Notes under the pieces: generated by a model
The model's database searches: none
What the model was told of the DNA's origin: nothing
Seen by the model: the letters and a program-made list of their open reading frames with translations, nothing else
Translations under genes and position numbers: made by a program
Origin: an uncultured Clostridium sp.
Lineage (GTDB): Bacteria > Bacillota_I > Bacilli_A > RF39 > UBA660
NCBI GenBank assembly: GCA_964649575.1
Contig: CAZYRI010000001.1
Coordinates: 5,235 to 69,234 of the forward strand
Direction of reading: 5' to 3'
DNA: 64,000 nt
Shown here: positions 1-64,000 of the stretch, one piece after another
Position numbering within the stretch: position 1 is the first letter of the stretch
How the letters are laid out: every line of letters starts with the position of its first letter

Positions 1-123
1 AGCAACTACTTTATGTTTATCTTCAAATACAATATGTACACCTACAAGTGTTGTTTCAACTCTTTTTGATAAGTTTTCTAATACAATTTTTTGCTCAAAT
101 ATAGATATAATTTTCCCAAACAT
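1..123 (-). CDS. hypothetical protein, 5' part only (gene continues beyond window start)
   Basis: Minus-strand ATG at 123 preceded by GGGAG; translation MFGKIISIFEQKIVLENLSKRVETTLVGVHIVFEDKHKVVA runs open to base 1. Confidence 0.4.
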   Translation of the reverse strand, partial: MFGKIISIFEQKIVLENLSKRVETTLVGVHIVFEDKHKVVA

Positions 124-183
124 ATATACTCCCTCTTATTCTATAAAAATTATAACACTAAAAAGATACTATTGCTAGTACAA

Positions 184-756
184 TTATTTAACTATTAAAT
201 TTTTAAGTTCACCAGTAGGCTTTAATTTAATTGTTTTTTGTATATTATTTATTAGTTCAATTAACTCTTTATAATTAAAATCATCTGTTTTTATATAATA
301 TTTTTTACTATTTGAAATTATAATTATATCTCTATCTTGATATAGATTATTATTTATATTTAGGTCTTTTTTATATCCATATTCTTCTATATCTTTTAAA
401 TCTATTTTATACTTTTTAGGAATGTATACACCTATTCTTGAAAATTTATATGGATTATATGCTTTTTCTTTTTTAGATATTATTTTAGTTGGTAATAATT
501 GATTTAAATATAATGTGTCTTTTTCTAAAATAATATTTATACTTTTATAATATTTTATACCTGTTATTATATTACCTATTATGAATACATTTGGAACAGA
601 TAATATAAATATTGATATTATTAATCCTAATATATTCATCTTAATATCTATTGTTAAACAAAATAATATTATTGTTGTGATAAAAAAGAATATTTCTAAT
701 ATTATATAGAACATTATTGTTGGTATAAATTTTTCTTTTTTGGCAATTATTTTCAT
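184..756 (-). CDS. membrane protein (3 N-terminal TM helices + soluble C-domain), unknown function
   Basis: ORF track; AGGAG 6 nt upstream of ATG; hydrophobic N-terminal third. Confidence 0.5.
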   Translation of the reverse strand: MKIIAKKEKFIPTIMFYIILEIFFFITTIILFCLTIDIKMNILGLIISIFILSVPNVFIIGNIITGIKYYKSINIILEKDTLYLNQLLPTKIISKKEKAYNPYKFSRIGVYIPKKYKIDLKDIEEYGYKKDLNINNNLYQDRDIIIISNSKKYYIKTDDFNYKELIELINNIQKTIKLKPTGELKNLIVK

Positions 757-812
757 ATATCTCCTAGTTATTCAATTATATCATATGTAAAAGAAAAATG
801 AGTAAAAACTCA

Positions 813-3338
813 TTAATTCTTCTTTAGTATTTCAAGTTTATGCTCTTCTTTTGCTAAATCTTCTCTTTCTTTATTAACAATAGCTTCTGGTGCTTTATTA
901 ACATAATTTTCATTTGATAGAAGTTTTTTTCTTCTTTCAATAGATGCTGTTAACTTAATTATTTCTTCTTCTATTTTTTGTTTTTCTTCTTCATTATTTT
1001 TAGAGTTATCAAAATATAAATCAAATTTATAATTATAAAGTTCAATAGTTAATAGATCTTTATATGTAGGATTCTCTACTATTTTGTCTTCTAATTTTAA
1101 CATTTTATTTAATAATATATTTTTATTATAATCAATTACTTCAATTTCATTTGAAATTTTATTTTCTAGTTTTTTGTTTCTAAATAATGTTACATATTCT
1201 AACATTTCATCTATTTCTTTTGTTTCAGTTTTAAATATTTGTTTTTTATTATATGTTGGATATTCACTTTGTAATAATAATTCTGTATCTTTTATTTCAA
1301 AATTACTATATATTTCTTCAGTAACAAATGGCATAAATGGATGTAACATTTTTATAATACAAGTTATTGTATAAAGAAGTGTGCTCTTAGCTCCATTTGT
1401 TTCACTAAACTTAGACATTTCTATATATTTATCACAGAAATTATCCCAAATAAATGAGTATAATTCACTACCTGCATTATTAAATTCATATTTATCCATT
1501 GATTTTGTTACAGAAGCAATAGTTTCATTTAATTTAGTAAGTATCCATCTATCAGCATTATCTATATTTTCTAAACTGTAATCTTCTTTTTTGAAATTTT
1601 CAAGTTTCATAAGTACGAATCTTGATGCATTCCATAATTTATTTATGAAATTCCAAGTTGATGCAACTTTTTCAGTATCAAATCTAATATCCATTCCCAT
1701 AGCAGATGTTGTTGTTAAATAGAATCTTAAAGCATCACATCCATATTTATCAATCATATCCATTGGATCTATTCCATTACCTAATGATTTAGACATTTTT
1801 CTTCCTTGTTTATCTCTAATTAATCCATGGATTATGCAATCTTTAAATGGTCTTTCATTCATTTGTTTTAATGATGAGAATGCCATTCTAGCTACCCAAA
1901 AGAATATAATATCATATGCTGTTACTAAAACATCTGTTGGAAAGTATCTTTCTAAATCTTCTGTTTTATTTGGCCAACCGAGTGTACTAAATGGCCATAA
2001 TGCACTACTAAACCATGTATCAAGAACATCATTGTCTTGTGTCCAACCTTCTCCTGGACACTCTACTTGTACTTTTACTTCGTCATCTTTATACCAAGCA
2101 GGAATTCTATGTCCCCACCATAGTTGTCTACTTATACACCAATCATGACAGTCTTCCATCCAATGATTTAATATCTTTTCAAATCTTTTTGGTATAAAAT
2201 GTATTTTTTTATCTTTTGATTTTTGAGCATTTAATAAGTCTTCACTCATACTTTTCATATCAACAAACCATTGTTTAGATAGATATGGTTCAACTACTGC
2301 ATGAGTTCTTTCAGAATGACCTACACTATGTGTCATTTTTTCTACACTAATAAGTAAGTCTTCTTTTTCTAAATCTTTTAACAACTCACTTCTACATTCT
2401 TCTCTTGTCATACCATTATATTTGCCAGTAAGTTCATTCATTGTTGCATCTTCATTCATGATGATAATTCTTTCTAAATTATGTCTATTACCTACTTCAA
2501 AATCATTAGGGTCATGAGCTGGTGTTATTTTAACACAGCCTGTTCCAAACTCTGGATCAGCATGTTCATCTCCAATGATTGGTATTAATTTGTTAACAAT
2601 TGGAAGTATAACATTTTTACCTATTAAATCTTTATATCTTTTATCTTCTGGATTAACTGCTACTGCGGTATCACCAAAAAGTGTTTCTGGTCTAGTAGTA
2701 GCTACATCTAAATAATCTTTTGTTCCTTCTATAAAATATTTTATATGATAAAATGCTCCTTCATCTTCTTCATAAATAACTTCTTCATTAGAAAGAGCTG
2801 TCTTTGCAACTGGATCCCAATTTATTATTTTTTCTCCCCTATAAATAAGTCCTTCATTATATAATTTTATAAATACTGAATTAACTGCATTATTTAATCC
2901 TGAATCTAATGTAAATCTTTCTTTTGTATAATCAACACAAAGTCCCATTGTTTCCCATTGTTTATGAATGTTACTTCTATGTTCATCAGTCCATTTCCAA
3001 CATTCTTTTAAGAATTCTTCTCTTCCAAGTTCATATTTATTTATTCCTTGCTCTTTTAATCTATTAACAACTTTTGCTTCTGTTGCGATTGCAGCATGAT
3101 CCATGCCAGGAAGCCACAATGTATCAAATCCTTTCATTTTTTTATATCTTATAATTGTATCTTGAATACTTGTATTAAGAGCATGTCCTAAATGAAGATT
3201 ACCTGTAACATTAGGTGGTGGGATTACTATTGTAAATGGTTCTTTGCTTTTATCCCCTGCTTCAAAAAGGTGACTTTTCATCCATGTATCATATTTACCA
3301 TTCTCTACTTCTTTATGGTTATATTTTTTATCTAACAT
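813..3338 (-). CDS. valS: valyl-tRNA synthetase
   Basis: Class I HIGH ([14 protein letters not shown]) and KMSKS motifs, 841 aa, C-terminal coiled coil. Confidence 0.95.
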
Positions 3339-4081
3339 AATTTATTCTCCTCTTTTAAATATTTTTTTACTTCATCAAAATAAGGTTTAAACTTATCTTT
3401 ATCTTTTATATGTTCTAATATTTTATCATAATAACCTTTTTCTAATATTGTTTGTTTACTATAATCATAATTTAAATCAAATACAAATGATAAATATAGT
3501 ATTATCTTATCATTTACTGTTTTGACATCTTCTCTCCTAATTAATTTATGTTTTTTAAAATCTTCTTTAACTTTATCAGAGATATCACTATCATCTATTT
3601 TTAATTCTAATATTCTTGGATTAGAAAATGAATATAATATATCTAATTTATCAGCATCTCTTATAATTTTACAATGTAATTTTTCTTTTACTGTTAAATT
3701 ATCTTCTATTTCGTATTTATTATGATTCTGTATAGCTTTTTTAACTATATTATAATCTTTGGTAGTTATTCTGTATTTCTTGATTTCTTCATCATCAAAT
3801 AATATTTTGGCTCCAAGTTCTGCATGATCAACAGATTTTATATCATCAAATGTTTTATATTCTTTCCATTGTGGAAATCTTCCATAATCATGTAATAAAC
3901 CAATTAAACATGCTAAATAATTGTCATCTTCATCTAAATTAAGTGTATATGATATTTCATCACTTTCATGCATGACTCGATAAGAATGCTTATACTTAAA
4001 TTCTATCATTTTTTCATTTAAGTCATAAGATATTACATACTTATCAAATTCATCTAAGTTATCATTCATTTCGTTTTTCAT
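3332..4081 (-). CDS. HD-domain phosphohydrolase, co-transcribed with valS behind the T-box
   Basis: H..HDYGR and HAELGA motifs; start moved to the ATG at 4081 with GGAGG 8 nt upstream (track start 4096 contains that RBS). Confidence 0.7.
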
Positions 4082-4096
4082 ACTTTTTTCCTCCAA

Positions 4097-4310
4097 AATA
4101 AAAAGGTAGAACCAAAGGACGAAATTTTCCGTGGTACCACCTTATTTAATACTCTATTTATTTAACGCATAATTACGCAACTTCTTACTTTATTCAGAAG
4201 TCAAACTCACAAGCTACCTTCATATATCTATCCTAAGAAAAGCTTTCAGCTAATAACTTTTCATCTCTAATAGTTAGTATATATTACTCCTCTTGGTCTT
4301 TGTTTTGTAT
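4097..4310 (-). promoter_or_regulatory. T-box riboswitch leader (valine) of HD-valS operon
   Basis: Minus-strand RNA carries AAGGUGGUACCACGG (T-box box) overlapping a terminator hairpin + U-run; stem I GA motif UAGAGAUGA; S-turn/specifier AGUAAGAA-GUU-G; promoter TTGACA(4340-4345)-17-TATAAT(4317-4322). Confidence 0.8.
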
Positions 4311-4371
4311 GACTAGATTATACAACTTTAATATCTATCTGTCAATTCAATTTGTTAAAAGGTTAAAAATG

Positions 4372-4554
4372 TTATCTTCTCTTTTTTGCATCTTTACAGA
4401 ATTGATTCCAAATACTTAAACCAATTATACCTACTTTTAACCCTGTGTGTTTATTTTCTTTTTTCTTTCCTTGTTTTTCTAGTTCTTTTTCTACTTCACT
4501 TTTTTCAATACAAATAATAATGCCGATTGCAATTCCTAAAATAAATGCTAACAC
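4372..4554 (-). CDS. small membrane protein (N-terminal TM + charged tail), GTG start
   Basis: GAGGAGG 5 nt upstream of GTG; 60 aa; UPF0154-like architecture (low confidence). Confidence 0.4.
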   Translation of the reverse strand: MLAFILGIAIGIIICIEKSEVEKELEKQGKKKENKHTGLKVGIIGLSIWNQFCKDAKKRR

Positions 4555-4731
4555 TTAAACCTCCTCTATAATGTAATTAAGATATTTTTTAATTACATTT
4601 AGATTTTTGTTAAGAGATATCTATAAACTCATTATTTTTTTTGATTTCAAAATCTATATTATAATGTCTATTGAGATAGAGTGTTTTTAGCTGTCTCTTT
4701 GAATATTTGGTTCTTAAGAAAGTTTAATATT

Positions 4732-5067
4732 TTAGTCTTCTTTATGAAGTTCTTCTATTAATTTTTCTATTTTTTCACCATATTCTATTGATTCATCAAA
4801 TATAAATTTTAATTCTGGTGTATGTCTAATTTGTAATCTTTCTGCAAGAAGACTTCTAAAAAAACCACTTGCATTATTAAGATCTTTTTCTACTTTTACT
4901 TTATCATCTGTTGTTGTAAAGTATACTTTTGCAAAACTTAGATCATTTGTTACTTCACATGCAGTTATTGTTACATGTTTAAAATCTTCATCTTTTGCTT
5001 CTAGAAGTAATATATTTCCAAGTTCTTTTTGCATATCAGAAGCTACTCTTTCACCTTTTAAACTCAT
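4732..5067 (-). CDS. rbfA: ribosome-binding factor A
   Basis: RbfA-length (111 aa) and conserved context after infB. Confidence 0.9.
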   Translation of the reverse strand: MSLKGERVASDMQKELGNILLLEAKDEDFKHVTITACEVTNDLSFAKVYFTTTDDKVKVEKDLNNASGFFRSLLAERLQIRHTPELKFIFDESIEYGEKIEKLIEELHKED

Positions 5068-7181
5068 ACTCGTTTCACTTCCTTAACTTCATAAACTTCA
5101 ATAATATCTCTTTCTTTAATATCTGGGAATGATTCAATTGTCATACCACAGTCATAACCAGCTTTAACTTCTTTAACTTGGTCTTTTTCTCTTTGTAATG
5201 TTGCTACTTTTGATGATGTTACAACAATTCCATCTCTTATAACTCTACAAGGTGTATTAACTTTAACCAATCCATTTGTTACATGTGAACCTGCTATGTT
5301 ACCAACTTTAGAAAAATGGAATAATTGTCTTACTTCTGCTTCACCAATTACAACTTCTTCAAATTCTGGATCAAGCATACCTTTCATAGCACTTTCTATT
5401 TCTTCTACTAATTTATATATAATATTATAAAGTCTTATTTCAATTCCATAGCTTTTAGCTGTTTCTTTTGTTTGCTTACTTGGACTTACATTAAATCCAA
5501 TAATAATTGCATTAGATGCATTTGCTAAAACTACATCACTTTCTGTTATAGTTCCAACACCACTTCTAATAACATTTATTTTAACACCTTCAACCGTTAT
5601 TTTTAATAAAGCATTTTTAACCGCTTCTTCACTACCTTTAACATCAGTTTTTAAGATAATGTTTATTTCTTTTCTTCCTTCTTTAATTGAGTCAAATAAT
5701 TCCTCTAAACTTAATGCTTTTTTAGCAAATTTCTTACTCTTTTCATGTTCTTTTCTCTTCATAGCAACACTTCTTGCTTCTTTTTCACCTTCAAATGCCA
5801 TGAATTTATCGCCTGCTACTGGTACATCATCAAGCCCTGTTACTTCTACTGGTTTAGATGGTTCTGCTGATACCACTTCTTTTCCTGTATCATCTTTAAG
5901 TGTTCTTACTTTTCCATAATTTGTTCCAACAACGATTGGATCTCCTAATCTTAGTGTTCCATTTTGAATTAATAATGTTACAACTGGTCCTATATTCTTA
6001 TCAAGTCTTGCTTCAATAACAGAACCACTCGCATATCTATTTGGATTTGCCTTTAGATTTAATACTTCACTAAGTGCTGTAATATTATCAAGTAATAAGT
6101 CTACTCCTTCACCAGTTTGTGCACTTATACGAACAAATATTGTATCTCCACCCCATTCTTCTGGTGTTAATCCTAGTTCGCTTAGTTCACTCATTATCTT
6201 ATCAACATTTATATTTGGCTTATCTATTTTGTTAACAGCAACAATAATTGGTACACCTGCTGCTTTAGCATGGTCTATTGCTTCTCTTGTTTGAGGCATA
6301 ACTCCATCATCTGCTGCTACTATAATAATAACAATATCAGTTACAGCGGCACCTCTTGCTCTCATTTCTGTAAATGCTGCATGTCCAGGTGTATCAATAA
6401 ATGTTATTTTCTTACCATCTTTTTCTACTTGATATGCACCTATTGCTTGTGTTATACCACCTGCTTCTCCAGCCGCAACATGAGAATTACGAATATAATC
6501 TAATAATGTGGTTTTTCCATGATCAACATGTCCCATAATTGTTACAACTGCTGGTCTTCCTTCTAAATCACTTTCATTATCTTTAATTACATATTCTTCA
6601 AAATTAGTTATATCTGTTGTTTCTTCTTTTACAAGTTCCTTATTATATTCAAGAACTAATACTTCTGCATCTTCATATAAAATTGCTTGATTTGAAGATA
6701 TCATAAGTCCCATACTAATTAATTTTTTAACAACATCTGAAACTGGTACTTTAAGTTCATTTGCTAAGTCAGTAACACTCATACCCTCTTTATATAAAAC
6801 AACATTATTTTCTATTTCTTCTTTATTACTTTGAAGTTTTTGCTTGTTTTTATAAATATTTTTCTTTTTAAGTGATAAGTCTTCTTGTGCTTGTTTGTTA
6901 TCTTTTTTCTTGAATTTTTCTTTTACCTTAACTTGTTCATCTAATTCAATATTATATGCAAGTGCCGCTTCTTCTGCCCTATCTTCTAATTCAAATTTAT
7001 CTGCTAATTCTTCTGTTAAATTATTTTCTTCTTCCTTTGATAATTCATTATCTAACATAATAATAGCTTCATCATCTAATATATTTGTTTTATCAGAATA
7101 ACTATATCCCATCTTTTTAAGTGCAGTTATTACTTCCTCACTTGTTATACCTAATTCCAAAGCATAGTCTTCTATACTCAT
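5064..7181 (-). CDS. infB: translation initiation factor IF-2
   Basis: G-domain [21 protein letters not shown]; 705 aa. Confidence 0.95.
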
Positions 7182-7201
7182 AAAATCCCTCCTTTTTTAT
7201 T

Positions 7202-7459
7202 TTATATTTTTGTTAATAATTCATCATATATTTCATCTTTTATTTTTACTTCTAAGTGACGATCTAATATCTTAGATTTTCTGGCTGTTTCTATTACTTC
7301 TTTATCTTTTTTTATGTAAGCTCCTCTTCCATTTGCTTTACCTGTTTCATCCACAAATACCAATCCTTCGTTATTTCTAACTATTCTTAGAAGATCTTTT
7401 TTTTCTAATTTTTCATGTGTCACTACACATGTTCTCATAGGTATTTTTCTTACTTTCAT
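7202..7459 (-). CDS. ylxR: YlxR/RnpM family RNA-binding protein (DUF448)
   Basis: 85 aa, RTCVVT...GRGAY motif, between nusA and infB. Confidence 0.85.
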   Translation of the reverse strand: MKVRKIPMRTCVVTHEKLEKKDLLRIVRNNEGLVFVDETGKANGRGAYIKKDKEVIETARKSKILDRHLEVKIKDEIYDELLTKI

Positions 7460-7470
7460 ATAAACTCTCC

Positions 7471-8610
7471 TTATGAGTTGATTTCTTTATTTATGTCCGC
7501 TAATGTTTTAATATTTATTGTGTATTTTGTAAGTTTACTAGCTAATTTAATATTAATTCCTTTTTTACCTATTGCTAAACTTAAATTTTCATCATCAGCT
7601 ATAACTAATGCTTCTTTTTTCTTTTCATCTGTTATACTTACATTTAAATTTTTAGCTGGACTTAATGCATTAGCAATAAATTCTTCTGGGTCAGTGCTAT
7701 AAGCAATTAAATCTACTTTTTCTCCTCCAAGTTCATTAATTATATTAGCAATTCTTCTTCCTTTTTCACCAATACAACTTCCGATTGGGTCTACTTTTGG
7801 ATTAGTTGAAGAAACTGCTACTTTTGATCTAACACCAACTTCTCTTGCTACTCCTCTAAGTTCTAGTGTTCCATCACTAAATTCTGGTATTTCATGTTCA
7901 AATAATCTTTTAACAAATCCATAATTTTTTCTTGATACTAAAATTAATGGTCCTTTAGTAGTTGATTCTATTTTAGTAATATAAACTTTTATAGAATCCC
8001 CCATAGTTAATTTTTCTCCTGGAATTAATTCAGTTTTTGGAAGTATTCCTCTTGCTTTTCCTAAATCAACATAGTAATTTTTAGCATCTTCCATAGCAAG
8101 AAAACCTATCATAAGTTCATCTTCTTTATCTTCAAATTCACTCATAATTTTTTGTCTTTCTGCTTCTCTTATCTTTTGAACTACAACTTGTTTAGCAACT
8201 GAAATAGCTACTCTACCAAAATCATGTGGAGTTACTTCTTCAAGTATTTCATCTCCTATTTGATAATCACTATTAATTTCTTTTGCTTCACTTATTGTCA
8301 TTTCATTTAAATAATCATGTTTTACTTTAACTTCTCCAGTTTCTGGATCAATATCATCATCTTCTTCTTTATAATCATCAACAATAGTGGTTACTTTAAA
8401 TACCTTTATTTCTCCAGTATTTCTATCAATTAATACTCTTGATGCATAATCTGCTTTTTCATTCTTTTTAAAAGCTGTTGATAATGCTGTTTGCATTGCT
8501 TCAATAACAACATCTTCATCAATTCCTTTTTCTTTTACAATATAGTCTAATGCTTTTTTAAATTCTTTTGAAGATGTTTCTTCTTCTTTTTTAGTTTTCT
8601 TCATCATCAC
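7471..8610 (-). CDS. nusA: transcription termination/antitermination factor NusA
   Basis: S1 + KH domains, conserved operon; short K-rich N-terminal extension. Confidence 0.95.
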   Translation of the reverse strand: MMMKKTKKEEETSSKEFKKALDYIVKEKGIDEDVVIEAMQTALSTAFKKNEKADYASRVLIDRNTGEIKVFKVTTIVDDYKEEDDDIDPETGEVKVKHDYLNEMTISEAKEINSDYQIGDEILEEVTPHDFGRVAISVAKQVVVQKIREAERQKIMSEFEDKEDELMIGFLAMEDAKNYYVDLGKARGILPKTELIPGEKLTMGDSIKVYITKIESTTKGPLILVSRKNYGFVKRLFEHEIPEFSDGTLELRGVAREVGVRSKVAVSSTNPKVDPIGSCIGEKGRRIANIINELGGEKVDLIAYSTDPEEFIANALSPAKNLNVSITDEKKKEALVIADDENLSLAIGKKGINIKLASKLTKYTINIKTLADINKEINS

Positions 8611-8848
8611 TCACTCCTTTACTTCCAACATCTAAAACATATTCTTCTAAGTCTAAATCTAATGAATCAATTATTGGATCTACTATATGAGTTGCTTTAA
8701 CACATAAGTCCATATCAACACCTGATTCACTATCAATAGTTACAAATAATGTTTTTTCACCATCGTCTTCACCTAAATAAACATCTAGTAATGTTATATT
8801 TTCTTTCTCTAATGGTTCCTTAATCGCATCTTTAATTTTATCTATCAT
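8591..8848 (-). CDS. rimP: ribosome maturation factor RimP, N-terminal domain only (85 aa)
   Basis: Start set to ATG 8848 with AGGAGG upstream; RimP N-domain similarity; ends where nusA begins so the C-terminal Sm-like domain is absent. Confidence 0.7.
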   Translation of the reverse strand: MIDKIKDAIKEPLEKENITLLDVYLGEDDGEKTLFVTIDSESGVDMDLCVKATHIVDPIIDSLDLDLEEYVLDVGSKGVSDDEEN

Positions 8849-8994
8849 TAAAATGCCTCCTTTCGTAAATAAAGAGTGGACTACCATGTCCACTCTCCTC
8901 TTGTCAACTGTATTATAGCATAATTAATTATATGTTACAAGAAAAACTTTATTAATTGATATGTTAATTTTTATTAATTTTTATTAATTTTCAA

Positions 8995-9023
8995 TTGAAA
9001 TATATTTTTATATTTGTTAGTAT
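8995..9023 (+). promoter_or_regulatory. sigma-A-type promoter for the AAA+ gene
   Basis: TTGAAA-17-TAGTAT; AAGAGG RBS before ATG 9045; preceded by 3x direct repeat ttaattttta (8965-8994). Confidence 0.5.
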
Positions 9024-9044
9024 AGTGAATTAAGAGGTAATGAT

Positions 9045-10907
9045 ATGAAAAATGAACTTGTTTTTAAGAGCTTAAACAGCGAAACTAAAGAGTATTTACT
9101 TGCTGTATATTCTATAATGGATTATTTAAATAATTGTAATCCTAGTATTCCTGTGACTAATAGTGATGGTGAAACCATTTATGTTTCAATCACTGAAGGA
9201 AATTATATAATTGGTCTTGCTTTTTTCTTAGCCGGTCTATATGTAGATGGACCTACAAAAGATTTTTTTAATTCTAGAGATATTACTTTTGAAAAATGTT
9301 TTAGTTATATTAATAGTGATAATACTAGTGAATTTAAATTAATTGATGATGATTTATTTAATAATGAAGCATTTAGTCTTATTAATTTAGGTAGTTATTT
9401 GGGTACTATTTCTAATCAAATAAAGGAAGACTATTATCTTACTGATAAAGATTTTTCTATTAATGATATTGAAGGTTATCAAATATTTGACTATTCTATG
9501 ATATTTTATACTGATGTAGTTAATGATTTAATGTATGAAATGTTTGGTATTGATGACTTTTTTAAAAGTGAACTATTTGATGATTATCAAGCAACTAGAG
9601 AAGGAATTTATTCTAGGATGGCTAAAGAAAAATATGATGTTGATATATTTGAAGCAAGAGATGAAATCATTTGGGAATTTGATTTTGATAGATTTAAATT
9701 AATATATGATAATGGCTATGCTTATTTGTTTACTCCTGATAAAAGTAATGTTGATGTTAAAGTCTTGGGTGAAGAAAATGAGTCTATTAATATTAATAGT
9801 GTTGAAATATTAAGAATAAATGGTAAAAGTATAGATTTTGATTATTTTGATAGTATTCTTTCATTAAATGATGATGATGTTATTGAACTTACTATACTTG
9901 ATAGTGAAGATAATGAAAGAATTTTTGCTACTAAAAAAGGAGAATTATTTAAAAAAGTGGAAGATATAAAAGAAACTAAAAGAAAAATCAATTTAGATAA
10001 ATATGGTGAAGAATTAACTAAACTTAATTATCTTAGTGATCCTAGTGTTGGTAGAGATGATGATATAAGAAGAATTGAACAAATTTTATTATATCCAGAA
10101 AGAGATAAAAGTATTATTATAACTGGTGAACCTGGTGTTGGTAAAACTGCTCTTGTAAGAGGGCTTGCTTATAGAATCAAAAATGGAAATGTACCATCTA
10201 AACTAAAGGGTATAAGAATATATAGTATTGATAATGCTACTATGGTTGCTGGTACTAAATATGTTGGTATGCTCGAAGAAAAAATGAAAAATATTCTTGA
10301 TGAAGTTAGTGAAGATAAAGATATAATATTGTTTATTGATGAAGTACATCAAATAATATCTGGTGGTGCTACTGAGAATAGTAATAACTCTGTTGCTGAA
10401 ATATTAAAACCATACTTAGATGTTGGAAAAGTTAGAATTATTGGTGCTACTACTACTGAAGATTATATGAACACTATAAGTAGTAATCCTGCTTTTAAAA
10501 CCAGATTTAAAAGAATTGATATAAAAGAACCTACTAATGATACTATGTATACAATTCTTGATAATTTAATTGATACATATAATGAAATTAGTGGTATAGT
10601 TCTTGATCCTGATTACACTAATAGAGCTAATATTATTAAGTCATTGCTTGATGTTACTAAAAAGTCTTGTAGAGATTACAAAGATCCTGCTAATAATCCA
10701 AGACTTGTTATTGATATTTTAAAAGAAGCTTATGCTATTGCAGCAATCAATGACAGAGACGAAGTTACAATTGATGATATTAAGCTTGCAGTTAGTGACG
10801 AAGAAAGAATTTATAAATCTGCTAGAGATAGATATTCTAATATTTATGATAAAGAAACTCAAAAGCCAAAAGGCATTGTTCTTGAATTTAAGCCTAAAAA
10901 ACATTAA
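9045..10907 (+). CDS. Clp/Hsp100-family AAA+ ATPase with a single D1-type nucleotide-binding domain fused to an unrecognised ~320-aa N-terminal domain
   Basis: GEPGVGKTALVRGLAYRI (Walker A, ClpB/ClpC D1 signature), LFIDEVHQI (Walker B), ILKPYLDVGKVRIIGATT (sensor 1), RFKRIDIKEP; no D2 module, no ClpP-docking loop. Confidence 0.75.
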   Translation: MKNELVFKSLNSETKEYLLAVYSIMDYLNNCNPSIPVTNSDGETIYVSITEGNYIIGLAFFLAGLYVDGPTKDFFNSRDITFEKCFSYINSDNTSEFKLIDDDLFNNEAFSLINLGSYLGTISNQIKEDYYLTDKDFSINDIEGYQIFDYSMIFYTDVVNDLMYEMFGIDDFFKSELFDDYQATREGIYSRMAKEKYDVDIFEARDEIIWEFDFDRFKLIYDNGYAYLFTPDKSNVDVKVLGEENESININSVEILRINGKSIDFDYFDSILSLNDDDVIELTILDSEDNERIFATKKGELFKKVEDIKETKRKINLDKYGEELTKLNYLSDPSVGRDDDIRRIEQILLYPERDKSIIITGEPGVGKTALVRGLAYRIKNGNVPSKLKGIRIYSIDNATMVAGTKYVGMLEEKMKNILDEVSEDKDIILFIDEVHQIISGGATENSNNSVAEILKPYLDVGKVRIIGATTTEDYMNTISSNPAFKTRFKRIDIKEPTNDTMYTILDNLIDTYNEISGIVLDPDYTNRANIIKSLLDVTKKSCRDYKDPANNPRLVIDILKEAYAIAAINDRDEVTIDDIKLAVSDEERIYKSARDRYSNIYDKETQKPKGIVLEFKPKKH

Positions 10908-10930
10908 ACAACTATCATAGTTGTTTTTTA
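10907..10930 (+). terminator. rho-independent terminator
   Basis: AACAACT-atcat-AGTTGTT followed by TTTT. Confidence 0.7.
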
Positions 10931-10959
10931 TTGACAAACGGTTGTTTGTTATTTATTAT
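10931..10959 (+). promoter_or_regulatory. consensus promoter of Y-family polymerase gene; probably leaderless transcript
   Basis: TTGACA-17-TATTAT; ATG 10968 lies ~8 nt after -10 with no SD; spacer contains AAACGGTTGTTT (degenerate Cheo-like palindrome). Confidence 0.55.
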
Positions 10960-10967
10960 ATAAATAT

Positions 10968-12209
10968 ATGAATGAAAGAAATATTATAAGTATTGATTTA
11001 AAAAGTTTTTTTGCATCGTGTGAATGTGTCCAAAGAGGACTAGATCCTTATAAAACCCCTCTTGTTGTAGCGGATACTGATAGAGGTGATAAAGCTATGT
11101 CTCTTGCTGTTTCACCTTATCTTAGAAACCAAGGTGTTAAATCTAGATGCAGAGTTTTTGAAATACCCAAAAATCTTAATATAATGTTTGTTAAACCAAG
11201 AATTAAACTATATCAAGAATATAGTAAAAAAGTATTTGATATATATAGAAGTTTTATAAGTGATGAGGATATTCATTTTTATTCTATTGATGAAGTATTT
11301 ATGGATGTTACTGACTATCTAAAATATTATAAAAAAACTGATATTGAGCTTGCATTATTAATTATGAAAACAGTGTATGAAAAAACAGGGCTTACTACTA
11401 CTGCTGGTATTGGTCCAAATATATTACTTGCTAAAATAGCTATGGATGTTGAGGCAAAACATAATAGAAATTGTTTATCTAAATGGACATATAAAGATGT
11501 AGAATCCAAACTTTGGAATATAACTCCTCTTACTAAGATTTGGGGAATTGGAAAAAATACTGAAAAAAAGCTTAATAATTTGGGTATATATAAAGTTGGT
11601 GATATTAATAAATATTCAAGAAATTTTTATATAAAAAGATTTGGTAATGTTATGGGGAATGATATTTTTGATAAAGCTAATGGTATATACTTTCCAACTA
11701 TTAAAGAATTAAATTCAAGAGTTAAAGAAAAATCAATGAGTATGAGTCAAATATTATATAGAGATTATAGTATTGACGAAGCTATACTTATTATTAAAGA
11801 AATGAACGATATGTTAAATGTTCAGCTTAAAGAAAAGAAATTAACCACTAAACTTATTCATTTATCAGTTTCGTATTCAAGAGATTTATATAAAGGATTT
11901 AATGATACGACTTTATTAAATACTGTTGAAGATAACGGTGAAAAGATATTTGATACTCTTAAGTATATGTATTATAAAAATATTGAAGATTTGCCTATTA
12001 GAAAAGTTGGTATTGCCTATTCTAAACTTACTGATAAAGGTGCTACACAGCTTAGTTTATTTGATAAAAATGAAGTACCAACTGATGAATATAATAAAAT
12101 AATTGATAAGATTACTTCTAAATATGGAAACACTTCTATATTAAGAGCTTCTTCCCTTCTTAAATCATCTACAATTAAAAATAGAGAAAGATATAAAAAT
12201 ACTATTTAA
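10968..12209 (+). CDS. Y-family (DinB/UmuC-like) translesion DNA polymerase
   Basis: N-terminal SIDLKSFFASCE...VVADTDRG motif typical of Y-family polymerases; 413 aa. Confidence 0.8.
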   Translation: MNERNIISIDLKSFFASCECVQRGLDPYKTPLVVADTDRGDKAMSLAVSPYLRNQGVKSRCRVFEIPKNLNIMFVKPRIKLYQEYSKKVFDIYRSFISDEDIHFYSIDEVFMDVTDYLKYYKKTDIELALLIMKTVYEKTGLTTTAGIGPNILLAKIAMDVEAKHNRNCLSKWTYKDVESKLWNITPLTKIWGIGKNTEKKLNNLGIYKVGDINKYSRNFYIKRFGNVMGNDIFDKANGIYFPTIKELNSRVKEKSMSMSQILYRDYSIDEAILIIKEMNDMLNVQLKEKKLTTKLIHLSVSYSRDLYKGFNDTTLLNTVEDNGEKIFDTLKYMYYKNIEDLPIRKVGIAYSKLTDKGATQLSLFDKNEVPTDEYNKIIDKITSKYGNTSILRASSLLKSSTIKNRERYKNTI

Positions 12210-13251
12210 TCTTTCTCTTTTCATTTATAACTTTTCTATAATATGGCATAAGACTTATACCATTTTTTAAATTATTTGGTAATTGTGCGGCTATATAATC
12301 TTTCCATATACTAGCACTTACTAAATATACCATTGTATTTGATGTTGTAAAATTCCATTGTATTTCTTTTATTTCATCTAATGCTAATGCACATGTTTTA
12401 GCAGTATTAATAATTTTATCAAATAGTGGTATTTCTATATTATTTAGTTTTTCATTTGTTTCTGGATGTTTCTCATATATATTTTCTTTTTCATCCATAA
12501 AATCATAAGTTGTTTTACCTGTTTTTACATCAATCTTGCTACTTATAGTTTTATCTTTTAAAAACATTTTTATTTCTGCATACAATATATCAATTGTATC
12601 TTTTCTATACACTGTTACTATACTTATAATTGTTAAATTATTTTTATTTATTTTATCTAGTACTCTATTTTGCTTATGAGTTTTTTCCATATAATAAAGT
12701 TTATTATTATTTATTTCATCCAGTATGAATGCTGGACTTCTATAATCTTTTAAGTTAAACATCATAGTTCTTTCTTCATCTGGTGACTCACATCTACATG
12801 TTATTTCTTTTTTATCTTTTACAAAATCTTCATATTCTTTATAACTTATATCTTTTATATTTATAATTTCTCTATTTAAATATTTATCAAATTTAATATT
12901 AAATTTAGTTTTATTATTTAATAGACTTAATGCAGTTTTATCTATTAAATGTTTATTTATATATTCTTTTCTTATTTTACCAACAAATGTATCTCTTTTA
13001 TCTTTTTTAACTGTTTCAAATTTTAATTTTTCATATTCATCAAAAGTAATACTATATTTTATATAACAAACATAAATATCAATTAAAATATTTAAATATG
13101 GTTTATTACTTCTTTTTTTAATTCTTTTAATAGTTTTATTTAAATTTTTTAAATCTTTTTTTAGGTTATCAAAAAATTTCTTTATTGCTTTTTTCATACT
13201 TCTTTGTCCTTTTTTCAACTTTATTATATAGTTTTTTATATTAAATAGCAA
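12202..13251 (-). CDS. hypothetical protein, possibly ATP-grasp-like (sugar-transfer-associated type)
   Basis: 349 aa, K-rich N-terminus, weak resemblance only. Confidence 0.25.
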   Translation of the reverse strand: MLFNIKNYIIKLKKGQRSMKKAIKKFFDNLKKDLKNLNKTIKRIKKRSNKPYLNILIDIYVCYIKYSITFDEYEKLKFETVKKDKRDTFVGKIRKEYINKHLIDKTALSLLNNKTKFNIKFDKYLNREIINIKDISYKEYEDFVKDKKEITCRCESPDEERTMMFNLKDYRSPAFILDEINNNKLYYMEKTHKQNRVLDKINKNNLTIISIVTVYRKDTIDILYAEIKMFLKDKTISSKIDVKTGKTTYDFMDEKENIYEKHPETNEKLNNIEIPLFDKIINTAKTCALALDEIKEIQWNFTTSNTMVYLVSASIWKDYIAAQLPNNLKNGISLMPYYRKVINEKRKIK

Positions 13252-13254
13252 TAA

Positions 13255-14073
13255 TTAGTTTAATAGTTCATTTATTGAAACTATTTTATATCCTTTACTT
13301 TTTATATAATTTATTGTTGAACTTAATTCTGTTAAGTTTTTATTGTTTTCATTTATAAAAAATATTGTACCATTTTGTATATTATTTTTTACATTATTTA
13401 GAAGATTTTCTTTTATTTCAAATACCATATTTATACTATTTAAATTTTTCTTATAACATATATCTTTTATATCATAATTATTTGTTTTAACACAATAAAA
13501 TTCATCATGTAGTATTTTAATAAAATTATTTAATTCTTCTTTACTATTACCTTTGAATAAGATATTACTGTGATTTGTTATATTATCTATTTCATTAACT
13601 AAGTTATTATAATTAAATAATAAATTTAATTCAGTATCTTTATTTTGAGCTACTCCTATCATACTTTTATAATATTTAGTATTATTAACATTTATAACTA
13701 AGCTTATATTCTTTTTATAATCATTTCCTTTTATTATGTATTTATCTTTATTATTTTCTTTATTTAATATACATTTATTCTCTTTATATTCAATTAATTC
13801 TTTTTTAAAGCCTATTCCTTTCATATTTGAATAACTTTTATTTTTATCTATTTTTAAACCACTAAGTCCAAGAACTATACCAAATTCATTAATATTACCT
13901 TCTCTACATTCATAATCTATTTTTTTTGCATAATCATTTATTGATACTAAAATTGTGTCATTATATTTAGATATTTCTATTACTTTGTCTGTATAATAAA
14001 AACTAAATAATACAAAAAAAATAACTATTATATTTTTTAAATATTGTTTCATATTAAAATATATAATGGTCAT
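13255..14073 (-). CDS. membrane-anchored polysaccharide deacetylase (NodB)-like protein, divergent
   Basis: N-terminal TM; C-terminal FFINEN...YIKSKGYKIVSINELL resembles NodB-domain C-terminus (PdaA/PdaB-like). Confidence 0.35.
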   Translation of the reverse strand: MTIIYFNMKQYLKNIIVIFFVLFSFYYTDKVIEISKYNDTILVSINDYAKKIDYECREGNINEFGIVLGLSGLKIDKNKSYSNMKGIGFKKELIEYKENKCILNKENNKDKYIIKGNDYKKNISLVINVNNTKYYKSMIGVAQNKDTELNLLFNYNNLVNEIDNITNHSNILFKGNSKEELNNFIKILHDEFYCVKTNNYDIKDICYKKNLNSINMVFEIKENLLNNVKNNIQNGTIFFINENNKNLTELSSTINYIKSKGYKIVSINELLN

Positions 14074-14080
14074 TAATTAT

Positions 14081-15208
14081 TTATTCATATATTTTAAATC
14101 TTCTTTTTAATGATAATGATGATTCTTCTATCTTAGGATATGCTATTGTACCATTGATAAAATCATCATAATTTATTCCTAAGCCTTCAATAGATGACTT
14201 AAATGTTCTTTCTTTTCTTGAGGAAATAAAGTCGTAGAATAATTTCATAAATTCTTTGTAGCCCATATTTTCTCTTAAATATTGTAAATGCAATGCTGTA
14301 TAAATTCCTATACCATATATCATTTCTTCCCTAATTTTACTTCTTTTTTCATAATTTTCGGCATTTAATATTACTGATGGTTCTCTTTGGCAAAAAAAAG
14401 CTTTATCTGTTAAACATATTGCTGGAAAAGTATCATCCATGTATGTATATCTGTCATTTTTTAATATATTTGCTCCATCTTTATGTATTCCTTGTTCAAT
14501 TAAATAATCATAAAACTCTAATTCAAAGTATGATGATGGGACTTCTATAAAATAATCTTCAAATTCTCTTAATTTCTTTTGTTGAGGATATATAAATGAT
14601 TCCCTATCATATGCATGGCCAAATTCATGAACTAAAGATGAAAGAGATAAATCATTATAATTTCTATGTTGCATCACTATATATCCACTTTTAAGTTTTT
14701 TACTACCTATATGCATAGCTGTAGAGTTTTCTTCACCTATTTTATAGTTATAACCCATCACTATTCTATCTTCTTCCATATATTTTTTTATTAGTTTATA
14801 CATATCATTTCCATATCTACTAAAGAATGATAATAATATATCAGTAAAATCTTTCTCACTATATCCGCCTATTAATTTATAGAATGGAAGTGTTGGATAG
14901 TCTATTTTAATTAAATATTTATTTAGTTTATTAAATAATTCAAATAAATCATCATAATTATCTTTCATGAATGTATTAAAACCATTTATTTCTTGACAAG
15001 ACATTTTTTCAAATAAAATTTGTGTTTTATATGGATTTTCAAATACAGAAAATGGATCAAAAGAAAAACCAAGTAGATCAATTGCTAGTTTATCAAGCAC
15101 ATAAAATCCAATATAATCAAATGTTATATCTGATTCTTTTTGATGTTTTTTATAATACTCTTTTAACTTTTTTAAATCGCTAATTAATCTATCTTGATTT
15201 GATTGCAT
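14081..15208 (-). CDS. HExxH zinc metallopeptidase-like protein
   Basis: HEFGHAYD motif (M3/PepF-like) in a 375-aa protein. Confidence 0.4.
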   Translation of the reverse strand: MQSNQDRLISDLKKLKEYYKKHQKESDITFDYIGFYVLDKLAIDLLGFSFDPFSVFENPYKTQILFEKMSCQEINGFNTFMKDNYDDLFELFNKLNKYLIKIDYPTLPFYKLIGGYSEKDFTDILLSFFSRYGNDMYKLIKKYMEEDRIVMGYNYKIGEENSTAMHIGSKKLKSGYIVMQHRNYNDLSLSSLVHEFGHAYDRESFIYPQQKKLREFEDYFIEVPSSYFELEFYDYLIEQGIHKDGANILKNDRYTYMDDTFPAICLTDKAFFCQREPSVILNAENYEKRSKIREEMIYGIGIYTALHLQYLRENMGYKEFMKLFYDFISSRKERTFKSSIEGLGINYDDFINGTIAYPKIEESSLSLKRRFKIYE

Positions 15209-15229
15209 TTTAACTCCCTGAAAAATAAA

Positions 15230-16504
15230 TTATATTCTTTCTTTTCCACCCATATATGGTCTTAGAACTTTTGGTATTGTTACAGTTCCATCTTCGTTAT
15301 AATTGTTTTCTAGTAATGCTATTAAAGCTCTTGTTGATGCTAAAACTGTATTATTTAAAGTATGTGGATAATAATTTTCTTTTTCTCCTTTTACTCTAAT
15401 ACCAAGTCTTCTTGCTTGTGCATCTCCAAGTGTTGAACAACTACCTACTTCAAAATATTTTTGTTGTCTTGGGCTCCATGCTTCAATATCACATGACTTA
15501 ACTTTTAAATCAGCTAGATCTCCACTACAACATTCTAATGTTCTAACAGGTATATCTAGGCTTCTAAATAATTCTACTGTGTAACTCCACATTTTATTAT
15601 ACCAATCCATTGATTCTTCTGGATGACATAATACTATCATTTCTTGCTTTTCAAATTGATGTACTCTATATATTCCTCTTTCTTCTATACCATGGGCACC
15701 AACTTCTTTTCTAAAACAAGGACTATATGATGTCATTGTAATTGGTAAACTATCTTCTTTAATCATTTCACCTTTGAATTTACCAATCATAGAGTGTTCA
15801 CTTGTACCAATTAAGTATAAATCTTCACCTTCTATTTTATACATCATAGCATCCATTTCTGAAAATGACATAACTCCATTTACTACACTACTTCTAATCA
15901 TAAATGGTGGAATACAATAGGTAAATCCTTTTTCTATCATAAAATCTCTTGCATAAGATAACATTGCTGAGCTAAGTCTAGCAGCATCTCCCATTAAATA
16001 ATAAAAACCATTTCCACTAGTTCTACCAGATGCTTCCTTATCAAGTCCATTTTTAGATTCTAAAATATCAGCATGATATGGAATTTCATATTCAGGAACT
16101 ATTGGTTCACCAAATTTTTCTATTTCAACATTTTCTTTATCATCTTTTCCAATTGGTACAGATTCATCTATGATATTAGGAATCACCATCATTATTTTAT
16201 TTATTTTTTCTGATAATTCAGTTTCTTTTAATTCTAAGCTTTCTATTTCGCTTTGCATTGATGAAACTTCTTCTTTTAATTTATTTGCTTCATCAATTTC
16301 TTTATTTCTCATAAGTTCACCTATTTTAGAACTTATTTTATTTTTATCTCCTCTTAGTGTATCTGCTTTTACTCTCGCAGTTCTATATTCATTATCTAGT
16401 TCATATACTTCATCCACTAGAGGTAATTTTTCATCTTGAAATTTTTTCTTAATATTTTCTTTTACTAAGTCTTTATTTTCTCTTATAAGTTTAATATCTA
16501 TCAT
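15230..16504 (-). CDS. serS: seryl-tRNA synthetase
   Basis: N-terminal coiled coil + class II core, 424 aa. Confidence 0.95.
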   Translation of the reverse strand: MIDIKLIRENKDLVKENIKKKFQDEKLPLVDEVYELDNEYRTARVKADTLRGDKNKISSKIGELMRNKEIDEANKLKEEVSSMQSEIESLELKETELSEKINKIMMVIPNIIDESVPIGKDDKENVEIEKFGEPIVPEYEIPYHADILESKNGLDKEASGRTSGNGFYYLMGDAARLSSAMLSYARDFMIEKGFTYCIPPFMIRSSVVNGVMSFSEMDAMMYKIEGEDLYLIGTSEHSMIGKFKGEMIKEDSLPITMTSYSPCFRKEVGAHGIEERGIYRVHQFEKQEMIVLCHPEESMDWYNKMWSYTVELFRSLDIPVRTLECCSGDLADLKVKSCDIEAWSPRQQKYFEVGSCSTLGDAQARRLGIRVKGEKENYYPHTLNNTVLASTRALIALLENNYNEDGTVTIPKVLRPYMGGKERI

Positions 16505-16619
16505 ATATATCCCTTCTTCTTAACTAATATGATACCATTTTTATATGTAAAAAAAAAGAATTTTTGCATATTTAAAAAGAATATTGAATAATATCCTTTT
16601 TATAAAAATATTTCTTATC

Positions 16620-16724
16620 TTACCAATTTCCGCAAGAACCGAAGATTATTGCTAAAAGAATGAATAAGATTAATATTATGAAGAATATATTGCAACCTTG
16701 ATTACATGGGTTAGCACAAAACAT
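16620..16724 (-). CDS. YjcZ-like Cys-rich mini membrane protein (34 aa)
   Basis: GGAGGTG RBS; MFCANPCNQGCNIFFIILILFILLAIIFGSCGNW; not in ORF track. Confidence 0.55.
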   Translation of the reverse strand: MFCANPCNQGCNIFFIILILFILLAIIFGSCGNW

Positions 16725-16742
16725 ACAATTCACCTCCTTATA

Positions 16743-16853
16743 CTAGATAAAAGCACCTAGTATGATTACTAGTAAAATAAATAGAACTAAGGCAAATGCT
16801 GCTCCTGAAATACCGTTTCCTTTACCGCATCCACATCCACAACCTGTGTTCAT
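16743..16853 (-). CDS. YjcZ-family sporulation mini-protein (36 aa)
   Basis: GGAGGAATG RBS; MNTGCGCGCGKGNGISGAAFALVLFILLVIILGAFI - Gly/Cys-rich head + FALxxLFILLxI tail typical of YjcZ family. Confidence 0.65.
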   Translation of the reverse strand: MNTGCGCGCGKGNGISGAAFALVLFILLVIILGAFI

Positions 16854-16980
16854 AAAAACATTCCTCCTTTTTATCTTTACACTTTTATAGTATGTTGTTT
16901 CATCTTTTTTGTGTATGATAATTACTTGTATTTTATTAGTATTTTTGCTATTATATTAAGAGTTAGGAGGTTATAAGTTA

Positions 16981-17961
16981 ATGAAAAAAACATTTTTATT
17001 ACTTTTAAGTTTATTTTTACTTGCAGGATGTAAAAATGTAAAACTTACAAATGGAGAAAATGCCTTAGTAACTTTTAAGGAAGGCGGAATTAGTAGTGAT
17101 GAATTATATCAAGAATTAAAGGAAACATATGGTGCTGAAAAGTTAATGAATCTTATAGATATGCATTTACTTGAAAAATTATATGAAACTGATAATGATG
17201 AAAAAGCTTATGTAAATCAAACTGTTAAAACTACTAAAAGTACTGCTAAAGAAATGAATGCTGATTTTGATTTATATTTAAATTATTATTATGGTATTGC
17301 TAATGAAGCTGCTTTTAGAGATTATCTTTCTCTTACTTATAAAAGAAATTTATGGGTAGAAGATTATGCTAAAGAAACTGTAAGTGATAAACAAATCGAA
17401 GAATATTATGAAGAAGAAGTTTATGGTGATATTGAAGCTAGTCAAATATTAATTACAGTTGATACTAAGGATGATGCTACTGATGATGAAAAGAAAGAAG
17501 CTGAGCAAAAGGCTTATGATACTGCTAAAGAAGTTATTAGTAAGCTTAAAAAAGGTGAAGATTTTGCAACATTAGCTAAACAATATTCTAAGGATCAAAA
17601 TTCAAGTTCTAATGGTGGTAGTTTAGGAAAAGTAAACACTGATTCAGTTTCTGAGGAAGTATTTAGTGCTCTTGTTAATTTAAAAGATGGAAGTTACTCT
17701 ACTTCACCAGTTAAGGCAAGTGATGGTTATCATATTTTATATAGAAAATCACAAGATGAGAAGCCAGAATTAAATGATGAACTTACTGAAAAGATTAGAA
17801 CTACTATTGGTAGTGAAATTGTTAAAGAATCTGGTTTTTCTATTAAAGCATTAAAAGCACTAAGAGAAAAAAATGAAATGAAAATATTAGATACTGATTT
17901 AAATAAAGATTTTGAAACATTAGTAAATAGACAAACTCAAAGTTCTTCAAGTAGTAATTAG
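16981..17961 (+). CDS. prsA: foldase lipoprotein PrsA (parvulin-type PPIase)
   Basis: Lipobox LLAGC, parvulin domain; promoter TTGTAT(16926)-17-TATTAT(16949); AGGAGG RBS. Confidence 0.85.
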   Translation: MKKTFLLLLSLFLLAGCKNVKLTNGENALVTFKEGGISSDELYQELKETYGAEKLMNLIDMHLLEKLYETDNDEKAYVNQTVKTTKSTAKEMNADFDLYLNYYYGIANEAAFRDYLSLTYKRNLWVEDYAKETVSDKQIEEYYEEEVYGDIEASQILITVDTKDDATDDEKKEAEQKAYDTAKEVISKLKKGEDFATLAKQYSKDQNSSSNGGSLGKVNTDSVSEEVFSALVNLKDGSYSTSPVKASDGYHILYRKSQDEKPELNDELTEKIRTTIGSEIVKESGFSIKALKALREKNEMKILDTDLNKDFETLVNRQTQSSSSSN

Positions 17962-17983
17962 TAAATTTAATATTAAATTAGAA

Positions 17984-18010
17984 AAAGGAATTACATTATT
18001 GTAGTTCCTT
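17984..18010. terminator. bidirectional terminator between prsA and recX
   Basis: AAGGAAtTACATTATTGTAgTTCCTT flanked by A-run and T-run. Confidence 0.55.
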
Positions 18011-18742
18011 TAATTTTGAATTAATATCTTCATAATTATAACCTTTTCTAAGTAATGAAGATATTATTTTATTTCTATCGTTTTTAAATTTCTTTTTAGA
18101 TTTTTCTATTTCTTTATCAATAGCATTAGAATTATATTCTATATTCATAAGTTTATTATCTATCATATATTTATCATAACCCATATTATATAAATCCAAT
18201 TTTAATTTATTAATAAACATATTATAGCTTTTATTTTTCATAAGAGATTTCTTTTTATTAATTATTTTATTTAATTTAGATTCCCATATATCACTACTAA
18301 AAGTATTTAAATAATTATCTATATCATTTTCACTAAAATCAAAGTCTAATAAAGCCTTTTTTATTTTAAATGGTCCATCTAATGTTAAATTGATTTTATC
18401 ATTTATAAATGCTTCTATATATCTTTTTTCATTAAGTAAATTTAGTTTATTTAATTTATCCACAGCATAATTAATATGAGATTCATTAAATTCTTTCTTT
18501 TTTAAATAATCTATTATTTCTTTTTTATTTCTCATTTTAATTTCTATGTAACTTACTGATGTTTCAAATGCAGCTTCGTATTTATTTTCTTCTATTATTT
18601 TATCTATTAAATCTAAATCAACTTCTTTTTTAATTAATAAATCGTATTTAAGAATAACATCTTCATATAATATTAAATCTGTATTGTCAAATATTATTTT
18701 ATATTTATTTTTACCTACTTTTTTAAATTTATTTATTTTCAT
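17996..18742 (-). CDS. recX: recombination regulator RecX
   Basis: Three RecX-type helical repeats (LLRKGYNYEDI, GPFKIKKALL); start moved to ATG 18742 with AAGAGG RBS. Confidence 0.7.
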   Translation of the reverse strand: MKINKFKKVGKNKYKIIFDNTDLILYEDVILKYDLLIKKEVDLDLIDKIIEENKYEAAFETSVSYIEIKMRNKKEIIDYLKKKEFNESHINYAVDKLNKLNLLNEKRYIEAFINDKINLTLDGPFKIKKALLDFDFSENDIDNYLNTFSSDIWESKLNKIINKKKSLMKNKSYNMFINKLKLDLYNMGYDKYMIDNKLMNIEYNSNAIDKEIEKSKKKFKNDRNKIISSLLRKGYNYEDINSKLKELQ

Positions 18743-18795
18743 AATGACCTCTTGAATAAAATTATAACACAATAAAAAACACTTTTTAAGTGTTT

Positions 18796-19989
18796 TTAAT
18801 CATTACTATAATTTGTAAAGTATCTTTGAATTAATACTACTGGTGTTCCTTTGTCCCCACTTCCGCTTGTTAAATCACAAAGACTTCCTAGTAGATCTGT
18901 ATAGCGTCTTGGTGTAGTTCCTTGTGTAGCCATTGTTCCTTTTAATTCTTTATCTTTTTCTTTTATTGCTTCTTTCATTGCTTTATTTAATTCTTCACCT
19001 TGTAGGTCTTTGAATTTATTTTCACTGAAATATTTAAGTTTTATTTCATTTGGGCTTCCTTCTAAACCTTTTGTGTAAGCGGGACTAACTACTGGATCTG
19101 CTAGTTCCCAAATTTTTCCTACTGGATCTTTAAAAGCTCCATCACCATAAACCATTACTTCAATATTTTTACCTGTTTTTTCTTTCATAAGTTCTTGAAC
19201 TTTTAAAACTAATTCATCACCTGTTCTTGGAAACAACTTTACTCTTTCTTCTGTTGAACGATTACTTCCTAAAAGTCCATAAGGTGAATAACCACTGCCT
19301 TCAACTGATTCATTTAATATATCACTTAACATTATTACTTTTGCTGATGAATCTTTATTTTCTATTTTATTTTTAGTATCAAATCTTGTATGAATATCAC
19401 TTACTATTATATTTTTTGTATATTTTAATATATCTTCTGGTCTATTTGAAAATACCATTTCAAATTCACAGTTTTCTTTTAATACTAAATCCTTATAAAC
19501 TTCATACATGTTAACACCAGTAAATATATGTTTAAAACTAATAAATTTTTCTTTATATTCTTCTTCTGTTATTAAATCACTTGATGGATTTATATTATAT
19601 TTAATTAAATCATCTTTATAAAGTATATCATTACCTACTTCATCACTTGGATAACTAGATAATAATGTTATTTTCTTTGTACTTTTAGCAATAGCAGATA
19701 AAAGAACAGCAAATCTATTACGACTTAATATTGGAAATACTACTCCAATATGTTCACTATTATTAAGTTTATTTTTTATATCTTTTGCAATTTGATCTAG
19801 TGTTGCGAAGTTGCCTTCACTAATTCCAACTACTGCTTCTGTAATAGCTATAACATCTTTATCTTCAAATTCAAAGTTTTCACTTTTACTTGCTTTAATA
19901 ACTGAATCTACTACAAGTGAAGCAAGATCGCATCCTTCTTTAATAATTGGGGTTCTTATGCCTCTTACTATTGTTCCTACATTTCTCAT
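18796..19989 (-). CDS. CofE-like gamma-glutamyl ligase family protein (COG1478-like)
   Basis: N-terminal GTIVRGIRTP..EGDVIAITEAVV pattern; weak call. Confidence 0.3.
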   Translation of the reverse strand: MRNVGTIVRGIRTPIIKEGCDLASLVVDSVIKASKSENFEFEDKDVIAITEAVVGISEGNFATLDQIAKDIKNKLNNSEHIGVVFPILSRNRFAVLLSAIAKSTKKITLLSSYPSDEVGNDILYKDDLIKYNINPSSDLITEEEYKEKFISFKHIFTGVNMYEVYKDLVLKENCEFEMVFSNRPEDILKYTKNIIVSDIHTRFDTKNKIENKDSSAKVIMLSDILNESVEGSGYSPYGLLGSNRSTEERVKLFPRTGDELVLKVQELMKEKTGKNIEVMVYGDGAFKDPVGKIWELADPVVSPAYTKGLEGSPNEIKLKYFSENKFKDLQGEELNKAMKEAIKEKDKELKGTMATQGTTPRRYTDLLGSLCDLTSGSGDKGTPVVLIQRYFTNYSND

Positions 19990-20079
19990 AAATCACTCTC
20001 CTATTATAGTTTAGCATCATATATATAAAATTTAAATATTATTAAACATTTTATTTACAAAAAATAGTGTTTGAACACA

Positions 20080-20724
20080 CTATTTTAAAAATCTAAATCC
20101 ACCTACTATACTTGTATTTTTACTTTTGCCATTAAATGTATTTATCATTCCAACTGCTGTAATAGCTATAACTATACAATAAAGAATATAACTTATAAAG
20201 TCTACCCAACCTGGTGTTGTACTGCTATATCTATAAGTTGTAGTAAATAATGATCTAAATACTTTATTTACAAAGAATATTATTGCCCAAGCAAGTGTTA
20301 TATTTAATCCTTGATTTATATGAAAATATAGAAATCTTGATTTTTTATACTTACCAGTTAATAATGGTAGTAGGAATAAAAATGGAACATAACACATAGT
20401 AGCAATTGTTCTAAATGGGACAACTTCTTCTTTTGTAAATGTATTTGTATAATCTTTTGTATTTACTACTCCTTCAATGAATTTTATTGCTTTATCACTA
20501 AAATCCTCTGATTTCGATTTTTCAGTTTTTAAATCTACCATTTCAATGTTATTTTGATTTTGTTGTGTTTGTCCTTGACTTTGAACAGGTATTTGATTTG
20601 GAACTACTTGTCCTTGTGTAACAGTCTGACTTATTTGTCTTATATCATTTGGAATTTGTTTTTTTACATTCATTTCTTGATTTTGATTGTTCATAGGATT
20701 TATATTATTTTGGTTATTATTCAT
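20080..20724 (-). CDS. membrane protein with Q/N-rich low-complexity N-terminus
   Basis: NNQNN/QGQTQQNQ region then 3-4 TM helices. Confidence 0.5.
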   Translation of the reverse strand: MNNNQNNINPMNNQNQEMNVKKQIPNDIRQISQTVTQGQVVPNQIPVQSQGQTQQNQNNIEMVDLKTEKSKSEDFSDKAIKFIEGVVNTKDYTNTFTKEEVVPFRTIATMCYVPFLFLLPLLTGKYKKSRFLYFHINQGLNITLAWAIIFFVNKVFRSLFTTTYRYSSTTPGWVDFISYILYCIVIAITAVGMINTFNGKSKNTSIVGGFRFLK

Positions 20725-20817
20725 TGTTTACCCTCCAACTATAATTTGATTATAACACAATTTTTACAATAAATACTATGCTATTTATAACATTTTATGA
20801 TATAATTAATTAGCAGT

Positions 20818-20904
20818 GCAAGAATGGCGGAATTGGTAGACGCAGCAGACTCAAAATCTGCCGGTAGCAGTACCTTGTGGGTTCGACTCCCATTTCTTGC
20901 ACCA
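20818..20904 (+). tRNA. tRNA-Leu (anticodon CAA)
   Basis: GCAAGAA acceptor/TTCTTGC-A-CCA, anticodon loop CUCAAAA, long variable arm, 87 nt. Confidence 0.9.
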
Positions 20905-20940
20905 GATTGATACTAAACTCGAACCATTCGAGGAAAATAT

Positions 20941-20970
20941 AAAACGACTTGATATAAAAAGTCGTTTTTA
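20941..20970 (+). terminator. terminator after tRNA-Leu
   Basis: AAACGACT...AGTCGTTT + TTTA. Confidence 0.6.
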
Positions 20971-21341
20971 TGTTATTATTTATAATGGATGAAGAAATCT
21001 TCATAAAATATTAAAGGAGCACTTAATATTGCTGAGTTAGGTGAATTTCTTTTATATTAAAACTATAAATAGTAAAAATAGTAAAAGGAAGATAATTATT
21101 ACTAGATATGAAATTTTTACATTCATACTCTTACTTTTTTATGAAATTTTAGTTTTAATAAACCATTAAATATTTTTGTACCCATTGCAATTATACTTAC
21201 TCTTTTAATAAGAAATCTTTAATTTATTAACATCATATTAGAATATTTTTGTGAATATTTGTTATTGTATGTAATTATTCTTTTTGCTATAATATTTTTA
21301 AAGGAATAAAAAGTAAATAACATTTATGGAGGTATTTTAAA

Positions 21342-22547
21342 ATGAAAAAAATGGATATTAAGATTGGTATATTGCCAAATCAATTTTTGAATGAAGATGG
21401 AACTTTTAATCAGGAAGATGCTATTATACATTCTGGTAGGATTGCTGGAATTTGTTATGATAAGGAAGGATTTGATCACTTACTTACAGAAGATATAGAA
21501 AAAACAGCCAGAAGAGTTAGAATGACACTTGGAAATGGACATCATAGTGTTTATGATCATGTAGTTATTAGTTTTGATTTAAAAAATGTTCCTAAAATTT
21601 TAGCTATGGTTATTAATAATGAACATCAATATACTACTAGTGAAAAATCTGCTAGATATACACCAGTGGTTAGAGGTAAAAATTCTATCATTACTGAAAG
21701 TGAAGAAATTCTTTATAATAAATGGTTAGAAATCTTTAAAGTTAAAATTGCTGATAGATATGGTGATATATTTAATAAATCAAAAATAGAAAAACTTGCT
21801 CAAGAGAATGCTAGATATATGGTAACTGTTTTTATGCCAACTGAACTTATCTATACTACTTCGTTAAGACAAATCAATTATATTGCTTCTTGGATGAAAA
21901 AATATATTACTGAACATAATGAATCTAATAAAGATTTTGATATTAAATTAATGAGTGCAATGGAAGAATTCTTAAGTGAACTTGATAGACTTAATGTTTT
22001 AGTTCCAGATCTTATGAAAAACGAAAAAAATAGAAGTTTTTCTCTATTTGGAAAAGATCTAGATAAGAAAAAGGAAAGCTTTAGTGATATTTATTCTACA
22101 ACTTATAATGTTTCTTTTGCAGAACTTGCTCAAGCTCAAAGACATAGAACTTTAGATTATCAAATGGAGATGACTGATAAAAAACAATATTTTGTTCCAC
22201 CTATTATTGAAGATGACCCTGTTCTTGTAAACGAATGGTTAAGTGATATTGAATCAATTAAAGATATTACTCCAATTGGTGAATTAGTTACAGTTAATGA
22301 GACTGGAAAGTATGACGATTTCATCTTAAAATGCCAAGAAAGGTTATGTTCAGCTGCACAACTTGAAATAATGAAGCAAACAAGAGAAACATTATTAAAA
22401 TATAGAGATGCTCTTAAAGAAGAAAATAATCCTCTTTATGATGATATCCTTAATTATACTAATGGTGCTAGATGTACTTTCCCAGGTTATGAATGTACTA
22501 TGCCATGTAAATTTAAAGAAGGAATTACATTAACAAGAAAGATATAA
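21342..22547 (+). CDS. ThyX (Thy1)-family protein, tandemly duplicated/divergent (401 aa)
   Basis: N-half GHHSVYDHVVISF...NNEHQYTTSEKSARY (ThyX motif with RHR degenerated to NEH); C-half retains QRHRTL; GGAGG RBS. Confidence 0.5.
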   Translation: MKKMDIKIGILPNQFLNEDGTFNQEDAIIHSGRIAGICYDKEGFDHLLTEDIEKTARRVRMTLGNGHHSVYDHVVISFDLKNVPKILAMVINNEHQYTTSEKSARYTPVVRGKNSIITESEEILYNKWLEIFKVKIADRYGDIFNKSKIEKLAQENARYMVTVFMPTELIYTTSLRQINYIASWMKKYITEHNESNKDFDIKLMSAMEEFLSELDRLNVLVPDLMKNEKNRSFSLFGKDLDKKKESFSDIYSTTYNVSFAELAQAQRHRTLDYQMEMTDKKQYFVPPIIEDDPVLVNEWLSDIESIKDITPIGELVTVNETGKYDDFILKCQERLCSAAQLEIMKQTRETLLKYRDALKEENNPLYDDILNYTNGARCTFPGYECTMPCKFKEGITLTRKI

Positions 22548-22574
22548 TTAAAAGATTACTTATAGTTAAAAAAA

Positions 22575-23129
22575 CTAGTTTCCTAGTTTTTTTATTTTAT
22601 TTAATTCTAAATCAATTAATTTAACTGTTTCATTTGAATTTTTTCTATCTTTTTTATTGATAAAGTCATTCCATTCTTTTAAATAATAGTCAATATTAGA
22701 AGTATTAACTCTGTCTTTTAAAATTTTTAATGCGGTATTTTTATAATTCATTATTGATACTGCTCCAAGTGCTTTTGGGAATGCTGAATCTGGTATTTTA
22801 GTTTTGTTATAAAATTCCATTGCCATACTATCAGTAACCATTCTTTTGTTAGTTAAAATTACTTTATTTGTCCTATATACTCCGCCAGGTGTTGCAGAAT
22901 TCATAACTCTTATCACTTCTGAATCTTCTGGTATAATAACATCACAAATCATATTTCCGTTATGAATCCATCTAATTATATTCTCTTCATTACTAAAATT
23001 GATACCACCCATTTCTTTTGGAGTTTTTCCATTCTTATTCCAGGTTTTAGCAATGTTTATTTCATCCATTTTATATTCGAAATCACTATATCTTGATTTA
23101 GTGTCAAATAACACCTTTAAATATTTCAT
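22575..23129 (-). CDS. hypothetical protein
   Basis: ORF only, 184 aa, no motif recognised. Confidence 0.4.
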   Translation of the reverse strand: MKYLKVLFDTKSRYSDFEYKMDEINIAKTWNKNGKTPKEMGGINFSNEENIIRWIHNGNMICDVIIPEDSEVIRVMNSATPGGVYRTNKVILTNKRMVTDSMAMEFYNKTKIPDSAFPKALGAVSIMNYKNTALKILKDRVNTSNIDYYLKEWNDFINKKDRKNSNETVKLIDLELNKIKKLGN

Positions 23130-23162
23130 TTACTTTTCCTTCTATATTATTAATTGTAATTA

Positions 23163-23735
23163 TTAATTATTTTCTTTATATGTTGAATCATATAAATCTT
23201 CATTATCATCTTTTTCTATTTCTTTATTTATTATTTCAGGTAAATCTTTTTTTGATGATAATCCAAAGTAATCTAAAAATTCGTCTGTTGTTTTATAAAG
23301 ATTAGGTTTCCCAATTGAATCATCTTTACCACATATTTTGATGAAACCTCTAGCAAGTAATCTTCTTACTAATTGTGAAGAATTAACTCCTCTTATTTCA
23401 TCTATTTTAAGTCTTGTTATTGGTTCATTATATGCAATTACTGCAAGAACTTCAAGTGCAGCTGTTGATAATGCTTTACTTTTAGTATCTGTTACTAAAC
23501 TCTCATAATATTTTCTATGTTCTTCTTTTGTTGTAAGTTTAAAAGCATTGCCTAAATATACAATTCTAAGTCCTCTATCTGATTCTTCATAATCTTTTTT
23601 TAATTCTAATAATGTTTGTTTTAGTGTCTCATTATCAATTTCTAATATTTTTTTTAATTCATCTACTGTTATACCTTCATCACCAACAACAAATAGTAAT
23701 CCTTCTACTATTGCTTTATAATTCATGTTAATCAA
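23163..23735 (-). CDS. scpB: segregation and condensation protein B
   Basis: winged-helix ScpB signature (LLFVVGDEGITVDEL). Confidence 0.9.
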   Translation of the reverse strand: MINMNYKAIVEGLLFVVGDEGITVDELKKILEIDNETLKQTLLELKKDYEESDRGLRIVYLGNAFKLTTKEEHRKYYESLVTDTKSKALSTAALEVLAVIAYNEPITRLKIDEIRGVNSSQLVRRLLARGFIKICGKDDSIGKPNLYKTTDEFLDYFGLSSKKDLPEIINKEIEKDDNEDLYDSTYKENN

Positions 23736-24441
23736 CTCTTTCTAAATATATCTCTGAGAAATTACTATCTTGTTTTATATTTATTTCTCTTCCCTTAACC
23801 ATTTCAAGAACAGATAGAAATGTCACAACTACATAAGGTTTACTAAAATCATCAAATAATTCCACAAAATTTACAGTTTTTCTTGTTTTTAATATATCTC
23901 TAATTTTAATAACTCTTTCTTTAACAGACATTTCTTTTCTGGCTATTTTTGTATTTTTTGGTTTACTTGCTTCTCTTCTTTCTAATAATTTTTGAAAAGC
24001 ATCTAATAAGTCAAACAAGCTAACACTGCCGTCGTTTTCTAGCTTTTCAAGAGAATAATTTTTTATATTTTCAGGAGATTTAGTAAAGTAATTACTTCTT
24101 TTTTCTTCAAGATTTCTAAATACTTCTGTACTTTCTTTATATTTTTTATACTCTATTAATCTTCTTTTTAATTCTTCTTCTGGATTAATATCTTCTTCAT
24201 CTTCTTTTTCTTCTTTTGTTGGAAGAAGTTTCTTACTTTTCATTTCAATTAATTCTGCTGCCATAACAAGATATTCACTAGCAATATCTAAATTAAGTTC
24301 TACCATAGAATTAATATAATTAATATATTCTTCTGTTATTTTTGATATTTCGATATCAAATATCTCCATTTTTGATTTTTTTATTAAATGAAGTAGTAAA
24401 TCAAGTGGACCTTCAAAATCCCCTATTAATAAATTATCCAT
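23728..24441 (-). CDS. scpA: segregation and condensation protein A
   Basis: ScpA N-terminus FEGPLDLLLHLI. Confidence 0.9.
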   Translation of the reverse strand: MDNLLIGDFEGPLDLLLHLIKKSKMEIFDIEISKITEEYINYINSMVELNLDIASEYLVMAAELIEMKSKKLLPTKEEKEDEEDINPEEELKRRLIEYKKYKESTEVFRNLEEKRSNYFTKSPENIKNYSLEKLENDGSVSLFDLLDAFQKLLERREASKPKNTKIARKEMSVKERVIKIRDILKTRKTVNFVELFDDFSKPYVVVTFLSVLEMVKGREINIKQDSNFSEIYLERVD

Positions 24442-25553
24442 TATTCACATTTCCATTTCTTTAATTCTTCTTTATTTTTAACTATTGTAATTATTGTATC
24501 TTTCTTATATAGTGGTTTAAAATCTTTTATTTCATTGTTTAAATCTATATTATATTTTAATAATGTATCATTGTATTCACTTTGAATATTATAATCTGTT
24601 ATATTTAAATATTCTTTTTTAAGTTCTTCTTTATAGTTATTTACTATTTTATTTTCTTCTTTATAACTAAATTCCTTATTAATATTATATTTTGTAAGTG
24701 AATTATTAGTAAATTCAAATGTATTTATATAATTTAATGATATATTATCATCATTTACTTCATATTTGCATATTAATGTTTTTGTTGTTGATAGTTCTTT
24801 ATCTGTATATGTTTTAATTAATGCATAAAATGAGTCAGTATAAACATCATTAGTCACTTCATATGTATATGTTCTTACAACATCTTTTTCAATTTTATCT
24901 ACAATAAATTGTTTCTTATCTATTATTTCTTTATCAGCATTGTATAACTCAATATATATTCCTTCTTCTTCGACTTTTGATGTTGTTTTATATGGCTCAT
25001 AGTTTAATATAATATTTGTTCCATTACCTTTTTTCACATTATAAAATTTTATATTATTTACTTTTAAATAACCAGTTTTATCTTCTATTTTTAGATAACC
25101 ATTCAATAAATTTTCTGATGTATTTTGATTATTAGGAAGTTTGTTTATTACATTTTCATTAACAAAATCCAATATATTATCCATGAATAATACAAATACT
25201 ATTAGTATTATTACAATCACAAATAATATTGTATTACTGTGAGTTTTTTTATGTGTTGAGATTACTTCTTCTTGTGTTGGGTTAACTGGTATTGGTTCCA
25301 CTTCTGTTATTGGCTGTGTTTGTTGACCTGGTACATCTGGTTGTTGTATTTGGGCAGGTGTAGTGTTTACACTTGCATTAACTTGTTCTTGTGGTTGAAC
25401 TGCTTGTATATTCTCAGGCTGTACAGGTACTTTATTTTCTACTGATGCAGTATTTGTATTAATCTCTGTATTTTGACTATTTGTATTATCCATATTAACC
25501 ACTATCCTTTTTATTCCTATAAAAATTATAGCAAAAAAAGAAGGAATTGTCAT
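24441..25553 (-). CDS. membrane-anchored protein with Pro/Gln-rich region and extracytoplasmic domain
   Basis: TM helix after PQ-rich segment; alternative start ATG 25493. Confidence 0.45.
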   Translation of the reverse strand: MTIPSFFAIIFIGIKRIVVNMDNTNSQNTEINTNTASVENKVPVQPENIQAVQPQEQVNASVNTTPAQIQQPDVPGQQTQPITEVEPIPVNPTQEEVISTHKKTHSNTILFVIVIILIVFVLFMDNILDFVNENVINKLPNNQNTSENLLNGYLKIEDKTGYLKVNNIKFYNVKKGNGTNIILNYEPYKTTSKVEEEGIYIELYNADKEIIDKKQFIVDKIEKDVVRTYTYEVTNDVYTDSFYALIKTYTDKELSTTKTLICKYEVNDDNISLNYINTFEFTNNSLTKYNINKEFSYKEENKIVNNYKEELKKEYLNITDYNIQSEYNDTLLKYNIDLNNEIKDFKPLYKKDTIITIVKNKEELKKWKCE

Positions 25554-25560
25554 TCCTTTT

Positions 25561-25911
25561 TTAATTTTTAACCTTAAATAATAAGCTTATAATAAATGAT
25601 ATTACTATTGTATAACTCATACCAGCAGATGAATTTACAAGTACTCCTTTAAATAAACCAACAAACCCATTACTTAGATATCCTTCACAAGCACCTGTTA
25701 CAAGTAAATGTCCAAAATTTATAATTGGAATACTTGCCCCAGCATGAAATATTTTTAATATAACATCATATATTCCAAATCCAGATAAAATACAACCTAT
25801 AATAACTAATAAAGTATTCATGTGACCAGGTGTCCATTTTGTTTTCTCAAGTACAAATTGTGATATAGCACACACTATTCCACAAAATAAAAATGATAAA
25901 ATATAATTCAC
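25561..25911 (-). CDS. spoVAEB: stage V sporulation protein AEb
   Basis: 116-aa membrane protein, SpoVAC/AEb family, downstream of spoVAD. Confidence 0.8.
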   Translation of the reverse strand: MNYILSFLFCGIVCAISQFVLEKTKWTPGHMNTLLVIIGCILSGFGIYDVILKIFHAGASIPIINFGHLLVTGACEGYLSNGFVGLFKGVLVNSSAGMSYTIVISFIISLLFKVKN

Positions 25912-26885
25912 TATTTCACCTCCACACTTACTGCATGGCTAATTCCTGGCATTTCTAATTTTAAATTAGAACTTAGAACTGAATGAAGTGACCCTGTCGC
26001 AATTAATAATATCTTTTTATATTTATTTTGTTTTAATACATAGTCAAAAAATATTATTGGTAAACATAATGGTCCACTTGCTCCAGCATAAATAATATCA
26101 TCTGTGTAATATATACTTCCTGAATCTATTATTTTTTTATTACTAATATCTATCTTATATTTCTTTTTATAATATTCTTTCATTATTTTTAATCCATATA
26201 TTCCAAGATCTCCAGTTAATACTAAATCATAATAATCAATTGTTCTATTAGTATCTTTTAAGTGATTATATAAGGTTTCAGCACAAGATGGTGCCATTGC
26301 ACTTCCCATATCATTAGCATCAGTATGACCCATTGTTATTACTTTTCCAATTGTTGATGATTCAATTTTAATATTTGACTCTTTATTTGATATTAATACA
26401 CTTATACTACCAGTAGATGTACTTGTGTTGACCATTTTTCTAACCGCACCATATTCAACTGGAAATCTAAATTGTTTTTCGCTTACTAAATTATGAGATG
26501 AAACTGTTATTATTGCATTCTTGTTTTTATTATTGATAAATTCACATCCAATTAGTAATCCTTCTACAAAGGAAGCACAGGCACTATATATTCCAAGATA
26601 TGAAACATTAAATTTAAAAGCTGCTAAAGTTGAAGCTAAATTTTGATTTTGTAAGTCTGATGATATTAATAAATTTATATTCTTTGATTTAATCTTACTC
26701 TTTTTTAATAATCCGTCAATTGTTATTTCTTGATATTTAGCTTCTGCAAGTTCAATAGTTTTTTCTTTTATATAATAATCATTTATACAATTATCAACTG
26801 TATTTTTAACAATAGGATTATATTTAGTTGATGCTAAAAGTGAATATTTATTATTTATATATACATTATTATAGTAATTTGTCAT
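25911..26885 (-). CDS. spoVAD: stage V sporulation protein AD
   Basis: thiolase/KAS-like fold protein 324 aa in spoVA operon. Confidence 0.8.
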   Translation of the reverse strand: MTNYYNNVYINNKYSLLASTKYNPIVKNTVDNCINDYYIKEKTIELAEAKYQEITIDGLLKKSKIKSKNINLLISSDLQNQNLASTLAAFKFNVSYLGIYSACASFVEGLLIGCEFINNKNKNAIITVSSHNLVSEKQFRFPVEYGAVRKMVNTSTSTGSISVLISNKESNIKIESSTIGKVITMGHTDANDMGSAMAPSCAETLYNHLKDTNRTIDYYDLVLTGDLGIYGLKIMKEYYKKKYKIDISNKKIIDSGSIYYTDDIIYAGASGPLCLPIIFFDYVLKQNKYKKILLIATGSLHSVLSSNLKLEMPGISHAVSVEVK

Positions 26886-27316
26886 AGTATTATACTCCTT
26901 ATATATCCGAATATTACTCCAAATATTACTCCATATAAGATTATGCTCCCTGCAAGTTTAAATATATTTGCCCCTATTCCTTTAATAAATCCTTCTCTTC
27001 TTGTATCCATTGCACTACTTGTCATTGTATTAGCAAAGCCGCTTGCTGGCACTATAAGACCACATTTTACGATACTAAGAATTTTATCAAATATTCCAAA
27101 TCCTGTTAATACTGCTCCGATTGTTACAAATGTAATAAATGTCATTAGATATGCATCACTTATATTTAAATTAAACCATCCTATATAATAATTAGTTATA
27201 AGTTCTGCAAATAAACCTGCTACTCCACCACTAAAAAATGCTATTAGAATATTTTTATTAGGGTTTTCTTTTTGAATATTTTTTTCAACTATTTTTTTAT
27301 ATTCTTTTTTATTCAT
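26882..27316 (-). CDS. spoVAC: stage V sporulation protein AC
   Basis: 144-aa 4-TM protein with FFSGGVAGLFAEL motif. Confidence 0.8.
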   Translation of the reverse strand: MNKKEYKKIVEKNIQKENPNKNILIAFFSGGVAGLFAELITNYYIGWFNLNISDAYLMTFITFVTIGAVLTGFGIFDKILSIVKCGLIVPASGFANTMTSSAMDTRREGFIKGIGANIFKLAGSIILYGVIFGVIFGYIRSIIL

Positions 27317-27399
27317 ATGTCACCTATTTTTATTATTTACAATATAAAAAAAATAATACAATTTGTATTATAATTTTTAAATGTTATATCAAATTTTTA

Positions 27400-27438
27400 T
27401 TAAAATAAAAATCCCAATTAAGGGATTAATTTGTTATT
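27400..27438 (-). terminator. terminator of tRNA-Glu
   Basis: minus RNA AAUCCCUUAAUUGGGAUUUUUAUUUU. Confidence 0.7.
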
Positions 27439-27514
27439 TGGTGACCCATAAGGGATTTGAACCCTTGAATGTCGCCTTGAGAGGGCGATGTGTTAACCAT
27501 TTCACCAATGGGCC
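27439..27514 (-). tRNA. tRNA-Glu (anticodon CUC)
   Basis: 76 nt; GGCCCAU acceptor, D-loop AAUGGUUA, anticodon loop CUCUCAA, T-loop UUCAAAU, ends GGGUCACCA like B. subtilis tRNA-Glu. Confidence 0.85.
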
Positions 27515-27614
27515 ACATAAAGAACAAATTAATTTTAACATAAGGAAAATGCTTTTTCAAGTGTGATATTTATAAAATTATAAAAATGTTATATAATATA
27601 GTTAGGTGATTATA

Positions 27615-28952
27615 ATGTGGAGATTTATTGTAATACTTACTTGTAAGATCGTTAATAAATTAAGTAAATTAACTGGTCATGCTGGTAGTGTTATTGGAGG
27701 AAGAATAGCAAGAAAGCTTGATAAGAATATTTTAAAGAAAATAAAATTGCCAAAATATGTTATTGGTATTACTGGTTCTAGTGGTAAAAGTTCCTCTACT
27801 GAACTTATGTATAATATACTTACTAAAAATAATTATAAGGTTATTTATAATAAAGAAGGAAGTAATACTATTAATGGAATAGCTTCTTTAATACTAAATA
27901 ATTCTAGTTTATTTGGTAAACTTAAAGCTGATATATTACTTATGGAGTTAGATGAACAATTTATGAAATATATTTTTGAATATATTATCCCTACTCATTT
28001 AATGGTTACTAATATAACAAGAGATCAACCTCCTAGAAATGCTCATCCTGAATATATATATAATGCTATTAAGAATGCTATACCTAATGGTGTAAATCTT
28101 ATTATAAATGTAGATGATCCTTTTGTTAATAGACTTAGAATTAATCATAAGGGAGCTATTATAACTTATGGTATAGATAAAAATGATTATTCAAGAAAAA
28201 GTAATATTAATAATTTAGATGCAGCTTATTGTCCAATATGTCATTCTAAATTAGAATATGATTATTATCAATATGGTCATATCGGTTCATATAATTGCCC
28301 TAAATATCATTTTAATCGTGGTAATCCAGATTACTTTGCTACTGATATTGATGTAGATAATAAGAAGATTAAAATTAATGATTGTGTTGTTAATCTACCT
28401 TCTAATTTTTTATACACTGTTTATTTTGTAACTGGTTGTTATGCTCTTAGTAAGTCAATAGGCTTAAGTGATGATGATATCTTAAAAGCTATTAATGACG
28501 AAAATATTAAAACTAAAAGACTTGAAATATATGATTTTGATAATAGGAAATGGCAAATGCTTGTAAGTAAAAACGAAAACAATTTAAGTTATAAGCAATC
28601 TCTTGATTATATATTACATCAAGATGGTGATAAAACTATTATACTTGGATTTGATTCTTCTAGTCGTAGATATACTGAAAATGATATATCCTGGATATGG
28701 GACATTGATTTTGAAAGTTTGAATGATGCTTCTATTAAAAATGTTGTTCTAATTGGTAAGTTCTGTTATGATATGATGGTTAGAATGGAATATGCTGGTA
28801 TTAATAAAGATAAAATATTACTTGTAAGTGATATTAGTAAACTTAGTAATATATTAAAAAATAAAACAACTGGTAAGATATTCTCCATGGTTTGTTTTGA
28901 TAAAGAAATAGAACTTAAAAAGATTATAAAGGAGGAAAATAATAATGATTAA
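27615..28952 (+). CDS. murT: lipid II isoglutaminyl synthase, Mur-ligase-like subunit MurT
   Basis: GITGSSGKSS P-loop, Cys4 ribbon CPICHS...CPKYH, C-terminal DUF1727-like region; AGGTGAT RBS. Confidence 0.85.
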   Translation: MWRFIVILTCKIVNKLSKLTGHAGSVIGGRIARKLDKNILKKIKLPKYVIGITGSSGKSSSTELMYNILTKNNYKVIYNKEGSNTINGIASLILNNSSLFGKLKADILLMELDEQFMKYIFEYIIPTHLMVTNITRDQPPRNAHPEYIYNAIKNAIPNGVNLIINVDDPFVNRLRINHKGAIITYGIDKNDYSRKSNINNLDAAYCPICHSKLEYDYYQYGHIGSYNCPKYHFNRGNPDYFATDIDVDNKKIKINDCVVNLPSNFLYTVYFVTGCYALSKSIGLSDDDILKAINDENIKTKRLEIYDFDNRKWQMLVSKNENNLSYKQSLDYILHQDGDKTIILGFDSSSRRYTENDISWIWDIDFESLNDASIKNVVLIGKFCYDMMVRMEYAGINKDKILLVSDISKLSNILKNKTTGKIFSMVCFDKEIELKKIIKEENNND

Positions 28953-29673
28953 TATTTTACATTTATATTATGATCTTCTTAATTTATATGGTGAGAATGC
29001 TAATGCAAGATGTTTATATAATGAATTAAAAAGAAACAATATTAAGGTTAATGTAGATCTTAGAAGTATCAATGAACAAATTAATTTTGATAAATATGAT
29101 ATTATCTATATAGGTTCTGGAAGTGAAGATAATTTATTCATAGTACTAGAGGATATTATAAAAAGGAAAAATGAAATTAAAAAATATATAGAAGGAAATG
29201 GTTACTTGATACTTACGGGTAATTCAATGGATTTGTTTGGTAAATGTATTCTTAATAATGATAAAGAAATTAAAGCACTTAATATATTTGATTATTCTGT
29301 TAAGCTTATAAATGAAAAGATGTTTAATAATGCTTCCTTATATAGAATTGTTGGTGAAGTTGCTGCAAGTACTAAGTTAATTAAAGAAAAAATAATTGGA
29401 TTTCAAAATAGATGTGATTTAGTATATAATGTAACTAATCCATTATTTGAAATTGATAAAGAATATTCAAATGATTATGAAAGTAATTGCGATGGAATTC
29501 ATTATAAGAATGTATATGGAACTCATATAATTGGGCCTTTACTTATTCGTAATCCATATTTTACTGATTACCTACTTGATAAAATATGCAAGGAACATAA
29601 ACTTAAATATAATAAAGTTGATAGTACAGCTAAAAAAGCATATAAAAAATACTTAGAAAATTTCTTAAACTAA
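28945..29673 (+). CDS. gatD: lipid II isoglutaminyl synthase glutaminase subunit GatD (CobQ-type GATase)
   Basis: 242 aa overlapping murT stop; GATase1-like. Confidence 0.8.
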   Translation: MINILHLYYDLLNLYGENANARCLYNELKRNNIKVNVDLRSINEQINFDKYDIIYIGSGSEDNLFIVLEDIIKRKNEIKKYIEGNGYLILTGNSMDLFGKCILNNDKEIKALNIFDYSVKLINEKMFNNASLYRIVGEVAASTKLIKEKIIGFQNRCDLVYNVTNPLFEIDKEYSNDYESNCDGIHYKNVYGTHIIGPLLIRNPYFTDYLLDKICKEHKLKYNKVDSTAKKAYKKYLENFLN

Positions 29674-30545
29674 GTATTTTTTTTACCTATTTTTTCTCCA
29701 TATTTAACACATGTTTCAATATTATTTTTTGAGTTTTCTAGAATATCTTTATCTAAATTGATAATTCCTTTTTTTACTAATAATACTATAGTTGAACCAC
29801 CAAATTCAAAATGTCCTTTTTCTTCACCTTTTTTGAATATGTAGTTTTCATGTTCATTTTTAATTTTTCCAATTGTCATTGCACCTATTTCTATATGAAT
29901 AACATCACCAAAATTATTAGTGTGAAGTATTGTCCATTCTCTAGTGTTTGTTTTATAAAAATCATAATTTCTTTCTAGTGCAATTGGTTGTACTGTATGT
30001 AATATTCCTTTTATTTTGTTATTTTTCTCATGATAGCCTGAGTCTATATAACAATATCTATGATAATCTGTTGGAGATAATCTAAATACTAAAGCATATC
30101 CTCTTTTATATTTTTTTAGTATTTTTTTATCAATTATAGTATTAATTGTATAATATGAATCTTTAATACATAATGTTAAGTCATTATGTATTGTATAAAC
30201 AGATAGTTTACTGTCACAAGGTGATATAAAGGATGTTTCAGTCATGTCAATTGGTCTTTTTGTTGGTATTATTTTTCTTGTAAAAAATTCATTAAACGAA
30301 TTGTATGTTGTTTTTTCATAATCTGTAATATCTATTTTATTATCTTTTATGAATTTTTTAATTTTATGTTTTGATAATCTACTATTCATATATATACCAG
30401 CTATATCTGATATAAATTTCATAGTACATATTTTTAGTAGTATTCTACCAAAAATAGTATTGTAAAAAAATGATAATGTTTTTGTTGTTTTTACTTCTTC
30501 TATCTTATCATTATTTCTATGTTTTATTTTATATATCATAAGCAT
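29670..30545 (-). CDS. psd: phosphatidylserine decarboxylase proenzyme
   Basis: C-terminal FGGST cleavage/pyruvoyl motif; adjacent pssA. Confidence 0.8.
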   Translation of the reverse strand: MLMIYKIKHRNNDKIEEVKTTKTLSFFYNTIFGRILLKICTMKFISDIAGIYMNSRLSKHKIKKFIKDNKIDITDYEKTTYNSFNEFFTRKIIPTKRPIDMTETSFISPCDSKLSVYTIHNDLTLCIKDSYYTINTIIDKKILKKYKRGYALVFRLSPTDYHRYCYIDSGYHEKNNKIKGILHTVQPIALERNYDFYKTNTREWTILHTNNFGDVIHIEIGAMTIGKIKNEHENYIFKKGEEKGHFEFGGSTIVLLVKKGIINLDKDILENSKNNIETCVKYGEKIGKKNT

Positions 30546-31174
30546 TTAGTTGCGATAATAAACATTATCTCAATTACTCCGATTAGTATTAAGAATATCA
30601 TTGTTTTAAGACTTGGTTTTTTTATTTTAATTTTTGTTATAAATAATATTCCAACTATTAACATTACTGCTGCATAAGCAATTGGAAAATAATTTCCTAT
30701 ATATTTTCTAAATATATATAGAAATGGGAATATTAATGCTGATGATGTAACTGGTAAACCTGTATATACTTTTACTGGTGTATTACTATTTCTAGTTATT
30801 TCAAGTACATTAAAGTATGCAAGTCTTATTAAAGCAGCAAGTGGAAAAAATGCAATTATTGGAAGTAAATATCTATAATCAAATGGCAAATATTTAGCAT
30901 TTTGTGCTAAACTATAACCTATTATTGAAGGTAATACTCCAAAGCAAACTAAATCTGATAAGCTATCTAGTTGTATTCCAAAATGTCTTTCTTCTATTGT
31001 TCTTTTTTTCTTAGTTCTTGCTACTCTTCCATCAAACATATCACAAAGTCCACTAAACATTAAACAAAATAATGCTGGAAAAATATGTCCATTTATTGCT
31101 AAAGTTATACCAACTATACCAGAAATGAATCCCATATATGTTAATAAAACTGTATAATCATAAAATCCTATCAT
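30536..31174 (-). CDS. pssA: CDP-diacylglycerol--serine O-phosphatidyltransferase
   Basis: CDP-alcohol phosphatidyltransferase motif DMFDGRVAR. Confidence 0.85.
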   Translation of the reverse strand: MIGFYDYTVLLTYMGFISGIVGITLAINGHIFPALFCLMFSGLCDMFDGRVARTKKKRTIEERHFGIQLDSLSDLVCFGVLPSIIGYSLAQNAKYLPFDYRYLLPIIAFFPLAALIRLAYFNVLEITRNSNTPVKVYTGLPVTSSALIFPFLYIFRKYIGNYFPIAYAAVMLIVGILFITKIKIKKPSLKTMIFLILIGVIEIMFIIATKCL

Positions 31175-31252
31175 CTACTACACACCTCAATTTAATTATA
31201 CATATTTTTTTCACAAAATGCAAACAATCAGTTTTTCATTATTATACGATTA

Positions 31253-31867
31253 TTATTTTTTTATACAAAACTCCCATAGAATTTTTAGTTTTTCATATCT
31301 ATCCATTTTCTTTTCTTCTAAATTGCATATCTTAAAATTCTTAAATAGTTCTTCAATGTCATCTTTATCAAAAAATCTTTTATATATTTTACCATCATAA
31401 TAAAAATGTTTTTCTATTTCTTTTGAGTGTGCTGGAATATGTAGTCTATCATTAATTGAATTAACTCTTGCGATTAAATAACCATTTTCTTTTAATACTC
31501 TGAATATTTCATTAAGAATATATTTTGTTTTTGATAAATCAAAGTAATGTAAACTGAGATCTGCGATTATTATATTCATTGAATTATTATTAAATGGTAA
31601 TCCATCACTCATATCAAAAAGCATTGTTTTGATATTTGGATTTTCTTTATTAACTATTTTTAATGCTTCTTCTGAAAAATCACAAGCTATTATATTTTTA
31701 AAACCCATACTAGTTAAATATTTGCTTGTATATGCTCTTCCACAACCAAGCTCTACAATATTATCATCTTTATGTAATAATTTTATATATTTATTAAACC
31801 ATTCATCATAAGTAGATGTATATTCCTTATGTATGTTATCCCAATACTTATTTAATTCTTCTTTCAT
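31253..31867 (-). CDS. class I SAM-dependent methyltransferase
   Basis: VELGCGRAYT motif I; start moved to ATG 31867 (GGTGA RBS). Confidence 0.7.
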   Translation of the reverse strand: MKEELNKYWDNIHKEYTSTYDEWFNKYIKLLHKDDNIVELGCGRAYTSKYLTSMGFKNIIACDFSEEALKIVNKENPNIKTMLFDMSDGLPFNNNSMNIIIADLSLHYFDLSKTKYILNEIFRVLKENGYLIARVNSINDRLHIPAHSKEIEKHFYYDGKIYKRFFDKDDIEELFKNFKICNLEEKKMDRYEKLKILWEFCIKK

Positions 31868-31947
31868 ATTTTCACCAATTTTTCTATATTTATGATAACA
31901 AATATTATATATATTTTCAAATGTTAAAAGTAGCACTTTTATGCTAC

Positions 31948-34347
31948 TTATTTTATAACTATATTAACTATTTTGTTTGGAACAACTATTTCTTTTATTA
32001 TTTCATGTCCTTCTAAATGTTTAATTACATTTTCTTGTTCATGAGCAAGTTTTAATACATCATCTTTATTTAAATCTTTTTCTGTTTCAAATGTAGCTCT
32101 TAATTTACCATTAATACTTACTGCGATTGTAACTGTATCTGTTTTTGTTAATTCTTCATTATAAGTTGGCCATGGTGCATAAGTTAGTGTATCAAGTGTG
32201 CCATCTATTATTGAATACATCTCTTCTGATATAAATGGAGCTACTGGATAAAGAAGTTTAATAAATCCTACTGCATATTCTTTGCTTATGTATTCTTCTT
32301 TGCTTACGGCATTCATAAATATCATAAGTGAACTTATTGCTGTATTGAATTTTAAATTTTCATAATCTTCTGTTACTTTTTTAACTGTCATATGATAAAT
32401 TTGTTCTAATTTTTTATTTTCTTTATCTTTTACTTTATCACTTTCAATTAATTGTCTATATACTCTTTCTAAGAATCTTTTACTTCCGACTACTCCTTCA
32501 TTACTCCAAGGTTTATCTGCTTCAAGAGGGCCCATAAACATTTCATATAGTCTTAATGTATCAGCTCCATATTCATTTACTACATCATTAGGATTTACTA
32601 CATATTCTGGATATCTTTTACCCATCTTAATTCCATTTGCTCCCAGTATCATTCCTTGATGAACTAATTTTTTAAATGGTTCTTTTACTGGAACTACTTT
32701 TTTATCGTATAAGTAATTATTCCACATTCTAGAATATAACAAATGACCTGTTGCATGTTCTGGTCCGCCTATATATAAATCAACCGGCATCCAGTGTTCT
32801 AATAATTTATAGTCAGCTAAACATTCCTCGTTATAAGGATCAATGTATCTTAAAAAGTACCAACTTGAACCAGCACTTCCTGGCATTGTAGATGTTTCTC
32901 TTTTACCTTTTTTACCATCAACTGTAACATTTACCCAATCTGTTTTTTTACTAAGTGGAGCTGTTCCGTCTTTTCCTGGTGTATAGTCTTCAAGTTCTGG
33001 TAGTATTAGTGGTAATTCACTATCTTTAAGTGCTATATATTCTCCATCTTCAAGTTCTATAATTGGAATAGGTTCTCCCCAATATCTTTGTCTTGCAAAT
33101 ATCCAATCTCTTAATCTATAATTTATTTTCTTAGTACCACAATTATGTTCTTCTAACCATTTAATCATAGTATTAATAGCAGCTTCTTTATTAAGTCCAT
33201 CTATGAATCCAGAATTAATATGAACTCCATCTTTTGTATATGCTTCTACCTCAATATTACCACCTTTTAATACTTCAATTACTGGAATATTAAATTTCTT
33301 AGCAAAAGCATAATCTCTTTCATCGTGAGCAGGTACAGCCATTATAGCACCTGTTCCATATGACATTAATACATAATCACTAATCCAGATAGGTATTTCT
33401 TTATTATTAACTGGATTTATTGCATAAGCACCTGTAAATACTCCTGTCTTACCAGCAGATGATCCAGTTCTTTCTAATTCACTTTTACTTTTACATTCAT
33501 TGATATAGTTTTCAACAATTTCTTTTTGTTCTTTTGTCGTTATATCTTTTACCATTGGATGTTCTGGTGATAAAACTGTATATGTCGCTCCGAATAAAGT
33601 ATCACATCTTGTTGTAAATACTGTAAAATCATAATCAGTATTTTTTACTTTAAATGTTACTTCTGCTCCTATGCTTTTTCCTATCCAATATCTTTGTATA
33701 TCTTTTGTTCCTTCTGGCCAATCTATTTCATCAAGCCCTTCTAATAATCTATCTGCATATTTAGTGATATTTATTACCCATTGACTCATATTTTTACGAA
33801 TTACTGGGTAACCTCCTCTTTCACTTTTTCCATCAATTACTTCATCATTAGCAAGAACTGTTCCAAGTTCTTCACACCAATTAACTGGCATATCAATTTT
33901 TTTAGCAAGTCCGTCTTCAAATAGTTTTTTAAATATCCATTGTGTCCATTTATAAAACTTAGGGTCACTTGTAGATATTTCTTTTGTCCAATCGTAAGAA
34001 AGTCCTATATTTCTAAGTTGATTTTTAAATGTTTTAACATTTTCTGTTGTGAATACTCCTGGGTGATTACCTGTTTGAATCGCATATTGTTCAGCAGGTA
34101 AACCAAATGCATCCCATCCCATCGGATGAAGTACATTATATCCTTGCATTCTCTTCATCCTAGATACTATATCTGTCGCAGTATATCCTTCAGGATGTCC
34201 AGCATGAAGTCCTACTCCACTTGGATAAGGAAACATATCTAATGCATAATATTTAGGTTTGCTAAAATCACTAATATCTGTTTTAAAGCATTCATGCTCA
34301 TCCCAATAATTTTTCCATTTTTCTTCTATTTTTTTAAAATCATACAT
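31948..34347 (-). CDS. leuS: leucyl-tRNA synthetase
   Basis: HAGHP (HIGH) and KMGKR(Y) (KMSKS) motifs, 799 aa. Confidence 0.95.
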
Positions 34348-34702
34348 TTTTTTTATTCTCCTTTTTCTTATAATAATTGCCTACTAAGTTATATAAAATA
34401 AATATTAACAATAACAATGTAATAAAACATGTTATTATCTTAATAACATAGTTTTCAATATATAAAACTATTGTTGTTGATATAGATATTATAAATGAAT
34501 TAGTTATTGTTAGTGTTCTTAATAGTTCATTATAATTAGTTTTTCTCATATCAAGTTTATATGCTTTAATGAAAAAAAATATTTCATCATTATTTTTGAG
34601 GTTTTTATATTCTTTTCTATTTTTATTAAAGAATACTGAATATATTATATATATCAATATATATAATATTAAAAAGTCTACTATGAATTTTAATATTTCC
34701 AT
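34340..34702 (-). CDS. small 3-TM membrane protein, first gene behind the Leu T-box
   Basis: AGGAGG RBS; 120 aa. Confidence 0.5.
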
Positions 34703-34910
34703 TTTTCCTCCTAAATAAAAAGATGATACACAAAGGACGACTATTGCCGTGGTACCACCTTATTTTATAGTTAAACTATCTCATTTACTTAACGCGTATA
34801 AACGGTATCTCTAAAAAAGCAAGTTCAACACATTTTATTATTAGTTTACATCAGCCACTAACTTTCTATAAATAAATATGTATTTACTACTCTTTTCATC
34901 ACTGAAATAT
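34703..34910 (-). promoter_or_regulatory. T-box riboswitch leader (leucine)
   Basis: AAGGUGGUACCACGG box (34747-34759) + terminator; GA motif CAGUGAUGAAAAGAG; specifier GAA-CUU-G; promoter TTGAAT-17-TATAAT(34917-34922) overlapping 3' end of GH31 gene. Confidence 0.8.
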
Positions 34911-34922
34911 GGCTTAATTATA

Positions 34923-37328
34923 CTATACTTCCGCAACATATTCAAGTAGCTTCATAAACATTCTTATGAAAACTGATGGTAAACCTTTTCTTCTTAGTTT
35001 TCTAATAGCTATTCTTTTTGATTTAATACTTTCATCGCTAAATATAATTTTATCTATCTCTTCCTTTAAGGATGTTTTTATATCTAAATCTGTTATTATT
35101 CCCTCTAAATCTTCATTTATAACTCTTTGGGCATCTATTTCAATATTTTTGCCTTTACAATAGACAAACACTTTACTTGTAGTACTTATATCATTAAATT
35201 CTATTACGAAGTCATTTTCATCTGTATATCTTTTACAATTAACATTTACTTCATTTTCAAATACTTGTACTCCATCAGTAAATTTAGTATTTCTAAATCT
35301 TATAATATAGTTTCTTTTTTCTGGTATTATTCCAAGTTTACCATCAAGTGGTTCGATTGAAACTGAGAAATCATTTTCTTTATAATAATAATTTATTTCA
35401 GTTGTAAAACTATATCCTTCCTTATACATGGAAGATACTCCATCATCTTCATATAATTTATATGTATTACTTCTTCCTGGAAATATTTGTATTTCTAGTG
35501 TTTTAGGTGAAGCAGTACTATTTATATTTTGTGGGTCAAGTTTAGCCATAGGAATTATTGCTCCTGTTTTAGCATAAACTGGGTAATCTTCATCTTTATA
35601 GAATGTTACATATCTCATACCACCAGTAAACTTTTTACCAGTTTTAAAATCATACCATATTCCATTAGGTAAGAATATTCTATGTACTACTCTATTCATT
35701 ACTTCATCTTTTGGATTAACTATTGGACATACAAATAATTCACTACCATAATAATATTCATTTTTATATAGCGGTTCATCATAAGTTTCTGGATATTTAT
35801 AATATAATGGTTGAATTAATGGGGAACCAAATGACGAGTATTTTTTTGCTTCACTATATATATATGGTATTAATCTATGTCTTATTTTTAAATAATCATG
35901 AACTATTTTATATGTTTTAACATCCCATTTCCATGGTTCTCTTTTATAATATTTTCCAGTATCACTAGATAGTCTTAATATTGGACTATATACACCAAGT
36001 TGAACATATCTCATAAATAGTTCTGCATCTTCTGTACCACTCTTAAAGCCACCTATATCATGACTCCACCAAGATACTCCTATATTAGCGGCAGTTGAAT
36101 TATAAAATGGTAATAATTTTAAAGTCTTCCAATTTATAAATGTTTCACCAGAATATAATGCTGCATATTTATGCGGACATATTCCAAAATTTCTAGACAT
36201 TACAAAATTTCTTTTGGCTTTGTTAATACTAAAGTTTTTATAAAGAAAATAATTCATTGTAAAACTTCTAAGAGTATTTTCTTTATTATTATCATCTACC
36301 CATAGAAAATCTATTCCTTTATCTAAAAGTGGATTTATTATACCTTTTAAATATGAATCCACTAGTTTAGGGTCATATACATTAAGTGGTATATTTTTAT
36401 TTAAATCTTTGTTATAAAATTTTTGAAATTCTAAATAATTTTCTTCTTCTACACTTATTAATCCTTCTGTTTTAATATTAGTTCCTAAATAAATACCATT
36501 TTTATGTAGGAATTCGCTTAAACCTCTTGGATTAGGTAATTTATTTTTATCAAGTGAGAAACTTATTGGTGAATAGTTATTTTTGGTCCTATTACATTCA
36601 TTTAGTAATAAAACTGACATTGGTAAGTCATATTTTTTGAAATTATATACTAAATTTTGAATATCACTTTCTCCATATGCTTCGTTTTTATTCCACCATA
36701 CTCCAAGGGCATACCTAGGAATTAGTGGTGGTAGTGATGTTAGATTAAAGTAATCTCTAAGTCCAACACCGAAATCATTATTATATATAAATAAATATGT
36801 GTCTATATTTTTATAATTTGGAGATAAAACATTACCATGAGCATCTATTATTGGAGTTCTTGAGTCATCAAATGTTGTGAAACCATCTAAACTAAATAAT
36901 CCTTTTTCAAAATCTATATTACCTTTAGTATTATCTAAACTATATGCTGTTCCTTTAAAGTTTTTAACTTCAGGATGATTAAAGTACCATGTTCTTTCTG
37001 TACCAGCTATTGTTACTCTTAAATATTGATCTGGTAATAACCTACTTCCTATAAACGGTTTTTCTTTTGTATATTCAAGAACAAATACATTATTTTTGAT
37101 GATTAATACATTATTGTCTTCTTCAACAGTAATTTTTGGTTTTCCAAATGATCTATTACTAGCAAAAAAAGTAGGATAATCGTTGAATGATCCTGTTTCA
37201 CTATATTCAAATCTTATTAAAACATCAGATAATATACTGATTCTATATGTTTTGCCTCTGAATACATTTGATGATGGTGTTTTACTTTTGGTTAAATCAA
37301 CTTCAAAGTGTGTACCAAAATCATACAT
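34923..37328 (-). CDS. glycoside hydrolase family 31 (alpha-glucosidase/alpha-xylosidase)
   Basis: GH31 catalytic motifs WVDDNN and WSHDIGGF; 801 aa. Confidence 0.85.
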   Translation of the reverse strand: MYDFGTHFEVDLTKSKTPSSNVFRGKTYRISILSDVLIRFEYSETGSFNDYPTFFASNRSFGKPKITVEEDNNVLIIKNNVFVLEYTKEKPFIGSRLLPDQYLRVTIAGTERTWYFNHPEVKNFKGTAYSLDNTKGNIDFEKGLFSLDGFTTFDDSRTPIIDAHGNVLSPNYKNIDTYLFIYNNDFGVGLRDYFNLTSLPPLIPRYALGVWWNKNEAYGESDIQNLVYNFKKYDLPMSVLLLNECNRTKNNYSPISFSLDKNKLPNPRGLSEFLHKNGIYLGTNIKTEGLISVEEENYLEFQKFYNKDLNKNIPLNVYDPKLVDSYLKGIINPLLDKGIDFLWVDDNNKENTLRSFTMNYFLYKNFSINKAKRNFVMSRNFGICPHKYAALYSGETFINWKTLKLLPFYNSTAANIGVSWWSHDIGGFKSGTEDAELFMRYVQLGVYSPILRLSSDTGKYYKREPWKWDVKTYKIVHDYLKIRHRLIPYIYSEAKKYSSFGSPLIQPLYYKYPETYDEPLYKNEYYYGSELFVCPIVNPKDEVMNRVVHRIFLPNGIWYDFKTGKKFTGGMRYVTFYKDEDYPVYAKTGAIIPMAKLDPQNINSTASPKTLEIQIFPGRSNTYKLYEDDGVSSMYKEGYSFTTEINYYYKENDFSVSIEPLDGKLGIIPEKRNYIIRFRNTKFTDGVQVFENEVNVNCKRYTDENDFVIEFNDISTTSKVFVYCKGKNIEIDAQRVINEDLEGIITDLDIKTSLKEEIDKIIFSDESIKSKRIAIRKLRRKGLPSVFIRMFMKLLEYVAEV

Positions 37329-37348
37329 AATTATCCTTCCTCTCTATA

Positions 37349-39109
37349 TTATTCTTTTAATTTTACCATCCAATTATTATAAATTTCGCAGTTTGCACTT
37401 GTTGGAGGTGGGTCAGCTTTTTCCATTTTGACTATCATTGGTATTTTAAATATTCTTCCGAATGCTACACAAGTACCTGATTGAAGTGTCTTTTGTTTTT
37501 CAACAACATCTTCACTCATATTTGGTACACTTTTAGCAATATATTCAAGATCAGCTGGATGATTTATTTTAAATATTAAGAAATTAGCACATTGACTTAT
37601 AACATTTTCATTTAAGTCAGTTGGTCTTTGTGTAATTAAATCTAATAAAAGTCCATACTTTCTTCCTTCTTTAGCAATTCTTTCAAATATGTTATATCCA
37701 AATAATTTTTTATCATCGCCTTCTAAAACATAACGGTGTGCTTCTTCTAAAATCATATGTATTGGAAATGTTGCTCTTTGTGCAAGTCCTTTTGTATATT
37801 TCATAAACATTCTTCCAAATATTTTAACTATTGTTCTTGCAAATCTATCATCAACATCTTCTAAATTAAAGTTAACAATCTGACTCTTTTTATTTCCATT
37901 TATTTGTATTCCTTTAATATATTCATCTATTGTAATATAACCATCATTAGTAAAGAATGCACTATTACTTCTTGTAGCTAAATCATGTAATTTAACTTTT
38001 AAACTCATTGCTGAATCATACATAGCTTCATTAAGTAAATATCTTTCACTATATAATGTGAAGTTTAATGCAACTTCAAGATCATGTAATGAGTAACTTA
38101 CTCCTGTACTATCATAATTCCATTTTCTATCTTCATCTATAAAACTTTTTATATAATCACTAATAATTTTTCTTTCAGCAAATCTTCCTTCACTATCTAT
38201 ATCAAAGCAATTTCTAAATTGTCTTGTAAATCCTATACCTGGTACTTCTGTTTCTAGGGAAAGTTCTGGTGTATTTGTTTCACTTAATATTTCAAAAATT
38301 TGATCTCTTATTTTTGATGATGTTTGATTTGTATACATAATGGATGTTATTGCTTTTGCTAAAATATGATTTTTGAAATCCATAGCTTCCTTATCATTTC
38401 TAGCAAACATTTTAACATATGTAAGTGCTGTGTCAACCATAGCTATTTGTGAAAAGTTTGTTGCTTCTAAAAGATTTAATACATCTTCTAAATCTAATAA
38501 ACAAACTGGTATATTAAGTTTTTCATAATTTTTTTTCATGTTTGTTGTAATAACTTTAAATGAATAGTATGGATTATTATTTGATAGACTTGAAAAAGCA
38601 TTTATATATTCACCATAAGAATCAAATATAAATATATTTGCTTTATATGGAATAATTTGTGATTTTGGAAATATATTTTGAATTATTCTACATATACCAT
38701 AAGTTTTACCACTACCAGTATTACCAAATATAGCAGTATGGTTACTGAATAATTCATCTATACTTACATTTAATGGAAAATCATTATAAAGTGGAGAAAC
38801 ACCAAGTCTAATACTTCTATTTTCAACACCAGTAAGAATTTTCAATTCTTCATTATTTATAATTCTTATTTTAGCATCTAAACTAGGTTTCTTAATTAAT
38901 CCACCAATAAAATCATTAGAAGTTAGTTCTCCTAAAAAAGTTATTTTTATTGTATCTTGTTCAATAGAATCTATTTCTCCTAATATTTTTTTATTTTGAT
39001 CTTCAAAAACTACATGAAGATTTATTAAATCTGTTATTTGTGCTCCATTGCTTTTATTTATAGAAACAATTGCACTGTTTTTATTAATCGTAAGAATATT
39101 TCCTAACAT
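37349..39109 (-). CDS. HerA-like (DUF87/FtsK-HerA superfamily) ATPase
   Basis: N-terminal HAS-barrel-like region, Walker A FGNTGSGKTYG, LILEEAHRYV Walker B/D-E box. Confidence 0.7.
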   Translation of the reverse strand: MLGNILTINKNSAIVSINKSNGAQITDLINLHVVFEDQNKKILGEIDSIEQDTIKITFLGELTSNDFIGGLIKKPSLDAKIRIINNEELKILTGVENRSIRLGVSPLYNDFPLNVSIDELFSNHTAIFGNTGSGKTYGICRIIQNIFPKSQIIPYKANIFIFDSYGEYINAFSSLSNNNPYYSFKVITTNMKKNYEKLNIPVCLLDLEDVLNLLEATNFSQIAMVDTALTYVKMFARNDKEAMDFKNHILAKAITSIMYTNQTSSKIRDQIFEILSETNTPELSLETEVPGIGFTRQFRNCFDIDSEGRFAERKIISDYIKSFIDEDRKWNYDSTGVSYSLHDLEVALNFTLYSERYLLNEAMYDSAMSLKVKLHDLATRSNSAFFTNDGYITIDEYIKGIQINGNKKSQIVNFNLEDVDDRFARTIVKIFGRMFMKYTKGLAQRATFPIHMILEEAHRYVLEGDDKKLFGYNIFERIAKEGRKYGLLLDLITQRPTDLNENVISQCANFLIFKINHPADLEYIAKSVPNMSEDVVEKQKTLQSGTCVAFGRIFKIPMIVKMEKADPPPTSANCEIYNNWMVKLKE

Positions 39110-39206
39110 ACTTATTCCCCTCTATTCTATTAATCATTTTAACATATAATGTTTTTTTAAACAATACAATTATTAAAAAAATACCCAACTATTGTTAGGT
39201 ATTTTA

Positions 39207-41378
39207 TTAGTTTTGAAATTGTGAATTATAAAGTTCAGCATAGAATCCATTTTGTTTTATTAATTCATCATGACTTCCTGTTTCAATTATATTTCCATCT
39301 TTCATAACAAGAATTATGTCAGCATTTTTTATTGTTGAAAGCCTATGTGCAATTATAAATGAAGTTCTTCCTTCTGTTAATTTATCCATTGCTTTTTGTA
39401 CTAATTCTTCTGTTCTTGTGTCTACTGATGATGTTGCTTCATCAAGTATTAAGAATGGTGAATCTTTTATCATACCTCTTGCAATTGTTAACAATTGTTT
39501 TTGTCCAGCAGATATTGATTCGTTATCTTCTATTTTATAATCTAATGTTTTAGGAAGAGATTTTACAAAATGGTCTACTCCTACTACTTTTAATGCTTTC
39601 CATATTTCTTCATCTGTAACATTTTCTTTATTAAATTTTATATTTTCTCTTATAGTTCCTTCAAATAGCCAAGTATCTTGAAGTACCATTATAAATAATT
39701 CATGTATATTTTCTCTTGTTAAGTTACTTACTGGTATATTGTCTATTTTAATTTCACCACTATTTACTTCATAGAATTTCATAAGTAAGTTAACTATTGT
39801 TGTTTTACCAGCACCAGTTGGACCTACTATTGCAATTTTTTGACCAGGTTTTACATTACAATTGAAATCTTTAATTATTGTTTTATCTTCATCATAACCA
39901 AATTTAACATGTTCAAAATCTATATTTCCTTTAACATTTTTAGGGTTTAAAAGACCTGTTAAAGTGCTTTCATCTTTCATTTCGTTTTCTTCTAGGAATT
40001 CAAATACTCTTTCTGATGCTGCGGCTGCTGTTTGAAGTTGTGTCATGCTTTGAGCTATTTGAGAAAGTGGACTTGTAAATAATCTAGCATACATTATAAA
40101 TGCTATAATTACTCCAAAAGTAATGTTTCCTTTTATTACAAGTATTGCTCCTACAATACATACTGCAACATAACTGAAATTACCAATAAAGCCCATCATT
40201 GGAGACATAAGACCAGATAAGAATTGGCTTTTTCTATTACAATCATATACTTTGTTATTAAGTTCATTAAATTTATTTAATGATTCTTCTTCTCCATTAT
40301 AAGCTTTCACTACTGTATGTGAACTATATACTTCTTCAATATGTCCATTTAATTTTCCAAGTTCAGTTTGTCTTCTGATAAAATATTTTTGTGATTTTTT
40401 TAATATGAATCCCATAAATGCAAAACCAAATATTGATGATAATATACAAGTTATTGCCATTAATGCATTTGTAGTAAACATCATTATTACACAACCAATA
40501 AATAATGCCACTGCACCTATAAATGTACCTAAACTATTTTGTAGTGACATATTTATTGTGTCTACATCATTTGTTACTCTTGATAATATATCTCCATAAC
40601 TATGGCTATCAAAATACTTAAGTGGTAATTTATTTATTTTTTGTGATATTTTAGTTCTAAGATCTTTTGCAAAACTATTTGATACAACTACCATTAAATA
40701 ATTTTCAATATAACTAAATATTGCACTAAGCAAATATAAACAAACTAAGAATATAGTTATATTTTTTATTTTATTAGTATTCATATTTGGTTTAATTAAT
40801 TCATTAATATTCTCAGATAATTTATCAAGTTCACTATATATTTTAGTTGGCTCATTTATATCTATGTTTTTCATTATATTTATTAGTTCTACTTTATCTT
40901 TTGAATTAATCTTTATACCTTCAATTGTTGTATCTTTAAATATTAATAATTTTACTGCATCTGGTATTTCAATTACTTTTTCCATTGCATTATTAGTATC
41001 AATTGTGCTTAATACTTCATAATACTTAGTTTTATCTTCAATGCTTATATTACTTAATAATTCATCAGGAACTATTAAGTTGTCTTTTAAATCTTTACTA
41101 ATATCATTTGTAAGTAATTCTAAATTGTCTTTATTTATTACTATTCCTGCTTGTATTTCATTTGTTAAGTCTTTTATTTTATTTGGACCAACTATTGATA
41201 AAATACTGCTTATTGCTGATAATATTACAGCTATTATTATAAGTGGCATTAGCTTATTTAAATATTTTTTTATTTTAAGTAATGCTACTTTAAAATTCTT
41301 TGGTTTTTCACCTACTGCTCCTGGACCATGTCCTCTTGGAGCTCTTGTTCTAGGAGTTTTTTCTTTTTCATTATTCAT
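39207..41378 (-). CDS. heterodimeric ABC exporter subunit (BmrD/YheH-like) with N-terminal extension and large TM1-TM2 extracellular loop
   Basis: GPTGAGKTT, LSAGQKQLLTIAR, ILDEATS; 723 aa. Confidence 0.85.
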   Translation of the reverse strand: MNNEKEKTPRTRAPRGHGPGAVGEKPKNFKVALLKIKKYLNKLMPLIIIAVILSAISSILSIVGPNKIKDLTNEIQAGIVINKDNLELLTNDISKDLKDNLIVPDELLSNISIEDKTKYYEVLSTIDTNNAMEKVIEIPDAVKLLIFKDTTIEGIKINSKDKVELINIMKNIDINEPTKIYSELDKLSENINELIKPNMNTNKIKNITIFLVCLYLLSAIFSYIENYLMVVVSNSFAKDLRTKISQKINKLPLKYFDSHSYGDILSRVTNDVDTINMSLQNSLGTFIGAVALFIGCVIMMFTTNALMAITCILSSIFGFAFMGFILKKSQKYFIRRQTELGKLNGHIEEVYSSHTVVKAYNGEEESLNKFNELNNKVYDCNRKSQFLSGLMSPMMGFIGNFSYVAVCIVGAILVIKGNITFGVIIAFIMYARLFTSPLSQIAQSMTQLQTAAAASERVFEFLEENEMKDESTLTGLLNPKNVKGNIDFEHVKFGYDEDKTIIKDFNCNVKPGQKIAIVGPTGAGKTTIVNLLMKFYEVNSGEIKIDNIPVSNLTRENIHELFIMVLQDTWLFEGTIRENIKFNKENVTDEEIWKALKVVGVDHFVKSLPKTLDYKIEDNESISAGQKQLLTIARGMIKDSPFLILDEATSSVDTRTEELVQKAMDKLTEGRTSFIIAHRLSTIKNADIILVMKDGNIIETGSHDELIKQNGFYAELYNSQFQN

Positions 41379-43128
41379 TTTCTAGTTCCTCCTTTGATAA
41401 CTGTGAATATGCTATTTCTTGATATACTTTGCATTTTTTTAATAATTCAGAATGTGTACCTATACCAACCATTTTACCTTTATCAAGCACAATTATTTTA
41501 TCTGCATTTTTTATTGTGCCTATTCTTTGAGCTACGATAATACTAGTTGCTTCTTTGGTATATTCTTTTAGTTCTTTTCTAAGTATATAGTCTGTTTTAT
41601 AGTCAAGTGCACTAAAAGTATCATCAAATATATATATTTCAGGGTCTCTTGCGATTGCTCTTGCAATTGATAATCTTTGTTTTTGTCCACCAGATACATT
41701 AGTTCCACCTTGTGATATATTTGATTCATATTTTTTAGGCATTTTGTCTACAAATTCTTTTGCTTGGGCTACCTTAATAGCTTCTTTTATTTTTTCATCT
41801 GTTACTTTATAATTAGCTTTTTTACCATAGCTAACATTATAATTAATTGTTCCATTAAACATTATTGCTTTTTGTGGTACATAACCAAGTCTGTCATGAA
41901 GTGAACTAATTTCATAATCTCTTACATCTACTCCATCAACATATATAGTTCCACCAGTAACATCATAGAATCTAGGTATTAAGTTAATAAGAGTACTTTT
42001 ACCACTACCAGTTGAACCAATAATTGCAACTGTTTCTCCTTTATTAGCTTTAAATGATATGTTTTCTAAAACAGATTCATCAGAGTCTGGATATTTAAAA
42101 CTTACATTTTTAAATTCAATTGTTCCAACTTCTTCTGATTTTCTTACTTTTCCATTTTTAATTTTAGATTTAGTATTTAATACTTCGTTTATTCTATCTG
42201 CTGATATTGCAGCTCTTGGATACATTATAAATATCATTGCTAACATTAAGAACGACATTATAACTTGCATAGCATAACTACTAAATACAACCATATTACT
42301 AAATAATGTTATTTTATCAGCAAGTAATGCTTTTTCAATAAGAATGCTTCCCATAAAATAAATTGCTAGTGAAACACCATTCATTATTAAATACATCATT
42401 GGTGACATTAAACTCATTACTTTTTGATTGAACAATTGTGTATTTGTTAATTTATTATTCACTTTTTCAAATTTATTTTGTTCTGTTTCTTCAGCATTAA
42501 ATGCTCTTATAACTCTAATACCTTTTAGATTTTCTCTTGTAAGACCATTTATATTATCAATTAGTTTTTGAACTATTTTAAATCTTGGTAAAACTATCAT
42601 CATAAGAGTAATAACCATAGCTAAAAGTATTAATACTGCTCCACCTGTTATTGCAGTCCATTCGAAACTTTTATTTAATATTTTTCCAATTGCCCAAATA
42701 GCTGTTATTGGTGCTTTAATCATCATTTGAAGACCAAATGTTAACATACTTTCTACATTAGTAACATCGTTTGTTGTTCTTGTAATAAGACTGCTTGTTT
42801 GAAATTTCTTAATTTCTTCCATTCCAAATTCTTCAACTTTATTAAATAACTTTTCTCTTATATTTCTAGAAAAACCACTAGCAACATTAGCAATTATATA
42901 ACCTACTACACAAGATGATGCAAAACTTGCAAATGCACAAGTTACCATATATAATCCTTGAACTAATATGTCCTTAATTTCTCCACTTGTTTGTACAAGA
43001 CTAGTTATTTCGCTCATATAATCTGGTATTTTAAGTTCAAGCCATACTTGAAATATTATAAATATACTCGATATTATAATCATTAAATAATCTTTTTTCT
43101 TTAAATTTTTAAATAATTTTATCATCAT
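41371..43128 (-). CDS. heterodimeric ABC exporter subunit (BmrC/YheI-like)
   Basis: GSTGSGKST, VSGGQKQRLSIAR, FDDTFSALD (degenerate site typical of heterodimers); 585 aa. Confidence 0.85.
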   Translation of the reverse strand: MMIKLFKNLKKKDYLMIIISSIFIIFQVWLELKIPDYMSEITSLVQTSGEIKDILVQGLYMVTCAFASFASSCVVGYIIANVASGFSRNIREKLFNKVEEFGMEEIKKFQTSSLITRTTNDVTNVESMLTFGLQMMIKAPITAIWAIGKILNKSFEWTAITGGAVLILLAMVITLMMIVLPRFKIVQKLIDNINGLTRENLKGIRVIRAFNAEETEQNKFEKVNNKLTNTQLFNQKVMSLMSPMMYLIMNGVSLAIYFMGSILIEKALLADKITLFSNMVVFSSYAMQVIMSFLMLAMIFIMYPRAAISADRINEVLNTKSKIKNGKVRKSEEVGTIEFKNVSFKYPDSDESVLENISFKANKGETVAIIGSTGSGKSTLINLIPRFYDVTGGTIYVDGVDVRDYEISSLHDRLGYVPQKAIMFNGTINYNVSYGKKANYKVTDEKIKEAIKVAQAKEFVDKMPKKYESNISQGGTNVSGGQKQRLSIARAIARDPEIYIFDDTFSALDYKTDYILRKELKEYTKEATSIIVAQRIGTIKNADKIIVLDKGKMVGIGTHSELLKKCKVYQEIAYSQLSKEELENE

Positions 43129-43561
43129 TTTCTCCCTTCAAATTATTTTGTATTTGTTTAGTTACTTTAAAGAATATTCTTAAATCACTGTCTTTAATAT
43201 TATTTTTTAATATTTTATTAAATTTAGCTATATTTTCTTGCATTTCTTTATTTATTTTTATTCCATTATGTGTCAATTGTATCTCTTTACTTCTTGCATC
43301 TTCTTCTGATGATATGGTTGTTAAAATATTGTTTTTAATCATAGTTTGGATTATTCCAGATATTGTTGATTTTCTAAATGGTAAATCTTTTTCTAAATCT
43401 TTTTGATATATTTTTTTATCTTTATTTTTATATAGATATCTAGTTATCATCATTTGAGCTGGTGTTAACATATTTTCACTATTTTTACTATAAGATACTA
43501 TTTTTCTTACTATAAGATTATCTATTTTCTTTATTTCAGATCCGATGCTTTGCTCTTCCAT
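43109..43561 (-). CDS. MarR-family transcriptional regulator
   Basis: winged-helix MarR pattern; first gene of marR-ABC-ABC operon. Confidence 0.8.
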   Translation of the reverse strand: MEEQSIGSEIKKIDNLIVRKIVSYSKNSENMLTPAQMMITRYLYKNKDKKIYQKDLEKDLPFRKSTISGIIQTMIKNNILTTISSEEDARSKEIQLTHNGIKINKEMQENIAKFNKILKNNIKDSDLRIFFKVTKQIQNNLKGENDDKII

Positions 43562-43599
43562 AATGTTTTCTCCTTTTAGTTCGGTAACTAACTATTATG

Positions 43600-43627
43600 A
43601 TTATACTCTACTTATTTAAGTTGTCAA
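43600..43627 (-). promoter_or_regulatory. consensus promoter of marR-ABC operon
   Basis: minus strand TTGACA(43622-43627)-16-TATAAT(43600-43605). Confidence 0.6.
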
Positions 43628-43654
43628 TTATATATCTATTTTTTCACAAATATT

Positions 43655-43682
43655 TTACAAAAAAGAAAGAGGCATATAGCCT
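43655..43682 (-). terminator. terminator after bacteriocin peptide genes
   Basis: minus RNA AGAGGCUAUAUGCCUCU + UUCUUUUUU. Confidence 0.65.
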
Positions 43683-43683
43683 C

Positions 43684-43845
43684 TTAATACGAACATTTCC
43701 TTCCATCTTTTTTTCTTCTTATTGCTGAACCTAGCCCTCTTCCAAGTTCTAATGCTAAATTTACAGCTTTTACAATAGCATTAATAATGGTACCGACTGA
43801 TGTAGCTCCACCTTTTATTTCTTTTAATTCTTCTTCTTTTATCAT
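43684..43845 (-). CDS. double-glycine leader bacteriocin precursor peptide B (53 aa)
   Basis: MIKEEELKEIKGG | ATSVGTIINAIVKAVNLALELGRGLGSAIRRKKDGRKCSY; ATG overlaps upstream TGA (ATGA); absent from ORF track. Confidence 0.75.
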   Translation of the reverse strand: MIKEEELKEIKGGATSVGTIINAIVKAVNLALELGRGLGSAIRRKKDGRKCSY

Positions 43846-43979
43846 TTTCTACATTTTAAAGGTCTTAGATATCCATCTACGAGTCCAATAAGAAAAGAAA
43901 TGATAGTCCCACCTATACCAATAACACCCCAATTAACTGCACCTCCTTTAATTGTTGATAATTCTCTTTCTTCGATCAT
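43842..43979 (-). CDS. double-glycine leader bacteriocin precursor peptide A (45 aa)
   Basis: AGGAG RBS; MIEERELSTIKGG | AVNWGVIGIGGTIISFLIGLVDGYLRPLKCRK (GxxxG-rich amphipathic mature peptide); absent from ORF track. Confidence 0.8.
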   Translation of the reverse strand: MIEERELSTIKGGAVNWGVIGIGGTIISFLIGLVDGYLRPLKCRK

Positions 43980-43983
43980 AACC

Positions 43984-46032
43984 TTAACTCCTTTCTAATT
44001 TGTATTTGTCTTTGAACAATTCTATAATTTCTTTTTTATGTGAAATGTATATTATTGTTTTATCATTGAAATAATTAAATATTTTATTAATTATTTCTAT
44101 TTCTTCTTCAAAAGATATTTCACTAAGTGCTTCATCTAAAATAATATAGTTACTATTTTTAAGTAAACTTCTTGCTAAAATAATTTTTTGCTTTTCTCCA
44201 CCTGATATATTAAATCCGTTATCTTCAATTATATATTTATCTCTTAATACACTTCTATTTCTTAAAGTATTTAAATTACATAAATTTATTATATTTTCAT
44301 ACTCACTTTCACTTATATCTCTATCATATATAATATTATTTTTAATACTATCATTATTTATATAACTATTTTGTGATACATATGTAAAACTATTTTGAAT
44401 AATATTACTATTTATATCTTTTATATTTTTATCATTTATATATATTTCACCTTTATAATTTTTTAAATATTTTAATAATATTTTCATGATAGTACTTTTG
44501 CCATAACCACTATTACCATAAATTAAAAATCTACTTTTTGATTTTATATCAAATGAAACATTATTAAATATATAATCAATGTCATTATGTGAATATGATA
44601 AATTTTTAATGCTTATATTACCTTCTATTAATTCTTCTGTCTCTGTTTCTTTTTCATTATTTATCAATATCATATCATTTATTCTTCTATATATATTTTT
44701 TATATAATCAATTGTATCACTTAAATCTAATAAATCTTTAATTGGTGTAACGAAATATAAAATGATTTGATTAAATAAAAAGAAGTTTCCTAATGATAGG
44801 TTTTTATTATTTATTAAGATAGTGCTTAAAAATATAAATAATATATAAGATAAGTCTGATATATGATCTTTAATGATATTTTCTTTATTTATTGAGTTAT
44901 AATATGATAATTTTGTTTTTGTGTATATTTTATATTTTGTTTGACTTTTTATTATTTGAGGTTCTATAATGTTTAAATTTTTATTTATTTCATAACTGTT
45001 AATGTTGTCACTTAATGTTTTATTATATTTTTCTTCATTAATCATTAAGTTTTCATTTTTATTTTTTAATTTTGTTTTATTTAATAATATAATTATAAAA
45101 TATATTATTAATTCTATTAAATATATTAGAAACAATTTATAGTTAATTATAAGTAGTAATATCATACTAAAAAGTATTAGAAGTATATTTGATAATATAG
45201 TAACAATAACATTAATAAAAAGGTCTAAAAAGGTTTTTAAATCATTCATTCTAGATGTTATTTCACTAGATGATTTATTCTTGAAGAATTGATAAGGGAG
45301 ATAAAATAATTTTCTAATAACATCATTGTTTATATCATTTGATAGTTTATCATTTAATTTAATAATAATTTTATTATTATTAAATGAAAGTATCATTTTA
45401 ATTATTAATGTTATAAATAATATAATTGTAATTAAAATTAATGTTTTAATATTATAATTTGGAAGTATATAATCTATTACTATAAATGAATAATAATTGA
45501 GTATAATTCCTAATAATATAATAAAAATATTAATTACTAATAATTTTAAGAGTGAAAGTTTATTCAACATTAAATATGTTATAAAGATAGATTTATTTTT
45601 TTTATAATTATTATTTACTTGTTTTACTGGATAAATAACAATTGTTGTATTTAAATACATTTCTTTAAATAATTCTTTGCTTATTTTAGTTCTATTACTA
45701 GATGGATCCATTATCGTTATTGTATTTTTGTTAATTTTATATATAACTATAAAATGTAACATATTGTTTTTATTTATATGACATATTATAGGTAAATTTA
45801 CTTTATTACTTATTATATCTTCATAACTATAATGATAACCGTAGCCATCAAATCCATAAAGTCTTGAACCATTAATGATATTTAATGCAGTTGTACCTTC
45901 TTTGGTTGTTTTCAAATTTAAAGTAACTTCTTCATGTGAGGCCTCGCACCCATAATATTTCATAATGGATAATAAACATGAAGGACCGCAATCTTTATAA
46001 CCATTTTGTCTTACAATATATTTTTTATTCAT
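43984..46032 (-). CDS. bacteriocin-processing ABC transporter with N-terminal C39 peptidase domain (LagD/ComA/SunT-type)
   Basis: C39 catalytic QNGYKDCGPSCL and downstream His; 6-TM domain; GNSGYGKST, ISGGEKQKIILAR, ILDEALS. Confidence 0.9.
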   Translation of the reverse strand: MNKKYIVRQNGYKDCGPSCLLSIMKYYGCEASHEEVTLNLKTTKEGTTALNIINGSRLYGFDGYGYHYSYEDIISNKVNLPIICHINKNNMLHFIVIYKINKNTITIMDPSSNRTKISKELFKEMYLNTTIVIYPVKQVNNNYKKNKSIFITYLMLNKLSLLKLLVINIFIILLGIILNYYSFIVIDYILPNYNIKTLILITIILFITLIIKMILSFNNNKIIIKLNDKLSNDINNDVIRKLFYLPYQFFKNKSSSEITSRMNDLKTFLDLFINVIVTILSNILLILFSMILLLIINYKLFLIYLIELIIYFIIILLNKTKLKNKNENLMINEEKYNKTLSDNINSYEINKNLNIIEPQIIKSQTKYKIYTKTKLSYYNSINKENIIKDHISDLSYILFIFLSTILINNKNLSLGNFFLFNQIILYFVTPIKDLLDLSDTIDYIKNIYRRINDMILINNEKETETEELIEGNISIKNLSYSHNDIDYIFNNVSFDIKSKSRFLIYGNSGYGKSTIMKILLKYLKNYKGEIYINDKNIKDINSNIIQNSFTYVSQNSYINNDSIKNNIIYDRDISESEYENIINLCNLNTLRNRSVLRDKYIIEDNGFNISGGEKQKIILARSLLKNSNYIILDEALSEISFEEEIEIINKIFNYFNDKTIIYISHKKEIIELFKDKYKLERS

Positions 46033-46121
46033 CTTATCCCCCTACTATTATTATTCGAAATAAAATTGCAAAACACTTCTTTTTTTTAAAAAATTTTTAA
46101 AAAAATTAAAAAAATTAAAAA

Positions 46122-46143
46122 AGTATTGAATTTCATCAATACT
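46122..46143 (-). terminator. hairpin terminator of rpe / possible operator in front of the C39 transporter
   Basis: perfect 8-bp inverted repeat AGTATTGA-n6-TCAATACT followed on minus strand by T/A-runs. Confidence 0.55.
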
Positions 46144-46164
46144 CTGAGACATTATTTCTTATAT

Positions 46165-46800
46165 CTAAATATTTTTTAATACATCTATATTATTTTTTAT
46201 ATCTCTATGTATATAAGAAGCTGAGACTAAAATATCTACACCTACTTCTTTACATAATTTTCCTGTTTCATCATTAATACCTCCATCTACTGATATTAAT
46301 GTTTTTAGATTTCTTTCTTGTATTTCTTGCCTTAGCTTTTTTATCTTATCAAGTGATTCTTCTATAAAAGTTTGTCCACTTTTTCCAGGATAAACACTCA
46401 TTACAAGAACTAAATCTAATTTATTAAGATATTGATATATTTTTTCAACATCAGTGTCTGGATTTATTGCAATACCAACTTTAAGTCCATAGTTTTTAAT
46501 TTCATCAATCATACTATTAACATCTTTAACTGCTTCGTAATGAAATATAATATCATTTGTATTAAGCATTGCATAATCTTCTATATATTTAGAGGGATTA
46601 TTTACCATTAAATGAACATCTAGTGGTAATGTTGAATTTTTAGTTATTTTAGTTATTTCACTTATTGTCCAGGTTTTATTATCTACAAATTTACCATCCA
46701 TTATATCTATATGTATATTGTCTGCTTTAGTTTTATCTAATTCTTTTACTATGTCTTGTGGCTTTATTGCACTAGATAATATTGATACATTTATTTTCAT
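46165..46800 (-). CDS. rpe: ribulose-phosphate 3-epimerase
   Basis: TIM-barrel Rpe, 211 aa, conserved rsgA-rpe context. Confidence 0.9.
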   Translation of the reverse strand: MKINVSILSSAIKPQDIVKELDKTKADNIHIDIMDGKFVDNKTWTISEITKITKNSTLPLDVHLMVNNPSKYIEDYAMLNTNDIIFHYEAVKDVNSMIDEIKNYGLKVGIAINPDTDVEKIYQYLNKLDLVLVMSVYPGKSGQTFIEESLDKIKKLRQEIQERNLKTLISVDGGINDETGKLCKEVGVDILVSASYIHRDIKNNIDVLKNI

Positions 46801-47627
46801 TCTTTAACTTCCTCCATAAATTTTAAATAGTTTTCATATCTCCATTGAGGTATTTTACCTTTATTTACTGCTTCTATTATTGAACATCCTTCTTCTTTTA
46901 TATGAAGACAACTTCTATATTTACAAGGTTTATTAAAGTCATAATAATATTTTTTTATTTCTTTTTTAGGAATATTTAACTCTAATGAACTAAAACCTGG
47001 TGTATCTGCGATTAATCCATCATTTACTTCTAATAATTCAACAAGTCTTGTAGTATGTTTTCCTCTTCCAAGTGACTCTGATACTTCACCTGTTTTTAAT
47101 GAAAGAGATGCATCTATTTTATTTAGTAGTGTACTTTTACCAGTACCTGTTTGTCCACAAAGTGCGACTACTGATGATGCAAATTCTTTCTTTATTTTTG
47201 ATATACTTGTATTTATATATACTTTTATTCCTAATTTTCTATAATAATTTATATATTTTTTAATATCACTTTTTTCTTTCATAGTTATCATATCTGTTTT
47301 TGTAATAACTATTATTGGTTCTATTTGATTTTTATATGCGATAAGTAAAAATTTATCAATTAAATAGCTAGAAAAAGCTGGGATAGAAGTACTCATTACT
47401 ATTAAAAGTTTATCTATATTAGCAATAAGTGGTCTTTCTAAATAATTCATTCTTGTCTCAACTTTTTCTATTGTTTTTGTATTAATATCTACTATAACAT
47501 TATCTCCAACTACTGGATTTACTTTCATATTTCTAAGTTTTCCTCTTGTTCTTGTATCAATTATAGTATTATTTTCTAATAGTACTCTATGTATAAATTT
47601 ATTAATACATATTATTTTACCTTTCAT
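46797..47627 (-). CDS. rsgA: ribosome small-subunit GTPase A
   Basis: GQTGTGKSTLLN P-loop, C-terminal Cys zinc knuckle; start moved to ATG 47627 (AGGGGAG RBS) instead of track start 47675, which runs 47 nt into the prkC (pknB) reading frame. Confidence 0.85.
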   Translation of the reverse strand: MKGKIICINKFIHRVLLENNTIIDTRTRGKLRNMKVNPVVGDNVIVDINTKTIEKVETRMNYLERPLIANIDKLLIVMSTSIPAFSSYLIDKFLLIAYKNQIEPIIVITKTDMITMKEKSDIKKYINYYRKLGIKVYINTSISKIKKEFASSVVALCGQTGTGKSTLLNKIDASLSLKTGEVSESLGRGKHTTRLVELLEVNDGLIADTPGFSSLELNIPKKEIKKYYYDFNKPCKYRSCLHIKEEGCSIIEAVNKGKIPQWRYENYLKFMEEVKE

Positions 47628-47628
47628 A

Positions 47629-49383
47629 TTACTCCCCTGTGTCATCATCTGTTGGTTCAGTAGTTGGTTCTTCAATTTCCGGAGCTCTTGCTACTGTAAT
47701 TACAAGTGTAGCCCCTGGTGTAACAAGTGAAGAAACTGCTCTACTTTGTTTTAATATTGTTCCTTCTTTAACTGATGTTGTTTCTTGATATTTAATTTCA
47801 AGTTTTAATTCATGTTTTTCTGCGAACTCTTCTATTTTATCAAGAGTATAACCACTTGTAAAGTTTGGATATTTATATTCTATTTTTGGTATATAAATTT
47901 TGATAGGACTTCCAAGTTTACTTTTTTCACCAGCAACAGGTTCTGTTTTTAAAACTTCATCTTCTTTTGCTTTTTTACTTTCATCAACTGCTTCTGTTAC
48001 TATTTCAACATTACATTCACATTGTGCTTCTATTTTTCCTTGAGCAACTAAATAATTTTGACCTATAAAGTCTTCCATTATATATGCTGCTTCACCACTT
48101 GAAATATATAGAATTACATCTTTTGGTAATTTATTATTACTACCAATTTCAGGACTTGTTTTAACAACATCTCCTTCTTTTACTACATCACTTGCAATAT
48201 ATTTATATTCACTTGCCACTCCAAATCCAGCATCATTTAACATTTTAGTTGCAACTTGTATTGTTCTATTAGCTACATCTGGTATAATTGCTTCTTTATT
48301 ATCATCATTAAGTAAAATTACAAGACCTACTGTTAATAATAATACAAGACCTGTAAATATACTTAATATTATTATTAAAGTTTTATTTTGTTTTTTATTT
48401 TCCTCTACAAATTCTAGTTCTTTTTCTTTCTTTTCTTTAGGCTTTTTATTTTCTGATGTTATTGTTTCTAGTTCTTTATCAAGAGCCTTTGTTTCTTCTA
48501 AGTCATTTTCTGGATATGGATAAACATATCTTTTTTCATCAGTTCTACTAGCATCTAGTGCTGTTTTTAAATCATCATGCATTTCTCTTGCATCTTTATA
48601 TCTATTTTTAGGATTTTTAGCTGTTGCTTTTATTATTACATTTTCTATTGATTGTGGAATTGAAGAATCAAATTTTCTTACACTAGGAAGTGGTTCTCTT
48701 AAATGTTTAAGAGCTATTTCTACTGCATTATCTCCCTTATATGGAAGAAGCCCAGTTAATAATTCATACATCATTATTCCCATTGAATAAATATCACTTC
48801 TGATTGTAGAACCTTTACCATTTGCCTGTTCTGGTGGTATATAGTGAACTGTTCCCATAACTGAATTAGTTTGTGTTAATTGAGTAGAATTTAATGCAAT
48901 TGCAACTCCAAAATCAGTTATTTTAATCATACCATTTGATAAAATCATTATATTTTGAGGTTTTATGTCTCTATGTATAATATAAGCATCATGGGCATGA
49001 GCCATGCCATCTGTAACTTGTAACATAATATCAATTACTTCTGTTACTGATAGGTGTCCTCTTTGCTTTAACACTTGTTTTAATGTTTTACCATCTACAT
49101 ATTCCATCACTATATAATATTGACCATCATCTTCTCCAACATCATATATTTCTACTATATTTGGATGTGAAAGACTTGTAGCTGATAATGCTTCTCTTTG
49201 AAATCTTCTTACAAATTTTTCATCATTAGCTAAGTCTCCCCTTAGTACTTTAACTGCAACATTTCTATCTAAATAAGTATCGTGTGCTAAATATACATTA
49301 GCCATTCCACCTTCTCCAAGTGTTTTAATTATTTGATATCTGTCATTTATTTTAGTACCTTTTACTATCACACTATTCACCAC
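47629..49383 (-). CDS. prkC: Ser/Thr protein kinase with PASTA repeats
   Basis: Hanks kinase motifs (HRDIKPQN, DFG), TM, C-terminal PASTA domains. Confidence 0.9.
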   Translation of the reverse strand: MVNSVIVKGTKINDRYQIIKTLGEGGMANVYLAHDTYLDRNVAVKVLRGDLANDEKFVRRFQREALSATSLSHPNIVEIYDVGEDDGQYYIVMEYVDGKTLKQVLKQRGHLSVTEVIDIMLQVTDGMAHAHDAYIIHRDIKPQNIMILSNGMIKITDFGVAIALNSTQLTQTNSVMGTVHYIPPEQANGKGSTIRSDIYSMGIMMYELLTGLLPYKGDNAVEIALKHLREPLPSVRKFDSSIPQSIENVIIKATAKNPKNRYKDAREMHDDLKTALDASRTDEKRYVYPYPENDLEETKALDKELETITSENKKPKEKKEKELEFVEENKKQNKTLIIILSIFTGLVLLLTVGLVILLNDDNKEAIIPDVANRTIQVATKMLNDAGFGVASEYKYIASDVVKEGDVVKTSPEIGSNNKLPKDVILYISSGEAAYIMEDFIGQNYLVAQGKIEAQCECNVEIVTEAVDESKKAKEDEVLKTEPVAGEKSKLGSPIKIYIPKIEYKYPNFTSGYTLDKIEEFAEKHELKLEIKYQETTSVKEGTILKQSRAVSSLVTPGATLVITVARAPEIEEPTTEPTDDDTGE

Positions 49384-50110
49384 TCATTCTCATATAAGCT
49401 ATTGTAATATTATCATTTCCCCCACGAGTATTTGCTTTCATTATTAGTTTATCTGCTTTTTCTTCTATTTCAAGTTCATTATCATTTAATACTTTTTCTA
49501 TTTGTTCTACTGTTAACATATTAGTAAGTCCATCACTACATAAGAATATTCCGTCTACTGTTCTTTCTACATCAAAAATATCCATATCTATAATTTCTGC
49601 TGCTCCTAAAGCTTTCATTAGAACATTTTTTTGTGGATGATTTTTTGCTTCTTCTTCTGTAAGTTCGCCATTTTCTAATAATATATTAACTAATGTATGA
49701 TCTTTTGTTACTTTATAAAGTTTACCTTTTTTCTCTACAAAACCACTTGAATCACCTACATTACCAAATAATAAGAAATCATCTGTTAATATTGAACATA
49801 CACAAGTAGTTCCAAGACCATTTGCATCAATATGTTCTTCTGCATATTTAAGTATTTTTACATTTATTTCATCTATTATCTCTTTTAACCATATAACAGC
49901 TTCTTCTTTTGTACCTATACTTGATAATTCACTAAATCTTTTGCCAAGTTCAGTAACAACAAGAGAACTAGCAATTTCGCCTGCTTTATGTCCTCCCATA
50001 CCATCTGCTACTACAAGTAAGTATTCACCTTTAAGATTTTTAACTATTGTAACAGAATCTTCATTATGGCTTCTTACTTTTCCTGGATCTGTTTGATAAC
50101 AAGTTTTCAT
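49373..50110 (-). CDS. stp: PP2C-family Ser/Thr phosphatase
   Basis: DGMGGH and PP2C metal-binding motifs. Confidence 0.9.
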   Translation of the reverse strand: MKTCYQTDPGKVRSHNEDSVTIVKNLKGEYLLVVADGMGGHKAGEIASSLVVTELGKRFSELSSIGTKEEAVIWLKEIIDEINVKILKYAEEHIDANGLGTTCVCSILTDDFLLFGNVGDSSGFVEKKGKLYKVTKDHTLVNILLENGELTEEEAKNHPQKNVLMKALGAAEIIDMDIFDVERTVDGIFLCSDGLTNMLTVEQIEKVLNDNELEIEEKADKLIMKANTRGGNDNITIAYMRMSGE

Positions 50111-51138
50111 TTTTCACCTTCTTCGTTTGCTCTAAGTTGTCCACAGGCAGCACTTAAGTTTCCGCCCATCTCTTTCCTTATTGTTACATTTATATTATTT
50201 GATTTAAGTATATCATAAAAGCTTTTAATTTTAAAGTCGTTACTTCTTTTCATTGTAAAATTAGATGTCTCATTATAAGGTATTAAATTAACATACATAA
50301 GTTTACCTTTTATAAGATTTGCAAGTTCGTGTGCGGATTGATCTGTATCATTTATACCAGCTAACATTATGTATTCTATTGTGACTCTTCTATTTGTTTT
50401 AGCTATATAATAATCAAGTGCTTTCATTACTTCTTCTATTTTATAAGCATGATTTATTTTCATGATTTTATCTCTTATTTCATTATTTGGAGCATGTAAA
50501 CTAATTGCTAAGTTTACACCTGTTTCAAGATCAGCAAATTCATATATTTTTGGTACTAGGCCACATGTTGAGACTGTAAGATGTCTTTGACCTATATTTA
50601 ACATTTTATTATTTGTAACTACTGATATAAATCTTTTAATATTTTCAAAATTATCAAATGGTTCACCTATTCCCATAACAACTATTGAATCTATTCTAAC
50701 ACCTTCGTATCTACTTACTGCTATGACTTGACCCACTAATTCTTCTAAACTCAAATCTCTTACTTTTTTAAGTCTTCCACTTTCACAAAAAGAGCAACCC
50801 ATATTGCATCCAACTTGACTCGACACACATAATGAATAACCATAATCATGATTCATAAGAACACATTCTATTTTATTATTGTCCTTAAGACCTAATAAAT
50901 ATTTATTAGCAAGTTTACTAGTTTCTACTTTTAATATAGATAAATCTTCAAAATATAAATTTTCATTACAAAATTCTATAAGTTTTTTACTTAAGTTTGT
51001 CATTTTACTAAAATCATATATTTTATGTTCATATATCCATTCTATTATTTGAGTTGCATTATATTTTTTAAATCCATTGTTAACTAAATATTCTTCAAGT
51101 TCTTTTAATGTATATGCATATATATTCAATTTAATCAC
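50107..51138 (-). CDS. rlmN: 23S rRNA/tRNA A2503 methyltransferase RlmN (radical SAM)
   Basis: CNMGCSFCESG radical SAM motif. Confidence 0.9.
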   Translation of the reverse strand: MIKLNIYAYTLKELEEYLVNNGFKKYNATQIIEWIYEHKIYDFSKMTNLSKKLIEFCNENLYFEDLSILKVETSKLANKYLLGLKDNNKIECVLMNHDYGYSLCVSSQVGCNMGCSFCESGRLKKVRDLSLEELVGQVIAVSRYEGVRIDSIVVMGIGEPFDNFENIKRFISVVTNNKMLNIGQRHLTVSTCGLVPKIYEFADLETGVNLAISLHAPNNEIRDKIMKINHAYKIEEVMKALDYYIAKTNRRVTIEYIMLAGINDTDQSAHELANLIKGKLMYVNLIPYNETSNFTMKRSNDFKIKSFYDILKSNNINVTIRKEMGGNLSAACGQLRANEEGEK

Positions 51139-51200
51139 CTTCTAAATTATATCATTATTATATTATTAATGTAAATTAAAAGCCATACTCTGTGTATAGC

Positions 51201-51677
51201 TTAGTTTGAATATCCTAGTTGTTTTATAAGTGTTGTAACATTTTCTTTATATTCTTCTTCTACATTGGCATATATAAGTGTGTTATCTATTTTATTTAGT
51301 AACATATATCTACCATTTGTAGAAATTTTATATTCTGAATTATTATTATTTTCTGTTACTTCTGCTTTATCTAAACTACTTTTAATATTTTCAAATCTTT
51401 CTTTGTTTCTGTCATACATTTTTTGAGCTGTTTCACTATCTTTTAATGTATAAAATTCTACTTGATATTGATTTTCTACCGCTGCGACTATTGCTTCTGT
51501 TATTCCAGAATTACTTTTAAAATTATTTGTTACATCTTTAGTAGTATATTCATCACTTTCAGCAACTAATTTGAATGAATCTCCACTTATTGGTTTCTTT
51601 TCTTCTTCTTTTTTACATGCTGTGAATGTAAATAACATAATTAATAATAATGGTAATATTAGAAATTTCTTATTCAT
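51201..51677 (-). CDS. lipoprotein, unknown function
   Basis: signal peptide + lipobox FTACKK. Confidence 0.5.
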   Translation of the reverse strand: MNKKFLILPLLLIMLFTFTACKKEEEKKPISGDSFKLVAESDEYTTKDVTNNFKSNSGITEAIVAAVENQYQVEFYTLKDSETAQKMYDRNKERFENIKSSLDKAEVTENNNNSEYKISTNGRYMLLNKIDNTLIYANVEEEYKENVTTLIKQLGYSN

Positions 51678-51736
51678 TTTTATCTCCTACCTTACATATT
51701 AATATTATCATATTTATATATATTTTTTCAATTAAT

Positions 51737-53047
51737 TTATATGTATTTCTTTTTCAATATTTTATTTTTTTCTTTAGATTTTGTTAGTATTTCTAAACAT
51801 TCATCATATTGTTTTATTACATGTCTCATTTTCATTGCGATTAAAGCTATTTTTTCTTGGTAACTTTTTAGTTCTTCTTTATATGAAATAGGTTTATCAT
51901 TTTTAACATGCTCTTTATTTGAAGTTTGATATATTGCATTTACTAACACTGATTGATGAATTTGGTTTTCAGGATCAAATACTGCGACTGATCCAGTCCA
52001 TCCTTCATAAGCAAAACTCTTATCTGAAAATTGTGTTGGTACATATGTTTTTCCATTACTATTTTTTAGAAAAACACCTAAATTTCCTTTTTCAGGGTGC
52101 TCACCATTTGGAAATGTTTGTTCTGATACTTTATCAATAATATTTTTTGTTAATATCATACTTTTATTATCATTTGCTAAAAATACTTCTCTTGCTAATA
52201 AATTTAAATCTTCTGCATTTGTAAATAAACCTGCATGGCCACATATTCCTCCTAATGCTCTAGCTTTTGGATCATGAACAATATTAATTCCACTACCATT
52301 GCCTGAAACATTATTAGTACTAGGGTTATAACAAGTATAATTCATATTAAGTGGATTTAATAAAAGTATTCTTAATACTTCTTCATATGTTAATTTAATT
52401 CCATATATTTCTGACATTCTTTTAGTAAGTGTATCAGCTATAACAATAGCTCCAAAATCATTATATGTATTTATTTCTCTTGTATTATCTATTAAATGAA
52501 TTGTTTTTAAGATTTCATATGCAGTTTCTGATGATTTTGCTAATGCTATATTTCCATTAGTCCAATATTTTCCATGTAGTCTCATTAGATCATTTAGTGT
52601 AAAGTCTTCTAAGTCTTGAAAGTCAGGATTTATATCTGATATTTTACTATCAAGTGATATTATTCCTAAATCATTTGATTTTAGTAGTGCAATTAAAGTA
52701 AATAATTTTGTTATAGATGCTACATCAAATATAGTGTTTTCATCTATTAATATATTATTATTTCTTCCAGTTGTTCCACCTATTAATTTAAATGAATAAT
52801 CATTTTCACCATTTAGTGATGGAATATATGTACAACTAGAAATACCTGAAATTAGGTTTATTCCAAATTGATTTTGTTTTTGAAGGAAATCCAATGTACA
52901 TTGTTCCATCTCTTTTTCTAATTTTTCTAATTCTGTGTCTAGAAAAGATATTTTTCTTTCTAAAGTTGTTATTGGTCTAAAATATTGATATTTTTCATCG
53001 TAGGTTTCTAGTGTTTTTTTTAATTTACCTTGTACTACTTTTTTCAT
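51737..53047 (-). CDS. serine hydrolase of beta-lactamase/transpeptidase superfamily with N-terminal coiled coil
   Basis: SxxK motif ASITK. Confidence 0.6.
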   Translation of the reverse strand: MKKVVQGKLKKTLETYDEKYQYFRPITTLERKISFLDTELEKLEKEMEQCTLDFLQKQNQFGINLISGISSCTYIPSLNGENDYSFKLIGGTTGRNNNILIDENTIFDVASITKLFTLIALLKSNDLGIISLDSKISDINPDFQDLEDFTLNDLMRLHGKYWTNGNIALAKSSETAYEILKTIHLIDNTREINTYNDFGAIVIADTLTKRMSEIYGIKLTYEEVLRILLLNPLNMNYTCYNPSTNNVSGNGSGINIVHDPKARALGGICGHAGLFTNAEDLNLLAREVFLANDNKSMILTKNIIDKVSEQTFPNGEHPEKGNLGVFLKNSNGKTYVPTQFSDKSFAYEGWTGSVAVFDPENQIHQSVLVNAIYQTSNKEHVKNDKPISYKEELKSYQEKIALIAMKMRHVIKQYDECLEILTKSKEKNKILKKKYI

Positions 53048-53062
53048 TTAAACCTTCTTATT

Positions 53063-54808
53063 TTATTCTAAAATTGCTTTTATTCTTCTTACACCTGAAC
53101 TTGATGCTTCTTCTTTTACTATTTTAAAATGTCCCAGTTCATTTGTGTTTTTAACATGTGGTCCTCCACAAAGTTCTTTTGAAATGTTATTTCCAATTGT
53201 ATATACAGTTACAATGTCTGGATATTTTTCAATAAACATACATTCTGCTCCTGATGCAATTGCGGCTTCTTTTTTCATTTCTTCTACTTTTACTGGTAGT
53301 CCCTCATTAATCCATTTATTTACTAAATCTTCAGCTTGTTTCTTTTCTTCGTCTGATAATTTATGGTCACAACTAAAATCAAATCTCATTCTTTCATCAG
53401 TAATATTACTACCTTTTTGATGAACAGTTGGTCCTATTACTTGTTTTAAAGCAGCATTTAAAAGATGAGTTGCAGTATGATATTTAGTTTCAATTTCATT
53501 ATTTCCACTTAATCCACCTTTAAATTGTCCAGCAGATGCTGTTCTTGATAATTCTTGATGAGCTTTAAACTTTTCTTTGAATCCTTCTTCATCCACTTTA
53601 ATTCCTCTTTCATTTGCAAGTTCAACAGTTAATTCAATAGGGAAACCATAAGTATCATATAATCTAAATGATGTAGTTGCATCTAAATCTTTATTATCTT
53701 TTGTTACTTTTTCAAATTCTCTAAGACCTTTTTCTAATGTTTTATTGAATTTTTCTTTCTCTTGTTTTAATACTTCTAAAACAATGTCTTTATTTTCTTT
53801 AATTTCAGTATAATATACTTCATATTTGTCCATTATTAGTGAAGCTATTTGACTTTCCCAATCACTATTAATATCAATATTTAATTTTTTAGCATACCTT
53901 ATGGCTCTTCTTATAAGTCTTCTTAAAATATATCCTTGCCCTACATTACTTGGTTTAATAAAAGCAGGATCAGCACTTATAAATACTGCTGTCCTTATAT
54001 GATCTGCAATGATTCTCATACTTGTTTCATTACCTTCATAAGGTAGTGATGATATTTTTGAAATTAAATCTATTACATCTTTCCAAATACTTGATAAATA
54101 ATTATCATTTACTCCTTCAAGAACTGCTGTTACTCTTTCTAATCCCATTCCAGTATCAACATTCTTTTTAGGTAGTTCTTCTATACTTCCATCACTATTC
54201 TTTTTGTATTGCATAAACACATCATTCCAAATTTCAACCCATCTCTCGTCTTCTGGATCAAATTTTTCTGGTATTGGTTCATTGCTTCTAAAATAGAACA
54301 TTTCTGTATCTGGTCCGCAAGGGCCTGTTTCTCCTGCAATCCAGAAATTATCATCTACTGTTCTTGCTATTCTCTCTTCATTGATGCCTAAACTTAACCA
54401 TTTATCATGAGCTGTTTTATCAAATGGAATATTGTCTTTTCCGGCAAAAACCGTAACGGCTAATCTTTCTACTGGTATATTAAGAACTTTTGTTAAAAAT
54501 TCAAAACTCCATTCAATAGCTTCATCTTTAAAATAATCTCCAAGAGACCAATTACCCAACATTTCAAAAAATGTATGATGATATGTATCACCTATAACAT
54601 CCAAATCATTTGTTCTAATACATTTTTGATAATCACATAATCTTGTCCCATATGGATGAGGTTCTCCCATTAAATATGGAATTAATGGTTGCATACCTGC
54701 TGTATTAAATAAAACACTCGGATCATTTTCTGGCACTACTGGTGCACTTGGTATTTGTTTATGCCCTTTCTTAACAAAAAAATCAATGTACAAATCTTTA
54801 ATATTCAT
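53063..54808 (-). CDS. alaS: alanyl-tRNA synthetase, short form (581 aa) lacking C-Ala domain
   Basis: class II catalytic core, WIAGETGPCGP, editing-site HTATH and CGGPH motifs, ends right after editing domain. Confidence 0.85.
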   Translation of the reverse strand: MNIKDLYIDFFVKKGHKQIPSAPVVPENDPSVLFNTAGMQPLIPYLMGEPHPYGTRLCDYQKCIRTNDLDVIGDTYHHTFFEMLGNWSLGDYFKDEAIEWSFEFLTKVLNIPVERLAVTVFAGKDNIPFDKTAHDKWLSLGINEERIARTVDDNFWIAGETGPCGPDTEMFYFRSNEPIPEKFDPEDERWVEIWNDVFMQYKKNSDGSIEELPKKNVDTGMGLERVTAVLEGVNDNYLSSIWKDVIDLISKISSLPYEGNETSMRIIADHIRTAVFISADPAFIKPSNVGQGYILRRLIRRAIRYAKKLNIDINSDWESQIASLIMDKYEVYYTEIKENKDIVLEVLKQEKEKFNKTLEKGLREFEKVTKDNKDLDATTSFRLYDTYGFPIELTVELANERGIKVDEEGFKEKFKAHQELSRTASAGQFKGGLSGNNEIETKYHTATHLLNAALKQVIGPTVHQKGSNITDERMRFDFSCDHKLSDEEKKQAEDLVNKWINEGLPVKVEEMKKEAAIASGAECMFIEKYPDIVTVYTIGNNISKELCGGPHVKNTNELGHFKIVKEEASSSGVRRIKAILE

Positions 54809-55016
54809 ATTTTTCCTCCTACTCTAAATAAAAAAGAATGATACATAAGGAGTCTAAATTAGACGGTACCATCCTTTAATTAACTTGATTATGATAACGG
54901 ATAATCCGTGAGCTATTAACTCATAAAATGAAAGTAGCTTCAAATAATATTATTGTTAATTTTCACCAAACATTAACTCTCTATAAAATAAATAATCATT
55001 TTACTCGTCTTTCAAT
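54809..55016 (-). promoter_or_regulatory. T-box riboswitch leader (alanine)
   Basis: AAGGAUGGUACCGUC box (54862-54874); GA motif AUAGAGAG; specifier GAA-GCU-A; promoter TTGCAT-17-TAGAAT(55023-55028). Confidence 0.8.
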
Positions 55017-55074
55017 GTTTGTATTCTAGCATATTTTTATTGTAAATGCAAGTTTTACATTTGTTTTACACTTT

Positions 55075-56370
55075 TTATCCTATTCGGAAGCCTGGAGCCA
55101 CACCGTTCCTATCGTAAGCATAGGAGCTATATTGGAAGTAGCCATAATAGTGTACAGCTAAGAAACCGAGATTATAAGTAGAACTGGCGGAGCGGAGCCA
55201 CCATCTCGAAGCACTAGTGCCGTTCAACTTTACAGCACCACTATAGTTAGAAGTTGTTACTCCTATTTTTTTATAATAATCTAATTGTCTTGTTGTTCCT
55301 ATTGAAGTGTCATATGATTTATAACTATTAGTTTCAGTATCTTCCCATACTTCTTCTGGTGAAAACAAATATAATTTATCTATGCTTACAAAGTTTCCAT
55401 CTTCTCGTTCCTCATTTTCAACTATCATGTTTCCATAACTTGATACTACTGTTGTATCTATTATTCCATTCTTTAATTCTGTTGGTAGTGCATTATATAT
55501 TTCATTATTTACAAATGTTCTCATTGTTGTATTTGGCCATCCACCTACATTATATCCATAATTATAAGTTGTTCCATTATATTCTCCTGCTGGGTTCATT
55601 TGATGTGATGTTATTATGTCTGCAAATTCAAGCACGAATCCACATGCTGTTTGTGAAAAACCAGCTGTATTACATTCATCTGGTGTAGATGTATTTGCTA
55701 TTCTTAAGGTATGTGTCCCATATTCTCCTAAGTCTACTTCTTTTGTATCTCCAACTGTATAATCACTTCCATTACCTGCTTTTACATTTGCTACAATATC
55801 TGACCATGAATCTGTTGCGAAGTTAGGTTTTTTATATTCTTCTATACCTAACATTCCATTAAACTTTTTACCTTGATTATAGTTTTGTATTTCTCCTGTT
55901 TCTTTAAATGTAAATGTGAAAGTATATTTATGTGTTATTCCACTTTCTATTGTTATATTTGATTTTACTCTATTTGGTCCAATTACTGTTTCTTCTATTC
56001 CTTCACATGTTCCTTCTTCTACATCTCCATTTAATCTTTTACATGTTGCACTTATTAACATTTCATCATTTATTATTTCATTTGTTAATTCTTGCCAAAT
56101 GATGTTATATTCAGTTTCTAATGTACCAGTGTTTTCTACTGTTACTTCTTTTGTTATTGATCCCCCTGGTTTAATATTTTCCATTACTATTTCTTTTGAA
56201 TCAGTATATGTTAGTTTTAATGTTCCTGCTTCTACTACCATATCTTTACTATCATTATTTCCACTTATACTTGAACTAAAGTATGCATAAGAAAATCCTA
56301 TTACTGCTAGTAATAAAAATGCTATTATTGTTCCATATAATATTCTTTTATCTTTCATATATTCACTCAT
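55075..56370 (-). CDS. secreted TasA/camelysin (M73)-like protein with SipW-type signal peptide and extra C-terminal domain
   Basis: AYFSS signal-peptide motif after TM, N-domain aligns to TasA (AGTLKL..., ENIKPGGSITKEVTVENTG); 431 aa. Confidence 0.65.
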   Translation of the reverse strand: MSEYMKDKRILYGTIIAFLLLAVIGFSYAYFSSSISGNNDSKDMVVEAGTLKLTYTDSKEIVMENIKPGGSITKEVTVENTGTLETEYNIIWQELTNEIINDEMLISATCKRLNGDVEEGTCEGIEETVIGPNRVKSNITIESGITHKYTFTFTFKETGEIQNYNQGKKFNGMLGIEEYKKPNFATDSWSDIVANVKAGNGSDYTVGDTKEVDLGEYGTHTLRIANTSTPDECNTAGFSQTACGFVLEFADIITSHQMNPAGEYNGTTYNYGYNVGGWPNTTMRTFVNNEIYNALPTELKNGIIDTTVVSSYGNMIVENEEREDGNFVSIDKLYLFSPEEVWEDTETNSYKSYDTSIGTTRQLDYYKKIGVTTSNYSGAVKLNGTSASRWWLRSASSTYNLGFLAVHYYGYFQYSSYAYDRNGVAPGFRIG

Positions 56371-56400
56371 CCTTTACTATTATTTATAATAGCATATTTA

Positions 56401-56455
56401 CCCCCCCGACAAGCGAACAAGTGTTCTTTTTATAGATATTCATTATAGATATTCA
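56401..56455 (-). promoter_or_regulatory. promoter region of TasA-like gene: Cheo/LexA-type box, G7 tract, 13-bp tandem repeat
   Basis: cGAACAAGTGTTCt at 56414-56426; CCCCCCC (G7 on coding strand) 56401-56407 between TTGTCG and TATTAT (15-bp spacing); tTATAGATATTCA x2 at 56430-56455. Confidence 0.45.
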
Positions 56456-56535
56456 AAATAATTTATATAAAAATTGTAATTTTTTTGCAAATTTATAACA
56501 TCAAAAAAGTAAGTTTTCACTTACTAATTTCTATT

Positions 56536-57219
56536 TTATTGTCCAACTGATGCTTGTGGAGCTTGTGGTGTTTCACTAGCTGGTGGCACTGGTACAGTTG
56601 GTGCTTCTGCTACTGTTGGTGCAGGTACAGATGGTGTTTCACCTATACTTGGTGTCTCTCCAATGCTTGGAGTTTCACCTATGCTTGGTGTTTCCATAGT
56701 TGTAGGTGCTGGACCAACTGATGGTGATTGGGGAGTTGTTGGAGCCGTTACTTCTGGTGCAACAGTTTGTGGTTCTTCAATCACCAATGTAGGTTGTTCA
56801 ACAGCAGGTGTCGCTGGAGTTGCTGCAGGTGTATTAAATATACTTTCAACTGGAGCTTCAGCAGGTGCTGTTGGTTGTACTGGGGTTTCTGTAACTGGTG
56901 CAACTGGAGAAACTGGTACTGATGTATTTATGTTAACATCAGTTGCTGTTGCTTCTAATCCACTTAAACTTGGCTCTTGTGTAGCAACTGCTGGTGCAGG
57001 TGCTGGAGTAACTGTCTCAGCTTGTGGTGCAGTATTTGCAGTTACTGCTGCTGGCACTGGTTGTGGTGGAACATTAGTCGCAGGAACCACCTCAGCATTC
57101 TTTTGTTTTTTCTTTTTACCATCTACAATAAATCCTATTAAAGCAAATAATAATATTACCGCTACAATCATAAAGATTAAGTAATTATCTGCTAAAAAAT
57201 TCAATACTTTGTCCATCAT
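56536..57219 (-). CDS. membrane-anchored Pro/Thr/Ala/Val-rich low-complexity protein with PSIGET tandem repeats
   Basis: N-terminal TM + KKKKQK, then TPSIGETPSIGETPSIGE encoded by 18-bp DNA repeats (56636-56689). Confidence 0.6.
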   Translation of the reverse strand: MMDKVLNFLADNYLIFMIVAVILLFALIGFIVDGKKKKQKNAEVVPATNVPPQPVPAAVTANTAPQAETVTPAPAPAVATQEPSLSGLEATATDVNINTSVPVSPVAPVTETPVQPTAPAEAPVESIFNTPAATPATPAVEQPTLVIEEPQTVAPEVTAPTTPQSPSVGPAPTTMETPSIGETPSIGETPSIGETPSVPAPTVAEAPTVPVPPASETPQAPQASVGQ

Positions 57220-57294
57220 ATAAATATCATGTCCTCCTTATTCTATAATATTATTCTAACATCTAATATCAAATATTTCAATACAATTTTTAAA

Positions 57295-58347
57295 TTAAGA
57301 AATATTTAACTTTTTTCCTTTTGGTTGAATATGTATCCAAGTATTACCATCATTTACTTTTAATTCACTACCATCTTCTAATGTATAAATTGTTTTGCTT
57401 GATCTATCCTTTTTATTCCACTTTATTTTTATTGCTTCTCCATTTGATATATAGTATCCTTCACCACTACCTATATTATATAAATCTTGTCTACCTTTTT
57501 TATCTGATTGTATCGTTGAGTTCTCTACTTGATATGTAATTATATTCTTTACTGTGTATTGCTTTTTGGTAATTAAATCTGTATGTTCGCTTCCTCCCAT
57601 AAACATTTTATAATTCATGTTTTCTTCATCATAAACATATTTTGTTGTTTGATAATCTGAATATACAATTTCTACTGTGTTTGCAATTTTCTTAGTTGAG
57701 TCTTTATATTCTACTTTTATTGGACTATATTTTAATAATTGTGTATCAGTTGTATTTCTATATCCTTTTGACTTTATTAACTTATTTATTCTATCCATTG
57801 ATGTAAATGCTGTATGTTCATATGCTCTATTAAGTGAAGTGTCTCTATAAAATCCCTTTGAATCATACATTCCATTTATATTATTTATTTTTAAACTATT
57901 TATGTCACTTAATGCCTGAGGAGAATGTCCATAATGAACAAATATTGCATCATTTTCCATAACATAATCTAAGAAATAGTGTCTCGCACTTCTTATTGAT
58001 CCTATTTTATCTGTTGTTTGATCTTTATATAAAGCAATTATTCTTGTTATACCACCTTCTGCGATAAGTTCATAAGCAAGATATGCATCTTGAAGCCCAG
58101 AATGTGGATAAGCTGCATGATTATTATTTATTGACACAGCTATTGGTCTTGTTTTACTATCTTCATCTATTATTTTTACTTTTGGCTTTACTACATAAAT
58201 ATTTCCAACATTTATGCCGTTTTCCATTGCATATACTAATATTTTTTCATATAAGTTAAAATAATTAAATACAAATACAGAAATACTAGCAAATACTACA
58301 AAAAATAATAAATGTCTCCATATTCTTTTTAATCTTCTCTTTTTCAT
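57295..58347 (-). CDS. DUF3048 (YerB-like) secreted/lipoprotein family protein
   Basis: RPIAVSINN...GLQDAYLAYELIAEGGITRIIALY matches DUF3048 core. Confidence 0.6.
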   Translation of the reverse strand: MKKRRLKRIWRHLLFFVVFASISVFVFNYFNLYEKILVYAMENGINVGNIYVVKPKVKIIDEDSKTRPIAVSINNNHAAYPHSGLQDAYLAYELIAEGGITRIIALYKDQTTDKIGSIRSARHYFLDYVMENDAIFVHYGHSPQALSDINSLKINNINGMYDSKGFYRDTSLNRAYEHTAFTSMDRINKLIKSKGYRNTTDTQLLKYSPIKVEYKDSTKKIANTVEIVYSDYQTTKYVYDEENMNYKMFMGGSEHTDLITKKQYTVKNIITYQVENSTIQSDKKGRQDLYNIGSGEGYYISNGEAIKIKWNKKDRSSKTIYTLEDGSELKVNDGNTWIHIQPKGKKLNIS

Positions 58348-58458
58348 ATATTATTCTCCATCTAAATTATATCACATATTCAATCTTTAATAATATTTAT
58401 TATAATTATATGTAAAGTGTATAAAAAAATACCTAACTCAACGAATTAGGTATAATAT

Positions 58459-59892
58459 TTATTTACTAATTTTTTCTAACATTTTAGATTTTGCTTCTAC
58501 TGGATTTGCTTTTCCTTTTGATTTTTTCATAACTTGTCCAACTAAGTAATCTAACATATTAGTTCTTCCATTATGATAATCTGTAATTGCTTTTTCATTT
58601 TCATTTATAACTTCATTAACTAATGAATCAATAAAAGATGAATCTTCTATTACTTCCATATCATATTTTTTTACTATTTCTTTTGGAGTTAACTTTTCTT
58701 CAAGCATTTTTGTAAATACTTTTTTAGCTTGGTCTGATGATATTTTTTTATCGTTAACTAAGTTTACTAATTCTACTATCATAGTTGGTCTTATAAATAT
58801 ATTATCTATTGTTATTTCATCACTTTTATTTATTTCACCAAGTAATCTAGTTGTTATCCAGTTACAAGCTATTTTTGGTTCGCAATTATTATTTACACAT
58901 TCTTCAAAGTAATCTGATATTTTTTTATTTTTTACAAGTACACCTGCATCATATTCTGAGAGAGAATATTCTTCCATATATTTTTCTTTTCTTTCGTTTG
59001 CTAACATTGGTATTTGTAATTTAATTTCTTCAATTAATTCTTTTGTTATTTTATATCTTGGAATATTTGGCTCTCTAAAATATTTATAATCAATCGCATC
59101 TGCTTTACTTCTCATATGAATTGTAGTGCCACTTTCGTCATCCCATCTTCTTGTTTCTTGCACTACTTCATTATATCTACCAGCAGCTTTTAATTCTGAT
59201 TGTCTTTTAATTTCATATTCTATTGTTTTTCTAATCGCATCAAAACTATTTACATTTTTAACTTCTACTTTTGTGCCAAATTCAGTGTCATCTTCATTCA
59301 TTATGGATACATTTACATCAGCTCTTATTTGTCCTTTTTTAGTATCACATTCTGAAATATCAGTATATTCATAAATACTTTTAATATGTTCTAAGAATGC
59401 TAATGCTTCATCTGCACTATAAAGGCAAGGTTCTGTTACTAATTCTAAAAGTGGTACTCCTGCTCTATTATAATCAATTGTTGATGTGTTGTAGTAGTGG
59501 TCAAGTGATGCTGCATCTTCTTCTAAATGTATATCGTGAATTAATACTTCTTTTTTAGTACCTTTAACATCTATTGTTATTTTTCCATCTACTCCAACTG
59601 GGTTATAGAATTGAGTTAATTGATATCCTTTTGGAAGGTCTGGATAATAATAATTTTTTCTATCAAATTCCATATATTCTGGTATCTTACAATTTAATAT
59701 TGTTGCCATCATTATAGCTTTTTTAACACAAGTTTTATTAACAACTGGAAGTGTTCCTGGAAATGCCATATCTAGTGGTACTACATTTGAATTAGCAAGT
59801 TTGCTAAAACTATTTCTTGAATTTGAAAATACTTTTGTATTTGATTTCATTTCGCAATGGAATTCAAGACCTATTACTGCTTTATATGACAT
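58459..59892 (-). CDS. gatB: Asp/Glu-tRNA amidotransferase subunit B
   Basis: GatB/YqeY domains, 477 aa. Confidence 0.9.
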   Translation of the reverse strand: MSYKAVIGLEFHCEMKSNTKVFSNSRNSFSKLANSNVVPLDMAFPGTLPVVNKTCVKKAIMMATILNCKIPEYMEFDRKNYYYPDLPKGYQLTQFYNPVGVDGKITIDVKGTKKEVLIHDIHLEEDAASLDHYYNTSTIDYNRAGVPLLELVTEPCLYSADEALAFLEHIKSIYEYTDISECDTKKGQIRADVNVSIMNEDDTEFGTKVEVKNVNSFDAIRKTIEYEIKRQSELKAAGRYNEVVQETRRWDDESGTTIHMRSKADAIDYKYFREPNIPRYKITKELIEEIKLQIPMLANERKEKYMEEYSLSEYDAGVLVKNKKISDYFEECVNNNCEPKIACNWITTRLLGEINKSDEITIDNIFIRPTMIVELVNLVNDKKISSDQAKKVFTKMLEEKLTPKEIVKKYDMEVIEDSSFIDSLVNEVINENEKAITDYHNGRTNMLDYLVGQVMKKSKGKANPVEAKSKMLEKISK

Positions 59893-61343
59893 TATTTCAC
59901 CTCCTTTGCGATCATGTTTTTATAGTCCATGTTACTTTCTAATGCAAATGCTATATTAAGTACATTTATATCATCTTTAATAGAACCAGTTATATTTACT
60001 CCAACTGGTAGGTTATTCACAAAACCATTTGGTATTGTTATTGATGGAAAACCACCAAAATTACCTATTTGTAAATGTTCTTCTAAAATATTATTTGAAG
60101 ATGATAATTTATTTTTAGATTCCTCAATATATTTAGCTGGGCCACTACCTACTGGTAAAATAAGTCCATCATATTTACTAAACATTTCATTCATTTTATC
60201 TACAATTAATCTTCTCACTCTTTTAGCATTCATAAAATATTTTTCTTGATTTTCTTTTTGAAGTACATAAGAACCAATTACAAATCTTCTTTTTATAAGT
60301 GGACTAAATCCTTTTGTTCTATGGTCTTTCATTATTTCAAATGGAGTTTGTCCTTCGCCTCTTGGTCCAAAACTTATTCCTGTTAAGTTAGACATATTAC
60401 TTGTTGCTTCTGCACAAGATATTACTACATAAACAGATGGAATAGCATCTAGTAATTTTTTATCAAAGCTTTCTTCTTTTACCTCAATACCAAGATTTTT
60501 ACATAATTCTAATGTTTTATTAAAGTTTTCTAAGTGCTCTTTTAATTCATCACTTGGGTTTTCATAATTATTAACATCAACTATTTCTTTTATATAGAAT
60601 AGTTTTTTACCTTTAACATTTTTATTTAAATTTTTATAAAGATTAATATTGCTTGAGTCCCAAGAAGTCATGTCTTTTGGATCTATGCCTTTCATAGCAT
60701 CAACAGCAATTGCTGCATCTTCTACTGTTCTTGATAATACACCTACTGTATCAAGTGAGCAAGCAAATGGAAAAAGACCATATCTTGAAATCATTCCATA
60801 TGTTGGCTTATATCCAACTATTCCACAATATGCAGCTGGCTTACGAATTGAGTCTCCTGTATCGCTACCAAGAGCAAATGGATAACATCCTGAGGCTACT
60901 GATGCAGCACTTCCAGCTGAACTTCCAGCTGTCATTCTTCTATAATCCCAAGGGTTGCGAACAATACCTGTATGCCCAGTTGTTCCAGTTCCTCCCATTC
61001 CTAGTTCATCTAAAACTGTTTTTGAAACAGGAACTGCACCTTTATTTTTTAGATTTAATACAGCAGTTGCATCAAAAAATGGAACATAATCTTTTAATGT
61101 ATTAGAACTTCCTGTTGATAAAATATCTTTTGTTGAAAAGTTATCCTTTACACCAAATGGAATACCGCTTACTAATTCATTTGTTATTTCACTTTCTTTA
61201 GCGGCATCAATAATAGTCACAAATGAATTGGTTTTTTCTTGTATACTATGGCATTTTTCTAATGATTCTTTTACTAATTCTTTTGAAGTAATTTTTTTGT
61301 TTAATAATTCTTCATGTAATTCTTTAATATTCTTAGTTATCAT
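59892..61343 (-). CDS. gatA: Asp/Glu-tRNA amidotransferase subunit A
   Basis: amidase signature GGSSAGSAA... Confidence 0.9.
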   Translation of the reverse strand: MITKNIKELHEELLNKKITSKELVKESLEKCHSIQEKTNSFVTIIDAAKESEITNELVSGIPFGVKDNFSTKDILSTGSSNTLKDYVPFFDATAVLNLKNKGAVPVSKTVLDELGMGGTGTTGHTGIVRNPWDYRRMTAGSSAGSAASVASGCYPFALGSDTGDSIRKPAAYCGIVGYKPTYGMISRYGLFPFACSLDTVGVLSRTVEDAAIAVDAMKGIDPKDMTSWDSSNINLYKNLNKNVKGKKLFYIKEIVDVNNYENPSDELKEHLENFNKTLELCKNLGIEVKEESFDKKLLDAIPSVYVVISCAEATSNMSNLTGISFGPRGEGQTPFEIMKDHRTKGFSPLIKRRFVIGSYVLQKENQEKYFMNAKRVRRLIVDKMNEMFSKYDGLILPVGSGPAKYIEESKNKLSSSNNILEEHLQIGNFGGFPSITIPNGFVNNLPVGVNITGSIKDDINVLNIAFALESNMDYKNMIAKEVK

Positions 61344-61642
61344 TATCCCACCACCTTTGGTACTTCTACTTCTCTACCTTCATATTGATCACAATTTTTT
61401 AATAACTCGTTGATAGGAATTTCATCTCCTATTTCATCATCACTTCTTAAATCTTCAATTGTCATTTCAAATGGAAAACTAAGTGGTTCAATATTTTTAA
61501 TATTTGGTATTTCATTTATTAAGTTCATACTTTTTTCTATTTCATCAAATTCTTCTTGTATATTTGTTCTTTCTTCTTCTGTTAAACCTATAAGTAATTT
61601 ATCTGCATAATCATCTATCATTTCTTTTGTGAAATTACTCAT
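61343..61642 (-). CDS. gatC: Asp/Glu-tRNA amidotransferase subunit C
   Basis: 99 aa, upstream of gatA. Confidence 0.85.
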   Translation of the reverse strand: MSNFTKEMIDDYADKLLIGLTEEERTNIQEEFDEIEKSMNLINEIPNIKNIEPLSFPFEMTIEDLRSDDEIGDEIPINELLKNCDQYEGREVEVPKVVG

Positions 61643-61656
61643 TATTATTCCTCCTT

Positions 61657-63036
61657 CTAGTAGTCACAGTTATTTGGTGTTCTTGGATAAGGTATTACAT
61701 CTCTTATGTTTTCAACACCTGTTAAATACATTATAAGTCTTTCAAAACCTAGACCGAAACCAGCATGATAACATCCTCCGAATCTTCTAAGGTTTGTATA
61801 CCAATCTAAGTTTTCAAGAGGTATATTCATTTCTTTCATTCTACTAATTAGTTTGTCGTAATCATCTTCTCTTTGACTACCACCAATTAATTCTCCTGAA
61901 CCTGGTACTTCAAGATCCACTGCAGCTACTGTTTCATTATCGTCATTTAATTTCATATAGAATGCTTTAATATCTTTTGGCCAATCTGTAATAAATACTG
62001 GTCCATTAAAGTGTTCTGTTATATATTTTTCATGTTCTTTGGCAATATCTTCACCATATTCTGGCTTAAACTCAAAATCAACTTTAGCGGCTTTTAATAA
62101 AGTAATAGCTTCTTTATGTGTAATTCTTACAAATTTACTATTTAACACTTTATTTAATTTATCTTTTAATCCTTTCTCTACAAATTTATCAAAGAAATCT
62201 ATTTCAAGCGGACATCTTTCCATAACATATTTGATAATATATTTCAACATTTCTTCTTCTATGTCCATTATTCCATTCATATCACAGAATGCTATTTCTG
62301 GTTCAATCATCCAAAATTCATTAGCATGTGTTTTTGTATTTGAATTTTCTGTTCTCATAGTTGGACCAAATGTATATATTTTTTTATATGCTAGAGCAAA
62401 AGTTTCTCCATGAAGTTGGCCAGAACCTGTTATATATGTTTGTTTACCAAACAAATCCTTCTTAAAATCAACTTTTTTATCTTCTCCTAGAGGCAGATTG
62501 TTCATGTCAAATGTAGTTATTTTGAACATTTGTCCTGATCCTTCGCAGTCTGCTCCTGTTATAATTGGACTATGAAAATATACATAGTTATTATTTTGAA
62601 AATATTCGTGTATTGCTTGTGCTGCTACACTTCTTACTCTATAAACTGCATTAAAAAGATTTGTTCTTGGTCTTAAATATGCTAATTCTCTTAAAAATTC
62701 TCTTGTGTGTCTTTTTGGCTGAATTGGATAGTCTTCTGGACAATCCCCTAATATTTCAACTGATTTTACTTTCATTTCATGACTTTGGCCACTACCGACA
62801 GACTTAATAATTGTTCCATTAACTCTTATAGCAGAACCAACTCTTATTTTACTAATTTTATCAAAATCTGATAATTCTTTATCATATACTAATTGTAAAT
62901 TTTGAAAATATGTTCCATCATTAAAATCAATAAATCCAAAATTAGATTGATTTCTATTATTACGAACCCATCCTTCTAATACTACATCTTTGTCTTCATA
63001 GTCTTCTATTTTTTTAAATAAATCTTTAACATCCAT
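61657..63036 (-). CDS. asnS: asparaginyl-tRNA synthetase
   Basis: class IIb aaRS with N-terminal OB fold, 459 aa (AsnRS length), motif 3 GFGLGFERL. Confidence 0.8.
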   Translation of the reverse strand: MDVKDLFKKIEDYEDKDVVLEGWVRNNRNQSNFGFIDFNDGTYFQNLQLVYDKELSDFDKISKIRVGSAIRVNGTIIKSVGSGQSHEMKVKSVEILGDCPEDYPIQPKRHTREFLRELAYLRPRTNLFNAVYRVRSVAAQAIHEYFQNNNYVYFHSPIITGADCEGSGQMFKITTFDMNNLPLGEDKKVDFKKDLFGKQTYITGSGQLHGETFALAYKKIYTFGPTMRTENSNTKTHANEFWMIEPEIAFCDMNGIMDIEEEMLKYIIKYVMERCPLEIDFFDKFVEKGLKDKLNKVLNSKFVRITHKEAITLLKAAKVDFEFKPEYGEDIAKEHEKYITEHFNGPVFITDWPKDIKAFYMKLNDDNETVAAVDLEVPGSGELIGGSQREDDYDKLISRMKEMNIPLENLDWYTNLRRFGGCYHAGFGLGFERLIMYLTGVENIRDVIPYPRTPNNCDY

Positions 63037-63266
63037 ATAATTTCATCTTCCTTTCTTTAATAAAAAAAGGAATGGTAAAAGGAGTCAAAATGACGATTAC
63101 CATCCCTTATTTATCTTAATTTTTATAACGGTTTACCCGAGAATATTTATTTTAATTCAATATTCCACTCAGTGGTGTTATTCATATACTTTGTTTTATT
63201 AGTTTTCACCAGCCACTAACTCTCTTTAAAACTCTTATATATTACTTCTCCACATCAAAGATTTAT
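63037..63266 (-). promoter_or_regulatory. T-box riboswitch leader (probably asparagine)
   Basis: AAGGGAUGGUAAUCGUC box; terminator GGGAUGGUAA/UUACCAUUCC + U8; GA motif AAAGAGAG; candidate specifier AAC; promoter TTGACA(63296-63301)-17-TATAAT(63273-63278). Confidence 0.75.
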
Positions 63267-63302
63267 GAGCCAATTATACTACTCATTTTTTTGTTTGTCA
63301 AA

Positions 63303-64000
63303 CTAACAATTAAATAGATTCTTCAAACAAATGACGAATATTATTATTAAAATAATAATTGGTAATAGCCATTTATATATTAGCATTGAATCTCGGAACC
63401 AATTAAAGTGTGAGCCTTTATTATTATCTTCATATATTGTATCTATATCTACACACTTAATATTGATTTTATTTTTTGCTAAGTTATAAAGAAAATTCAT
63501 TTCATATTCATATCTATTACCTTTTGTATTTAAACATAAATTTTTGTATTTTATATTTATACCTCTTAATCCTGTTTGAGTATCTTTTAATGTAATACCT
63601 GTTTTAATTTTAAAAACAATTGAAGAAAATTTATTACCAAACTTACTACTAAATGGTACAGTTTTTTTATTAAAATTTCTTGTTCCTAAAACTATATCAT
63701 TATCTTTTAATAACTCTTTTATTTTTAATACATCTTTTGGTTTATGTTGAAGATCAGCATCTACCGTTATAAAAGCATCAACATTTGTTAATTCTTTTAT
63801 TCCTGTTTTAATGGCTTGTCCTTTTCCTTTGTTAATACCATGATATATTATTTTTACTTTATTTAGTTCTTTGTATACTTTTTTTGTTTCTTCTGTACTA
63901 CCATCATCAACTATTAAAATATTATCAAAATCTTTTTTTAATTCATTTACAAGTTTTATTATTTTTTCAGTTGGATTATATGATGGAATAATAATTGCTA
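63303..64000 (-). CDS. family 2 glycosyltransferase, 3' part (N-terminus beyond window end)
   Basis: minus-strand frame open from 63998: ...IIIPSYNPTEK...IVDDGSTEETKK...DADLQHKP...; track ORF 63303..63500 is just its C-terminal TM tail. Confidence 0.75.
   Translation of the reverse strand, partial: AIIIPSYNPTEKIIKLVNELKKDFDNILIVDDGSTEETKKVYKELNKVKIIYHGINKGKGQAIKTGIKELTNVDAFITVDADLQHKPKDVLKIKELLKDNDIVLGTRNFNKKTVPFSSKFGNKFSSIVFKIKTGITLKDTQTGLRGINIKYKNLCLNTKGNRYEYEMNFLYNLAKNKINIKCVDIDTIYEDNNKGSHFNWFRDSMLIYKWLLPIIILIIIFVICLKNLFNC

Follow-up and report, generated by a model that had tools for sequence, protein, structure and literature searches.

A lineage-specific Clp D1-type AAA+ protein, probably a single-ring unfoldase, encoded beside a putative SOS-type Y-family DNA polymerase in low-GC gut bacteria

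We analysed a pair of neighbouring plus-strand genes in a 64-kb stretch of DNA (the window) from an uncultured low-GC gut bacterium, in which a gene encoding an ATPase (gene 1) is followed by a gene encoding a DNA polymerase (gene 2). The reading that we favour, and to which we give somewhat better than even credence, is that the pair represents a lineage-specific single-ring unfoldase beside an SOS-type polymerase, encoded by two genes that are vertically inherited and separately transcribed. The coordinates of the genes and their features are collected in Table 1; the ORF list of the window places both reading frames on the strand and at the positions given in the original prediction. That prediction had also put the pair between the rimP-nusA-infB operon and serS. 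The minus-strand rimP-nusA-ylxR-infB block does lie upstream, but serS (15230-16504) is not an immediate neighbour, as three minus-strand genes intervene: an ATP-grasp gene, which is a frequent syntenic neighbour of the ATPase or the polymerase gene, and two genes of 272 and 375 aa.

Table 1. Positions in the window of the two genes, their putative control elements and the domains and motifs of their products
Feature	Position	Strand	Description
Gene 1 promoter-like site	8995-9023	+	TTGAAA-17 nt-TAGTAT, TG before the -10; same arrangement in L004, L008 and L010
Gene 1 Shine-Dalgarno	9032-9038	+	AAGAGGT
Gene 1	9045-10907	+	620-aa single-ring Clp-D1-type AAA+ protein; Pfam/NCBIfam/PDB matches; homologues share the architecture
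Helical domain, residues 1-200	9045-9644	+	All-helical with inserted beta-hairpin, no detectable relative; AlphaFold pLDDT 93, pTM 0.90
Beta-rich domain, residues 201-300	9645-9944	+	PDZ-like, fold-level hint only; model pLDDT about 75-90
Clp D1 AAA+ module, residues 316-600	9990-10844	+	Complete; NCBIfam and PDB alignments, family alignment
Walker A, residues 361-368	10125-10148	+	GEPGVGKT, single copy in the protein
Pore loop	10251-10268	+	GTKYVG, D1 motif
Walker B, within residues 429-435	10329-10349	+	IDEVH, D1 motif
Sensor-1, residues 467-470	10443-10454	+	GATT, D1 motif
Arg finger	10497-10514	+	Within KTRFKR, part of RFKRIDIKEP
C-terminal motif	10875-10895	+	IVLEFKP; family consensus [IV][IL]xFx[PL], then basic residues
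Terminator-like hairpin and T-run	10906-10932	+	9-bp stem, 3-nt loop, directly past the gene 1 stop codon
Gene 2 promoter-like site	10931-10959	+	TTGACA (10931-10936)-17 nt-TATTAT (10954-10959), ATG 8 nt on
Operator-like palindrome	10934-10949		ACAAAC-GGTT-GTTTGT, Cheo/LexA-box-like; larger than earlier reported
Gene 2	10968-12209	+	413-aa UvrX/YqjW-type (UmuC-like) Y-family DNA polymerase; Pfam/NCBIfam domains, motifs
Clamp motif, residues 361-365	12048-12062	+	QLSLF in gene 2; definition from PMC6511836
RecA-NT-like stretch	12087-12152	+	Gene 2; definition from PMC6511836
Conserved tail	12153-12206	+	Gene 2; LLxxSTIKxREKFKNxI in all orthologues
ATP-grasp (ATPgrasp_ST) gene	12202-13251	-	Convergent; 8-bp overlap with the gene 2 3' end

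The protein encoded by gene 1 matches Pfam AAA, and only the D1 portion of the NCBIfam ClpA, ClpB and ClpV models could be aligned to it (positions 154-433 of 734 in the case of ClpA, against residues 298-587). The solved ClpB and ClpC structures were likewise matched over D1 (E about 1e-44), with alignments that end at the D1 end. The catalytic motifs of the module (Walker A and B, the pore-loop Tyr, sensor-1 and the Arg finger) are intact and invariant across the ATPase family. A second AAA+ module (D2) is absent from the protein, which has one Walker A and in which the NCBIfam matches end at D1, and the ClpP-docking IGF/L loop is absent because it belongs to the missing D2. The ClpA D1 alignment is contiguous and without a coiled-coil insert, so that no M-domain was found. 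Within the 64-kb window there was no counterpart of the E. coli ClpB D2 and none of a ClpX-like protein that is encoded near the pair in relatives. The characterization of gene 1 as a D1-only Clp/Hsp100-type protein without D2 or ClpP loop, with all the D1 motifs quoted for it, is thereby borne out, also as regards the absence of a D2 encoded nearby. Compared to the D1 ring of the Clp/Hsp100 proteins ClpA, ClpB and ClpC, gene 1 is 33-40% identical over the large and small D1 subdomains and shares the Walker motifs, the KY-x-G pore loop, sensor-1, the Arg finger and the pre-D1 linker motif LDKYGxDLT, but it lacks D2, ClpP loop, M-domain and Clp_N and has, in addition, a PDZ-like domain and a C-terminal tail that is conserved. 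Standalone D1-only Clp-like proteins of 310-340 aa were found in low-GC metagenome bacteria (loci L050-L102). They resemble gene 1 in having a single D1 from the same YGE(N/D)LT linker, in their low-GC hosts and in their chromosomal location, but they have neither the N-region nor the [IV][IL]xF tail, are only 32-40% identical and have as neighbours glmS, a CDF transporter, lspA or dnaE, and in no case a polymerase gene.

The N-region (residues 1-315) is acidic and rich in aromatic residues (20.3% Asp+Glu, 15.3% Phe+Trp+Tyr) and has zero Pfam family matches. Structure prediction of the first 320 or so residues yielded a confident fold, and a Foldseek search of the PDB with the model of residues 1-200 returned nothing at E<0.7. 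A standard Clp_N double-repeat N-domain was rejected: Pfam Clp_N did not match even at E<=10, and hhalign against the E. coli ClpA and ClpB N-domains was not significant (E=0.09, probability below 1%), which agrees with the Foldseek result for the pLDDT-93 model and with the original view that this is no standard Clp N-domain. For the beta-rich domain that follows, local Foldseek matches hint at a PDZ-like fold, with GRASP55/65, CtpA, Prc, DegQ and YlbL hit in their PDZ domains (probability up to 0.98, E 0.008-0.75, TM normalised to target 0.2-0.4); neither Pfam PDZ nor YolD matched residues 201-300, and the domain is apparently duplicated in homologue P0135. PDZ-bearing quality-control factors (the Lon-like YlbL/DdcP, Prc/CtpA) similarly have a PDZ-like module ahead of a processing engine, but gene 1 has no protease domain and its PDZ assignment is a fold hint without sequence support. 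The C-terminal motif is kept in every member of the ATPase family, with or without a polymerase neighbour, and may be likened to the hexapeptides that bind the beta clamp.

The protein encoded by gene 2 contains the IMS, IMS_HHH and IMS_C domains of Pfam, i.e. catalytic core and little finger, with the catalytic residues Asp10 and Asp108-Glu109 present. Its best NCBIfam match is PRK03103 (233 bits, under the 381-bit cutoff of that model), and among annotated genes of the phage and plasmid collections its nearest relatives belong to mobile elements, for example SPbeta yolE and plasmid genes of Enterococcus, Priestia and Carnobacterium (33-40% identity). A stretch of the protein, IDKITSKYGNTSILRAS, resembles the RecA N-terminal motif, by inspection only. 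Judging from these sequence features, gene 2 is a catalytically intact polymerase of the UvrX/YolE group, in agreement with its earlier identification as a UmuC-like polymerase transcribed from a promoter of its own. The putative UvrX/YqjW (PolY2)-YolD mutasome, which occurs in Gram-positive bacteria and their phages, contains a polymerase of the same subfamily (PMC6511836, PMC12926913). YqjW/UvrX-type polymerases co-occur with an adjacent YolD-type subunit in 204 of 207 genomes, LexA control has been predicted or shown for members of the group, and the C-terminal tail is the predicted accessory-subunit site (PMC6511836). Unrelated domains are known to be able to take the place of such accessory subunits (PMC12926913). 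Shared with that system are the clamp motif, the RecA-NT-like motif, the tail, a LexA-box-like operator and the presence of a gene directly upstream. However, the upstream gene here encodes a 620-aa AAA+ protein instead of a YolD of roughly 110 aa, it comes with a terminator and a promoter of its own, and either gene can be missing. Neither the window nor any of the loci yielded a YolD-type gene in tblastn and motif searches that used SPbeta YolD and a homologue from a plasmid as queries, and the YolD N-terminal arm motif DRGxxKW..LPEH has no counterpart in the ATPase. YolD, nearly universal with this polymerase type, is missing near the polymerase in these loci, where the ATPase gene takes the usual yolD position, an observation that would speak against independence of the two proteins.

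As far as can be read from sequence, gene 1 and gene 2 are separate transcription units, divided in every clade by a hairpin with T-run and a promoter of gene 2 itself. The hairpin behind gene 1 (RNA fold of -6.7 kcal/mol, z = -3.6) has equivalents at the same place in other clades; it was missed by the consensus terminator scan because its stem has too few G-C pairs. The promoter-like site of gene 2 was the region's best in the promoter scan (11/12 matches) and is identical in the clades with 90% and 66% identity. Since promoter-like sites as a class were not enriched (31 found vs 35.8 expected in shuffles), the support for the gene 2 promoter comes from this conservation in relatives. The window sequence confirms that the ATG of gene 2 sits about 8 nt past the -10 box and is SD-less: no G-rich SD was found in the 25 nt before it, whereas most well-defined genes of the window carry an AGGAGG-type SD. 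With the catalytic Asp at residue 10, no start other than ATG 10968 is possible. The SD-less start occurs only in the window's clade and the sister clade with 66% identity; the polymerase genes of other clades have a leader of roughly 16 nt with an SD. The 8-nt spacing between -10 and ATG is constant in three sub-clades and would be compatible with a leaderless mRNA.

A degenerate Cheo-like palindrome had been proposed in the promoter spacer of gene 2, and this element turns out to be conserved and near-canonical in other clades. Within the window's clade the half-sites are kept and the central 4 nt vary (GGTT, TTGT, TTAC). Other clades carry a homologous ACGAAA-N4-GTT(T/C)GT upstream of the polymerase gene, such that a 16-nt Cheo-like element was present in 12/12 aligned regions, i.e. 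in all relatives examined. Locus L013 carries CGAAAGGCTGTTCG and L103 carries CGAAAGGATGTTCG, both of them a single mismatch away from the Cheo box CGAAC-N4-GTTCG, of which the window's version has the core CAAAC-N4-GTTTG. A single palindrome match in 64 kb is not significant alone, and its significance derives from the conservation across clades. The element is found on the polymerase gene only and not on the ATPase gene; neither LexA nor RecA was found within the 64-kb window.

Clustered at 50% identity, the N-domain family accounts for just 16 groups in a set of 1.84 billion proteins, with all hosts being low-GC gut or rumen bacteria (gut Mycoplasmatota/Bacilli MAGs). The full-length homologues of the ATPase are 35-90% identical and share the same architecture, all full-length representatives measuring 600-653 aa. 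In sister clades the polymerase is 92-94% and 69-70% identical, against 65-67% and 45-47% for the ATPase, and the identity of the beta domain falls to 14-45%; by these identities the ATPase is evolving much faster than the polymerase. About ten lineages that are distinct in sequence and differ in their flanks have the two genes side by side. Upstream neighbours vary (rimP, Bax1-I, RelA, thymidine-phosphorylase region), and the recurring flanks (C39_2-like peptidase, ATP-grasp, ClpX-like, RelA) appear consistent with synteny by descent. The same slot occurs in three states: with both genes (most loci), with the ATPase gene alone (nine loci; followed by the ATP-grasp gene in L041, L043 and L044 and by a Zn-phospholipase-C-like gene in L039, L040 and L046-L049) and with the polymerase gene alone (L103). 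In one clade (six loci) a reverse-strand DUF3800 gene is inserted between the two, and the ATPases without a polymerase neighbour retain both N-region and C-terminal motif. In a rough NJ tree even the deepest branches retain the adjacency, which on this comparison looks ancestral and widespread. Its survival there despite changed neighbours could reflect selection for linkage, which would weigh against independence of the two genes.

According to the favoured reading, gene 1 would encode a lineage-restricted ATPase derived from the D1 ring of a ClpA/B/C-type Hsp100, which most likely forms a hexamer and pulls on or remodels its clients with ATP. These clients would be picked by the fast-evolving N-region, with its orphan helical domain and PDZ-like beta domain, and perhaps also by the conserved [IV][IL]xF tail. 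As it is devoid of a D2 ring and a ClpP-docking loop, the protein would remodel or unfold its clients and would not be a protease component. The polymerase would be a catalytically competent translesion enzyme that is recruited via the QLSLF clamp motif and whose gene is probably repressed via the LexA-box-like operator, presumably by LexA. In the window's clade the operator seems to have shifted into the promoter spacer and the polymerase mRNA to have lost its Shine-Dalgarno leader, which suggests leaderless translation. The adjacency would go back to the ancestor of the ATPase family, and since neither gene needs it, the ATPase probably has a main role that does not depend on the polymerase; a link in function between the two is possible.

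Such a link is central to an alternative that we consider rather unlikely, namely that the ATPase serves the polymerase as a dedicated partner or manager: either a replacement of the YolD/UmuD type or a clamp-tethered extractor at stalled forks that would load, activate or remove the error-prone polymerase, with the PDZ-like N-region or the [IV][IL]xF tail binding the polymerase tail or the beta clamp. It would account for the seemingly ancestral pairing, found down to 35% ATPase identity while the flanks change, for the ATPase gene lying immediately upstream, where yolD sits in SPbeta, with no YolD-like ORF nearby, and for the retention in the polymerase of the RecA-NT-like motif and the strongly conserved tail, the predicted accessory-subunit site (PMC6511836). 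The replaceability of accessory subunits (PMC12926913) and the putative likeness of the ATPase C-terminus to clamp-binding hexapeptides would fit as well. However, conserved adjacency is weak evidence for a partnership because the phyletic range is narrow, the operator is confined to the polymerase side of two separate transcription units, and the ATPase lacks the YolD arm motif. Moreover, the nine polymerase-less loci encode ATPases with N-region and C-terminal motif intact, and one locus has the polymerase with the ATPase missing from the same slot. The earlier suggestion of a stress or mutagenesis module is affected likewise: it is supported by the adjacency in about ten lineages, but the hairpin/promoter divide, the DUF3800 insertion and the occurrence of either gene alone argue against it.

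It is improbable that the ATPase works together with the ATP-grasp ligase (and, in relatives, the ClpX-like ATPase) in peptide tagging or protein turnover, the polymerase gene being merely inserted. In the window and five further clades the ATPgrasp_ST gene lies next to the pair in convergent orientation, and it directly follows the ATPase gene in the three loci mentioned above where the polymerase is missing; the gene for the ClpX-like protein, which keeps a GIGF stretch and lacks the zinc-finger N-domain, follows in L008, L010, L035, L037, L038 and L042; in L018 it comes immediately behind the polymerase gene. Yet the ligase gene stays by the polymerase gene where the ATPase is missing (L103), it does not occur in the L017/L018 clade or the phospholipase-C-linked clade, its convergent orientation excludes an operon with the ATPase gene, and the window has no ClpX-like gene.

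UmuC-like genes often travel on Gram-positive mobile elements, and the kinship of the polymerase with SPbeta and plasmid genes, like the weak PADLOC matches to generic AAA models, would suit a defence island or the mobile-element remnant originally suggested, be it from a phage, a plasmid or an ICE; we nevertheless discard both readings as highly improbable: the GC content of the two genes (25.9% and 25.5%) equals that of the window (25.8%), no integrase, tRNA genes or flanking repeats were found around the pair, relatives at 47-90% identity retain the slot beside rimP-nusA-infB, no N-domain homologue occurs among 50,697 phage and 72,556 plasmid records, viral contigs gave only generic AAA matches to the ATPase, and the PADLOC matches are confined to the P-loop region.

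Next to the favoured reading of an independent unfoldase, we see a small chance that the ATPase is a bacterial 'polymerase manager', which would be tethered to the clamp by its tail, recognise the polymerase with its PDZ-like N-region, replace YolD/UmuD and use ATP to activate or strip the polymerase. If true, it would be a bacterial analogue of the p97/Cdc48-dependent removal of TLS polymerases in eukaryotes.

The ATPase encoded by gene 1 matches Pfam AAA, and the NCBIfam models ClpA, ClpB and ClpV match it over its D1 half only, with positions 154-433 (of 734) of the ClpA model aligning without interruption to residues 298-587. Among solved structures it matches best the D1 rings from ClpB and ClpC (E ~1e-44, residues 302-520). 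The protein contains Walker A, Walker B, the pore-loop GTKYVG, sensor-1 and the arginine within KTRFKR, and these D1 motifs are nearly invariant across relatives; a C-terminal motif, [IV][IL]xFx[PL] and then basic residues, is kept in every family member. The original prediction had called the protein D1-only, and this label is borne out, because the sequence holds one Walker A, and searches of the 64-kb window with E. coli ClpB D2 and with the ClpX-like protein of relatives found no counterpart of either. A D2 partner nearby was also considered: the candidate, a 498-518-aa AAA_2 protein of relatives, is ClpX-like, not a Clp D2, and is absent from the window. The ATPase would resemble the Clp D1 ring in its working, but falls outside the class I Clp proteins because D2, the Clp_N domain, the M-domain and the ClpP loop are all missing.

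The ClpX-like ATPase found near the gene pair in relatives has ClpX as its top NCBIfam match (below cutoff) and keeps the GIGF stretch; it differs from ClpX in that a ~160-aa unrelated region, with no cysteine cluster, replaces the zinc-finger N-domain. This region shows no similarity to the N-domain of the gene 1 ATPase.

Residues 1-315 of the latter are rich in acidic and aromatic residues and have no Pfam match, even at E ≤ 10 and across 11 family members. AlphaFold, run on family alignments, gave a confident model (pLDDT 85 for residues 1-320, 93 for 1-200), in which residues 1-200 fold into a helical domain interrupted by a hairpin; Foldseek found no PDB match for it. Homology of this domain to Clp_N was entertained since it resembled by eye the HLLLALL...G(V/I) repeat; hhalign against the N-domains of E. 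coli ClpA and ClpB chose the expected register, but at a non-significant E of 0.09, and with Pfam and Foldseek negative too, a degenerate Clp_N is not supported. The N-domain, originally described as unrecognised, has kept that description after structure prediction and profile comparison. Residues 201-300 are beta-rich and gave recurring local Foldseek matches to the PDZ domains of GRASP55/65, CtpA, Prc, DegQ and YlbL (probability up to 0.98, E-values weak); we tentatively regard them as a PDZ-like domain. In family member P0135 this module seemingly occurs in two tandem copies; its reading frame is interrupted within the AAA domain, which may reflect a frameshift or an assembly error. As modelled, family members join a D1 ring to two further domains, one helical and orphan, the other PDZ-like.

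The N-region profile recovered 16 clusters from 1.84 billion representative proteins; full-length members are all 600-653 aa and share one architecture, and the genome matches come from gut MAGs that carry the label Mycoplasmatota or uncultured Bacilli. No relative of the N-region was found in phage or plasmid collections, a word-index search with the N-domain returned fragments only, and a limited literature search yielded no description of such proteins.

Coordinates of the features in the window and in loci from the survey (prefix L)
Feature	Position	Strand	Remarks
Gene 1 (ATPase)	9045-10907	+	620 aa; comes after minus-strand rimP-nusA-ylxR-infB
Gene 2 (polymerase)	10968-12209	+	413 aa
ATPgrasp_ST gene	12202-13251	-	convergent; 8-bp overlap with gene 2 end; lower GC (19%)
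272-aa protein	13255-14073	-	no assigned family
375-aa protein	14081-15208	-	HEFGH zinc-peptidase-like motif; no Pfam match
MurT-like Mur ligase	27606-28952		
Peptidase_M73/DUF6273 gene	55075-56370	-	downstream of GAAC-N4-GTTC core
GAAC-N4-GTTC core	56415-56426		perfect; GAACAAGTGTTC; ~45 nt upstream of Peptidase_M73/DUF6273 gene
ClpX-like ATPase	L008:10290-11786, L010:10294-11790, L018:6305-7861, L042:8198-9691		497-518 aa
C39_2-like neighbour	L008:4807-5889, L041:1082-2302, L103:3238-4476		360-412 aa
DUF3800 gene	L026:7063-7761	reverse	232 aa
Phospholipase-C-like gene (PF00882)	L039:6994-7890, L046:5966-6862, L048:2916-3821, L049:3363-4268	as ATPase	~300 aa
P0135	L016:4632-6545		ATPase family member
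Standalone D1-only genes	L055:4977-5966, L070:4986-5933		examples

In the window (G+C 25.8%), gene 2 is followed by the ATP-grasp gene, two further minus-strand genes and serS, and the synteny of the minus-strand trio is kept in relatives. A gene for a membrane-anchored Peptidase_C39_2-like protein, often with a ~119-aa partner, recurs divergently upstream of the slot in relatives, whether this holds both genes, the ATPase alone or the polymerase alone; it does not occur at the corresponding position in the window. Since a MurT is encoded, peptidoglycan synthesis is probable in this organism, although one close MAG carries the label Mycoplasmatota.

The gene 2 product contains the domains IMS, IMS_HHH and IMS_C and keeps the catalytic acidic residues. 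The annotated proteins closest to it are SPbeta UvrX/YolE and "damage repair" polymerases from plasmids of Gram-positive bacteria (33-40% identity), and among the matches listed in a homologue search only the same clades appeared (≥ 69% identity). It carries QLSLF, a stretch like the N-terminal motif of RecA and a highly conserved tail, features that characterise the YqjW/UvrX group (PMC6511836), and best fits an SOS-type translesion enzyme. In that group a YolD-type gene adjoins the polymerase gene in 204 of 207 genomes (PMC6511836), and in SPbeta it lies directly upstream. A search for a YolD-like ORF or arm motif throughout the window, and around the polymerase in all fetched loci, found none, and a YolD-like domain or arm was likewise sought within the ATPase, with none found.

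Various signals point to separate regulation of the two genes. Directly 3' of gene 1 lies a 9-bp hairpin with a T-run (-6.7 kcal/mol, z -3.6), equivalents of which follow the ATPase gene in other clades; no Rfam element was found in the intergenic regions. In the window's clade and its sister with ATPases ~66% identical, TTGACA-17-TATTAT is followed after 8 nt by the polymerase ATG without SD, while strong SDs precede most well-defined window genes. The promoter spacer of gene 2 contains a perfect palindrome, ACAAAC-N4-GTTTGT, whose arms are fixed between sub-clades and whose central four bases vary. All other clades have an extended -10 box and a ~16-nt leader, TACGAAA(A/G)GGTGTTTGT-ATG, which is the same element, SD included. 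As this element is conserved and, in both L013 (CGAAAGGCTGTTCG) and L103 (CGAAAGGATGTTCG), differs at a single position from the Cheo box CGAAC-N4-GTTCG, the predicted Cheo-like palindrome has gained comparative support. Compared across clades, the leaderless layout would be a derived state of one clade. The polymerase side is otherwise ordinary: only the LexA-like operator moved into the promoter and the lost ribosome-binding leader, both clade-specific, stand out. Neither lexA nor recA was found within the 64-kb window. A GAAC-N4-GTTC core elsewhere in the window was rejected as a LexA-type site, the gene downstream not being a repair gene and at least one match occurring in 14 of 100 shuffles; it is probably due to chance.

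Linkage was surveyed by gene-context look-ups and in 80 metagenome loci. The two genes are adjacent in ~10 sequence-distinct lineages, with varying upstream neighbours: rimP, the C39_2-like peptidase, Bax1-I, RelA and a thymidine-phosphorylase region. A reverse-strand DUF3800 gene lies between the pair in six loci of the 66% clade (L026, L027, L029, L031, L032, L034); it is absent from sister loci L028, L030 and L033. Nine loci hold the ATPase without polymerase, followed directly by a convergent ATP-grasp gene (L041, L043, L044) or, in one sub-clade, by a Zn-dependent phospholipase-C-like gene (L039, L040, L046-L049), and all nine ATPases keep all motifs, N-region and tail. Conversely, L103 encodes a polymerase 72% identical to that of the window in the same slot (rimP...ATP-grasp...serS) but lacks any trace of the ATPase. 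In a rough NJ tree the members linked to a polymerase are basal and scattered, which suggests that the two genes were adjacent in the ancestor and that losses then occurred independently. For the two sister clades, ATPase identities are 65-67% and 45-47%, and those of the polymerase 92-94% and 69-70%; the ATPase evolves much faster, its beta domain fastest.

The data are best fitted by two genes that would be independently transcribed and separately dispensable, their adjacency being inherited. The joint module suggested earlier stands as to adjacency; the single-gene loci and separate regulation weaken it as a unit. A dedicated ATPase-polymerase partnership is possible, given the missing YolD, the position of the ATPase gene and an ATPase tail that may bind the clamp, but is weakened by the same single-gene states and separate regulation, and an obligatory link is not favoured. 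Weaker still is the case for tying the ATPase to the neighbouring ATP-grasp and ClpX-like genes. The proposed mobile-element remnant is not supported, and a mobile-element or defence origin was rejected. Returning to the two independent genes, the most plausible role of the ATPase, judging from its intact D1 machinery, is that of a hexamer that remodels or unfolds client proteins, which its N-region would select.

In textbooks, Hsp100/Clp unfoldases appear as machines with two rings or of the D2 type. The metagenome scan recovered a second, even smaller family of standalone D1-only Clp-like proteins (302-350 aa, L050-L102) without N-domain or D2, a few members having long C-terminal extensions (L062, 1035 aa; L067, 1088 aa). 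Their genes lie on metagenomic contigs of similarly low GC (24-33%), in co-directional chromosomal arrays beside glmS, a CDF transporter, lspA, dnaE and polyprenyl synthase. A natural D1-only family means that a D1 ring can persist as an independent engine, and the two families offer minimal systems for the study of D1 function. If the ATPase did control the polymerase, this would add a new principle to translesion synthesis in bacteria.

Follow-up and report, generated by a model that had tools for sequence, protein, structure and literature searches.

A fixed chromosomal operon putatively encoding a two-peptide, class IIb-type bacteriocin and its C39-ABC exporter in an uncultured Bacilli lineage

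What is the role of two peptides of 45 and 53 aa whose genes lie directly behind a C39-peptidase ABC exporter on a bacterial chromosome? This question is raised by three adjacent genes, here called PCAT, pepA and pepB, on the minus strand of the 64-kb stretch of DNA that we analysed (the window). The first-pass annotation had taken the locus to be class IIb-like, and this is still the best reading, given its architecture, its double-glycine (GG) leaders and the ATGA coupling of the peptide genes. We put the probability at roughly 0.65 that the locus is a complete operon with a fixed place on the chromosome, whose product is an unmodified two-peptide (class IIb-type) bacteriocin; the antimicrobial function of both peptides is what we infer from their sequences. 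The pair is a putative further member of an already known, ordinary and widespread kind of system.

Re-derived coordinates placed PCAT at 46032..43984, pepA at 43979..43842 and pepB at 43845..43684, all on the minus strand and in the order that had been given before. The PCAT gene encodes 682 aa with C39 peptidase, membrane and nucleotide-binding domains, and has a strong ribosome-binding site (AGGGGG) upstream. Its stop codon is separated by 4 nt from the start of pepA, whose Shine-Dalgarno sequence AAGGAG (43993..43988, minus strand) lies inside the PCAT 3′ end. The ATG of pepB overlaps the TGA stop of pepA (ATGA at 43845..43842), and by direct reading pepB has no Shine-Dalgarno sequence of its own. 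Together, these two features fit translational coupling of pepB, and the coupling described in the first-pass annotation can be kept. The pepA stop TGA is followed by TAA, which raised the question of genetic code 4 with TGA as Trp; the window is densely packed with long table-11 ORFs, and code 11 was retained.

The three genes are predicted to form one transcription unit bounded by terminators. Downstream, the unit is closed by an intrinsic terminator at 43685..43667 (minus strand) with a 7-bp stem containing four GC pairs, followed by a T-run (−10.6 kcal/mol, z = −2.5), and this was the single match in the 3.9 kb scanned, with 0.2 expected. The terminator reported earlier at 43655-43682 exists, slightly displaced from that position. 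Upstream, a probable rpe terminator lies right after the rpe stop codon at 46120..46145 (minus strand), where a 10-bp stem (z = −2.25 against shuffles) is followed by the U-run UUUUUUAAUUUUUUU; the hairpin was missed by a GC-dependent terminator scan. A terminator at this position implies a separate promoter for the PCAT operon in the interval 46033..46119, where we located no convincing one.

PCAT has the full domain set of its class, with Pfam matches to C39 (4.3e-30), ABC_membrane (1.5e-22) and ABC_tran (1.6e-24) at 104.7, 81.1 and 87.5 bits against gathering cutoffs of 22, 28 and 25. Moreover, it aligns over its full length and collinearly with PCAT1 of Clostridium thermocellum (4RY2, E 3.5e-74) and with ComA of Streptococcus (8HF4, E 1.7e-73), sharing their three-domain layout. 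Residues Q9, C15, H93 and D109 align to identical residues in the DCG, HF(V/I)VIY and DP motifs of these two proteins, positions which we take from the PCAT1 and ComA literature to be the C39 catalytic site. Judged from this alignment, the C39 domain would keep its active-site Gln (oxyanion), Cys, His and Asp, and would not be a degenerate C39-like domain. The ATPase motifs are also intact (Walker A 506-514, signature 609-613, Walker B 630-634, H665). However, PCAT differs from PCAT1 and ComA by an extremely AT-driven amino-acid composition: the GC-content of its gene is 17%, and GC1 and GC2 are far below those of neighbouring genes, while GC3 equals that of the flanks. It also scores below the full-length NCBIfam cutoffs, with 329.1 against 523.85 bits for TIGR01193 and 320.4 against 500 bits for the Mbov_0121 family NF045998. 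The exporter of the window is a divergent, compositionally skewed protein. Orphan C39-ABC transporters occur in mycoplasmas (Breuer 2019, PMC6609329).

Both peptides carry GG leaders, as had been claimed. PepA consists of a 13-aa leader and a 32-aa core (MIEERELSTIKGG and AVNWGVIGIGGTIISFLIGLVDGYLRPLKCRK), and pepB of a 13-aa leader and a 40-aa core (MIKEEELKEIKGG and ATSVGTIINAIVKAVNLALELGRGLGSAIRRKKDGRKCSY); the leaders are at the short end compared with class IIb leaders, which have approximately 15-30 aa and conserved hydrophobic residues at −4, −7 and −12. A search of the whole 64 kb with the leader motif matched pepA and pepB only, and nothing in any of 20 shuffled sequences. In both peptide families, conservation of the leader residues E6, L7, G12 and G13 reaches 90% or more. 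The pepA core has a net charge of +3, a GRAVY of 0.81, the motif F-x-I-G-x-x-D-G-Y-x-R-P-L-x-C and a small-xxx-small ladder G11-S15-G19-G23 (core numbering). The amphipathic pepB core has a net charge of +6, a helical hydrophobic moment of 0.64, the motif LGRxLGxAIRR, a C-terminal Cys and a ladder A10-A14-A18-G22-G26. These ladders and charges bear out the GxxxG-type motifs and cationic tails of the earlier description.

Conservation across the two families is concentrated in the same features. In precursor numbering, P40 and C43 of pepA are invariant, and conservation is 90% or higher at F29, G32, D35 and G36; in pepB, G39, R43 and C51 are invariant, and G35, R36, I42 and R44 reach at least 90%. 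Hence the GxxxG of each core, G19xxxG23 in pepA (G32xxxG36 of the precursor) and G22xxxG26 in pepB (G35xxxG39), is kept family-wide at or above this level. One invariant C-terminal Cys is present per peptide in both families; of the 'basic-K-C' ending previously described as conserved, this Cys is what holds family-wide, and the rest of the motif does not. Comparison with four relatives shows purifying selection on the two peptide genes, with dN/dS of 0.09-0.20 for pepA and 0.11-0.24 for pepB.

A profile search (E<=1e-3) gave 196 pepA clusters at 50% identity, nearly all of 43-50 aa and matching over their full length. The lineage of the window has Clostridium sp. CAG:524 and MAGs carrying the label Mycoplasmatota among its relatives. 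The genes had been called unannotated, which does not hold everywhere: the exact sequences of both peptides are present in public collections, versions with 98% and 92% identity are the NCBI 'hypothetical protein' entries MCI7083533/4, and identical or near-identical peptides occur on hundreds of metagenomic contigs. Among 51 dereplicated loci, PCAT precedes pepA in 48 and pepA precedes pepB in 49; one relative (P0087) is called as an in-frame A-B fusion.

The mature peptides had also not been recognised as described bacteriocins. For pepA this needs correction, since NCBI and JGI already name its relatives 'class IIb bacteriocin, lactobin A/cerein 7B family'. PepA itself scores 19.3 bits with the model of that family (TIGR03949), just short of the cutoff of 21.5, and 26.2 bits against a cutoff of 37 with NF038034, the lactococcin G-beta/enterocin 1071B model; among 51 family members, 37 match TIGR03949 at E<=0.01 and 32 match the lactococcin G-beta model. 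PepA is thus a sub-threshold relative of the lactobin A/cerein 7B family, with which it has in common the GG leader and a hydrophobic core rich in Gly. The match, however, covers residues 4-37 only and stops before the subfamily signature DGYxRPLxC, and the model is silent on the obligatory B partner. For pepB the earlier statement stands better: its family matched no Pfam or NCBIfam model apart from weak leader matches, and pepB reaches 17.3 bits with NF038034 (cutoff 37). PDB profile searches with the peptide alignments (A4 and A6) matched only the leader of pre-carnobacteriocin B2. AlphaFold2 modelling of the natural fusion P0087 gave two helices at a mean pLDDT of 57.7, which is uninformative on their packing.

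According to the class IIb-type reading, the leaders, with their conserved E-8, L-7, I-4 and GG, would dock in the C39 domain as is known for PCAT1, ComA and LagD; by the same precedents the domain would cut after GG, and the cores would be pumped out. ATGA coupling would yield roughly equimolar amounts of the hydrophobic A and the amphipathic B cores. By analogy with lactococcin G and the plantaricins, G19xxxG23 of A and G22xxxG26 of B could then pack two helices against each other, and the conserved Asp of A (GxxDG) facing a conserved Arg of B (GRxxG) may aid this packing. The pair would enter membranes of competing Gram-positive bacteria and cause leakage, with the cationic C-terminal tails perhaps acting as anchors, again by analogy. 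More speculatively, the invariant C-terminal Cys residues might form an A-B disulfide.

The likeness to lactococcin G, enterocin 1071 and plantaricins EF and JK lies in adjacent unmodified peptides in one operon, GG leaders, a dedicated C39-ABC exporter, cationic helical cores with GxxxG-type motifs and a 1:1 stoichiometry, which is predicted here. In contrast to those systems, the window locus has no adjacent immunity or accessory gene, its cores have no significant sequence similarity to theirs, a single Cys near the C-terminus of each peptide is invariant, and the operon occupies a fixed chromosomal site, not a plasmid or island. Several observations count against the bacteriocin reading: the proteins of the window fall under curated family cutoffs, immunity, accessory and regulator genes are missing, and a text search of the literature with the motifs found no paper on this subfamily. 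In addition, the operon behaves like a core gene, with a fixed site, divergence paced by rpe and absence from IMG/VR and PLSDB, which is atypical for bacteriocins.

Such behaviour raises the alternative that the exported peptides serve the physiology of the producer, for example as a membrane or envelope, sporulation or germination factor, and belong to the core gene set instead of being a weapon. The module follows rpe also in relatives whose rpe is only 68% and whose PCAT only 53% identical, and in other lineages it sits among housekeeping genes such as rsmD, rpsU and yqeY. Peptide divergence keeps pace with rpe and the flanking housekeeping genes, and the core motifs are very strongly kept while PCAT identity among the loci falls to about 26-30%. 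The lack of an immunity gene in the window and the absence of the family from the viral and plasmid collections point in the same direction. On the other hand, no receptor or regulatory gene is linked to the module at any locus, in their physicochemistry the peptides lack none of the hallmarks of class IIb bacteriocins, and a third small membrane ORF occupies the usual position of an immunity gene in about 21 of 51 loci. We know of no precedent for such a role of peptides of this kind, and on balance we consider it unlikely.

The same synteny bears on how the operon came to its site. The pair had been described as inserted between the conserved rlmN-stp-prkC-rsgA-rpe block and a MarR-regulated exporter, but the post-rpe site is shared down to 53% PCAT identity and GC3 equals that of the flanks. 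A recent horizontal insertion, considered for the 17% GC of PCAT, was rejected on this GC3 and on the depth of synteny. Genes of relatives lying between rpe and PCAT (one of 168 aa; others of 759 and 69 aa; a DUF285/camelysin-like surface protein) were likewise rejected as immunity or accessory genes, being non-homologous between lineages and absent from the window.

How a producer would protect itself is a puzzle for the bacteriocin reading. As had been noted before, neither an immunity nor a quorum-sensing gene is visible: the intervals from rpe to PCAT and from pepB to the terminator contain no ORF that could encode a dedicated immunity protein, and the window has no accessory exporter partner (LcnD/ComB-like), the PCAT-pepA gap being so short, no CPBP/Abi protein in a Pfam scan of 36 of its ORFs, and no regulator. 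Of 48 related loci, 16 carry a membrane-anchored ORF of 131-152 aa with no Pfam match between PCAT and pepA. The third small membrane ORF of relatives, located after pepB, resembles the C-terminal half of pepB, with the tail '..LG.Y.G..IR....G..C'. A wall-less cell, suggested by the source label Mycoplasmatota, was rejected as a route to self-immunity: genes for MurT and SpoVAD lie in the window, and its close relatives conserve a PASTA-domain kinase, which indicates a walled producer. Immunity by a missing envelope target is therefore not arguable.

A further proposal, which we hold tentatively and rate as rather doubtful, is that A and B form a distinct, ancient, vertically inherited subfamily acting as a covalent heterodimer joined through the two Cys residues, with self-protection, where present, by the third ORF as a membrane-anchored mimic of B. 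If the B mimic does protect, lineages like that of the window would have lost it, and their peptides would then not serve to kill kin, or self-protection would be of another kind.

PCAT-exported GG-leader peptides include pheromones, and the peptides may alternatively be secreted signals for cell-cell communication of the ComC, BlpC or plantaricin A type. Weak matches to ComC models agree with this, but they are limited to the leader. Neither the window nor the neighbourhood clustering of 47 loci has a histidine kinase or response regulator beside the module; a HisKA/response-regulator gene 3.5 kb from the module in one relative (L005) is not conserved. Moreover, two long, helical, membrane-seeking cores with complementary GxxxG motifs are unlike known pheromones, and signalling appears very improbable to us. 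Slimmer still is the chance of a decaying remnant, in which the lineage of the window lost accessory and immunity-like genes and the operon has ceased to be expressed or to function: the ORF of 131-152 aa and the third ORF are both missing here, PCAT is very skewed in composition and no convincing promoter was found, but all three ORFs are intact, PCAT keeps its ATPase motifs and the residues at the four active-site positions, dN/dS is 0.09-0.24 inside the window's own lineage, the ribosome-binding site is strong, the terminator is clean, and several species-level relatives keep the same minimal three-gene form.

If active, the class IIb-type pair would represent a two-peptide bacteriocin of gut Bacilli from a lineage that is uncultured and has small genomes. 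Because pepB has no Pfam or NCBIfam model, current pipelines would call only half of each pair, and sub-threshold copies such as that of the window get no call at all; a profile from alignment A6 would close this gap at no fewer than 49 dereplicated loci. That the operon keeps one chromosomal position, that both peptides have an invariant Cys and that an immunity gene is absent are modest but real puzzles, and they bear on the evolution of class IIb systems and on producer self-protection.

Beyond the terminator, the window contains a perfect promoter (TTGACA-16-TATAAT, 43627..43600), a MarR gene (43561..43109) and two ABC half-transporter genes (43128..39207), all on the minus strand. The first-pass annotation had named this MarR-regulated exporter as a neighbour of the peptide genes. 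Of 47 dereplicated loci, the 6 in which the block adjoins the module all belong to the lineage of the window, and L005 lacks the block; we rejected it as part of the system and regard its adjacency as lineage-specific synteny outside the module.

On the minus strand of the window, the ORF of a peptidase-containing ABC transporter (PCAT; 46032..43984, 682 aa) is followed by two small genes on the same strand. pepA (43979..43842, a 45-aa ORF) begins 4 nt past the PCAT ORF, and the ATG of pepB (43845..43684, a 53-aa ORF) overlaps the TGA stop of pepA (ATGA). The first-pass annotation had reported a C39-ABC exporter with two adjoining double-glycine (GG) leader peptide genes and this overlap, and all of them were found. 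The AAGGAG Shine-Dalgarno of pepA sits within the 3′ end of the PCAT gene, and none was seen for pepB, which fits translational coupling of pepA and pepB. After pepB lies a terminator hairpin (43685..43667, minus strand; 7-bp stem and T-run), the sole terminator-like site in the 3.9 kb scanned (expected 0.2; z = -2.5). An AT-rich hairpin with a U-run directly 3′ of rpe (46145..46120, minus strand) suggests that PCAT-pepA-pepB is a transcription unit of its own; a promoter for this unit was sought, and no site was placed with confidence.

By analogy with known systems, the locus is best read as a minimal class IIb-type two-peptide bacteriocin operon, with a probability of roughly 65%. According to this reading, PCAT would cut after GG, removing the 13-aa leaders, and export peptides A and B in roughly equimolar amounts; A and B would then pair via GxxxG motifs and, once paired, permeabilise target membranes. 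Processing and export by PCAT are strongly supported predictions from sequence, and killing by A and B is presumed by likeness to other class IIb pairs.

PCAT aligns end to end with PCAT1 (4RY2, E = 3.5e-74) and ComA (8HF4). Peptidase_C39, ABC_membrane and ABC_tran each score far over the Pfam gathering score, and the ATPase motifs are intact (Walker A, ABC signature, Walker B with Glu, H-loop). Gln9, Cys15, His93 and Asp109 are the same residues at the conserved C39 motifs DCG, HF(V/I)VIY and DP, positions which we take to be catalytic from published PCAT1 and ComA work. The protein falls under the full-length NCBIfam cutoffs for the exporter model TIGR01193 (329 vs 524 bits) and the Mbov_0121 family (320 vs 500).

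Both pepA and pepB are genuine genes under selection. When the leader expression Met-(0-15)-[ED][LIMV]xx[LIVM]xG[GA] was applied to all small ORFs of the 64-kb window, it matched these two only, and nothing in 20 shuffles. Public collections contain the exact sequences of both, and versions 98% (pepA) and 92% (pepB) identical, deposited at NCBI as 'hypothetical proteins' of a Mycoplasmatota/Tenericutes MAG, occur on 256 and 325 contigs, respectively. Moreover, Nei-Gojobori dN/dS against four relatives was 0.09-0.20 for pepA and 0.11-0.24 for pepB.

A pepA-homologue profile run against 1.84 billion representative proteins (E <= 1e-3) matched 196 clusters, nearly all of 43-50 aa and end to end. 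The family signature is GG, then about 20 Gly-rich hydrophobic residues, then F-x-I-G-x-x-D-G-[YF]-x-R-P-L-x-C; in the 51-sequence alignment Pro40 and Cys43 are invariant, and conservation reaches at least 90% at F29, G32, D35 and G36. At E <= 0.01, TIGR03949 ('class IIb bacteriocin, lactobin A/cerein 7B family') matches 37 of the 51 and the lactococcin G-beta model 32. Neither mature peptide had been recognised as a described bacteriocin, which needs correcting for peptide A, since several DGYxRPLxC relatives bear the TIGR03949 name at NCBI or JGI. The window pepA is labelled 'hypothetical' because it scores 19.3 bits against this model, below the cutoff of 21.5. Mature A has 32 aa, a net charge of +3, a GRAVY of 0.81 and a small-xxx-small ladder, G11-S15-G19-G23.

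For the pepB family (GG, then xISGTLINAxxRGxNxxLELGRSLGSAIRRxxxGxxCxx), we found no Pfam or NCBIfam model, and the few matches were weak and leader-driven. G39, R43 and C51 are invariant, and G35, R36, I42 and R44 at least 90% conserved. Mature B has 40 aa and a net charge of +6; its helical hydrophobic moment is 0.64, and its ladder is A10-A14-A18-G22-G26.

The two families travel together. A metagenome scan of human gut, rumen, digesters and sludge gave 80 loci, dereplicated to 51 distinct A loci. In 48 of these a co-oriented PCAT gene lies just upstream, and in 49 a pepB homologue lies immediately downstream; of the other two, one has part of a B where its contig ends, and one stops just past A. 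This architecture is kept while PCAT identity to the window drops to ~26-30%. The conserved GxxxG carries a conserved Asp in A (GxxDG) and a conserved Arg in B (GRxxG), which may form a complementary pair at a helix-helix contact, and each peptide has a cationic C-terminal tail with a single invariant Cys. An AlphaFold2 model of a fused A-B homologue reached a pLDDT of 57.7 and showed two helices only, which says nothing about how A and B pack. Profile searches of solved structures matched nothing beyond a leader for either family, and a text search of a paper library turned up no publication containing their motifs. In one database protein (P0087, 102 aa), a pepA-like core (..ARPFNCR) runs in frame into a pepB-like leader and core, which may be a natural A-B fusion or the result of a lost stop codon. 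A CAG:524-like sister lineage has a third GG-leader peptide between pepA and pepB (L001:10168-10335, its equivalents in L003 and L010, L011:6165-6302), which has 55 aa, no Cys, evolves fast, is truncated in L011 and is absent in the window.

This kind of system is textbook, and the peptide A family is named in public annotation. Class II bacteriocins of the gut have been surveyed on a large scale, and A and B may already be catalogued in surveys such as IIBacFinder (PMC12648112). What is new is the recognition of the pepA subfamily as an obligate A/B pair, a B family without a curated model, and an unusual combination of features: both peptides have an invariant Cys, the chromosomal site is fixed, and an immunity gene has presumably been lost in the window lineage.

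The module follows the gene order rlmN-stp-prkC-rsgA-rpe. The same rpe-side setting occurs in MAGs labelled 'Clostridium sp. CAG:524', 'uncultured Bacilli' or 'Mycoplasmatota' (one is a 1.53-Mb chromosome) and in a more distant lineage (L005-7; rpe 68%, PCAT 53% identical); other lineages have it between rsmD and rpsU-yqeY. Peptide identity follows that of the flanking housekeeping genes (against L001: rpe 79%, pepA 78%, pepB 75%, PCAT 74%), and IMG/VR and PLSDB yielded no family member. Shared synteny, housekeeping-like divergence and this absence thus mark the locus as old and vertically inherited. GC of the PCAT gene is 17% vs ~25% for the window; its GC3 (0.107) equals that of the flanks (0.08-0.13), so that the low GC stems from codon positions 1 and 2, i.e. 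from amino-acid composition, and does not indicate recent transfer. Given the same site at such divergence and the flank-like GC3, the module should not be called 'inserted' after rpe, as it had been. A locus that behaves like a core gene and has no immunity gene would also suit a conserved non-antagonistic role of the peptides, which we consider unlikely.

As the first-pass annotation had stated, the window holds no immunity gene or quorum-sensing regulator for the module, nor any accessory gene, and a Pfam scan of 36 window ORFs found no CPBP/Abi protein. A pheromone function is quite improbable, as the module has no linked sensor gene, and a decaying remnant, at odds with purifying selection and intact motifs, is the least probable reading.

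Elsewhere, loci of this family may carry further genes. In 16/48 loci, PCAT and A are separated by an ORF of 131-152 aa that has an N-terminal membrane anchor (e.g. L094:7561-8001, L095:7543-8001, L033:4609-5004); it has no Pfam match, is absent in the window and may encode a short accessory protein for export. Directly after the pepB homologue, about 21/51 loci have a third ORF of ~55 aa (L036:5290-5454, L095 just after 8323, ~19 others), also without a Pfam match and absent in the window. Its N-terminus is basic, it has a single transmembrane segment and no GG leader, and its tail '..LG.Y.G..IR....G..C' resembles the C-terminal half of pepB down to the terminal Cys; this ORF may encode an immunity protein that acts by mimicry.

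The closest public genomes carry the label Mycoplasmatota or Tenericutes. MurT (lipid II amidation ligase, 27606-28952) and SpoVAD (sporulation protein, 25911-26885) in the window, and PASTA domains on the orthologues of PrkC (47629-49383) in close relatives, indicate by gene content a walled, spore-forming, low-GC (~25%), small-genome member of the Bacilli, for which the public phylum label is misleading. The organism therefore cannot be intrinsically immune by lacking a wall-related target.

Downstream, a MarR gene and two ABC half-transporter genes (39207-43561; 585 and 723 aa half-transporters) adjoin the module in 6/47 loci, all of the window's own lineage. A perfect consensus sigma-70 promoter (TTGACA-16-TATAAT, 43600-43627) lies ahead of the MarR gene, which overlaps the first of the two overlapping half-transporter genes in a tightly packed regulator-exporter unit. 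In the sister lineage, rlmN and stp are separated by one or two short basic ORFs (L001:2578-2772, L003:2787-2978; 63-64 aa, ..DRTETCFRG.SRQT..); these ORFs are absent in the window because rlmN and stp overlap there.

The rpe-PCAT spacer is a variable slot, empty in the window (46033-46164, 132 bp). It holds a DUF285/camelysin-like surface protein in L009 (3330-3947), apparently broken in L008 (3032-3947), an unrelated 168-aa ORF in L001 (7126-7953), and 759- and 69-aa ORFs in L005 (5254-7807). A camelysin-like (Peptidase_M73) N-terminal segment is common to the proteins at window 55075-56370 and L009:3353-3826, fused to DUF6273 in the former and to a DUF285 repeat in the latter, and the two look like a secreted or surface family with a common N-terminal module.

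Follow-up and report, generated by a model that had tools for sequence, protein, structure and literature searches.

Promoter-spacer phase variation has so far been known mainly from pathogens of the genera Neisseria, Haemophilus and Mycoplasma. In the porA, opc and fetA genes of Neisseria meningitidis, poly-G or poly-C tracts lie in the promoter spacer and give graded or ON/OFF expression. In Bifidobacterium breve, replication slippage in a G-tract is reported to be an ON/OFF switch of the sortase-pilus clusters (PMC9187656). That tract probably lies inside a coding sequence and acts by frameshift. In Mycoplasma hyorhinis every vlp promoter carries a poly(A) tract, and in M. mycoides the promoter spacer of Vmm carries TA repeats (PMC10502178). 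The clostridial SOS boxes have the form GAAC-N4-GTTT or GAAC-N4-GTTC (PMC4234289), and the LexA of Clostridioides difficile is reported to affect biofilm and surface phenotypes (PMC4689574). DUF6273, the C-terminal domain of the protein analysed here, has been described as C-lectin-like and as a target of diversity-generating retroelements (DGRs) (PMC10743442; bioRxiv 10.1101/2024.10.15.618418).

The gene under study lies in an AT-rich stretch of 64 kb (25.8% GC), hereafter the window, whose host is an uncultured RF39-like member of the gut Bacilli with about 26% GC. RF39-type Bacilli, which are frequent in the human gut, have small genomes, and none of them has ever been grown in culture. The original prediction of a 431-aa protein corresponds to the mechanical open reading frame at 55075..56370 (minus strand); the gene is indeed at this place, but its probable length is 427 aa, with the CDS of the secreted TasA-fold and DUF6273 protein running over 55075..56358 (minus strand). 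The second ATG, at 56358, is the likely start, since the first is contained in the Shine-Dalgarno-like AAAGGATGAG (56366..56375, minus strand), in place of which relatives carry the similar taaaggatggtaga. The 427-aa form begins with MKDKR and is identical to the database protein P0001 (427 aa), a singleton cluster with a relative, P0002, at 78%, and the MKDK start is common to all homologues. Reading the sequence directly, we found a hairpin resembling a terminator, AGTAAGT-GAAA-ACTTACT with a T run behind it (56503..56525, minus strand), after the stop codon (56536) of the upstream gene; its stem is too poor in G-C pairs for the promoter/terminator scan to have flagged it. Since this hairpin sits between the TasA-like gene and its upstream neighbour, the gene needs its own promoter.

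Translation showed a signal peptide, MKDKRILYGTIIAFLLLAVIGFSYA followed by YFSS (56284..56358, minus strand), which ends in the SipW-type motif A-[YF]-F-[SND] (...GFSYAYFSS) as had been predicted, and the alignment of 44 homologues indicated that S23, Y24, A25 and F27 are invariant. The predicted TasA-like N-domain, a beta-sandwich at about aa 41-174 of the 427-aa form (55837..56238, minus strand), was backed by a Pfam match to Peptidase_M73 (PF12389, aa 8-87, 49.8 bits against a cut-off of 22.5) and by the AF2 model, which has pLDDT of about 80-90 in this domain and for which the TasA fibre 8aur_A was the best PDB fold match (probability 1.0, E = 6.6e-5). The model has several domains, which keeps the TM-scores low, and the PDB sequence matches, 5of1 and 8aur, had E of about 0.004. 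The PF12389 match spans only profile positions 4-79 (76 of 196), the TasA equivalog NF046066 gave 21.5 bits, below its 450-bit cut-off, and the BsaA model TIGR04090 matched only in part (E = 2.6e-6, 27.3 bits, below the 60-bit cut-off). The window protein is a distant relative of TasA and BsaA, not an orthologue. It shares the signal motif, PF12389 and the fold match to 8aur with TasA of Bacillus subtilis and CalY of B. cereus, and it differs from them in that only the first 80 or so residues match the profile and a 250-aa lectin-like C-terminal module follows; unlike theirs, its regulation gives no indication of SinR/AbrB, and no sipW or tapA neighbour was found. The absence of sipW nearby had been stated before and was confirmed by domain searches, which gave no S24/S26 peptidase among the open reading frames of the 64-kb window; the SGSMxP motif was absent from about 0.7 Mb of related loci, and the domain matches of the window, from a general search not directed at tapA, included no tapA-like domain.

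The extra C-terminal domain of the original prediction could be named by Pfam comparison as DUF6273, a C-type-lectin-like domain (PF19789, aa 265-430, 55081..55578, minus strand; 55.1 bits against a cut-off of 23.5). AF2 confidence is low over this domain (pLDDT 30-55), and the lectin fold is therefore assigned from the Pfam match and published descriptions. Across the family the TasA-fold N-domain is paired with either DUF6273 (lectin-like) or BspA/DUF285 repeat modules, and such modular C-termini on one N-domain suggest surface adhesins. Thus the TasA fold behind the predicted biofilm-matrix fibre stood, but that label is too narrow, and the analysis points to a secreted surface or adhesin-type protein with a SipW-type signal, a TasA-fold stalk or fibre and a C-type-lectin-like tip.

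The promoter elements that had been predicted upstream of this gene are all present, with small corrections. The LexA-type (Cheo) dyad GAACACTTGTTC is present at 56415..56426, 2 nt upstream of the TTG of the -35 region, and on the plus strand CGAACAAGTGTTCT fits the consensus CGAACRNRYGTTYC at 13 of 14 positions. It is the sole GAAC-N4-GTTC in the window. The -35-like TTGTCG (56407..56412, minus strand; 3 of 6 positions to TTGACA) lies 15 nt from the -10 hexamer TATTAT (56386..56391), and the spacer between them, GGGGGGTAAATATGC, has the predicted 15 nt. The G7 homopolymer (56401..56407, minus strand) lies in this spacer and is, as claimed, very unusual in such DNA, being the only G/C run of at least 6 in 64 kb. 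The string TTGTCG-GGGGGGG names real elements and a real G7 but counts one G twice; the arithmetic of G gain is correct, with G8 giving a spacer of 16 nt and G9 one of 17 nt. The original prediction had overlooked TATGc directly ahead of the -10 hexamer, which is the Gram-positive extended -10, or -16, motif TRTGn; together with TATTAT it forms an extended -10 at 56386..56396 (minus strand). Sites for SigB, ECF and sporulation sigma factors, the SinR GTTCTYT inverted repeat and the Spo0A box, compared by eye with the cassette, did not fit in spacing or orientation.

The same elements recur upstream of many paralogous genes for SipW-signal/TasA-fold proteins in RF39-like gut MAGs and metagenomes. 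This cassette comprises the dyad, TTG, G-tract and extended -10 (TRTGnTATNNT), and its order is RAAC-N4-GTTY, 2 nt, a weak TTGnn -35, the G-tract, TRTGnTATNNT, a conserved 5'UTR and the MKDK signal peptide. The 13 cassette promoters of the closest subfamily were aligned, and ATGCTAT, GCTTG and seven G columns were invariant in all of them; RAAC-N4-GTTY was kept in 12 of the 13, the exception being L090 with GAGC. Conservation starts exactly at the left half-site, and the flanks upstream of it are unrelated. Screening of about 0.88 Mb of related RF39-like, AT-rich DNA gave 15 distinct G/C runs of at least 6, and 13 of these lie in a -35/-10 spacer (a script placed 11 of them between a TTG -35 and a TATNNT -10; those of L026 and L102 were added by eye). 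Perfect dyads were counted over 725 kb of loci chosen around the TasA-fold gene family, and 6 of the 9 fall within the cassette. The multi-contig homologues P0003 and P0084 have promoters without poly-G. Where the gene behind the cassette has been deleted (L053, L072 and L078), comparison with L052 over 200 nt shows 8 differences; 5 of these, all GC-to-AT changes, are concentrated in the 20 nt of dyad, -35 and tract. The dyad and G-tract are no chance features but parts of one promoter cassette that paralogues and different species share, and the cassette, its dyad and its G-tract are under selection in this AT-rich lineage.

This arrangement is like that of Vlp and Vmm (PMC10502178) in that a surface multigene family has a near-identical promoter and signal-peptide cassette for each gene with a slippage-prone repeat in the spacer. 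The host also resembles theirs, being AT-rich, with a small genome and related to the Mollicutes. It differs from Vlp in having poly-G in 26% GC DNA instead of poly-A and SipW-signal/TasA-fold proteins instead of lipoproteins, and from both Vlp and Vmm in that the cassette also carries an operator dyad and an extended -10 and that tract length seems stable in the G8 class. As in porA, opc and fetA, the distance between -35 and -10 is determined by a G/C homopolymer in the spacer, but here in another phylum and next to a LexA-type box, and whereas tract lengths vary widely between Neisseria isolates, most relatives here share one length. With the B. breve pilus it shares a gut commensal host and a G-tract tied to a surface fibre (PMC9187656), but the tract here lies in the promoter spacer. 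The dyad adjoins the promoter as in the clostridial and Bacillus LexA regulons with GAAC-N4-GTTC/T (PMC4234289); unlike in those regulons, the candidate targets are surface-protein genes, not repair genes, and the lexA operator of the lineage is degenerate.

We tentatively favour, with a probability of roughly 0.45, stress-linked and possibly switchable control of this TasA-fold surface-protein family by the cassette, through the dyad as operator and the slippage-prone G-tract. The dyad would be an operator that blocks the -35 region, LexA would be its most likely binder, and the gene would then be inducible by DNA damage. The G-tract would be kept as the sole slippage-prone sequence in the promoter, and gain or loss of G would alter the TTG-to-(-10) spacing and so tune or switch expression, as in contingency loci such as Vlp or porA. 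For the window, with G7 and an extended -10, a graded, low-frequency effect may be likelier than a sharp ON/OFF switch. The cassette joins the sole slippage-prone sequence of extremely AT-rich DNA to a LexA-type operator, and this one conserved module precedes the genes of an entire family of secreted proteins (TasA-fold, lectin-like and BspA-like). If switching were confirmed, promoter-spacer phase variation would extend to a major commensal lineage and be tied to the SOS response; if it were refuted, the conserved G-tract would be left as a promoter element that lacks an explanation and merits study for its own sake. The hypothesis is concrete enough for existing metagenomic reads.

It is extremely improbable that the three upstream elements are a functionless chance combination. 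GAAC-N4-GTTC alone is not significant in the window (0.17 expected, at least one in 14 of 100 shuffles), and short two-copy repeats are common there, but the dyad, TTG, G-tract and extended -10 stand in register in at least 13 independent promoters, and loss of the gene goes along with decay of the dyad and tract; this contradicts chance for these two. Chance is the best reading for the third element, the 13-bp exact tandem duplication TGAATATCTATAA (two copies, 100% identical, on the coding strand, 56430..56455): the two copies are real as predicted, but the repeat is missing from all relatives compared and is not unusual, being one of some 7 perfect two-copy repeats of similar type that the window contains, and we rejected it as a regulatory element. 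A more serious alternative to switching, though one we hold to be rather unlikely, is that the G-rich spacer is a fixed cis-element, either a regulator site or a structural feature, whose length is held by selection, so that the differences between paralogues are ordinary divergence. Family-wide the tract ranges from G5 to G13 and the spacer from 15 to 20 nt (15 nt in the window, 16 nt modal, 17 nt optimal), but in the closest subfamily 10 of the 13 promoters have G8, and both members of the orthologue pairs L029/L061, L057/L085 and L074/L075 do too. Such near-constancy is in part the outcome that the original prediction had named as speaking against itself. The one clean one-G difference is between paralogues (L001 with TTGC and G7 against the consensus TTGC and G8), as is the difference between G12 and G13, and the shorter spacer of the window is due to its A/T part (TAAATATGC in place of TAATTTATGC), not to the G run. 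A search of metagenome contigs with the exact promoter flanks of the window and a variable gap gave no match. Interrupted yet G-rich spacers are maintained (GGGAAGGGGG, GGGGTGGGGG, GAGGGAGTGGGA and GGGCGGTGGG), and one of this type, in L119-L123, is identical in five samples despite its 19-nt spacing; this persistence suggests that G-richness itself may be selected. The whole cassette including the 5'UTR is also nearly invariant, and the G's are not singled out. Against a fixed element, we know of no Firmicute regulator that recognises a G-homopolymer, and G-richness does not need a pure homopolymer such as G7 to G13. Moreover, the pure long tracts have off-optimal spacers (G12 with 19 nt in L038 and G13 with 20 nt in L041, both between perfect TTGACA and TATAAT), whereas their interrupted counterparts L036 and L124/L125 have exactly 17 nt (L124/L125 follow the same tRNA as L041 and are its positional orthologues); this pattern is as expected of switches and their locked derivatives. 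In L022, L023, L026, L027 and L028, with interrupted tracts or pure G10, all spacers are 17 nt. The promoter-spacer architecture of the window is consistent with phase variation, as is the same architecture in at least 13 relatives. Gram-positive promoters with a TRTGn extended -10 depend less on the -35 and on the length of the spacer. Given this extended -10, the near-fixation of G8 and the equal lengths in orthologue pairs, high-frequency phase variation is plausible but unproven.

The identity of the regulator bears on the stress link. It is possible, though we think it somewhat doubtful, that a different regulator (XRE/SinR-like or a family-specific repressor) uses the dyad as its operator in place of LexA and that expression is not SOS-linked. 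The lexA promoter of the lineage has no good GAAC-N4-GTTC but only the degenerate CAATCATTTGTTTG between -35 and -10 (10 of 14 positions), and the window's Y-family polymerase operon lacks a LexA-type box. In several cassette copies the left half-site reads AAAC instead of the GAAC of canonical LexA boxes, and 8 of the 9 perfect sites in the 725 kb lie in or beside promoters of the gene family and not beside repair genes, in a sample that was centred on the TasA-fold family and hardly covers repair genes. The dyad itself, on the other hand, is a textbook Firmicute LexA site with the right spacing, and a full-length LexA, about 51% identical to that of B. subtilis, is widespread in the lineage, with records such as 'Clostridium sp. 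CAG:1000' and 'Tenericutes'. The GTTT variants are normal in clostridial SOS boxes, so the clostridial GTTT/GTTC forms match the cassette variants (PMC4234289). A lexA gene is absent from the 64-kb window, and a cassette copy adjoining lexA did not recur in the further strains whose lexA neighbourhood was examined. From the fit of the dyad, LexA may well act at the cassette; as the lexA promoter has only a degenerate box, this binding is something that we infer. A different start of transcription seems very unlikely: an alternative sigma-70-like promoter, TTTATA-18-TATAAT (56442..56471, minus strand), scored 10 of 12 in the promoter scan and takes its TATAAT from the first copy of the 13-bp repeat, and if it were used, the dyad and G-tract would belong to a 5' leader that controls translation through pairing with the ribosome-binding site. 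The RNA of the window does pair the GUUCGCUUGUC region with the Shine-Dalgarno region (-17.3 kcal/mol, z = -2.6), but this fold is specific to the window, and the stretch of the alternative promoter, like the repeat, is not conserved in any of the relatives. The 13 sequences gave a consensus energy of -1.7 kcal/mol with 0 compensatory pairs and no covariation, and there was no Rfam match, so an RNA leader or riboswitch was rejected.

Control by the cassette may be only one of several layers. In an extended reading, which we consider improbable, variation on the TasA-fold family would be layered, with the LexA and poly-G cassette, exchangeable C-terminal modules (DUF6273 and DUF285/BspA) and DGR-type hypervariation of the lectin tip; if true, a contingency regulon of the Mycoplasma Vlp type that is coupled to the DNA-damage response would here be seen in Firmicute commensals for the first time. 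The gene differs from phage DGR targets in being chromosomal, its relatives being absent from viral contigs, and in that the window and the +/-6 kb flanks of homologues yielded neither a template repeat (blastn) nor a reverse-transcriptase motif, and the open reading frames of the window no reverse-transcriptase domain. The variable region is also no more diverged than the body in the pairs of close strains compared (L008/L009, body 96.1% and variable region 96.9%; L001/L061, body 90.8% and variable region 97.7%). Like the DGR targets with C-type-lectin-like or DUF6273 domains (Mtd of the Bordetella phage and the 'tentaclins' of gut phages), the protein has a DUF6273 domain and a hypervariable, adenine-depleted block at its extreme C-terminus, and the last 40 or so residues are the sole hypervariable block of the 44-sequence alignment. 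In the window this variable-region-like C-terminus (WWLRS...GVAPGFRIG and the stop; the last 42 codons, 55075..55203, minus strand) is GC-enriched, with GC of 0.40-0.50 in the C-terminal block against about 0.28. Synonymous third-position A is at 24% in this block against 75% in the remainder of the gene (p = 7e-7), and of 15 further homologues that were tested, 11 showed the same depletion at p < 0.05.

In a lineage of uncultured gut bacteria, the dyad and the G-tract ahead of the secreted TasA-fold gene are part of a promoter cassette that is conserved and under selection in a multigene family of surface proteins. As an observation the original prediction is confirmed, and its interpretation has partial support. 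The mechanical ORF (55075..56370, minus strand, 431 aa) begins at an ATG lying inside the Shine-Dalgarno-like AAAGGATGAG; because all homologues start with MKDK and the database protein P0001, identical to the window protein, has 427 aa, the coding sequence was set to 55075..56358 (-). In coding-strand order, a terminator-like hairpin 3' of the upstream gene (about 56503..56525) is followed by two copies of the 13-bp TGAATATCTATAA (56430..56455), the dyad GAACACTTGTTC (56415..56426), gc, TTGTC, directly after it a G7 run (56401..56407, -), TAAATATGC and the -10 hexamer TATTAT (56386..56391, -). All upstream elements named in the original prediction are present, and its 15-nt spacer was correct, but its TTGTCG plus GGGGGGG entered one G twice, as the run is G7. 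It had not mentioned the extended -10 (TATGcTATTAT), a TRTGn-type element of Gram-positive promoters. At 25.8% GC, the window holds no G/C run of at least 6 apart from the promoter G7; the dyad is its sole GAAC-N4-GTTC, and at least one such site also occurred in 14% of shuffles.

The 13-bp repeat is an exact duplication as claimed, but it is not a special feature, being one of about seven two-copy repeats of this sort in the window, and it was rejected as part of the promoter system because it is absent outside this genome. An upstream TTTATA-18-TATAAT promoter, likewise confined to this genome, was rejected too. The predicted fold of 56340..56445 (-) would allow the GUUCGCUUGUC region, if transcribed, to base-pair with the Shine-Dalgarno region (-17.3 kcal/mol, z=-2.6), and this pairing was not conserved in the relatives compared; an RNA leader was rejected, since there was no Rfam match and the window fold had no family counterpart. 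The upstream neighbour (56536..57219, -) encodes a single-pass membrane protein of 227 aa, which has a tail rich in Pro/Thr/Ala and contains ETPSIG four times (as 18-nt repeats in the DNA, 56632..56694), and a Pfam search with it gave no family.

Upstream regions of relatives showed the dyad/TTG/G-tract/-10 architecture identical and in register. Scanning metagenomes for the flanks with a free gap between them (TGTTYGCTTG-N5-24-TATGCTATWMTWA) gave nine more AT-rich promoters. When 13 promoters were aligned, the sequences upstream of the dyad were unrelated and conservation set in exactly at the left half-site, covering GCTTG, seven invariant G's, ATGCTAT, the 5'UTR and the MKDK codons. Of the 15 distinct G/C runs of at least 6 present in about 0.88 Mb of related AT-rich DNA, 13 lay in spacers between a TTG -35 and a TATNNT -10 (11 flagged by script, those of loci L026 and L102 found by eye), and one of the 13 stood ahead of another surface-protein gene (LRR_5 / N_methyl) adjoining lexA. 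Of nine distinct perfect GAAC-N4-GTTC sites in the 725 kb scanned, six were in the cassette and two just upstream of other family promoters.

At L102 (about 6340..6400, -), a G6 lies in the 19-nt spacer of TTGACT-AAAAGGGGGGTGCAAGTGC-TATAAT, and the gene behind it, for a 546-aa LRR_5 / N_methyl protein with a pilin-like signal, is inserted beside lexA in one strain only; thus poly-G promoters extend beyond the TasA-fold family. The scan also matched an unrelated contig of 54% GC (L051, Ga0099364_10001259, 1661..1693) with TGTTCGCTTG-G9-AG-TATGCTATAAT; another lineage may here have a poly-G promoter spacer of independent origin, or the match may be fortuitous. Several contigs end (L052, L075, L076) or start (L110-L114, L118) inside the cassette or beside a PDDEXK_2 transposase-like gene; breaks in the cassette are expected, because repeated elements break assemblies.

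A natural control came from three loci (L053 at 5700..5830, L072 and L078) in which a deletion has removed the gene behind the cassette, leaving no start codon and only a ...YGVSSAFRLG* end, and in which the cassette remnant adjoins a PAP2-lexA operon. Against the orthologue L052 (10250..10332), whose contig stops just after its -10, the remnant differed at 8 of 200 positions, with nearly identical flanks. Five of the eight differences fell in 20 nt over the dyad, TTGC and G-tract (G8), all five being GC-to-AT. This decay after gene loss argues that selection maintains the dyad and the G-tract for as long as the gene is used.

Among putative binders of the dyad, LexA is the strongest candidate. 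On the plus strand the dyad agrees with CGAACRNRYGTTYC at 13 of 14 positions, and a LexA 51% identical to that of B. subtilis and containing LexA_DNA_bind and Peptidase_S24 domains occurs widely in the lineage. The GAAC..GTTT form seen in cassette copies is usual in the SOS boxes that clostridia have at lexA, recA and ruvC (PMC4234289). The dyad ends 2 nt from the -35-like TTG, so near that a dimer bound there would keep sigma region 4 away. However, in the CAG-1000 group the lexA promoter has between its -35 and -10 a CAATCATTTGTTTG matching only 10 of 14 positions, and the AAA-ATPase / Y-family (IMS) DNA polymerase operon of the window (9045..12209, +) has no box, so the dyad may be bound by a repressor other than LexA. 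The intergenic region upstream of this operon, without a Cheo-like box, contains a perfect TTAATTTTTA repeat of 2.8 copies (8964..8991).

Phase-variable expression, the other part of the original prediction, met evidence on both sides. Family-wide, tracts range from G5 to G13 as majority lengths in assemblies, with 15 to 20 nt between the TTG and the -10. In favour of a switch, L038 (G12, spacer 19) and L041 (G13, spacer 20) have perfect TTGACA and TATAAT, whereas L036 and L124/L125, the latter being positional orthologues of L041 downstream of the same tRNA, have an interrupted GAGGGAGTGGGACCTT and a spacer of exactly 17 nt; 17 nt is also found in L022, L023, L026, L027 and L028, with interrupted tracts or pure G10, and one paralogue has G7 against the consensus G8. 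On the other hand, 10 of 13 promoters of the window's subfamily combine G8 with a spacer of 16 nt, tract length agrees within each of three orthologue pairs, and the interrupted G-rich 19-nt spacer of L119-L123 is identical across five samples. The window's own spacer is 15 nt because its A/T part is one T short, the G run not being the cause, and an extended -10 should lower the importance of the -35 and of spacing. No close strains of this genome were found in the collections searched. That G8 is nearly fixed among the closest relatives is a genuine reservation about switching; the conserved, selected cassette stands.

The architecture is that of a promoter-spacer contingency locus to which a LexA-type operator is added, with switching, LexA binding and a transcription start at this promoter all putative. 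The porA promoter has such a spacer architecture. The Vlp and Vmm loci share it (PMC10502178). A real strain-level difference in homopolymer length does exist at a family promoter: L047 and L048, which encode the identical homologue P0003, have T10 and T9 (about 2950..2975) in the poly-T linking a terminator hairpin to the TGTTATATAAT promoter of the gene.

Pfam limited the Peptidase_M73 (TasA/camelysin) match to aa 8-87 and identified the predicted extra C-terminal domain as DUF6273 (aa 265-430). Scores against the NCBIfam TasA and BsaA models were far under the cut-offs. An AF2 model from 44 homologues (mean pLDDT 67) was confident for the N-terminal beta-sandwich and poor for the C-terminus; its top PDB fold match was the TasA fibre 8aur (E=6.6e-5), and a profile search of PDB sequences matched only the TasA entries 5of1 and 8aur (E about 0.004). 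The TasA-like N-domain is thus upheld, but the protein is no orthologue of TasA belonging to a sipW-tapA operon. No S24/S26 peptidase, reverse transcriptase or lexA was found among the window ORFs, in agreement with the predicted lack of a nearby sipW.

DUF6273 is described as C-type-lectin-like and as a frequent target of diversity-generating retroelements (DGR), with a C-terminal variable region (PMC10743442; bioRxiv 10.1101/2024.10.15.618418). The last 42 codons (55075..55203, -; WWLRS...GVAPGFRIG) resemble such a region and form the sole hypervariable block in the 44-sequence alignment. Their GC is 0.40-0.50 in a genome of 26% GC, and synonymous codons ending in A drop from 75% to 24% (p=7e-7), a drop that most homologues share. 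Neither a template repeat nor a reverse transcriptase occurred in the window or homologue flanks, the viral contigs searched held no relatives of the protein, and two close strain pairs showed no excess divergence in the variable region. These negative results speak against a DGR that is still active; the C-terminus carries what looks like a DGR-target signature.

MAGs of uncultured bacteria from the human gut supplied the relatives, under the labels Bacilli, Mollicutes, Mycoplasmatota or 'Clostridium sp. CAG:524 / CAG:1000'. Their GC of 24-30% is consistent with RF39-like Bacilli. Between several and about ten paralogues occur per genome, sharing the signal peptide and TasA-fold N-domain and differing in C-terminal modules, either DUF6273 or long DUF285/BspA-type repeat arrays (PF03382); the family is one of modular secreted or surface proteins. 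Poly-G promoters with DUF285/BspA-like arrays replacing DUF6273 were seen in L028, L029, L036, L038 and L041 (6001 onwards; P0241-P0255). The rest of the window is housekeeping (many tRNA synthetases, infB-nusA, spoVA, gatCAB, Y-family polymerase), with two T-box leaders (4112..4309, -; 34730..34911, -, the latter upstream of a DUF3169-like ORF and the leucyl-tRNA synthetase gene) and two tRNA genes (20818..20901, +; 27442..27514, -). The spoVAC-spoVAD-spoVAEB operon (25561..27316, -) suggests that this small-genome lineage sporulates or did so recently.
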